Shown: positions 1 to 64,000 of the stretch, in pieces
Layout: each line of letters begins with the position of its first letter
Position numbering within the stretch: the first letter of the stretch is position 1
Assembly: GCA_965215265.1 (NCBI GenBank)
Contig: OZ244048.1
Span: forward strand, 1,696,001-1,760,000
Direction of reading: 5' to 3'
Length of the DNA stretch: 64,000 bases
Origin: Candidatus Poribacteria bacterium
GTDB lineage: Bacteria; Poribacteria; WGA-4E; WGA-3G
The notes under the pieces: generated by a model
What the model saw: only the letters and a program-made list of their open reading frames with translations
The model's database searches: none
Told to the model about the DNA's origin: nothing
Position numbers and translations under genes: made by a program

Positions 1-155
1 CGGTCTTTCACAGTGGTTAAAGCGTGATAATCAGCGATAAAGTAGAGTGCTTGGAAATCTCGGGCGAGTTCCAGCGCGGGTTTGATCATCCCGAGGTAGT
101 TACCGATGTGAGGCTGCCCCGTCGGTTTGATGCCTGTTAAAGAAATCTGTTTCAA
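1..155 (-). CDS. trpS: Tryptophan--tRNA ligase, 5' part (runs off the window start)
   Basis: Manual translation from TTG at 155 gives MKQISLTGIKPTGQPHIGNYLG (class I HIGH-type motif, TrpRS-like). SD AGGAGA at 165-170. Confidence 0.9.
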   Translation of the reverse strand, partial: MKQISLTGIKPTGQPHIGNYLGMIKPALELARDFQALYFIADYHALTTVKD

Positions 156-179
156 TTCAGTTGTTCTCCTTGTCTTTCG

Positions 180-1031
180 CTAAGATATTTGAATAACGAC
201 AGCATCACCCCGTTTTAATTGGAAACGTTCTTGGGCACTCTCGCTATTTATAGCAATTTCTAATAACCCGAAGCTGCCGATAATCGCTAAAGGCTCACCG
301 GTATGAGATTCGGAGTACGCGGTGTTTAACCGCTCCATCCGCACATCGCCCGCCTGAATTGTATAGTGAGACGAAGTTTTCGTAAATTCGGTGAACGCAT
401 TTTGAGAGATATTCGTTATCAAATTTCCAAAACGATCGATTTTGATGATCTGCCCCGTGAGAGTGTTTTCAGAGATATGTGCCTCAGGCAACGGCAGTTG
501 CACCGGGTTTCGGATAGGTTTTCCGATACTTGTAAACGGAATACCGAGCGATAGATGTGCCGCGACAGGGGCGAAAATATCTCTACCGTGGAATGTATTG
601 CTGACGTTGGGTAAGAGATATTTCCTGTTCTGAATTGCCACAACTCTTCGTATCTGCCGCCGTCTATAGCCATTTTCAGTGTGTTGGAATAGATAACTCA
701 GTGTTCCATTATCAGGACACACAAAAAACGCGCTATCAGTTTGACAAACTATTGCCCGGCGATTGCTGCCAACACCCGGATCAACGACGATGATGTGAAT
801 CGTACCGTTTGGGAAATATTGATGCACAGAAGGGATTAAGAAAGCGGCTTCGTGGACATCTTGCGGTGGTATCGCGTGTGTAATGTCGATCACCTGCACG
901 TGCGGATTGATACTTAAAATTACGCCCTTCATAATACCGACATAAGCGTCGTTGGTACCGAAGTCGGTTGTTAGGGTGATAATGCTATTTGTATATTTCA
1001 GCACGTCAACGGTTGATGTTGTGTTAATCAC
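180..1031 (-). CDS. SAM hydroxide adenosyltransferase (DUF62 / SAM-dependent halogenase family)
   Basis: Motifs ITLTTDFG, VVDPGVGSNRR, SNTFHGRDIFAP, IDRFGNLITN. The N-terminal ~14 aa come from a dispersed repeat. Confidence 0.9.
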   Translation of the reverse strand: MINTTSTVDVLKYTNSIITLTTDFGTNDAYVGIMKGVILSINPHVQVIDITHAIPPQDVHEAAFLIPSVHQYFPNGTIHIIVVDPGVGSNRRAIVCQTDSAFFVCPDNGTLSYLFQHTENGYRRRQIRRVVAIQNRKYLLPNVSNTFHGRDIFAPVAAHLSLGIPFTSIGKPIRNPVQLPLPEAHISENTLTGQIIKIDRFGNLITNISQNAFTEFTKTSSHYTIQAGDVRMERLNTAYSESHTGEPLAIIGSFGLLEIAINSESAQERFQLKRGDAVVIQIS

Positions 1032-1061
1032 TGTATAAATCTCGTCGGAGGTTATCTAGGT
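989..1061. repeat. Dispersed repeat family A, half copy spanning the 180..1031 start and the 1052..1888 stop
   Basis: Inverted match to 38382-38450. The 26-mer taaatctcgtcggaggttatctaggt is identical at 1036-1061 and 14077-14102. Confidence 0.8.
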
Positions 1062-1888
1062 GATGATTCAATTTGTTGTTTCTTTCGTTGGAGGTGCGTC
1101 TGCATCCAGGCAAAGCTCTTCCGCTGGCCCGTGCCGTCGTTTTCTCTCCCCTCGTATTCACAGCACCAAACACCGTCATAGCCCGCTTTTTTTAAACAAC
1201 GGATTGCCTTATGAAGGTCTATTTCGCCTTCGCCGAGTGCTTCCCCCCGGTAATTTCCGCGAGAACCGGTGCCATCTTTCAGATGTGTGTGTAATGTATA
1301 CGGCGCGACGATTTCATAATACCTGCTCACTGTAGTGAGGTCGTGTCCTGCCCATCGGTAATTCATCGTATCCAAGTTTGCACCCACATGTTTGGAACCG
1401 ACGCGCTCAAACAACTCCACTTGTAAATCACCGTCATTCGTAACCAAGCCGTGGTTATCAACAGCCAGATAAATCTCGTTTGCTTCCGTAAATTCAAGGC
1501 AACGTGTTAAGCATTCAGCCATCGCTTCGACCCATCGACTTTCCGGTACAGCGTCCTTTGGCGAACCCCCTTCGGTGCGCAGGACTGAAGTGCCGAGTCT
1601 CTTCGCGATGCCTGCAATACGTTCCATCCGCGCCACTTGTGCCTGAATTGCCTTTTCCTCTAATACGACAAAATCGTTCCCTGCGGCAAGTGCGGAGACC
1701 TGCAAACCGTACGATTCTACCTGCTTTCTCACAGTCTCCGCGTTTTTTTCAGGGTTATCCGTTTCGAGGCTCCAAACATCGCCTATCTGGAGTTCAACGT
1801 ATCCGAATCCGGTTTCACTCGTGAATTTAAGGAAGTCGTCAAGCGAGCTGCTTGCGTAGTTGTAATGAATCAGACCTAATTTTGACAT
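1052..1888 (-). CDS. Sugar phosphate isomerase/epimerase (AP endonuclease 2 TIM barrel)
   Basis: Motifs GFGYVEL, LAVDNHG, NLDTMN, HTHLKD, GYDGVWCCEYE. Confidence 0.85.
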   Translation of the reverse strand: MSKLGLIHYNYASSSLDDFLKFTSETGFGYVELQIGDVWSLETDNPEKNAETVRKQVESYGLQVSALAAGNDFVVLEEKAIQAQVARMERIAGIAKRLGTSVLRTEGGSPKDAVPESRWVEAMAECLTRCLEFTEANEIYLAVDNHGLVTNDGDLQVELFERVGSKHVGANLDTMNYRWAGHDLTTVSRYYEIVAPYTLHTHLKDGTGSRGNYRGEALGEGEIDLHKAIRCLKKAGYDGVWCCEYEGRENDGTGQRKSFAWMQTHLQRKKQQIESSPR

Positions 1889-1985
1889 AATTTTATTGGC
1901 TCCTGATTTGCCAGGTTATAGCATCTCCTAAATAATAACGTTCTCTAAAAAGCAAGGTTGATGATTGTGTGTACGAAAAATTCTC

Positions 1986-2015
1986 TTGCATCTTTTAAAA
2001 TTATTATGGTATAAT
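1986..2015 (+). promoter_or_regulatory. Putative sigma70 promoter of mqnE-mqnA-fur
   Basis: TTGCAT-N18-TATAAT with an extended -10 TG. Confidence 0.5.
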
Positions 2016-2071
2016 ACTATCATTAGGAAGCAGATGTCAAGCAATTTTTTGCTCGCAAAATAGGGAAAATA

Positions 2072-3208
2072 ATGGAGAACTATAATCGCTTTACCGATCC
2101 GAAATTAGCTGCCATTTACGAGAAGGTTAAGGCAGAAGAGCGGCTCTCTTTTACGGAAGGAGTCACCCTTTACGAAAGTGCTGATATTACCGGTGTTGGG
2201 TTTATCGCCAATCATGTCCGTGAACGTTTAAACAGGAACGTTGCCTACTATAACATCAACCAACACATAGACTATTCCAATGTGTGCATCCTGCACGCGC
2301 GGTGCCATTTTTGTGCGTTTGCCCGGAAGAACATGCAGACCCCAGGTGCTTGGGAAATGAGCGTTGATGAATTTTTAGACAAGGCGATGTATTCCATAGA
2401 ACACGGTTGCACAGAGATTCATAGCGTCGGCGGGTTGCACCCGAAGCTGCCTTTTGATTACTACCTTGACATTATCCGGGGTCTGAAGGAACGGATGCCA
2501 CAGGTACACCTCAAATTCTTTACAGCTGTTGAAATTCATCACTTCTCGCGCATCTTTAAGATGTCAATGGAAGAGGTTTTGACGCAGTTGCGCGAAGCCG
2601 GCTTAGATTCGCTACCGGGCGGGGGTGCAGAAATCTTCGCCGAAGAGACGCGTAATAAGATCTGCCCCGGCAAACTAAGTGCGGAAGGCTGGCTTGAGGT
2701 TCACGATATTGCGCATCACCTTGGGATTCCAACCAACGCGACGATGCTTTACGGGCACCTTGAAACGAATGAAGACCGGGTCGACCATCTGATTAGGTTG
2801 CGGGCACAACAAGATAAATCCGGCGGGTTTGTCACATTTATCCCGCTGGCTTTTCACCCTGCAAACACACGAATGTCTTATCTGCCATCAACCTCTGGCT
2901 TAACCGATCTTAGAAACATTGCAGTGGCGCGTCTGATGTTGGATAACCTACCACATATCAAGGTGTATTGGATTATGACTGGATTGAAAACCGCACAAGT
3001 GGCACTCCGATTTGGGGCGGATGATATTGATGGCACAGTGACAGAGGAAAAAATTACGCACATGGCAGGCGCTGATACGCCTGAAGCCGTTTCTGTGGAT
3101 GCCTTGACGCACCTCATTGAAGAGGCTGGCTTTGTACCTGTAGAGCGCGATACGCTTTACAACGAAATCATTCGCGAGGGAAACCGGTGGTACAGGAAAG
3201 CAGCTTAA
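2072..3208 (+). CDS. mqnE: Aminofutalosine synthase (radical SAM)
   Basis: CxxxxxCxxC cluster motif, SLPGGGAEIF, FIPLAFHP, HIKVYW, EEKITHMAGA; adjacent to mqnA. Confidence 0.9.
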   Translation: MENYNRFTDPKLAAIYEKVKAEERLSFTEGVTLYESADITGVGFIANHVRERLNRNVAYYNINQHIDYSNVCILHARCHFCAFARKNMQTPGAWEMSVDEFLDKAMYSIEHGCTEIHSVGGLHPKLPFDYYLDIIRGLKERMPQVHLKFFTAVEIHHFSRIFKMSMEEVLTQLREAGLDSLPGGGAEIFAEETRNKICPGKLSAEGWLEVHDIAHHLGIPTNATMLYGHLETNEDRVDHLIRLRAQQDKSGGFVTFIPLAFHPANTRMSYLPSTSGLTDLRNIAVARLMLDNLPHIKVYWIMTGLKTAQVALRFGADDIDGTVTEEKITHMAGADTPEAVSVDALTHLIEEAGFVPVERDTLYNEIIREGNRWYRKAA

Positions 3209-4038
3209 CAGAAGAGAAGTTATGCCAACCGAGCCCCGTTAGAGTCGGAGCGGTTTCATTTCTGAACACCAAACCGCTTATATACCCGTTGTTAAATAAA
3301 GACATCCCAACGGATATGTCCCTCAGCGTTCAGGTACCAAGTCAACTGGCTTCACTTTTAAAGAGTGGGAGACTGGATGTCGGCTTAATCCCGATTATTG
3401 AGTATTTCCGTTCTCCGGATGCTGGATACCGCATCTTACCGGATATTTCTATAGCATCTCACGGAAACGTCCTGAGTATACAACTCTTCAGCCATGTACC
3501 GATTCAAGAGATTCAGCGCGTCGCTCTGGATACGAGTTCGCGTTCGTCAATAGCGCTCCTGAAGATTTTGCTTGCTGAGCAGTATGGGCTGCATCCTGAA
3601 TTCACGGCTTGTGATCCTTCCGTGAATCCGAATGCACCTGAAGTTTCAAGGTATGGAGAGGCAGTGCTGCTCATTGGGGATGCAGCACTGCGGCAATTGA
3701 ACACGACTCAATATAGCCTTGACCTTGGGGCAGCATGGCATGAATTTACAGGGTTGCCATTTGTGTATGCTTGCTGGGTTGCTCGAGAAGGTGTGGACGT
3801 TGGCGAAGTACCTGAAGTGCTTCAGACAGCAAAGGCACGTGGAATACCGCAGATTCCAGAAATCGCGCGCATGGAATCCCCTAAACTCGGTTTACCTGAA
3901 TCCCTCTGTCGGGATTACCTGCAAAAGCATATATGTTACGATTTGGGTGAATGTGAATTAGCCGGCCTCCAAAAATTTTATCAACTTGCGGTTAAACACG
4001 GTCTTGCTGAACCCGGTGCTACAGTGCTCTTTACGTAA
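3187..4038 (+). CDS. mqnA: Chorismate dehydratase (futalosine menaquinone pathway)
   Basis: Motifs VSFLNTKPL, SRSS, LLIGDAAL, DLGAAWHEFTGLPFVYACW. Confidence 0.9.
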   Translation: MVQESSLTEEKLCQPSPVRVGAVSFLNTKPLIYPLLNKDIPTDMSLSVQVPSQLASLLKSGRLDVGLIPIIEYFRSPDAGYRILPDISIASHGNVLSIQLFSHVPIQEIQRVALDTSSRSSIALLKILLAEQYGLHPEFTACDPSVNPNAPEVSRYGEAVLLIGDAALRQLNTTQYSLDLGAAWHEFTGLPFVYACWVAREGVDVGEVPEVLQTAKARGIPQIPEIARMESPKLGLPESLCRDYLQKHICYDLGECELAGLQKFYQLAVKHGLAEPGATVLFT

Positions 4039-4132
4039 TTTTTTTAGCTGCCGCATAAACCGTGTTGTCTTGGTGTGCAGATAATCGCCAGCAACCCTGG
4101 TGTCTCAAGTTGTGTGTTAAAAGGAATTAACC

Positions 4133-4627
4133 ATGAAATCCGATCAAAAAAGCGGAGTCCGACCGGATCTCTCAAAGCAGTTTAAAGACTATTTGGAAAG
4201 CTGTGGCCTTCGACTCACCACAAAACGTTTAGATATCCTGGAACAAGTGTATGCCTATAACGGACATTTCCAAGCCGAAGACCTCTTGGTACACATGCGG
4301 CGTAACGGCTATAATGCTTCTCGACCTACCATCTACCGGACGTTACCGTTGCTCGTTAAAAGTGGACTTTTGACAGAATTTATTGACGCGCAAAAAAATA
4401 CACGGTATGAGAGCATTCATTCGCTGAAAGAACACGCGCATCTTATCTGCCTTCGATGCAATCAGATAGTAGAATTTAAAGAACCCGGGATTGACGCACT
4501 ACAAAAGGCGGTGTGTAAAGCGCACCGGTTTAAAGCAGTGCGCTTCCGGAATGAGATTATCGGCTACTGTGCGGACTGTCAAGCAGAGTTAGAGTTGTCC
4601 ATACAAGAGCGCGCGTCTACATCTTAA
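4133..4627 (+). CDS. Fur-family transcriptional regulator (Fur/Zur/PerR)
   Basis: Motifs GLRLT, TIYRTL, HAHLICLRC and C-terminal GYCADC. Confidence 0.9.
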   Translation: MKSDQKSGVRPDLSKQFKDYLESCGLRLTTKRLDILEQVYAYNGHFQAEDLLVHMRRNGYNASRPTIYRTLPLLVKSGLLTEFIDAQKNTRYESIHSLKEHAHLICLRCNQIVEFKEPGIDALQKAVCKAHRFKAVRFRNEIIGYCADCQAELELSIQERASTS

Positions 4628-5330
4628 GACGGCTCCATGTGGTGGTAAGCAACCCTCCAGGGTGAACGTCTAAGGTCTTGTCTTCTGCGTTGTCGTAATC
4701 CTCATCTGTGGGTTGATATTCCAGATCGCTAGACCAGAGGAAAACGTCATATTGGACTTGTAGTGAACTTTGGCGGGTCCAGATCATCATGACGTTTTCG
4801 CCATGTTGCAATTCATTGACGGTACCACCATCCTGTCCAAAATCACCGGTACGCATCCATGCCCACGCGGGAACGTTTTCTTCAAAGATGATATGATCTG
4901 GACGAACAAAAGCGGGTGCGTCCTTCGGAATTTCGTCGCCATCATCTCCCAAAACCCACAGCCAATCTGAATGGTTACTCGGATTAATCACTCTACCGAT
5001 AAACCGCCAGGTACCTGCTCTTCCGCCAGCACGGCTGATGTCGAATCGATAGAGTATCCATCCCTGTTTTCCTGCACCGGCATTCGTGACAATATCACCG
5101 TAGGCATCATCGGCAGGGTCCACTGCTTTCTCGCCTTTTCCTAATTTGTAGACATCATCGGAATCCCGTTCGTCAAAGGCTTCTGCTTCAAACCAGAGCT
5201 GGACTCCTTTGCCGTATTTAGAGACTTTAAACGCTTCTACGGCAAACCCGGAGAGTGTGCTGAATAGCATCAGCAGGCAAACTGCGATGCCTGTCAATTG
5301 AAATTTTTGAATCATAAGAGTTTCCTCCAT
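4617..5330 (-). CDS. Secreted hypothetical protein with C-terminal VHPGGLLTTTWSRLK tail
   Basis: N-terminal signal-peptide-like stretch. The tail matches the motif of the LamG proteins in this window. Confidence 0.75.
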   Translation of the reverse strand: MEETLMIQKFQLTGIAVCLLMLFSTLSGFAVEAFKVSKYGKGVQLWFEAEAFDERDSDDVYKLGKGEKAVDPADDAYGDIVTNAGAGKQGWILYRFDISRAGGRAGTWRFIGRVINPSNHSDWLWVLGDDGDEIPKDAPAFVRPDHIIFEENVPAWAWMRTGDFGQDGGTVNELQHGENVMMIWTRQSSLQVQYDVFLWSSDLEYQPTDEDYDNAEDKTLDVHPGGLLTTTWSRLKM

Positions 5331-5584
5331 GGGAAATTGAATGAATTGTTGTGCAAGCTAACATCAATACAGACGATGATTGGGTAATGTGCCTTGCCCT
5401 CCGCCAGGCATATCAACAGCAAGGCGAATATTGCCTTCCGCCAAGATATATACTCTGTTTAGCAATCTGATGCTCATGATACTACAATAACTTTAAACAT
5501 GCAAATGAATGGACACGTTTTTTTAGAATTCAAATGTCTATATCCTGCATCCTGAGTACAAGCGACGGTAATCCCGGTTCATAT

Positions 5585-5613
5585 TTGACATTTGTTTCAC
5601 AATAGTGTATAAT
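5585..5613 (+). promoter_or_regulatory. Consensus sigma70 promoter of iscU-like/iscA
   Basis: Perfect TTGACA-N17-TATAAT. Confidence 0.8.
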
Positions 5614-5653
5614 ATTAATAGAGGATTTCTGCAATACATTGAGACAGTGAGTT

Positions 5654-6031
5654 ATGTATACCCAACAAGTCACTAAGCATTATGAAAACCCGTGCAATGT
5701 CGGAACTATCGCTGATGCTGATGGCATGGCGACGGTGGGAGATGCAGCGAGTGGCGAAATGCTCAAACTGACGCTCAAGGTTAAAGACAACGCGATTGCT
5801 GCGGCAAAGTTCCGGGCATTCGGATGCCCGACTGCAATTGCAAGCGGTTCTATCCTGACTGAATTGATTACCGGGCTCCCAATTTCGGATGCCCTAAAAA
5901 TTAAAGCAGGCGATATCTCTAATGCCTTAGGCGGACTCCCCTTAGATAAGTGCAGATACGCTATCTATGCTGAAGAATTACTAAAACAGGCAATTGCTGT
6001 CGCGAGTGCTAAATCGGGCATTGTCGCATAA
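5654..6031 (+). CDS. IscU/NifU_N-like Fe-S scaffold (first Cys ligand missing)
   Basis: HYENPCNVG, AKFRAFGCPTAIASGS, LGGLP; DAASGE replaces the usual xxCGD. Confidence 0.8.
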   Translation: MYTQQVTKHYENPCNVGTIADADGMATVGDAASGEMLKLTLKVKDNAIAAAKFRAFGCPTAIASGSILTELITGLPISDALKIKAGDISNALGGLPLDKCRYAIYAEELLKQAIAVASAKSGIVA

Positions 6032-6084
6032 GTTGTTAGTGGACGCTACGGGCGATTGTGCAGAAAAAAGGAGGTGCGATTATC

Positions 6085-6414
6085 ATGATTACTGTTACAG
6101 AGTCAGCAGCGCAAAAAGCCATTGCGCTGATTAATAGAAATGAGGAAATTACCCCTGATAAGCTCGGCTTGCGGATGCAGGTTGTCGGCGGCGGCTGCTC
6201 TGGATTCCAATACAACCTTGAATTTGGTGCCGCGAAAGACACCGATAAGGTGTTTAAGTTCCACGGATTGCAGGTTTTCATAGATCCGCGCAGCACCCTT
6301 TACCTGGCCGGATCCGTACTTGACTATAACGATGGATTAATGGATTCCGGCTTCAAAATTACCAATCCGAACGCTAAAAACACCTGCGGTTGCGGTGAAT
6401 CGTTTAGCGTATAA
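6085..6414 (+). CDS. iscA: A-type Fe-S carrier (IscA/HesB/ErpA family)
   Basis: GGGCSGFQY and NPNAKNTCGCGESF. SD AGGAGGT precedes ATG 6085. Confidence 0.9.
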   Translation: MITVTESAAQKAIALINRNEEITPDKLGLRMQVVGGGCSGFQYNLEFGAAKDTDKVFKFHGLQVFIDPRSTLYLAGSVLDYNDGLMDSGFKITNPNAKNTCGCGESFSV

Positions 6415-6446
6415 CTTGCGTGTCGAAAATTTGCACACCCGAAAAA

Positions 6447-6494
6447 AAAGTGGCTAAGGTTAAAAGAGGTACGCCTTTTAACTTTAGCCACTTT
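6447..6494. terminator. Long hairpin between convergent genes (probable bidirectional terminator)
   Basis: aaagtggctaaggttaaaag / cttttaactttagccacttt inverted repeat with an A-run on the left. Confidence 0.75.
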
Positions 6495-6502
6495 AAAATT
6501 TT

Positions 6503-7294
6503 TCAGCCTGTGTTGTAGAGTTCAGCATGCCGTTGAAGCACCGCATCCGAATCCGGGGGATTGATAACCTCAATGGAGATGAACCCGGTGTAGCCATCTT
6601 CAGCAAGCATCGCAAGCGAGTCTCTCTCCGTGTCAGGTACCGGTCCGCTGTCTCCAAAACTGACATGCACATGTCTGACCTTTCCACGCAGATGAACGTA
6701 AGCGACATCAACTGGCTGTCCATGGCGGACGTGGTGTGCCGCGTGCCAATTGACGAAGGTATGCTGCGCTTCAGCTCGATACAAGACTTCAGCGACATAA
6801 CTCGCTATGAGATTCCCGTGTGTTTCAAGACAGAGCGCGATGCCAGCCTCTCCGGCGAGGGTGTCGCATGCGCGAATCCCATCAGCTTCCCAATCTAGTG
6901 TTTGTGACACTTCAACCGCTGTCGTTTTTGGCACCGGATCCCCAAAGATCCGGATATTCTGCGCGCCCATTGTTTCGGTGAGTTCAATATATCGCTTCAG
7001 TAACTCAACTTGCGCGGCACGTTTTTCGGTATCCGGATCGACGAACCTAATACCGGTTGCAATACACGAGAGGGTGATGCCGCTATCCGCAAAGCGCGCA
7101 CGCGCCTCACGCAGCTGCGCCGCAGACGAGTCTAATTCAACACCGTGTCCATGCCCCCACTCTACGCGAAGTTCAAGGTGTTCGTAATTATACTGTTTGG
7201 CTTTGTCAATCAACTCCGCGAGCGTTAACGGCGGACAGACTGATGACATAAAACCGAATTGGCTCTGGTTCGTTCCTTGTTCTGCATTTTGCAT
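6503..7294 (-). CDS. Sugar phosphate isomerase/epimerase family protein
   Basis: Motifs HLELR, IRIFG, LCLETHG, VRHVHV, GYTGFISIE. Confidence 0.8.
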   Translation of the reverse strand: MQNAEQGTNQSQFGFMSSVCPPLTLAELIDKAKQYNYEHLELRVEWGHGHGVELDSSAAQLREARARFADSGITLSCIATGIRFVDPDTEKRAAQVELLKRYIELTETMGAQNIRIFGDPVPKTTAVEVSQTLDWEADGIRACDTLAGEAGIALCLETHGNLIASYVAEVLYRAEAQHTFVNWHAAHHVRHGQPVDVAYVHLRGKVRHVHVSFGDSGPVPDTERDSLAMLAEDGYTGFISIEVINPPDSDAVLQRHAELYNTG

Positions 7295-7626
7295 AGCAAT
7301 CTCCTGTTTTCAAAAGAGTTTATAGTGAATTATGAAAATAATTAGACATTTCGATGAACAAACTCGGAAACGAGCCCTATCTTCCATCTGGATCATTGTA
7401 GGCGTGCTTTGCGACTGCGCAGTCGCGTTGGTTCAGCGCGTTCTGTTTATAAAACGCGACAGGCTCCATATCTCTACTCCGGCGGCGCAGTGTGTGACGC
7501 ATCGACTCCCTTCCTAGGTAGGCAAGACTTCTACCTCGCAGCTCACAATGTTATTGTAAAATCTACTGTCAGAATTCTTTAACAAAATCTTTTGTATCAG
7601 TTCATGATAGTCAAGCAAAAATTCTG

Positions 7627-10600
7627 TTAGGAGCTAATCTGAATGTATGAACAGCCGTTTCCTCGTTTCCTTACGTTAATTTTAACCGGCAAACGTCTCG
7701 TTAACTCCTGAATATGACTGATAAGGAAAATGCTTTTGCCCTGCATGCGGAGTCCTTCAAGTGCGGCGATGGCAACGTCAAGCGTTTCTGCATCAAGTGT
7801 ACCGAAGCCTTCGTCAAGGAAGAGTGAGCTCAATTGTGTACGCCCACGGCTGAGCTCGGAGAGTGCGAGTGCTAAAGCGAGGCTGGTCAGGAAAGATTCT
7901 CCACCAGAGAGCGTTTCAACCGGACGTTCCTCGTTTGCATTCCATCTATCAATCACAGTCAGTTTGCCGATGCTTTCTACTTTAAGTTGATACCGTTCAG
8001 ATGTCAAATATTCCAATTGTGCATTGGCGATACGGGCGACTTGCTTGAACATAATGTCCAGTGCGAAGTCACGCAAATCGTTGGCAGGAATTATCTGTTG
8101 TAGGTTATCCCATCGATTTAATTCGCGCTCGGCTTCCTCAATTTCACTAGTAAATGCCTCGCGTTTGGATAATGCATCTCCGAAGTCCTCTATCTTTTTC
8201 TCTTCCGCACCAATGTTTTTTTGTATTGTCTCAATTGTCTGCTCAATTTCTTGTCTTCGGGCAGTAATTTCCTCTAATTTCTGTGGCTCAAACGGTGTTT
8301 CTTCAAATCGAGTCTGCAATTCAGCAATCTCTACCTCAAGTGCATGCTTTTCTCTATTATACTCCTTTATATCTTTCTCGACTTGTTGCATCCACCCTTC
8401 TTCTCGAAAGGCGTTCTCATGTGCCTCAGGTGAGTCAAAGCCTGCACGGTTTAAGACCTTTAAGTAGGCTTCGCGTGCGATTTCCACGTTTTCTGTGCAT
8501 TCTGCACGGCGGGATAGTTGATATTCGTAATTGGTTTGTGCTTGAGCGAGCGATATCTTGCTCTCCTGAAATTCTTGTTCAGCTTCGTTGCGCTGATTCG
8601 CTTTTTTCTGAACTGCCGCTTCTAATTTTTCGATCTTGGTGTCAATCTCCTGCTCGGTTGTTAATCCATCTGTTTTGTCACGCGCAGCATCTAAAAATTG
8701 GTTTTCCTCGCACTGATAACGTTTAATATCAGCCTTAACCTCTTGATGTTGTTTTGTAAGTCTTTCATGCTCACGCTCGTTTCGGTGATGTTCAGATTCG
8801 AGTCGTTCCAGTTTTTGTATTTTCTTGCTGCATTCTTGTTCTCGTGCTTCAACCGTCTCTATCTGATTTTCGAATTGAGAAACCGCCTTTTCGGGTTCGA
8901 CTTGATGGAAAGTATTAGGCATTAACTCCCAAAAACGGTTTTCGCTGCTTGCCATCTCTGCTTTTAAATCCTCAAGTTCATCGGTTAGGACTTGCAAATT
9001 CTGTTGTGTATCTTTTAACAGTTCGTTTTCTCTCGCAATAACCTTCTCACAACTTTCAAGGTGTTGAGCTCGCGTCTCGTAATCATGCAATGCGTTCGTG
9101 CACGCCTCTCGTGCTTTGTGGAGATTCTCAATAGCAGTCTCTGCGTCCCGAAGCTGTTGCTCAACCGCTGCGGCTGTAACTTCGGTGTGAAGGTAAATTT
9201 CCTGCCATTGGTAGGAAAGGCTTTGAGCCTCCGACTCTAGTTCATCTATTTCCGCTTCGGATGTGTCAATTTGTGTAGTGAGGTTGTTCTCATCCTGCTC
9301 GAGCTGTGCCTTCTTTCGTTCTAGCCGTTGCATCTGTTTCTGTTCTGCTAGTGCGTCGGTTTTAGCCGTGGCTAAGGCTTTTTCAGCCGCTTCCAACAAT
9401 TCATCGCCTTCCGGCTCAAATTCATCGGCACAAGGATGTTCTGTAGCACCACATACCCTGCAAGGTTTTCCTGCCTCCAATTGTTGCCGCAGCTGATTAA
9501 TAGGAGCTGCGAGCAGTGCCAATTCGCGTGCGTGTTCAAATCGGGTGACTTTTTCCGCTGTCTGTGCGCAGCTGGCAGCTTGTGATTCCAATTGACGGTT
9601 AACTGCTTCAAGTGCCGCCTTCCGAATTGCCAAATGGGAATGTAATTCCGCCTTTTCGTGTTTCACATCATCGAGTTGGCGCTGCACAACTTCATACCGC
9701 TGGGCAATAGGTAGTGCCTGCTGTGCTTTTTCTTTTTGTGCATGCCACAGGTCGAGGGTTCCAACTGTTTGTAGGGCTGCCAATTCCGTGTTAATCCTTG
9801 CGAGTGATGCCTCAGCAGTCACTTTTTCGGCAGTGAGTTCTTCACGAGCCTGGGATAACTGAGTGAGTTCACCTTTCAACCTCTTTACGTTGTCCACATA
9901 TTCTGTCTTGCGTTCGGATTTCTCTTGTTGCCGTTTATGTTGTTCACGGTACGTTCCCAAGAATTCTTTTGCGCTGATGAGGCGTGGTTGCCTATCCACA
10001 GGTAGCGAATTTTCATCAAGAAATGCCCGGGTGGCTTGAATCTGTTGATGCAATTCCGCGTGGCGTGCAGTATCTTCGGTTAATTGCTTGGACAAATTGT
10101 TAATTTGTGCAGCCAATTCCTCCATCTGAGGTATCATACTTTCTGCTTGATTGTGCCTATCCTGTGCCTGTTTTACATCAGATTTCGCATGAGCATAGGC
10201 CTTCATTTTTGTCTGCTGGTTTTGCAATTCTGCCTGATATGCTCCGTCAATTTGAGTGAATTGCGCATCCTTCTGCTCAAATTCCGTTTGTGCGGCCTCA
10301 CATTCTATTTCTGCTTTCCGAAATGTGGTATCTACGTCGCTAAGTTGCGATATAGCAAAATCCAATGCCTGTTTTTCAGAACGAAGGTTATTGGCAAGTC
10401 TTGCTTGTTCTCGTTCGGTTTCGTGTTCTGCTATCTCCGCTGCTTCATCTAAAAGCACAGCGTACCGTTTCTGCGAGGTGCAGAGTTTTTCAAACGCTTC
10501 TGCCCGATTTTGTTCCCGCTCTTCTTTCCTCCGGGATTCCTCTCTTTTTTTTTGCAGTGCCTCCGCTTCATTGTACAAACTGTCCACCCTTGTCTGAGCT

Positions 10601-40920: not shown

Positions 40921-42321
40921 TTAAATATCAGGATGCAGTGTGTGCCACGTTGTGGCTTGTTCGTAGGCGTGACCCACCTGACATAAGCTCCGTTCTGACA
41001 AAGGCTTTCCGACAAATTGGATGCTGAGCGGTAACCCTTCGCTGTTCATGCCACATGGTACGGATAGCGTGGGTGCCCCGTTGTAGTCAAACGGCACGGT
41101 GAAGCGTTGGAATTTGGGTGGCCGGTCTTCATGCGCGCCGTAAAGTTTCTCTGGTGTAACGCGGTGCGGTGGGGCAGACATAGAGGGACATACGAGGACA
41201 TCAATGTCGGCGAACACCTTTTTCAGATTCCCTGTGCAGGCGGTTCTCAATTTATTGGCTTTGGCATATTCCGCGCCTGTGACGTTCGCGCCCATATCAA
41301 GCCAACCTCGGAACCATGGGCCGTAAGCGTCACGTTGAGCTGGATAAGTCGCCTCGTGTGCTGCCACTGCTTCAGCGGTACACAACGTCGGCCATGCGGA
41401 GACGTACTCATCCATGTCGGGCAGTTGAACTTCAACGATTTCTGCATTTTGTGCTGCGAGGACTTCCACGCCGGCGAGGACTGATTCAGCGAGCTCCGGG
41501 TCGATGTCTTCAGTGGCATAATTTTTGTCGAATCCGATGCGGATGTCTCGGATACCATCTCCTATTCCATCAAGCATCTGGGGCACCGGGTCCGGCAGGG
41601 AAGTCGGGTCATTTGGGTCAAAACCGGCAATCGTCTCAAATAGCACTGCAGCGTCAGCGACACTACGTGTCATGGGGCCGACGTGGTCAAGGGATTCAGC
41701 AAGCGGTAGCACGCCGTGGCGACTGACCCTGCCCCACGTCGGTTTCAATCCGACTGTCCCACACGCCGCGGCAGGGAAACGGATAGAACCGCCGGTATCA
41801 CTGCCGAGTGAACCGAAGCAGAGCCCGGCTGCCGTTGCGACACCGGAGCCGCTTGATGATGAACCGGTCCAGCGTTCGGGATTCCACGGGTTCTTCGGAA
41901 TCTCAAATTCCGGGTTGTAGCCGCCCATTGCGCCTTCGGTTAGATTGAGTTTGCCAAGTAACACGGCACCTGCTGCTTCAAGTCTCGCGACAACGGTGCT
42001 ATCAAATTCAGGCACGTGGTCTGTGAGTACTTTCGCCCCACCCATTGTGCGGACATCCTTGGTGAAACAGAGGTCCTTGACAGCGATAGGGATGCCGTGA
42101 AGCGATCCCCGGTAGTGGCCCGCACTAATCTCTGTCTCGGCTTTGTGGGCGGCAGTTATGGCGTGCTCTGTCATAACCGTTGCATAACTTTTCAATCGGC
42201 CGTCAAGTTCGGCAATGCGTTGAAGCATCGTGTATGTAACCGCGACTGGCGATAACTGTTTAGAGGCGATCTGCTCGGCAATTTCAGTGATTGTTTTGAA
42301 ATGAAGGGGCGTTTCGGGCAT
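40921..42321 (-). CDS. Amidase signature family protein (probable start 42321)
   Basis: GIPIAVKD, GSSSSGS, GSDTGGSIRFPA. Confidence 0.92.
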   Translation of the reverse strand: MPETPLHFKTITEIAEQIASKQLSPVAVTYTMLQRIAELDGRLKSYATVMTEHAITAAHKAETEISAGHYRGSLHGIPIAVKDLCFTKDVRTMGGAKVLTDHVPEFDSTVVARLEAAGAVLLGKLNLTEGAMGGYNPEFEIPKNPWNPERWTGSSSSGSGVATAAGLCFGSLGSDTGGSIRFPAAACGTVGLKPTWGRVSRHGVLPLAESLDHVGPMTRSVADAAVLFETIAGFDPNDPTSLPDPVPQMLDGIGDGIRDIRIGFDKNYATEDIDPELAESVLAGVEVLAAQNAEIVEVQLPDMDEYVSAWPTLCTAEAVAAHEATYPAQRDAYGPWFRGWLDMGANVTGAEYAKANKLRTACTGNLKKVFADIDVLVCPSMSAPPHRVTPEKLYGAHEDRPPKFQRFTVPFDYNGAPTLSVPCGMNSEGLPLSIQFVGKPLSERSLCQVGHAYEQATTWHTLHPDI

Positions 42322-42347
42322 GTGCTTTTCCTGATTCCTGGGATGTC

Positions 42348-43211
42348 TCAATTCGCAGCTGCTGGGCGGCTCCGTCCTAATAGGTCGAGCAGCCGATCAC
42401 TGGCATTTTGGAGCGCGTCTTCTGGCACGGGTACACTATTGCAGAGGCTAAACCGCCAATATGCCCAGTATGCGGCGTACTGTGATTGCAAAATATAGCG
42501 GGTTTGATTGGAGCGGTTGGGCGCACCGCGATGCCAGCACTGCGGGTCTTGTAGATAGATGTCGCCTGCCTTGCAGAAAACAGAGACTGGTTTATTCCCT
42601 TCAAATTCAGGGTTTTGGGTGTCGTTGGGATGTCTACCTGAGTAATGGCTGCCACGCACGTACTGCGTCGGCCCCTGTTCGATTGAATCAATATCATTCA
42701 ATGCCATCTGAACGGTGAACCACATGACCGGCATCCGCAGGCGCGGATCATGGCGTGGCATCTCATCCGTGACAGGGAAATGAACCGAGCCGTCCACATG
42801 CCACCGGTCGATCGAGAGCCCGGGCAAATTCCGTAGCACATTTTGCCCACAAAACTTACAATCCTTGCCGACGATCGCCTCGGCTAAGCTAAGGATCGGC
42901 TCGCGGAGCAGCATATCCCGGAAAATCGGGTCGAGTTCAATCGTGTTCCGCAAAATGAACGGAAGGTGTTCACCGGAGTCGCTATGTGCCCCCATCTGGA
43001 TGTATCTCACATCGGCGAGGTCCGGATTGGTTCTTTCAGCTAGGTGCGGATCCGCGAAGAATTCATCGGTTTTCTGGCGGAGTGCTGTAACCTCTTCATC
43101 AGTCAGCACCCCCGGAATATGGACGAACCCGTCGCGGAAAAATTGTTGGGCGATCTGCGCGGTTTTCTCCGTGCTGAAGGGTTCACCCTTGAGAATTGCA
43201 GTGTGAGGCAT
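42348..43211 (-). CDS. PhyH-family dioxygenase
   Basis: FFRDGFV, WHVD, QGPTQYVRGSH, WHRGAPN; SD GAGGAG precedes ATG 43211. Confidence 0.88.
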   Translation of the reverse strand: MPHTAILKGEPFSTEKTAQIAQQFFRDGFVHIPGVLTDEEVTALRQKTDEFFADPHLAERTNPDLADVRYIQMGAHSDSGEHLPFILRNTIELDPIFRDMLLREPILSLAEAIVGKDCKFCGQNVLRNLPGLSIDRWHVDGSVHFPVTDEMPRHDPRLRMPVMWFTVQMALNDIDSIEQGPTQYVRGSHYSGRHPNDTQNPEFEGNKPVSVFCKAGDIYLQDPQCWHRGAPNRSNQTRYILQSQYAAYWAYWRFSLCNSVPVPEDALQNASDRLLDLLGRSRPAAAN

Positions 43212-43245
43212 GTTTTGTTCCTCCTCTGTTCCCATTGAATCGCTG

Positions 43246-43327
43246 ATAGTTCCTGACCCGATTTGTTTTTTCTGTGGAAACAGTCCTTTCCTATACGATT
43301 CAGAAACTTGCTTATATTTACACTATC
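43246..43327. repeat. 82-bp direct repeat, copy 1
   Basis: Near-identical to 44184-44265. Confidence 0.95.
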
Positions 43328-43367
43328 TAGCAGAATTATAGTAAACTCCCTAGAAGGCAGGCAAACG

Positions 43368-43967
43368 TTAGTTTGAATCTCGGTTAAATTTTGATATTAG
43401 AAAATTCACTGCGTCCGATGTTAAATTTGGAATCTCTGTGACTATTTCTTTTCGTCCGAGTTTGGAAAAAGACGGTTGATGTTCACGTAGTCTACGAACA
43501 CAAGAGATATCAGCGTCAAGGTGAGGTCTGATTCGTTCTAAGGCACGTTTGTAACTCGGTAGAGTAGGATGCCAGTTAGGCTCGCCCAGCACCTTTTCCA
43601 TGTAGTAAAAAGCGAAGTAGCAAGCAACTCCCTCTTCAAAATTAGTGGCATGATTTCCACCGGTCGGTGCGAGCAAATGGACTGTTTCATGGGCTAGTTG
43701 ATAGTATGCTTGCGAAGTGTTTTTAGCAGCACCAGCACATAGGTTAAGTCGAATAATGATCTGCGAATCATTTATATGCCAAATATACGGAATATCAGAA
43801 GTAAATTCTATACCCAGGATGGTGTACGAAGTATCCCGGGGACCGAATAATCTTTCAGCCTTGTCAAGCATATCCCCTAGACGAGAAGCTAATGTATAGG
43901 TGTATCTGCAGTCATTGGGCAGACGTTCTGCAACCAGCAGCTCATTATTGATCTTAATATCTTGCAT
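43368..43967 (-). CDS. HExxH zincin protein (ImmA/IrrE-like)
   Basis: QLAHETVH followed by FEEG; AT-richer than its neighbours. Confidence 0.65.
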   Translation of the reverse strand: MQDIKINNELLVAERLPNDCRYTYTLASRLGDMLDKAERLFGPRDTSYTILGIEFTSDIPYIWHINDSQIIIRLNLCAGAAKNTSQAYYQLAHETVHLLAPTGGNHATNFEEGVACYFAFYYMEKVLGEPNWHPTLPSYKRALERIRPHLDADISCVRRLREHQPSFSKLGRKEIVTEIPNLTSDAVNFLISKFNRDSN

Positions 43968-44183
43968 GATTTGTTCCTTTTATAGTAGATTTTAGAATGA
44001 CTGATATATTTGAAGAATGTCCTCAAGAGGCTTGTCAGCATGATATTCTCGAAGCCGTTTGAGATTTGCAAAGTCATGTTCAATTAGATTCAAATCCCGC
44101 GGATACGGCAGCAGAAATAGCAATGTTGCGAAAACAGTTTAACACTTTTGAAGAAAAATGTCACTGTATTTTTCTAACTCACT

Positions 44184-44265
44184 ATAGTTCCTGATCTGAT
44201 TCGTTTTTTCTGTGGGAACAGTCCTTTCCTATAAGATTCAGAAACTTGCTTATATTTACACTATC
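44184..44265. repeat. 82-bp direct repeat, copy 2
   Basis: Near-identical to 43246-43327. Confidence 0.95.
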
Positions 44266-44385
44266 CGGTCAAATTGATAAGTTCTCATTCTATTCATATC
44301 GTCCCATGTAATTGCTTTCCATATAAGTCTTTCGTCCGTCGAATACAAATAAAAATTGTACACCCGCACTTGATAATGCTGAAAT

Positions 44386-47300
44386 TTATTCAGCAATAAT
44401 GCCATAAAGGGCAGCTACCCCTCGATCCAGTTTATCCTCAAGGACAGACACGTCGGCATTTAAATCCGCTCGTTTCGCGGAGAGAATCTCATCAACCAAC
44501 GTAACAATCGGTACTTGTTGCTGAGGTGAGACATCAGGAACCGGGAGTTGCTTCCAGTCGTCAGGGTAGAGAGAGATGTTGCTCCGCCGATTCGCTCTCA
44601 GGAAATTATGGGCGAAATTGGAATTCATCACGCCAAGCAAGAACTTCACGGAGAATCGACGGCTTGTTTTCTCAAGTTCTTCGCGTTGTGGCAAATCTGA
44701 ACGTTGGGGAGTTTCATCTTGATAACGGGTGCGTTGTTTTATCGACTTATTCCGAACGCCTGCTAAGTGATGCCAAAGAATGAATCCAATACTATTCGCT
44801 GTGAAAATGAGGTTCTGGTCATCATAACAAGCCTTTGGGTCCGGGCCAGGGTTCCGCGGGGCTAGAATGTTTTCATCAACTTCATAGAGCTCAGGGAAAT
44901 TTACTGAATTAAATAGGCTAGGTGCTCGTTCAGTTCCCCACTCTAGCCATTTGTGTGTAACAGGAATCCATCTTCCAAGATGCTTTCCTTCTACAAACGG
45001 CTTCGGATGCAACTCGTCCCTAGTGTCTGAAACTACATCTTTCTCCTTAAATGCACCTCGTGCTCTTCTTGAGTGTGCATGAACGCTCATCCCTGTTGTA
45101 ATATAACAAATTTTATCAAGTGTCACCGTTTGAATGGAGAATTGTTCAGCCCCGGTGTCTTCTGGAAAAAAGACGCGAGAGGTGAGGGACCGTTGTTCGT
45201 TCGTTGGTAAGGACGTAACGTCTCCGAACTCAAGTGCATGCACGCGGCGGTTAGGTTGATGGCGGTTTCCATCTGTCCGTTGAAACAGATAGATGAGGTT
45301 TTTCACAGCAGCGTCAAAGATTTGAAGATTGCTAAGAAAGTCAAGCCGCAGGATGCGGCTATTTTTCAAAAACCAGTCATGAGATTTCTGTGCGTATTTT
45401 GCGTGGCAGTACGCATCCGAAACGATGAGCGTTGTAAAACCGCCGGGCTTGAGGAGTTTGTAACTCCGTTCAATGAACGGAATATACAGATCCCATTTAC
45501 CGTAAAGCGTTTCATACTGATTGCTATCTCTAATTTGCTGACGTAACGTTTGTAGTCCTTCTGCGTCTGCCCGGACGTAGGGCGGGTTGCCGATGGTAAT
45601 GTTAAAACCCTCTGCGAGCCCGAACATCCATTCTGGGTCGAAAAAGTCAGCAGAAGCGTTCTGATCGTAGGGGTCCCAGGCGGCGATTTCTTGGGCGGTG
45701 CTGCTCGGTAAACCGAGCACGTTGAGCAATTTGCCAATTTCGGCACGGAGGACGGCATCTCGTTCGCGATAGCGTGTTTTGGTACGCGGTGTGCGTGCTG
45801 TAAAGTGGCGACGGCGTACCGCTTCAAGTTCTTTCTCTTTTTTTATAATTTCTGGGGTACGGAGAGACAATTGACCTGTGATACCGAGGAGCGCGTTTGC
45901 GGAGACAAACTTGGTTTCTAGATTTGGGAGGGGACGCACGCCGCGGTTTTCGAGCGTGTCGTCGATTTTCTGATCGACAATGAGAGAGATGAAGCATCGA
46001 AGTTTGGCTATCTGTGCGGCAACCGGCTGGATATCTACGCCGTAGATGCAGTTTTCAATTAGGAAGAGTTTGCGGCCGTAGTCGAGCTCGTTCCGTTCGA
46101 ACGCCTCATTGATATTGTTGATTTCCCCTTCAAGGTCGCGGATGGTGTTCTCTCTAACTGTGCTGTCGTCTATTGCCTCGGCTGCTTTGATGGTGTTTTC
46201 TACTCTGGCAATCTGTCGTTGTCTCCACCGGTCGTTGCGCGGGTCGAGTTTTGCGAGGATGAAAACGAGTTTATGCAGCACGCCCATTGGGAAGGCGCCC
46301 GAGCCGCAGGCAGGGTCGAGAATCTTGAGGGTATCGATGGCTCTTATCAGCTGCGTGGTTTCCTCGTCGTTAAATTGATGGGGTGCGTCGTTATAGGCGA
46401 TTAGGTGTCGGAGTCTCTTTTCAATATCAGATGTCTCTGAGTCGGACATTGTCGTCTGCTGTGTCTCAAGTTCGGTTTTGAGGTAGGCAACGAGCGATTC
46501 GTTAACCATATAGTCGACGATTTCACGCGGTGTGTAGAAAGAGCCGGTCTGCTTGCGGGCGGTTACGCCGGTTTCGGGGTTGTAGGCAGCCAGCAGGTTT
46601 TCGAAGACTTTTCCGAGTAATTCAGGATCAAGCGCGATTTCCTCCTCGATCGGTGTGTTCTCGGTAATCGTAAATTTGTATCGGTGGAGGATTTCAATCA
46701 ACCCGCTGACTTTGTAGCGCTTGCCTTTTGTATCGTAGAACTTGTTGAGGTCCACGTTCTTTTCTTCGGAAAAGAAAAGGAAATTGGGAACAGAGAGCGG
46801 ATTGTCATCCCGGTCGGAGAAGCCGTCAACTCGTAGGACGTTTTTGGACTCTCCCTTGACTTTCTTATCGAGACACTCGAACAGCCCGCCATTAAGAAAA
46901 GGTATCTGCTCAAACAAGCGGAGTGCCTCGTCTGCATCGTTAAAATACGACTTATAGCGGTAGAGCGATGTGATATTGTAGTGTTGTCGTCCGTCGCCGC
47001 GGAATTTGCGGTTAGTGGGCTTTTCGGGAGTGTTCATCTCCTGATTAAGCGTCGCGAAGAAAAGGTTTTGGAGGATCGCCTTGTAATAGGTGCTCTCCTG
47101 CGGTTCGGTGTTAACAAGGATTTTCTCTATCTCTCTCTGCGTAAAGAGTGTATCTGGCACTAATCTCTTTTCCTTGATGAACCAGGCGAAAATCAAGCGT
47201 GTAATCAAGCGGATGACACTGGTGGCGTTTCGGATTCCACTATCTGCCCCGGCATCGTATGGAAATGTTACGTTCTCCACTGCCCAGAAATACCAGTGGG

Positions 47301-47997
47301 AGAGTTCGCGATAGAACTGTCTGTTTAGTTCTTGAATATCCAGTGTTTTTGTCCAGGCGCGATGCAGTTCAACAAAGTTGCTAAAACCGTGCACTCTGAA
47401 TAATTCCTCGCACGACAGTTCAAACAGAATTTTGATGTGAGCCGGATGCGGTGCTTGGAAGTCGATATCCTTAATCAGCGTTACCTTTTCGAGTACATCT
47501 TTGGTGCCATCGCGTTTATGTAAACGCCGGTTGATGACGGCGAAGGTTAAGGTTTGTCCGTGCTGGAAGATTATCATAGCGGGCATCGGGGTGAGTTTGT
47601 TGATTTCGCGGGTGATGTTGGCGAGCTGTGTACGGGTGTAAGTGTTTGCCTGTAGCTTCAGCGCAAAGAATAGGTAGGACTCAATAATGGTGTTATCAAT
47701 TTGTTGATTGTTGAAGGGGAGGCGTTTTTGAGTGCTTCCGGAGATTTCTTCTGCTGTCAGTTGGAACAGTAAATCGATTGATTCCCATTCATTTACGAGT
47801 GCCCGTTCCTTGTTGAGTTTACCAAACAGATCGAAATTGGAAATAAACGCTTCGGCGAGATTAGATTCAAAATCCACGGTTATTTCGCTTTGGTAGCCGA
47901 GTGTGTTAAGCAGGTTTCTGGCATTCCTGACTAGGGAGTGGTGGGGAAAATCTTTTAGTGCTTGTTCAATGTTTTTCATCGCGTGCAGTCTGTTCAT
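44386..47997 (-). CDS. Type IIG-like (Eco57I/TaqI-C) N6-adenine DNA methyltransferase / RM protein
   Basis: GSFYTP, DPACGSGAF, NPPY and a C-terminal TRD. ATG 47997 overlaps the helicase stop (ATGA). Confidence 0.9.
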   Translation of the reverse strand: MNRLHAMKNIEQALKDFPHHSLVRNARNLLNTLGYQSEITVDFESNLAEAFISNFDLFGKLNKERALVNEWESIDLLFQLTAEEISGSTQKRLPFNNQQIDNTIIESYLFFALKLQANTYTRTQLANITREINKLTPMPAMIIFQHGQTLTFAVINRRLHKRDGTKDVLEKVTLIKDIDFQAPHPAHIKILFELSCEELFRVHGFSNFVELHRAWTKTLDIQELNRQFYRELSHWYFWAVENVTFPYDAGADSGIRNATSVIRLITRLIFAWFIKEKRLVPDTLFTQREIEKILVNTEPQESTYYKAILQNLFFATLNQEMNTPEKPTNRKFRGDGRQHYNITSLYRYKSYFNDADEALRLFEQIPFLNGGLFECLDKKVKGESKNVLRVDGFSDRDDNPLSVPNFLFFSEEKNVDLNKFYDTKGKRYKVSGLIEILHRYKFTITENTPIEEEIALDPELLGKVFENLLAAYNPETGVTARKQTGSFYTPREIVDYMVNESLVAYLKTELETQQTTMSDSETSDIEKRLRHLIAYNDAPHQFNDEETTQLIRAIDTLKILDPACGSGAFPMGVLHKLVFILAKLDPRNDRWRQRQIARVENTIKAAEAIDDSTVRENTIRDLEGEINNINEAFERNELDYGRKLFLIENCIYGVDIQPVAAQIAKLRCFISLIVDQKIDDTLENRGVRPLPNLETKFVSANALLGITGQLSLRTPEIIKKEKELEAVRRRHFTARTPRTKTRYRERDAVLRAEIGKLLNVLGLPSSTAQEIAAWDPYDQNASADFFDPEWMFGLAEGFNITIGNPPYVRADAEGLQTLRQQIRDSNQYETLYGKWDLYIPFIERSYKLLKPGGFTTLIVSDAYCHAKYAQKSHDWFLKNSRILRLDFLSNLQIFDAAVKNLIYLFQRTDGNRHQPNRRVHALEFGDVTSLPTNEQRSLTSRVFFPEDTGAEQFSIQTVTLDKICYITTGMSVHAHSRRARGAFKEKDVVSDTRDELHPKPFVEGKHLGRWIPVTHKWLEWGTERAPSLFNSVNFPELYEVDENILAPRNPGPDPKACYDDQNLIFTANSIGFILWHHLAGVRNKSIKQRTRYQDETPQRSDLPQREELEKTSRRFSVKFLLGVMNSNFAHNFLRANRRSNISLYPDDWKQLPVPDVSPQQQVPIVTLVDEILSAKRADLNADVSVLEDKLDRGVAALYGIIAE

Positions 47998-50900
47998 TGA
48001 ATCACCAGCCATGTAATAAGTTCAAAATCAGTTGTATTGCTAACCTGTTTTTGTTGCTTTAGCATCTTACCGCTGCGGCTTGATAAGAGGTTGCCGATGG
48101 CACGTTTTTGGTAGGTGCGCGTGATTGAGTTAACAGCTTTCTGGAGGAGGGCGTTGTAGTGCGTCATATTTTCTCCGTTGTGGGTGTGTTTGTCAAACAG
48201 GGTGCACAACTCTTCATACGGCTGCTTGACTCCTGCACAGAGTTGTCGGTACATCTCAAATATCTGTTTGGGTTGTGCAAAAGTAAAGCGTACGATGCCG
48301 TCGTCGCGAATGTAGACAAGAAAGTAGGGTTGCAAGGGGTTTATCTGTTCATTTCCGGTTGAATCACCTTTTTGACGCAAACAGAAAATGACACCTTTGG
48401 TTATGGTTTGATAATCGGGATGTGATGGTACAACGGCATAAAGTCCGAAAGGTGCATCTTCAAGGCGCTTGCGGTTGCTTTGAATATAATTCACCAAGTC
48501 GATACGGAATTCATCTAGGTTAAATTCATTGAGTACGACGTTTTCGCTGAAATCTTCGAGGTCTAGGACTTCATCTTTGAGTTTTAGTAGTTGCCGGTCT
48601 CGGTATTTGAGTTCATCTGTGAGGTGTTCCTGAATATTTTCTGGTTGTAGGAGGTTGTCGCCCTGGGTTGCGGCGATATCCACGAGTGCCATTCGTGCCT
48701 CGACGCGATTTTTGAGTTTGATGTAGCGGTTGAGGTCTGGTGTCGGCCAAAAGTTGACAAGTTTGACGTTGCGATTGATACTACCGATGCGGTCTATTCT
48801 GCCGAAGCGTTGAATGATACGGACTGGGTTCCAGTGAATGTCGTAGTTAATGAGATAATCACAGTCTTGCAAGTTTTGGCCTTCGGAAATGCAGTCTGTG
48901 CCAATCAAGAGGTCAATTTCGGCATCTTGTGGCATAGAATCTATCGCGGCGCGTTTTCTGGATTCTGGAGAGAAATTGGTTAGGATATGTTCAAATTTGC
49001 TACGGCCGAAAGTTGTTTTATTCCCGCTTGTGCCTCCGGATACCATTGCGGTATGAATTCCGAATTCTTCGGATGCCCATTGCTGTAAAGCGTCGTAAAG
49101 ATAGGTGGCTGTATCCGCAAAAGCGGTAAAGATTAATACTTTACGATTTGGGTTGCCGTTCCGGTCAGTGGTAGGATTTTTTACCTTTTCAGCAATTAAT
49201 TCCTGGAGTTTGGCGAGTTTTGCATCACGTTCAGGCGTAATGTCCTTTGCGTAAATATAAGGCAGCTCAAGTTGCTCCTGGTCACGGTTCAGGTCTGCTA
49301 ACCACCTTTCGACGTCAAGGTGTGCCATTTTGAAGACCAGTTTTTTCCCTACCTGCATCGCTGCTTGTAACTCTTCGTCGTCAAGTTCCTCAATTTGAAT
49401 CTCTTCCAGGCTAAGTTCAGAATTTTCATCTTGGAATTTTTGGAACCGTTCGATGCGTTTTTTTAGATCGTCAAGTTTTGCGATGGTTCGTTCCAACGTA
49501 ATAGCAAAGGAGTGGACGGAACTTTCCAAGCGTTTAAGAAAGTTCACCTTCATCATGCCGATTAGGTAGTATTCCCGGTCGGTTTGTTTGAAATTTTTAA
49601 TCTGTCCCAAATCATATTCGTCATAATATTCGGGCAGAATATATTTTGAAGGGTTGAATAGAGAAAGTTGGTAGTTGGAAATTTCTTCGTTTAATTCGTC
49701 GTAAGATAGGAACTGACGTTTCAGATCAATCTCGGAGTAGACAGAAACGGGCTTGGTTCGTTTGGGGAATCCGCCTAGTTTTTTTAGCGATTCGGGATAG
49801 TATTTTTCAATATGTTTTCGCGAACGCGCAATAGTCAATTCATCGAGCAGTATGAAAAAAGCGGAGCTGAGTTTTTCCAATAAATCTCGGGTGTGCCGTC
49901 TCTCTTTCTCTTTTGTCCAGTGTGTGAAAGTTCTTTGTGCATCTGCGAGCGTACTTTTCAGGCTATCGATACTTAACGATTCTCGAAAAGCATCATCTTG
50001 GTTTGCGGTAAGAAAAGAGATTTGATTCCGTAGTTCTTTCAAATCATTGTTGACAGGCGTTGCGGAAAGCAGCAGCACCTTGGTTTTGATACCGTTCTGG
50101 ATAATATCTTCCATTAATCGCTGGTATCGGCTTTTGCTAATCAAGTTTCCGTCTTCGTCCCGTTTGCCCTGTGTATTGTTTCGAAAGTTGTGTGACTCGT
50201 CAATAACAACCAAGTCATAGTTTCCCCAATTGAGGGTTTCGAGATTAATGTTTCCGGAGTATCCACTATCCCGGCTGAGGTCTGTGTGGGATAGGACTGC
50301 GTATCTAAATCCGTCTTTGAGGAACAGGTTGAGCTCACTATTATTTTCTGCTTGATAAATCGTCCAATTGTCCCGGAGTTTTTTGGGGCATAACACCAGT
50401 ACGTTCTGGTTGCGCAATTCAAAGTACTTGATGATTGCGAGAGCCTCAAAGGTTTTGCCGAGGCCGACACTATCAGCGATGATACAACCGTTGTGTCGAA
50501 GGATTTTGTTAATTGCGCCTTTTACTCCATCCTTTTGAAATTCAAACAGGTAATTCCAGATGTGTGTATCAGTGAGCTGCACATCCTCTGTGAGGAGTCC
50601 ATCTTTTTCTTGCTGTTCTAGGAATTGCCCAAAAATGTGATAAAGCGTTTTATAATAAATGAACTCCGGGGCGTGGTTTTGATAGAGTTGTTCGAGGTAT
50701 GATAAGACTTCCGCTTTAACATCCTCTACAAGTTCGTCGTTATCCCAGATGGTATCGAACCACATTTTGAGTGCGTGCCGGTCTCGGTTGCTGTCCACCT
50801 CCAAATTGAGTTCGATGTTATTGGCGTTTGAGCTGATTCCGAGTCCGCGTACGGTAAAATTGGAGCTACCGACTATTGCCTCCTCCACCCCGTTATTAGA

Positions 50901-51296
50901 GATATAGTACATCTTGCCGTGCATCAAATTAGAGTTTTGAATTGAGCGGATGTGAACCTTTTCTCGAATCCAGTCTGCGCATGCTTTTGCAATCCAATTC
51001 TGTTTTAACCGGTCGTCAAATTCTAAGCCTTCGTCCTCAATCTTAAACGCTTTTTTGTTGCTGGAGGCTGAATCGATCTGTTTGATAAAACGCGGTTCAC
51101 CGTACAGGAACCGGAGTTCTTTAATGTCTGTGAGTTGTGTTCTGAGTGCCTGAAAAGCATAAATTGTGAAGTATGCGGAGACAATAGAGAGGGATGTTCC
51201 GTCTTCTATTTTGGATTTCAGAAAATCCCCAACGTTTCTCGCGCAGAAGTTATCTAGGATTCCGGATTCTTGGAAAGATGAGTTATGACTTGCCAT
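47994..51296 (-). CDS. PLD-nuclease / SNF2-like helicase fusion
   Basis: HGK...GSSN (PLD), ADSVGLGKT, DESH, SATP, SEGQNLQ, QRFGRIDR. Confidence 0.9.
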   Translation of the reverse strand: MASHNSSFQESGILDNFCARNVGDFLKSKIEDGTSLSIVSAYFTIYAFQALRTQLTDIKELRFLYGEPRFIKQIDSASSNKKAFKIEDEGLEFDDRLKQNWIAKACADWIREKVHIRSIQNSNLMHGKMYYISNNGVEEAIVGSSNFTVRGLGISSNANNIELNLEVDSNRDRHALKMWFDTIWDNDELVEDVKAEVLSYLEQLYQNHAPEFIYYKTLYHIFGQFLEQQEKDGLLTEDVQLTDTHIWNYLFEFQKDGVKGAINKILRHNGCIIADSVGLGKTFEALAIIKYFELRNQNVLVLCPKKLRDNWTIYQAENNSELNLFLKDGFRYAVLSHTDLSRDSGYSGNINLETLNWGNYDLVVIDESHNFRNNTQGKRDEDGNLISKSRYQRLMEDIIQNGIKTKVLLLSATPVNNDLKELRNQISFLTANQDDAFRESLSIDSLKSTLADAQRTFTHWTKEKERRHTRDLLEKLSSAFFILLDELTIARSRKHIEKYYPESLKKLGGFPKRTKPVSVYSEIDLKRQFLSYDELNEEISNYQLSLFNPSKYILPEYYDEYDLGQIKNFKQTDREYYLIGMMKVNFLKRLESSVHSFAITLERTIAKLDDLKKRIERFQKFQDENSELSLEEIQIEELDDEELQAAMQVGKKLVFKMAHLDVERWLADLNRDQEQLELPYIYAKDITPERDAKLAKLQELIAEKVKNPTTDRNGNPNRKVLIFTAFADTATYLYDALQQWASEEFGIHTAMVSGGTSGNKTTFGRSKFEHILTNFSPESRKRAAIDSMPQDAEIDLLIGTDCISEGQNLQDCDYLINYDIHWNPVRIIQRFGRIDRIGSINRNVKLVNFWPTPDLNRYIKLKNRVEARMALVDIAATQGDNLLQPENIQEHLTDELKYRDRQLLKLKDEVLDLEDFSENVVLNEFNLDEFRIDLVNYIQSNRKRLEDAPFGLYAVVPSHPDYQTITKGVIFCLRQKGDSTGNEQINPLQPYFLVYIRDDGIVRFTFAQPKQIFEMYRQLCAGVKQPYEELCTLFDKHTHNGENMTHYNALLQKAVNSITRTYQKRAIGNLLSSRSGKMLKQQKQVSNTTDFELITWLVIQ

Positions 51297-51499
51297 AGGT
51301 TATTCGCAACCTTTCTGATAGTTTTAGGGTTTTAAGAGACGCAATCCGTTTTCGGTTAATAGATAATCCTTTTCGTAAGCAAGTTAGCAAATTTTATGAA
51401 ATTCCCCCTTAAGACGTTATAAGATACCAAGTTTTGAAAAAATTTTCAAGAAAAAGCAGATGCGTTTTGTGGGGGGCTCCATTATCAATTAATTATATT

Positions 51500-52999
51500 T
51501 CACTCCAAATAATCCATCTCCGGTCGTAAGTTCCAGCGGTATGTATCGGCTGGTTGTGTGTTTCTTGCCCATGTGCTGAGAATTTGCGTGTCGATGCGTT
51601 TGGCTGTCATTTGCTGGACAATCAGGTCAAGGTTCCATCCGTCGAGTACTTTCTCTGTCAAATGTGTCAAGATTTCTCGGCATGCGGGTTCGTCTGCGAG
51701 GTCATTTAATTCGTGTGGGTCTTGCTTCAAGTTGAAAAGCTGCGGCGGCTGCCCGTGATAGTAATTTAACTTCCACTCGTCTTGTCGAATCATTCGTTGA
51801 TAGCATGCTTGGTCGGTACAGTATTCAGAGAAGGCGATATTTTGCCAGTTTGTGTCCGTCTGACGTATAAGGGGGAGGGTACTTCGTCCGCGAGCATTCG
51901 GCAAAGGTGGCGTTCCGAGTGCATCGAGCATCGTCGCGTTCAAATCCAACGAGCTAATGACCTTGTCACATCGTTTTCCGTTGGGTAGAACGCCGGGCCA
52001 AGAGAGAATGGCAGGTACCTTTACCGAATGCTCATAGAATGTCTGTTTCCACCAGAGTCCGTGCTCGCCGAGCTGCTCGCCGTGGTCGGAGGTATAGAGA
52101 ATTAGAGTGTTCTCATCGAGAGTGTTTTCTCGGAGTGCTGTTAGGATTTGCCCGATCATAAGATCCATGCGTGTGACCAATGCCCAATAGGCTGTGCGTG
52201 CGCGCAGGATTTCAGTTTTTGGGACTTCAACGATTCCACATTTTTGTCGCCACCATCGGAAGTGCGGATGCAATTTCCGTGAAAAAGGTTCTGGATTTTG
52301 TGGCATCGTCATCCGTCCGTGATAAATTTGATAATCCGCTTGGCGTGCGACGAAGGGTTGGTGCGGTAGCATAAACCCGACGGAAATTGAGAAGGGTGTG
52401 TCCAATAAGCCTACGCGTTTTTGAACTCCGAGTCGGTTGAGATACTTCACCGTTGCGGCTGTCACATCTTCGTCGTGGACCTGATATGCACTTTGTCCTG
52501 CGCCGGATTTTTGGAGACTGATGCGTGCTGGGCCGGCTGTTCCGGAGAGTTCGCCGTGGTCAACGCCTCTACCGCCTGGGTGATTCGGGCCGTGGTCGCC
52601 GACGAGCCGTTCGGTGTAGCCGTGCAGCTGATCTGGGCCGAGGGCGTGCATTCGTCCAATCAGCACAGGTTGATAGCCTGCAGCCCCCATCGCGTGGGCA
52701 AACGTCGGAATTCCGGAATCCAAGATGTGGCTGTTCGTCCATACGCCGTTTTCATAGGGGTATCGCCCGGTTAACATGGACATGCGCGATGGTACACAAA
52801 TTGGTGAAGGACAATAGACGTTTTCAAACACGATGCCTTCGGAGGCAAGCTTATCAAGATGCGGGGTTTGGACAAGCGGATCTCCGTAACATCCTGTTAC
52901 ATAAGGGTTGTGCTGGTCAGAATGAATGTATAATAGATTGGGCATTGAATTTCGCATTTCAGTCTCCTTGGTAAGCCTCTCTGGATTTCTATTATACAT
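51500..52999 (-). CDS. Cys-type sulfatase, choline-sulfatase-like (start probably 52957 or 52945)
   Basis: SDQH, CVPSR, GRMH, TSDHGE, WWKQTFYE. Confidence 0.92.
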   Translation of the reverse strand: MYNRNPERLTKETEMRNSMPNLLYIHSDQHNPYVTGCYGDPLVQTPHLDKLASEGIVFENVYCPSPICVPSRMSMLTGRYPYENGVWTNSHILDSGIPTFAHAMGAAGYQPVLIGRMHALGPDQLHGYTERLVGDHGPNHPGGRGVDHGELSGTAGPARISLQKSGAGQSAYQVHDEDVTAATVKYLNRLGVQKRVGLLDTPFSISVGFMLPHQPFVARQADYQIYHGRMTMPQNPEPFSRKLHPHFRWWRQKCGIVEVPKTEILRARTAYWALVTRMDLMIGQILTALRENTLDENTLILYTSDHGEQLGEHGLWWKQTFYEHSVKVPAILSWPGVLPNGKRCDKVISSLDLNATMLDALGTPPLPNARGRSTLPLIRQTDTNWQNIAFSEYCTDQACYQRMIRQDEWKLNYYHGQPPQLFNLKQDPHELNDLADEPACREILTHLTEKVLDGWNLDLIVQQMTAKRIDTQILSTWARNTQPADTYRWNLRPEMDYLE

Positions 53000-53072
53000 A
53001 AGTGAGGTTTTTTGTCAAGAGAATATGGATTTTCATGATAGACTTGACAGTAAATGTGATGTGTTGTATCAT
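52991..53072. promoter_or_regulatory. Back-to-back sigma70-like promoters
   Basis: Minus strand TTGACA(53018)-N16-TATAAT(52991); plus strand TTGACA(53044)-N17-TATCAT(53072). Confidence 0.65.
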
Positions 53073-53112
53073 GAATAACATGAATAGCATGAATAGCATG
53101 AATAGCATGAAA
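53070..53112. repeat. 9-bp tandem repeat CATGAATAG (about 5 units)
   Basis: catgaataa catgaatag catgaatag catgaatag catgaaa. Confidence 0.95.
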
Positions 53113-53185
53113 ACGAATGCGATCGGAATCTTGCGGTAAAATCAAAAAAACCTCAAAATTTACGGATACAAAGGTGGAACCAAAA

Positions 53186-55090
53186 ATGAAACATGTATTT
53201 CGTATGCTATTTCTGCTGCTTGTTTTTGTTTTTCAATCACAAGCAGAAGAGGTATTAGTCCCAGACCCACAATTACGTAGCGTTATCAGAGAAACGCTCG
53301 AACTGTCTGACGACACCATTTTGACGGACTCTCATCTTCAGTCGCTAACCAATTTAGACAAGTGGGAGGCAGGTGTCCGAGACTTAACGGGTCTTGAACA
53401 TGCTACCGAATTGAAATACTTGTCGCTCCAGCGGAGTTTTATACAGAATTTATCACCGGTGTCGGGCTTGATACAACTCAAAGGTCTGTATCTGGGTGGG
53501 AATGAAATCACAGACGTTAGTCCACTTAGCGGTCTTATCAATCTTGAGGCACTACATCTATGGGGCAACCAAATCAGAGATTTTGCACCACTTGCGAGTC
53601 TTGTGAATCTTAGAGAACTACATATAAGCAGTAATTTGGGGTATGACATTAGTCCGCTTGCGCATCTAAATATCACTGATTTTCAATATGAAATATTTTG
53701 TGAGATTCATAGCTCTCTTGTATCGGAGCGAGTCGAGAATCGCGATTATCCATCAGTTTTTGCTGCATGGGCAAACATTATCAACATGCCCACGCTATCG
53801 GATGCAGACCGGTTAGCGTATCACGATCTATATATGTGTTGTCCCCTGTTTGGCTTACGCTTTGTTGAGACTCTGGGCGGCATCCAATTGGTTGGGGATA
53901 TTTCGGAGGCAATAAAGCAACGCGAAGCATTACAAGAACAAAACCCGAATCTCATAATGCTTGTTGGTATCCCATATTTTAGTGGTGTAGGGGTGGGTGG
54001 TTATCCAGAAGATTGGGCTAATTGGCTGCGCGACGACAATGGTAAAATAGTGATTGACCCATTTTGGCAAGAAGCACTACTCGATTTCACGTTACCCGAA
54101 ACACAAGCATGGGCAATAGCACATGCAGCAGCTGTCGCACAATGCGGGCTTTTTGATGGAATCTTTTTAGACCACTGGAATGAGGACAGTAGACTTTACC
54201 CATACCGAAGCGTAGAAGTCGAACACACAGCAAGGGACGCTATACTACAAGGGATACGCGCTGAAGTTGGCGATGAATTTCTGATTATGGTGAACACCAA
54301 CGAAGCGAAGATCCCAAGGTGGGCATCGTATGTCAATGGCACTTTCATGGAAGCATTGCCAAATATATCAACGGAATTCAACGAGTTTCAGGGCCGTGGC
54401 TATACGCGCGATGGGCTTCTTGAAATCGAAAGCACGCTCATTTGGTCAGAAGAAAACTTGCGTGAACCCCGGATCAACGGACTGGAAGGGTGGGGTCTGA
54501 TTGAAGAACCGCCGGATTCGCCGCGCAACCGGCAATGGATGCGTCTGTTCACCACGCTCAGCCTGACACATTCAGATGGTTATGTGTTGTATGTGCTCGG
54601 GAGCGGGAGTTTAGAACATGAGCATCCCTGGGACAATGCGTTTTTGTCAGCAACTTACGGGCATGTGAATCAAGTATCCCATGTCCATGACCATGACCAT
54701 TATTGGTATGATTTTTGGGATGCCGAGCTCGGTAAACCGATTAGCGGAAAGGCACAACGCTATGACAACCGTGATGGTGTATTCATCCGGGAGTACACCA
54801 ACGGCTGGGCTGTCTATAACCGGAGCGGCAAAGAACAACAGATCCAACTTCCAGAGAAAGTGTCGGGAGTTGCAAGCGATGTAGTAGGCACACAGCATGT
54901 GCTTGCTGATTTAGATGGGGAAATTTACCTGAAAGTCAAAGTTGTTGTTGCGGATCTCAATGGTGACGGCATTGTCAGTATCTTGGATTTAGTGATTGTG
55001 GCGAATAACTTAGGGGAGACAAGTCCTGATCTCAATGGCGACGGCGTGGTGAATATTCTTGATCTTGTGCTTGTCGCGAACGCTTTCTAA
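53186..55090 (+). CDS. Secreted internalin-like LRR protein with a putative TIM-barrel glycoside hydrolase domain and a dockerin-like C-terminus
   Basis: Signal peptide; LxLxxNxIxDxSPL repeats; FDGIFLD; DLNGDGIVSILDL x2. Confidence 0.8.
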   Translation: MKHVFRMLFLLLVFVFQSQAEEVLVPDPQLRSVIRETLELSDDTILTDSHLQSLTNLDKWEAGVRDLTGLEHATELKYLSLQRSFIQNLSPVSGLIQLKGLYLGGNEITDVSPLSGLINLEALHLWGNQIRDFAPLASLVNLRELHISSNLGYDISPLAHLNITDFQYEIFCEIHSSLVSERVENRDYPSVFAAWANIINMPTLSDADRLAYHDLYMCCPLFGLRFVETLGGIQLVGDISEAIKQREALQEQNPNLIMLVGIPYFSGVGVGGYPEDWANWLRDDNGKIVIDPFWQEALLDFTLPETQAWAIAHAAAVAQCGLFDGIFLDHWNEDSRLYPYRSVEVEHTARDAILQGIRAEVGDEFLIMVNTNEAKIPRWASYVNGTFMEALPNISTEFNEFQGRGYTRDGLLEIESTLIWSEENLREPRINGLEGWGLIEEPPDSPRNRQWMRLFTTLSLTHSDGYVLYVLGSGSLEHEHPWDNAFLSATYGHVNQVSHVHDHDHYWYDFWDAELGKPISGKAQRYDNRDGVFIREYTNGWAVYNRSGKEQQIQLPEKVSGVASDVVGTQHVLADLDGEIYLKVKVVVADLNGDGIVSILDLVIVANNLGETSPDLNGDGVVNILDLVLVANAF

Positions 55091-55329
55091 TGGGAACTAA
55101 AAAGACTTCAGATATCCATCTAACCCTTAGGGCAAGCAGGAGCGTCACATTGTGGACACTCAAAGACAAAGCAGGGAATATTACGGGTGGAAAGCTGTCA
55201 TCCGAGGCGAGTGCGAGCGGAAAAGAGAAACTCTATCAGCAATTTCTCTATATGTTCGAACTGATGTTGACCGAGAAACCAGAAATAATGAATTCTATCA
55301 AAACCCTTGGGTTAAAATCAGGAGTGTAA
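55090..55329 (+). CDS. Small hypothetical protein
   Basis: TAATG overlap with the upstream stop; no recognisable motif. Confidence 0.4.
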   Translation: MGTKKTSDIHLTLRASRSVTLWTLKDKAGNITGGKLSSEASASGKEKLYQQFLYMFELMLTEKPEIMNSIKTLGLKSGV

Positions 55330-55376
55330 GAGCATAACAAGCGAAATAATAGTTTAATTTTAGGGAGGGGATTCCA

Positions 55377-56189
55377 ATGGACACTATGAATGGGTTTGTC
55401 AATGGCCAGTCAAATAAAATATCAGCGCATCCGTTTCCATCGAGGTGTCCGGAGGTTGACATCGTTGAAAGTGCTGAGTGCATCACGGAAGTGGATTGTC
55501 CGGAATTGCAATGGTGGTTCACAGTTCCACAGATGGGCGAACCTTACTTTTGGGCAGGGTACGACGCAGAAACGAAGCAACTGGCTGAGGTAACAGAGAT
55601 AATTCCTGTTTTGCCTGCAACTATACGAGGTTTTGATTGTGTTGAGCTGCGGGTAAAGCGCTGGACGGCACAAGATGACAGTCCGGCTGGCCCGGATTTG
55701 ATGTACGCCACATTAGATGCAGACACAGCAAAGTGGATTGCGATTGTCAACATGTTAGATGGCAGAAAGATTTTTGACACAGTCGGAGATAATTATTTTG
55801 AATCGGATTGGGGTGGCGCGACGAGTCGGCGCATCGTTGACGATGGACGTTACCAGCGGCAGCCCGACGGGACATATAAAATTGGCGATGGAGAAGGCAG
55901 CGGTGCTGGCACATATAACGTAACCATCGGTGAAAACACCTTCCACTGTCTCCGCGTTTTAGATATTGATACTTCCGAACCGGAGCATGGTGGGCTCAAT
56001 GAGGTGTTTATTGAGAAAGGCGGACGCACCGTCTTGCACAGACGTTACCATGGACGATACGTTCTAGAACCCGATTTAGTGGAGAAATTGCCTAATAATC
56101 GTCGAATTGTGGTTAATGATAAAATCTATGTGCATGCCGATTTTTCGGGTAAGGCACACGATGATATTACGCAGACAGCGTTGGGGTAA
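55377..56189 (+). CDS. Hypothetical protein
   Basis: 270-aa ORF with SD GGAGG. Confidence 0.75.
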   Translation: MDTMNGFVNGQSNKISAHPFPSRCPEVDIVESAECITEVDCPELQWWFTVPQMGEPYFWAGYDAETKQLAEVTEIIPVLPATIRGFDCVELRVKRWTAQDDSPAGPDLMYATLDADTAKWIAIVNMLDGRKIFDTVGDNYFESDWGGATSRRIVDDGRYQRQPDGTYKIGDGEGSGAGTYNVTIGENTFHCLRVLDIDTSEPEHGGLNEVFIEKGGRTVLHRRYHGRYVLEPDLVEKLPNNRRIVVNDKIYVHADFSGKAHDDITQTALG

Positions 56190-56281
56190 CCTGCTCGCTG
56201 TTCAGGCACTATGGAACGGACAGAGTAAGATAACTGGCAGCACAATGTCATAAGGTGTCATAAGGCAATCAGTTCAGTTTT

Positions 56282-57109
56282 ATGTCGGGACATGCTATGG
56301 CTTTTCAATTTCAGGATTCAATGGTAGATGAATATCTTTCGCAAGGGTATTTAGTTTTTCGAGGGATTGTTCCGCCAAGCTTGCTCACAGATTTGCGCCG
56401 TGAGGCAGAGAAAGCGAGAGACTTAGCGCATGCGCTTAGCGGACCTCAAACGCAGCGAATTCAGCCGTTATCAAACTATGCTGAGGAGTTAAATCTGCAG
56501 CCTTTTTATGACTATACCGAACTGCCTGAGCTTCGTGATGCAATTCAACGTTTGCTCGGTGCCAATTACACGCATGGGCATGTTGATATTATGGGGCTGC
56601 TCGTTGAGCCGCTTGAGCATCCATGGCATATCGGTTGGCATCGAGATGGTGTTGTTGAAGTGCCGCCCGAAGCACGGGATGAGAGTGTCACTGCAAAGTT
56701 GGCAGAAGTCTGGTACGATTTACGGCACTTCAATCAAGTAAACTGTGCGATTTATGCGGATTCCTGCACGTGGTTTGTCCCCGGCAGCCATCTGCGACAA
56801 TGGGATGTGGGTGGGGAACGGCAGACAACAGGCGACGCGAAACTACGAAGACCTGCCGAAGGGATGTCTGACGTTGAAATGGAGCGGTTGTGTCTTGAAC
56901 ATTGCCGGCAATTTCCTGGTGCGGTTCAGGTGCATCTCGGTCCGGGGGATTTCATGGTGTATAGAAACCTTGCGTGGCATACCGGAAATTACATCCCCTA
57001 TCAACCGCGTGCAACGATTCACGATGTTGTTCGGTATGAAGGGAAAAAGGATTGGACAGATTGGCAGCAGACAAAGTTGGAAGCGGTTAAACGCATGAAA
57101 GAGAGATGA
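56282..57109 (+). CDS. PhyH-family dioxygenase
   Basis: YLSQGYLV, WHRD, FVPGSH, PGD, WHTG. Confidence 0.85.
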   Translation: MSGHAMAFQFQDSMVDEYLSQGYLVFRGIVPPSLLTDLRREAEKARDLAHALSGPQTQRIQPLSNYAEELNLQPFYDYTELPELRDAIQRLLGANYTHGHVDIMGLLVEPLEHPWHIGWHRDGVVEVPPEARDESVTAKLAEVWYDLRHFNQVNCAIYADSCTWFVPGSHLRQWDVGGERQTTGDAKLRRPAEGMSDVEMERLCLEHCRQFPGAVQVHLGPGDFMVYRNLAWHTGNYIPYQPRATIHDVVRYEGKKDWTDWQQTKLEAVKRMKER

Positions 57110-57213
57110 GATGTCTCGGGCCCTGGGGGAGGCCTCCTCACCCGAGTCAAAGTGTCTAAAGTTTTTTTGGTAAAAGATGAATGCTTGGCGATGAGGTTAG
57201 AGGTTAACGGATA

Positions 57214-59298
57214 ATGAGAGCAAGTCACTTATCGGTTGGATATGTTACGGTGATTGTGTTAGTGGTGTTACATCTGCTGCCGGTCTGGGGTTTCAAGTAT
57301 TTTCCGACTCAAGATGGGGCGAGTCATATTTATAACGCCTATGTGCTGAAGGAGTACCACAAGCACGAAAACTACCGGTTACGGGAAGTTTATGAACTAA
57401 ATCCGACCTTCTTCCCGAATTGGACCTCGCATGCGCTGCTAGTCGTACTGCTGTATGTCTTCCCCCCGCTTGTCTGCGAAAAGATAGTGCTGACTCTCTG
57501 TATTGGGCTTCTACCGTTTGCACTCTTCTATTTTCTCAAGGGTGTTCAGAAGAGGAACCTGGTTTTTGGTCTTCTTGGGTTTATGTATGCTTACAACTAC
57601 CTGCTTCACATGGGTTTCTACAATTTTGTTCTCAGCATGTCTCTGTTTTTCTTCACTCTTGGCTATTGGTGGAGAGTTAAAGATAAGCTGCGGGTGGCAA
57701 ACATTGTGTGGCTCTATCTCTTATTGTTGGCGACTTACTTCACGCACTACCACTCCTATGCGCTGCTTCTTGTATCGCTGACGTTCTTCGCACTCTTTTC
57801 ATCGGTTTTCGATGTGCTGTACGGTGTATGGGGTTCTAAGGAAACATCACAGCCGCTGATGCATCGCTTCAAGGCGGGCGTGACAAAGCTCAAACCGGCG
57901 TTGACTTTCCTCGGTACGCTTGTGCCTGCGTACTTTATTTTGTTCTCCTACTATCTCTACCTTGCGGATAGCCATGGCGGTGATAGTAGTCATAAAGGCT
58001 TTGAATGGCTGATGGACTATTTCTTTGGTATGAAATCGCTTGTCGCGTTTCGGGATGAGCACGTGTTGATTGGGCGGTTGCTGCTTGTATTTTTTGCGGT
58101 TGCCTTCTTGCTCACAGTGATTCACCGGATTCGGGATTACTATCAAATAGAATCGGAGCGAGGTGGTGTGCGTCTCTGGGTGTGCGTTGTGCGCCCAATG
58201 GATGGGTTTCTGATTATGGCAGTGCTCACCACCGTGATGTATTTTATAGCCCCGTGGTCTGGTTACAGCGGGGGTTGGATAAATGATCGGTTTCATTTAT
58301 ATATCTTCATGATGTTGCTTCCGTTCTTTGCGGTTAATCTGCATCGTTACATAAACTATGGAGTAGCAGGGGTCATCATTGCGCTATCCTTGTGGCATCT
58401 CGGTTACAATGTTCACACCTACGCATTACTGAATAGAGACATAGCGAATGCTCTGACATCGGACGGTCTGTATAAGAGAGATACGATTCTCACGAGTGAA
58501 CCGGGGGAATGGGGTGGGTTCTCGGATTCGCTCGGTTTTGAGCCGAAGTACGTTGAGCCGTTCGGGCATATTGAGTGTCTGCTCGCGTTAAAAATGGGTA
58601 TAGGCTATCTTGACAACTATGAGGCGGATACCGACCATTTTCCGCTGCGCTACAAGCAAAAAGAACTTCCAGCTGACTTTGCGATTATATGGCGGACAGA
58701 ATATGACGATGTCGCGGGTTTAGAGCAAGAGTATGAGCTTATCCATTCCAATGACTATAACCGCCTCTATCGTCGTAGGCGTGCAGCACCGAACCTTGAA
58801 ATGTGGGGCGGGCGGACCGCCATCACATTTGATATGCAACCGGATGATGGAGAGCTCGCAACAGGGCACATCGCTGTGTCTGCAGATACGGTTTACACCG
58901 ACGGTGGATACGGTTGGCTGGTCGAATCAGAACGAGATGACTTTATAGGTGATGCGGCAGTTGAACAGCCTTATCAGGATAGTATCCTTGGAAAAGCAGA
59001 TGGTGTGTTTAGAGTAGCACTGCCCAATGGTACATATAAAGTAACCGTCCATTTGAGTGCTGTGGAATCAGAACCGCTGGAGCTCAATCTTATTGCGAAC
59101 CGGGCGCAGCAGATTAAGCGGCTGCGGCTTCCTATTGGAAACGAGAGGGTTGATAGGCATTACACTATCACGATTAGCGATGAACATCTAACCCAGGTGA
59201 TATATACCCGCGGGAAAGGCGAGTATAAACGTTGGGGTTGGTGTGGGTTTACTGTTCAATCCATCGATGGCGGGCCGCGCTTGCGTATTCCGGAATAA
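57214..59298 (+). CDS. Polytopic membrane protein (GT-C-like) with a C-terminal beta-sandwich domain
   Basis: Multiple transmembrane segments, PTQDGASH, MGFYNF; C-terminal LPNGTYKV. Confidence 0.7.
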   Translation: MRASHLSVGYVTVIVLVVLHLLPVWGFKYFPTQDGASHIYNAYVLKEYHKHENYRLREVYELNPTFFPNWTSHALLVVLLYVFPPLVCEKIVLTLCIGLLPFALFYFLKGVQKRNLVFGLLGFMYAYNYLLHMGFYNFVLSMSLFFFTLGYWWRVKDKLRVANIVWLYLLLLATYFTHYHSYALLLVSLTFFALFSSVFDVLYGVWGSKETSQPLMHRFKAGVTKLKPALTFLGTLVPAYFILFSYYLYLADSHGGDSSHKGFEWLMDYFFGMKSLVAFRDEHVLIGRLLLVFFAVAFLLTVIHRIRDYYQIESERGGVRLWVCVVRPMDGFLIMAVLTTVMYFIAPWSGYSGGWINDRFHLYIFMMLLPFFAVNLHRYINYGVAGVIIALSLWHLGYNVHTYALLNRDIANALTSDGLYKRDTILTSEPGEWGGFSDSLGFEPKYVEPFGHIECLLALKMGIGYLDNYEADTDHFPLRYKQKELPADFAIIWRTEYDDVAGLEQEYELIHSNDYNRLYRRRRAAPNLEMWGGRTAITFDMQPDDGELATGHIAVSADTVYTDGGYGWLVESERDDFIGDAAVEQPYQDSILGKADGVFRVALPNGTYKVTVHLSAVESEPLELNLIANRAQQIKRLRLPIGNERVDRHYTITISDEHLTQVIYTRGKGEYKRWGWCGFTVQSIDGGPRLRIPE

Positions 59299-59373
59299 AC
59301 CGAGAAACGTTAGCATTGTATCGTGGGCTGGTAAACCGGGGTGTCGGCGATTGCGGCGAGAAACACCGTGATT

Positions 59374-59677
59374 GGATGTATCTGGTGCGGTAGTTTGCCT
59401 CATCTATCTGCTTAGGCGCTTCACTTCTGATAATAAAGTATAGCAGCCTCTCTATTATTTTGTCAAGACAACCTTCACGTTTTGCCTCGCAGGGCGGCCT
59501 CGGTGCTTCTCTGAAAGCAAAAAAAACCAGGGGCAGCCATATGAGGGTGGCTGCCCCTGGTTTAGGTTAGTTTAGTTTAGTTTAACTTAGCATTCACAGC
59601 GTTTATTCTTCCGATTTGAGCGTTGCCCAGCGTTCTGTGAGTTTTCCGTCTGCACTCAGATACCCTCTCAACCGCGT
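59374..59677 (-). repeat. ~300-bp direct repeat, copy 1: tail, terminator, promoter and rpn 5' stub (MRQTTAPDTS)
   Basis: Colinear with 60902-61200; terminator 59519-59563; promoter 59437-59466. Confidence 0.92.
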
Positions 59678-59683
59678 CTTCTG

Positions 59684-60931
59684 CTACGTGTCGGTGTGGT
59701 TGTCAGCTGCCTCCAGCTGCCGCACGAGTTCCGCGCGCACCTCCGCAGATAAATTCTGAATCTCCGCCGGCGACAAACTCTGAAATGCCTTGACGCGCTC
59801 CTCGGGACTCAGGCGTGCCAACATATCGGCCCGTTCTGCCGCGGGTAGACTCGCTAACATATCGGCCCGGTCTGCCGCAGATAACCTTGCTAACATGTCC
59901 GCACGTTCTGCGGCGGGTAAACTCGCCAACATATCGGCCCGGTCTGCCGCAGATAACCTTGCTAACATGTCCGCACGTTCTGCGGCGGGTAAACTCGCCA
60001 ACATATCGGCCCGGTCTGCCGCAGATAACCTTGCTAACATGTCCGCACGTTCTGCGGCGGGTAAACTCGCCAACATATCGGCCCGGTCTGCCGCAGATAA
60101 CCTTGCTAACATGTCCGCCCGGTCTTCAGCAGGCAGCCGTGCGAGCAGATCCGCCCGGTCTTGAGGACTCAAGCGGGCGAGCATGTCCGCACGCTCCTCC
60201 GATGTCAGCGCCGACAGCAGCTTCGGACCTAAAGTCGTCGCAACTTCGCGAAGACGACTCTGAAAGAAATCTTGACGGCCTTCCATTTCACAAACCTCCT
60301 CCGTGACTTCCGGCTGCAAATACAACGCGGAGTCAAAATATAACGTATTCTCTTCTGTTATCACCCGCCGCAGGAACGCACGAAACTGTTTCTGCGACGA
60401 CGCAAACAGCAGCAACCAATAATTCGGCTCAACCAGTGCCACTTCATTGCAAACCAACAGATGCACCGGCACGCCATCCATCAACCGATAATGCCCCGCC
60501 GCCAACGGCTCCCACGGCTCCCCAAAAGGTGGGCGGGAGAGCAGCGCCCGCGGCTTCCGAGACGATACTATCGTCAGGGTTAACTCGGTTGCAGGCACCT
60601 GCTTATCTGCCAGATAACCACGCGCACGCATACAAATCCGGTGATACGCCGATTCATTCAACGGGTCGTTTTGTCCTTTGAATTCAAACAGATTATGCGT
60701 GCGTAAGTAAGAGAGCAGCGGGTTGGCACGCACTCTCGCGCGGGCTGCGGCGCTTTCGAGGAGAGCGAGTGCATCTATACGCTGCGGCAACCGGTTCACT
60801 TCTATCTCTGTCTGGATAGAGGCACCCAGCCCAGAGAAGGGTAGGGCGAGGAACTCTTTGAAGAAAGGGTCCCAGAGTTTCCGTTTGCTTTGTGTTTCTT
60901 TAGATGTCTCCGGCACTGTCGTTTGCCTCAT
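59684..60931 (-). CDS. Rpn-like PD-(D/E)xK nuclease (copy 3) with expanded 12/24-aa repeats; internal start at 60286
   Basis: Close paralogue of 37027..38121; 72-bp repeats; GGAGGAGGT-N7-ATG in frame. Confidence 0.75.
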   Translation of the reverse strand: MRQTTVPETSKETQSKRKLWDPFFKEFLALPFSGLGASIQTEIEVNRLPQRIDALALLESAAARARVRANPLLSYLRTHNLFEFKGQNDPLNESAYHRICMRARGYLADKQVPATELTLTIVSSRKPRALLSRPPFGEPWEPLAAGHYRLMDGVPVHLLVCNEVALVEPNYWLLLFASSQKQFRAFLRRVITEENTLYFDSALYLQPEVTEEVCEMEGRQDFFQSRLREVATTLGPKLLSALTSEERADMLARLSPQDRADLLARLPAEDRADMLARLSAADRADMLASLPAAERADMLARLSAADRADMLASLPAAERADMLARLSAADRADMLASLPAAERADMLARLSAADRADMLASLPAAERADMLARLSPEERVKAFQSLSPAEIQNLSAEVRAELVRQLEAADNHTDT

Positions 60932-61200
60932 CTATCTGCTTAGACGCTCCACTTCTCATAATAAAGTATAGCAGCCTTTCTGCTTTTTTGTCAAGGCCGT
61001 CTCCAGATTTGGCTTCTCAAGGTGGCCTCGGTGCTTCTCTCTATCCAAAGCAAAAAAATAGGGGCAACCACTTGTGAGGGTGGCTGCCCCTGGTTTGGGT
61101 TAGGTGAGTTTAGCATTCACAGCGTTTATTCTTCCGATTTGAGCGTTGCCCAGCGTTCTGTGAGTTTCCCATCTGCACTCAGATGCCCTTTCAAGCGGGT
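60902..61200 (-). repeat. ~300-bp direct repeat, copy 2 (includes the 3' end of 61126..63828)
   Basis: Terminator 61052-61091; promoter 60965-60994. Confidence 0.92.
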
Positions 61201-63828
61201 TGTCTGCAGCGTCTGCTGCACACCTGCGTTGGAGACATCTTCAATGCGGTAGTAATACACCACATTCGGTTTGGCAGACGTATCCGTCCAACTATAGTCG
61301 TTGCGTTCGCCAGTGGTGCCGGCCCCTGCAATCAACTCGGAGTTTATCTTTGTGAAGGTGCCGTTGCGCGCATCGCTCCGCAGCAGGTTGAATCCTGCGT
61401 TGTTCAACTCGGATTCGGTTGCCCAACTGATGACGATAGCGCCTTCTACGCGTTTCGCGGTGAAGGCAGAGAGCGCCACGGGCAGCGGGCCGCCGCCCCG
61501 ATAGCCGGGAGTGCCTTCATCCTCGGCATTGCCGTAGAAGGTGTCGCGCTGCGCCTCGTTCAAAGAGGTGTTGGCGGCTAGCACCCAACCCGCTTCGGTG
61601 GTGCCGTCTTCGGCAACTGCGCCGGTGGCGCGGCTAGCGCTGCCGTAGCGGCGGATGATGGAGCTGCGCCCGTCTTCAAGCATTGGCAGCTCCCACGCAG
61701 GTTCTTCCCCTCGCCCGACATAGTTGCCAACCGTATCCACCACGGGCTTGACACCAGAGGCTTCTTTGCCATATAACGTCAACTTGAAGGCGGTGGTGGC
61801 TAGCACCGGCGAACGCCGTTCCAAGTCCAGTTTATCGCGATAAGCACTCTCACGCCGCAGGTTGATGACACGTGCATCAGGGAAGTGGCCAGAGGTGCGC
61901 CCGGTGTCTGTCACGATGAGCAGCGTCTGGTTCGGGGGGATTATCTTACCGCCTACGAATTTGAGCGTCACATCTGGGCGAACGGCGGTGTCGGTGGTGG
62001 CATCTTGTTGGATGCGGAGCGTCCAGTCGTTCAGATTCACCGCTTCGGTTAGAGAACTATTGTGCAGCTCTATCCACTGCGGCAGCCGGTTGTCTGTGTC
62101 GAACATAATCTCGCTGATGGAGACTTGGCCCGCGGCGGATTTATCTTTCACTACACCGTTCTGATACCCGGGGGTACCGCCATACGCGTCTGCGTTCGGG
62201 GTATCGCGATCCCAGCCTATGCCGGTGAAACCGCGTTTGCTCCACGCGTTTTCCGCGAAGTTGTTCTCATTGTCGCGCTGATACACTGACCCTTCCTTGA
62301 ACGCCTCATCTATATCCTTAAAGATGTCCTTGTCGGGATCCGGTGTCGCCTGCAGTGGCCAAACCTCCGTATTGTAGTTCTGAGAATCATGCGTCCCTAC
62401 AAACGGAACGAAAACAGCACCTGCCGCATCTTCTATGTGAATCGGCTTATTCTCTTTATCTTTCCCATTCCGCAGCAGCAACAAGAACTTACCGTCTGCG
62501 GGAAGGTTGAGGCCGGATACAACTACGTATTGGTGCGTCGCACCATGCTGCACCTCATCCGCATCGTCCACACCCAGATTGTTCCCACCAGCGAGAAAGT
62601 TTCCTTCGGGATTGCTGTTCGCAACGAGTAACACACCCCCGCCGGCAATACTCTTATCAGGCAGCGTCACAAGCACCTTCTCGGTGCGCGCAGACGCATC
62701 GCCTGTCACAAGCGTGAGCTCCCACTCTTTGATACTGACGGCGGCATCCGTGTCGTTTCGCAGCTCTATCCAATCTAGGCTGTCAGACGTGTGATTCCCT
62801 ACTTCGTTGATGACAATCTTTCGACCTTCGAAACTCGTCCGGTCTCCGGCGGCGATACGCTGAGACGGGGTCGAACCAGGGGTGCCGATACGCTGCCCAC
62901 CGAGGTTTATGCTCGGCGCAGAGGACGCTTGCCAGTTATCGGAACGGTTACCGTCTTCGACTTCAGCCTTGGCAAAATCTATGCTCCTATACATCGAAAC
63001 CAGAGACGCAGACGCGGCTTCATCAGTTGCCACGGTGCGCCCACCTCCACCGGGCACCTCCCAGTAGCCCAGCCCTAGATTGCTTATGCTATCTATCACC
63101 AGATACGGAGTCTCTCCTATTGTCACTTCCGCACGATTCACCAGGTCGCCTGTCGTAAAATACAACGCCCAATCGTCCGCTACGGCAGTGGCGGCAACCG
63201 CTTTTACTGCATACAGCTCTAGCCACTGGCCAGACGACGACGGCGTTTGACTCGCATCTTCGCCCCACAACACTTCACTTATGACCACATCACCTTTCGC
63301 GGCACCGCCGGTGGTTAGCTTCGGCGCTATCAATTCTATCGTCCCACCATTACGGAAAAATTCGCTCAAGTTACGAGTCAGGGTTTCTACAGGTGCAACA
63401 GCACTGGAGATACCATGCGTTGTGGATGAGCTTCCCTCTTGGGTCAATACCTCAAAACCGCCCGCTGCCAACGCTGAAAGCGTGAAGTAGTCCAATTTCG
63501 CGTCAGGGCGAAGTATCGTCAAGTCGTCTAACGCTGACAACTCATCGGGGATATCCGATACTTGCGTTCCCCGGAGATCCAGCTCTTCCAAGTTCGTGAG
63601 GCTTGACAACGCAGAGATATCCTCTACTGGCGTATTACTGATATCCAACTTTTTCAAGGTGGTGAGAGTTGCCAGAGACGAGACATCCTCTACTTCCGTT
63701 CCAGAGAGATCCAGCTCTTCCAAGCTCGTGAGGGCTGAATGCGCTGCGAAAGGCAACGCTATTACAAGGCCGGCTAATAATACAACAATGCACAACGGCA
63801 TTTTTTTTCCTAATGCTTTCGAATACAT
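61126..63828 (-). CDS. Secreted LRR and lamin-tail-domain surface protein with KLTERWATLK tail
   Basis: Signal peptide; LRRs; three ISEV/INEV/ISEI...WxEL modules; PLPVALSAF...WATESELNNAGFN. Confidence 0.85.
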   Translation of the reverse strand: MYSKALGKKMPLCIVVLLAGLVIALPFAAHSALTSLEELDLSGTEVEDVSSLATLTTLKKLDISNTPVEDISALSSLTNLEELDLRGTQVSDIPDELSALDDLTILRPDAKLDYFTLSALAAGGFEVLTQEGSSSTTHGISSAVAPVETLTRNLSEFFRNGGTIELIAPKLTTGGAAKGDVVISEVLWGEDASQTPSSSGQWLELYAVKAVAATAVADDWALYFTTGDLVNRAEVTIGETPYLVIDSISNLGLGYWEVPGGGGRTVATDEAASASLVSMYRSIDFAKAEVEDGNRSDNWQASSAPSINLGGQRIGTPGSTPSQRIAAGDRTSFEGRKIVINEVGNHTSDSLDWIELRNDTDAAVSIKEWELTLVTGDASARTEKVLVTLPDKSIAGGGVLLVANSNPEGNFLAGGNNLGVDDADEVQHGATHQYVVVSGLNLPADGKFLLLLRNGKDKENKPIHIEDAAGAVFVPFVGTHDSQNYNTEVWPLQATPDPDKDIFKDIDEAFKEGSVYQRDNENNFAENAWSKRGFTGIGWDRDTPNADAYGGTPGYQNGVVKDKSAAGQVSISEIMFDTDNRLPQWIELHNSSLTEAVNLNDWTLRIQQDATTDTAVRPDVTLKFVGGKIIPPNQTLLIVTDTGRTSGHFPDARVINLRRESAYRDKLDLERRSPVLATTAFKLTLYGKEASGVKPVVDTVGNYVGRGEEPAWELPMLEDGRSSIIRRYGSASRATGAVAEDGTTEAGWVLAANTSLNEAQRDTFYGNAEDEGTPGYRGGGPLPVALSAFTAKRVEGAIVISWATESELNNAGFNLLRSDARNGTFTKINSELIAGAGTTGERNDYSWTDTSAKPNVVYYYRIEDVSNAGVQQTLQTTRLKGHLSADGKLTERWATLKSEE

Positions 63829-63848
63829 TACTTTACCTCCAAGTTTAG

Positions 63849-64000
63849 TTAATTTGTTGATGACAGCGCTGAAATATCCGACACTTCCGTATCACTAAGA
63901 TCCAGCACTTTCAAGTTGGTTAGGTCTGACAGAGGTGTGATATCCTCTACTGGCGTTCCCGAGAGATCCAGCTCTTCCAAGTTCGTGAGGCTTGACAGCG
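63849..64000 (-). CDS. 3' end of an LRR protein (partial)
   Basis: Manual translation LSSLTNLEELDLSGTPVEDITPLSDLTNLKVLDLSDTEVSDISALSSTN*; shares DNA repeats with 63575-63735. Confidence 0.8.
   Translation of the reverse strand, partial: LSSLTNLEELDLSGTPVEDITPLSDLTNLKVLDLSDTEVSDISALSSTN

Follow-up and report, generated by a model that had tools for sequence, protein, structure and literature searches.

The question raised by this locus is how a nuclease gene came to lie between two direct repeats, each made up of surface-gene tail DNA, a terminator-like hairpin, a promoter-like site and the first codons of the nuclease gene. The window, a stretch of 64,000 nt analysed as a whole, is G000:C1:1696001-1760000; its source genome, G000, is that of a Candidatus Poribacteria bacterium and consists of one contig of 4.83 Mb. 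The answer that we favour, with moderate confidence, is a founder insertion behind a surface gene, after which the joined unit was copied to about 20 sites and reshuffled.

A sequence-only reading had described ~300-bp direct repeats around the cassette and the order tail, terminator, promoter, nuclease, tail, terminator, promoter and stub. The two repeats aligned at 81% over 320 columns (E 1e-83) and each part was found in its place (Table 1). The surface gene ended in TRLKGHLSADGKLTERWATLKSEE and a stop codon, and the last 130 residues of its product were identical across the four intact genomic copies. Secretion of this protein is suggested by its signal-like N-terminus and its domains. Homology past the nuclease stub stopped at about position 59372. 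Direct repeats of at least 60 nt flanked 12 of the 17 nuclease copies in the genome (600-nt flanks); around random ORFs, for which 1500-nt flanks were used, they were present in 14 of 200. At all family loci, the interval from tail stop to terminator contained variable TAAAC/TAACC pentamer runs (61093-61113 and 59564-59590 in the window). Elsewhere in the window, at 47994-51296, an ORF of 1100 aa was helicase-like with a nuclease-like N-terminus; judged by motifs only, it is possibly a defence gene.

Table 1. Parts of the compound locus and its flanks, in window positions.
Feature	Position	Strand	Remark
Upstream LRR-ending gene, predicted secreted, 3′ end	63849..64000	-	continues beyond window; gene 1 of compound locus
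Surface gene, 900 aa, LRR and lamin-tail-domain, predicted secreted	61126..63828	-	KLTERWATLKSEE tail at end
Direct repeat copy 1	60900..61215	-	tail DNA, hairpin, promoter-like site, nuclease codons 1-10
Terminator-like hairpin and U-run	61091-61060	-	repeat copy 1
Promoter-like site TTGACA-18-TATACT	60994-60965	-	11/12
Rpn-like gene, 415 aa	59684..60931	-	PD-(D/E)XK nuclease domain and repeat-rich C-terminal part
Internal Shine-Dalgarno GGAGGAGG and ATG (M216)	60284..60302	-	predicted start of 200-aa small protein, a putative antitoxin
36-nt (12-aa) repeat array	59744..60211	-	C-terminal part of nuclease gene
Direct repeat copy 2	59372..59690	-	tail remnant, hairpin, promoter-like site, nuclease stub
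Second tail frame, QKTRLRGYLSADGKLTERWATLKSEE and stop	59683-59603	-	untranslated remnant; first base directly after nuclease stop
Second hairpin	59563-59524	-	repeat copy 2
Second promoter-like site	59466-59437	-	repeat copy 2
Ten-codon nuclease stub MRQTTAPDTS	from 59403	-	8/10 residues match ORF start
Flanking host gene	57214..59298	+	downstream of cassette

An assembly artefact was considered and is unlikely. Contigs of run X5, from another study, ran from unique flank into the window's stub, and the junctions of another family locus, H, were found in runs X7 and X8, from two other studies. The presence of locus H in two strains from other studies further indicates that the spread predates those strains. 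Contigs from other samples ended within the repeats, runs X13 and X14 gave sparse cover and the whole cassette was spanned by no listed contig, so its exact order at the window locus rests on the assembly.

The label 'Rpn-like', given on first reading, held for fold and architecture but not for family membership. Residues 1-235 of the nuclease protein had no Pfam or NCBIfam match, and the whole protein was not matched by the Rpn models of these databases (PF04754, TIGR01784). A structure model built from 74 sequences reached a pLDDT of 93. Its best structural matches were NucS (Z 10.0, rmsd 2.8 over 102 residues), AF1548 (Z 9.8) and McrC (Z 8.1), which predicts a PD-(D/E)XK fold. Among the homologues, D21, D53 and E83 were conserved and K85 was invariant; the catalytic motifs were intact in all 17 genomic copies, for which pN/pS was 0.29. 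The catalytic set of RpnA is given as D11, D63, E82 and Q84 in the portion of the report consulted (PMC5350276). This set was not found in the window protein, in which the last catalytic residue is K85, as against ExQ in all seven Rpn-type rows compared. According to hhalign, the probability of a match to alignments of three and of seven Rpn-type sequences was below 2%. Together with the residues unlike those of RpnA, this result places the protein outside the Rpn family. Seven of the 74 homologues matched Rpn models weakly; four such matches were located, all in the C-terminal part. The genome itself contains 26 TIGR01784 matches, none of which is a copy of the window nuclease.

The homologues carried Poribacteria labels. 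Among atlas neighbours of the protein, DUF4351 (25% of members) and HTH_Rpn_C (10%) recurred, a lead only. Matches to MgtE_N and FliG were set aside as products of the helical repeats. PADLOC held no relevant model for the nuclease, the sequences of solved structures gave no useful match, and no relatives were found among metagenome contigs, viral contigs or plasmids.

A second start within the nuclease gene is predicted. M216 was invariant in 22 of 22 homologues, and a GGAGGAGG or GGAGGAGA ribosome site preceded the internal ATG in all 17 copies; the ribosome site of the main start was weak and distant. Among 15 homologous genes from the 16 loci given, the codons of the internal site were GAG in 15/15 and AAG for 13 of 14 lysines versus a background of ~30%, a count taken over kin that are not independent. 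The predicted small C-terminal protein spans 92-238 aa across the 17 copies, as the number of 12-aa repeats varies. It may be separately translated and act as an antitoxin. With the PD-(D/E)XK fold, the conserved internal ribosome site makes it likely that the nuclease gene works like Rpn toxin-antitoxin genes. A complex of the long and small proteins, folded without alignments, scored 0.10.

Stand-alone versions of the small ORF occurred behind paralogues in G000 and in another genome, G004. Just outside the window, a distant nuclease paralogue (46% aa; G000:C1 1763823-1762080, locus L001) is followed by two tandem stand-alone small ORFs, each starting at the internal Met behind a ribosome site, which resemble E. 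coli ypaA/rpnE-S. Similar duplicates were seen at G000:C1 near 4102446-4104858 and 3425460. Stand-alone copies of this kind have been described for rpnE and rpnC in the consulted portion of Zhong et al. 2023 (10.1101/2023.05.02.539157). On L001:6671-9338, the summed contig depth of run X6 reached 580-1950 across the surface gene, its 3′ end included, versus 3-22 on the unique flanks; this depth was far above that in three other runs and is a measure of neither copy number nor expression. Four near-identical loci, at G000:C1 437312, 1720339, 4202031 and 4366229, join the nuclease promoter to a 67-nt C-terminal piece. They were rejected as orphan antitoxin genes, as they have no start codon and are relics within arrays of another repeat.

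The window cassette proved to be one member of a dispersed family. The genome contained 17 close full-length copies of the nuclease gene (84-100% aa identity), three stubs and ten distant paralogues. Family copies occupied about 20 compound loci with leaders in common, in the order leader, surface gene, terminator, promoter, nuclease, surface-gene remnant and terminator. The surface genes comprised several N-terminal types, LRRs, an optional lamin-tail part and the tail. Upstream of the 17 copies lay an intact tail (4), an LRR-ending gene with a clipped tail (8), an internal fragment (2) or another nuclease gene (3). After the nuclease stop, five copies had a long, decayed last domain of the surface gene, one a medium-length remnant, eight the same stop-to-tail junction and three none; this junction occurred at ten places in all. 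An association of nuclease copies with a surface-gene end, as first proposed from the window, was thus borne out in 14 of 17, which have such an end behind them. The graded series of remnants and the common breakpoints point to one origin followed by deletion.

These loci did not resemble those of a conventional mobile element. Their ends were ragged on both sides, without the fixed ends of an IS element or transposon. No inverted repeat was found at the unit ends inside the window, and no recombinase within the loci mapped. Locus H had a possible 10-nt overlap at the insertion. Pieces upstream of several loci derived from a three-copy sequence (G000:C1 17131-17726, 340549-341153 and 1557905-1558501), and other loci carried upstream the end of a gene that we take, from its C-terminal motif, to be MutL-like.

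Matching sites were examined in a sister species, G001, the only other member of the genus, represented by one contig that is 95% complete and about 78% identical to G000. The comparison took in 17 of the 20 loci, with D, G and the downstream flank of E outside it. The nuclease had no match in G001. Between the flank matches, no element DNA was present at any of the 17 sites, the whole unit being absent with its surface gene. At locus Q, the unit interrupts a small gene whose G001 counterpart is whole; ~7 nt were replaced there and nothing was duplicated. This interruption shows a gain in the G000 lineage. Since G001 is only about 78% identical, most junctions could not be read to the base.

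Eight of the 17 G001 sites were collinear. Of the 18 flanks of the nine other sites, ten paired directly, in the expected orientation and across gaps of 27 nt to 2.1 kb, with a flank from the other side of a different family locus; four paired via one more swap and four were unpaired. A rough estimate puts chance pairing near 5% a flank. In G001, the gene downstream of the window cassette lies ~130 nt from the upstream-flank gene of locus N (G000 3459000), which places the window locus at a flank swap. The two genomes also differ at many further breakpoints, with 24 jumps counted in 243 kb that had been chosen at breakpoints and so form a biased sample. Flank DNA was also carried between loci: locus B held 104 nt (99%) of the upstream flank of locus N and ~570 nt (97-98%) of its downstream flank.

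The copies were also mosaic. Among 96 informative sites in the 17 nuclease genes, incompatibility was 0.11 for sites less than 20 nt apart and rose to 0.61 for those more than 300 nt apart, and none of 1000 permutations was as low at short range. Over the terminator-promoter segment, the two window repeats were 83.5% alike, whereas repeat 1 was 99.5% alike to locus P and repeat 2 was 95.3% alike to locus H. As each is closer to copies at other loci than to its partner, a fresh local duplication was rejected as the source of the two repeats and the window locus is a recombinant. The partners were nearest neighbours in none of the four tandem pairs. These pairs, at three other loci and, truncated, in the window, uphold the view that the unit amplifies through its repeats. 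Locus R, in which a single terminator leads into 123 nt of the downstream flank of locus A (98%), has the structure expected of a crossover between terminators; its upstream gene differs from that of A and only the downstream flank is in common. This cassette-less locus goes part of the way towards the contrast between empty and filled sites that the sequence-only reading had called for, but no cassette-empty allele was found at an orthologous site.

These observations can be accommodated as follows. A promoter and Rpn-like nuclease gene would have inserted once behind a surface-protein gene and, in doing so, duplicated a long stretch of that gene's 3′ end. The joined surface gene-nuclease unit would then have been copied to about 20 chromosomal sites by illegitimate, break-repair-like copying. 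Recombination among the copies would account for the mosaicism of the repeats, for their tandem arrays and for the exchange of chromosome flanks, with RecA-type unequal crossover between tail-terminator-promoter repeats yielding the tandem arrays, stubs and cassette-less loci. We infer the single founder event, the unequal crossover and the break-repair-like copying from the arrangement of the present loci. Duplication of the host-gene end by the founder insertion, which was part of the original proposal, is retained as the best reading. The nuclease would be carried along as a passenger and retained through addiction or phage defence; it is treated as a likely passenger since surface genes and nucleases each spread without the other. 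G001 has seven dispersed surface genes without a nuclease, some at sites empty in G000 and two at swapped flanks; its surface paralogues end in the tail without a cassette, at sites other than those of G000. Another genome, G002, has dozens of dispersed surface genes and no nuclease match.

The nucleases, too, have spread on their own. The window family was present in 26 of 121 genomes and was also expanded in G114 (20 matches) and G119 (18). A second Rpn-like family in G000, recognized by its 26 weak TIGR01784 matches, occupies ~23 loci in two subtypes, with tandem arrays and its own promoter (e.g. G000:C1 3218155-3221800, 4143936-4146500 and 1421523-1424100). It had no match in G001 and no surface-gene tail DNA in its immediate flanks. 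In all, G000 has about 50 Rpn-like genes (27 full-length genes of the window family and the 26 weak matches), versus none found in G001.

This last difference tells against a passenger, as it fits a driving nuclease equally well. The nuclease could be the motor: its cuts would trigger break-and-copy repair, by which the nuclease locus and the surface gene are pasted into new sites, as a mobile element without a transposase. The expansions in G114 and G119, the ragged ends, small target deletions and flank carry-over, and the catalytic residues intact in every copy agree with such a role, and E. coli Rpn proteins increase RecA-independent recombination according to the portion of the report consulted (PMC5350276). 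Yet G001 and G002 have dispersed surface genes but no nuclease match, other repeat families have spread in G000 too, and Zhong et al. (10.1101/2023.05.02.539157) saw no evidence that Rpn genes transpose autonomously. We therefore consider a driving nuclease unlikely. Equally doubtful is the fuller picture that it would imply, in which a transposase-free element built on a DNA-cutting nuclease is copied by break repair with surface-gene cargo, is retained by a built-in antitoxin, and has copies that serve as hubs shuffling surface proteins and rearranging the chromosome of a sponge-type symbiont.

Insertion could be dispensed with if the whole surface gene-nuclease unit had been duplicated in tandem and most of the second surface gene then deleted, leaving the tail remnant. 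Tandem surface genes are present in G001, rpn arrays are reported to arise from tandem duplication in the portion of Zhong et al. consulted (10.1101/2023.05.02.539157), and repeat 2 of the window has a promoter and stub, like a second unit. Homologues linked to argJ in other Poribacteria bear on the matter. Three of six are bracketed by partial argJ duplicates, and relatives have argJ either before or after the nuclease, as tandem duplication would allow. However, a large deletion ending ~30-55 nt past the nuclease stop would be required, with similar deletions in the three argJ cases, whereas a long target duplication explains all four in one step each. This makes tandem duplication improbable, even though present loci cannot tell a founder insertion from whole-unit duplication and decay. 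The bracketed homologues are at L008:1060-2648, L077:3882-5010 and L079:3969-4914, with the partial argJ duplicate on the far side; at L077, the gene directly upstream is, in addition, a tail-bearing surface gene. A gene-derived flanking duplicate was present at 3 of 22 homologous loci elsewhere (L098 has short repeats), which is no higher than the background of 25/200 for any repeat in G000.

The original proposal had gone further, to a lineage-wide tail motif that serves as a reusable attachment site. The motif was matched by 116 ORFs in the genome, of which 16 belong to the compound-locus family. The other 100, all in G000:C1 and 92 of them at least 100 aa long, end in a motif of the type VEP.GKLTTTWA.IK, which may be a sorting signal and for which we found no description in the literature searched. 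No nuclease start lay within 1 kb of any of these 100 ORFs, whose tail DNA was 44% identical on average; this speaks against the motif as an attachment site; target genes had no common attachment core, so the generic tail was also rejected as an attB. Repeated integration of a tail-terminator-promoter-nuclease circle into resident tail-coding DNA, restoring gene ends, would explain why the cassette follows all four intact surface genes, and a family member lacking the cassette, such as R or M, would acquire this structure by homologous integration, but the proposal is very improbable given the 100 unused tails, the 13 of 17 copies that are not behind an intact tail, the lack of a resident surface gene at the sister-species sites, the junction common to ten places and the origin of the two window repeats from different sub-lineages.

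A founder insertion followed by copying of the unit has partial precedents. Restriction-modification genes insert with long target duplications and amplify via the repeats, as described in the portion of Furuta et al. 2010 consulted (PMC2853133). As there, long direct repeats of host DNA (more than 30 bp) lie on both sides of the window nuclease gene, the unit has no mobile-element genes and amplification is repeat-mediated. Unlike that case, as far as the portion consulted describes it, a single gene is involved here with no methylase, the duplicate is decayed and common to many loci, the unit reaching new sites includes the host gene, and there was no duplication at the one base-resolved site.

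The likeness to Rpn/YhgA-like genes (COG5464, PF04754, TIGR01784), whose tandem arrays and variable ends are described in the portion of Zhong et al. consulted (10.1101/2023.05.02.539157), extends to the PD-(D/E)XK domain, the predicted internal start, variable repeat number, stand-alone small-ORF duplicates, ragged ends, the lack of terminal inverted repeats and patchy copy number. The differences are that the Rpn models missed the window protein, which has ExK instead of ExQ and repeats of 12 aa instead of 4, and that the nuclease is fused into a dispersed surface-gene unit marking chromosome rearrangements.

Dispersed families of surface-protein paralogues shuffled via conserved ends are represented by Helicobacter bab/hop and Mycoplasma MgPar. 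The present family resembles these in its mosaic variable N-termini, homogenised 3′ ends and between-locus recombination; it differs in that its copies have reached new, formerly unoccupied sites together with a putative addiction module. We found no account of a compound surface gene-nuclease unit in the literature searched, with subscription journals outside its scope.

Overall, the window unit is a variation on the known behaviour of nuclease cassettes, and its genomic record is unusually complete. Although rpn genes are annotated as transposases, Zhong et al. (10.1101/2023.05.02.539157) did not find autonomous transposition. G000 offers a dense record of rpn-type spread: ~20 insertions, one of them base-resolved inside a gene, a near-empty sister species, flank carry-over and ordered flank swaps. 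The gene-within-gene antitoxin design, as predicted here, would extend to a nuclease family missed by Rpn models. LRR surface proteins have been discussed as host-interaction factors in Poribacteria, in the portion of that report consulted (PMC3909097), and the present data link this nuclease family to the diversification of LRR surface proteins.
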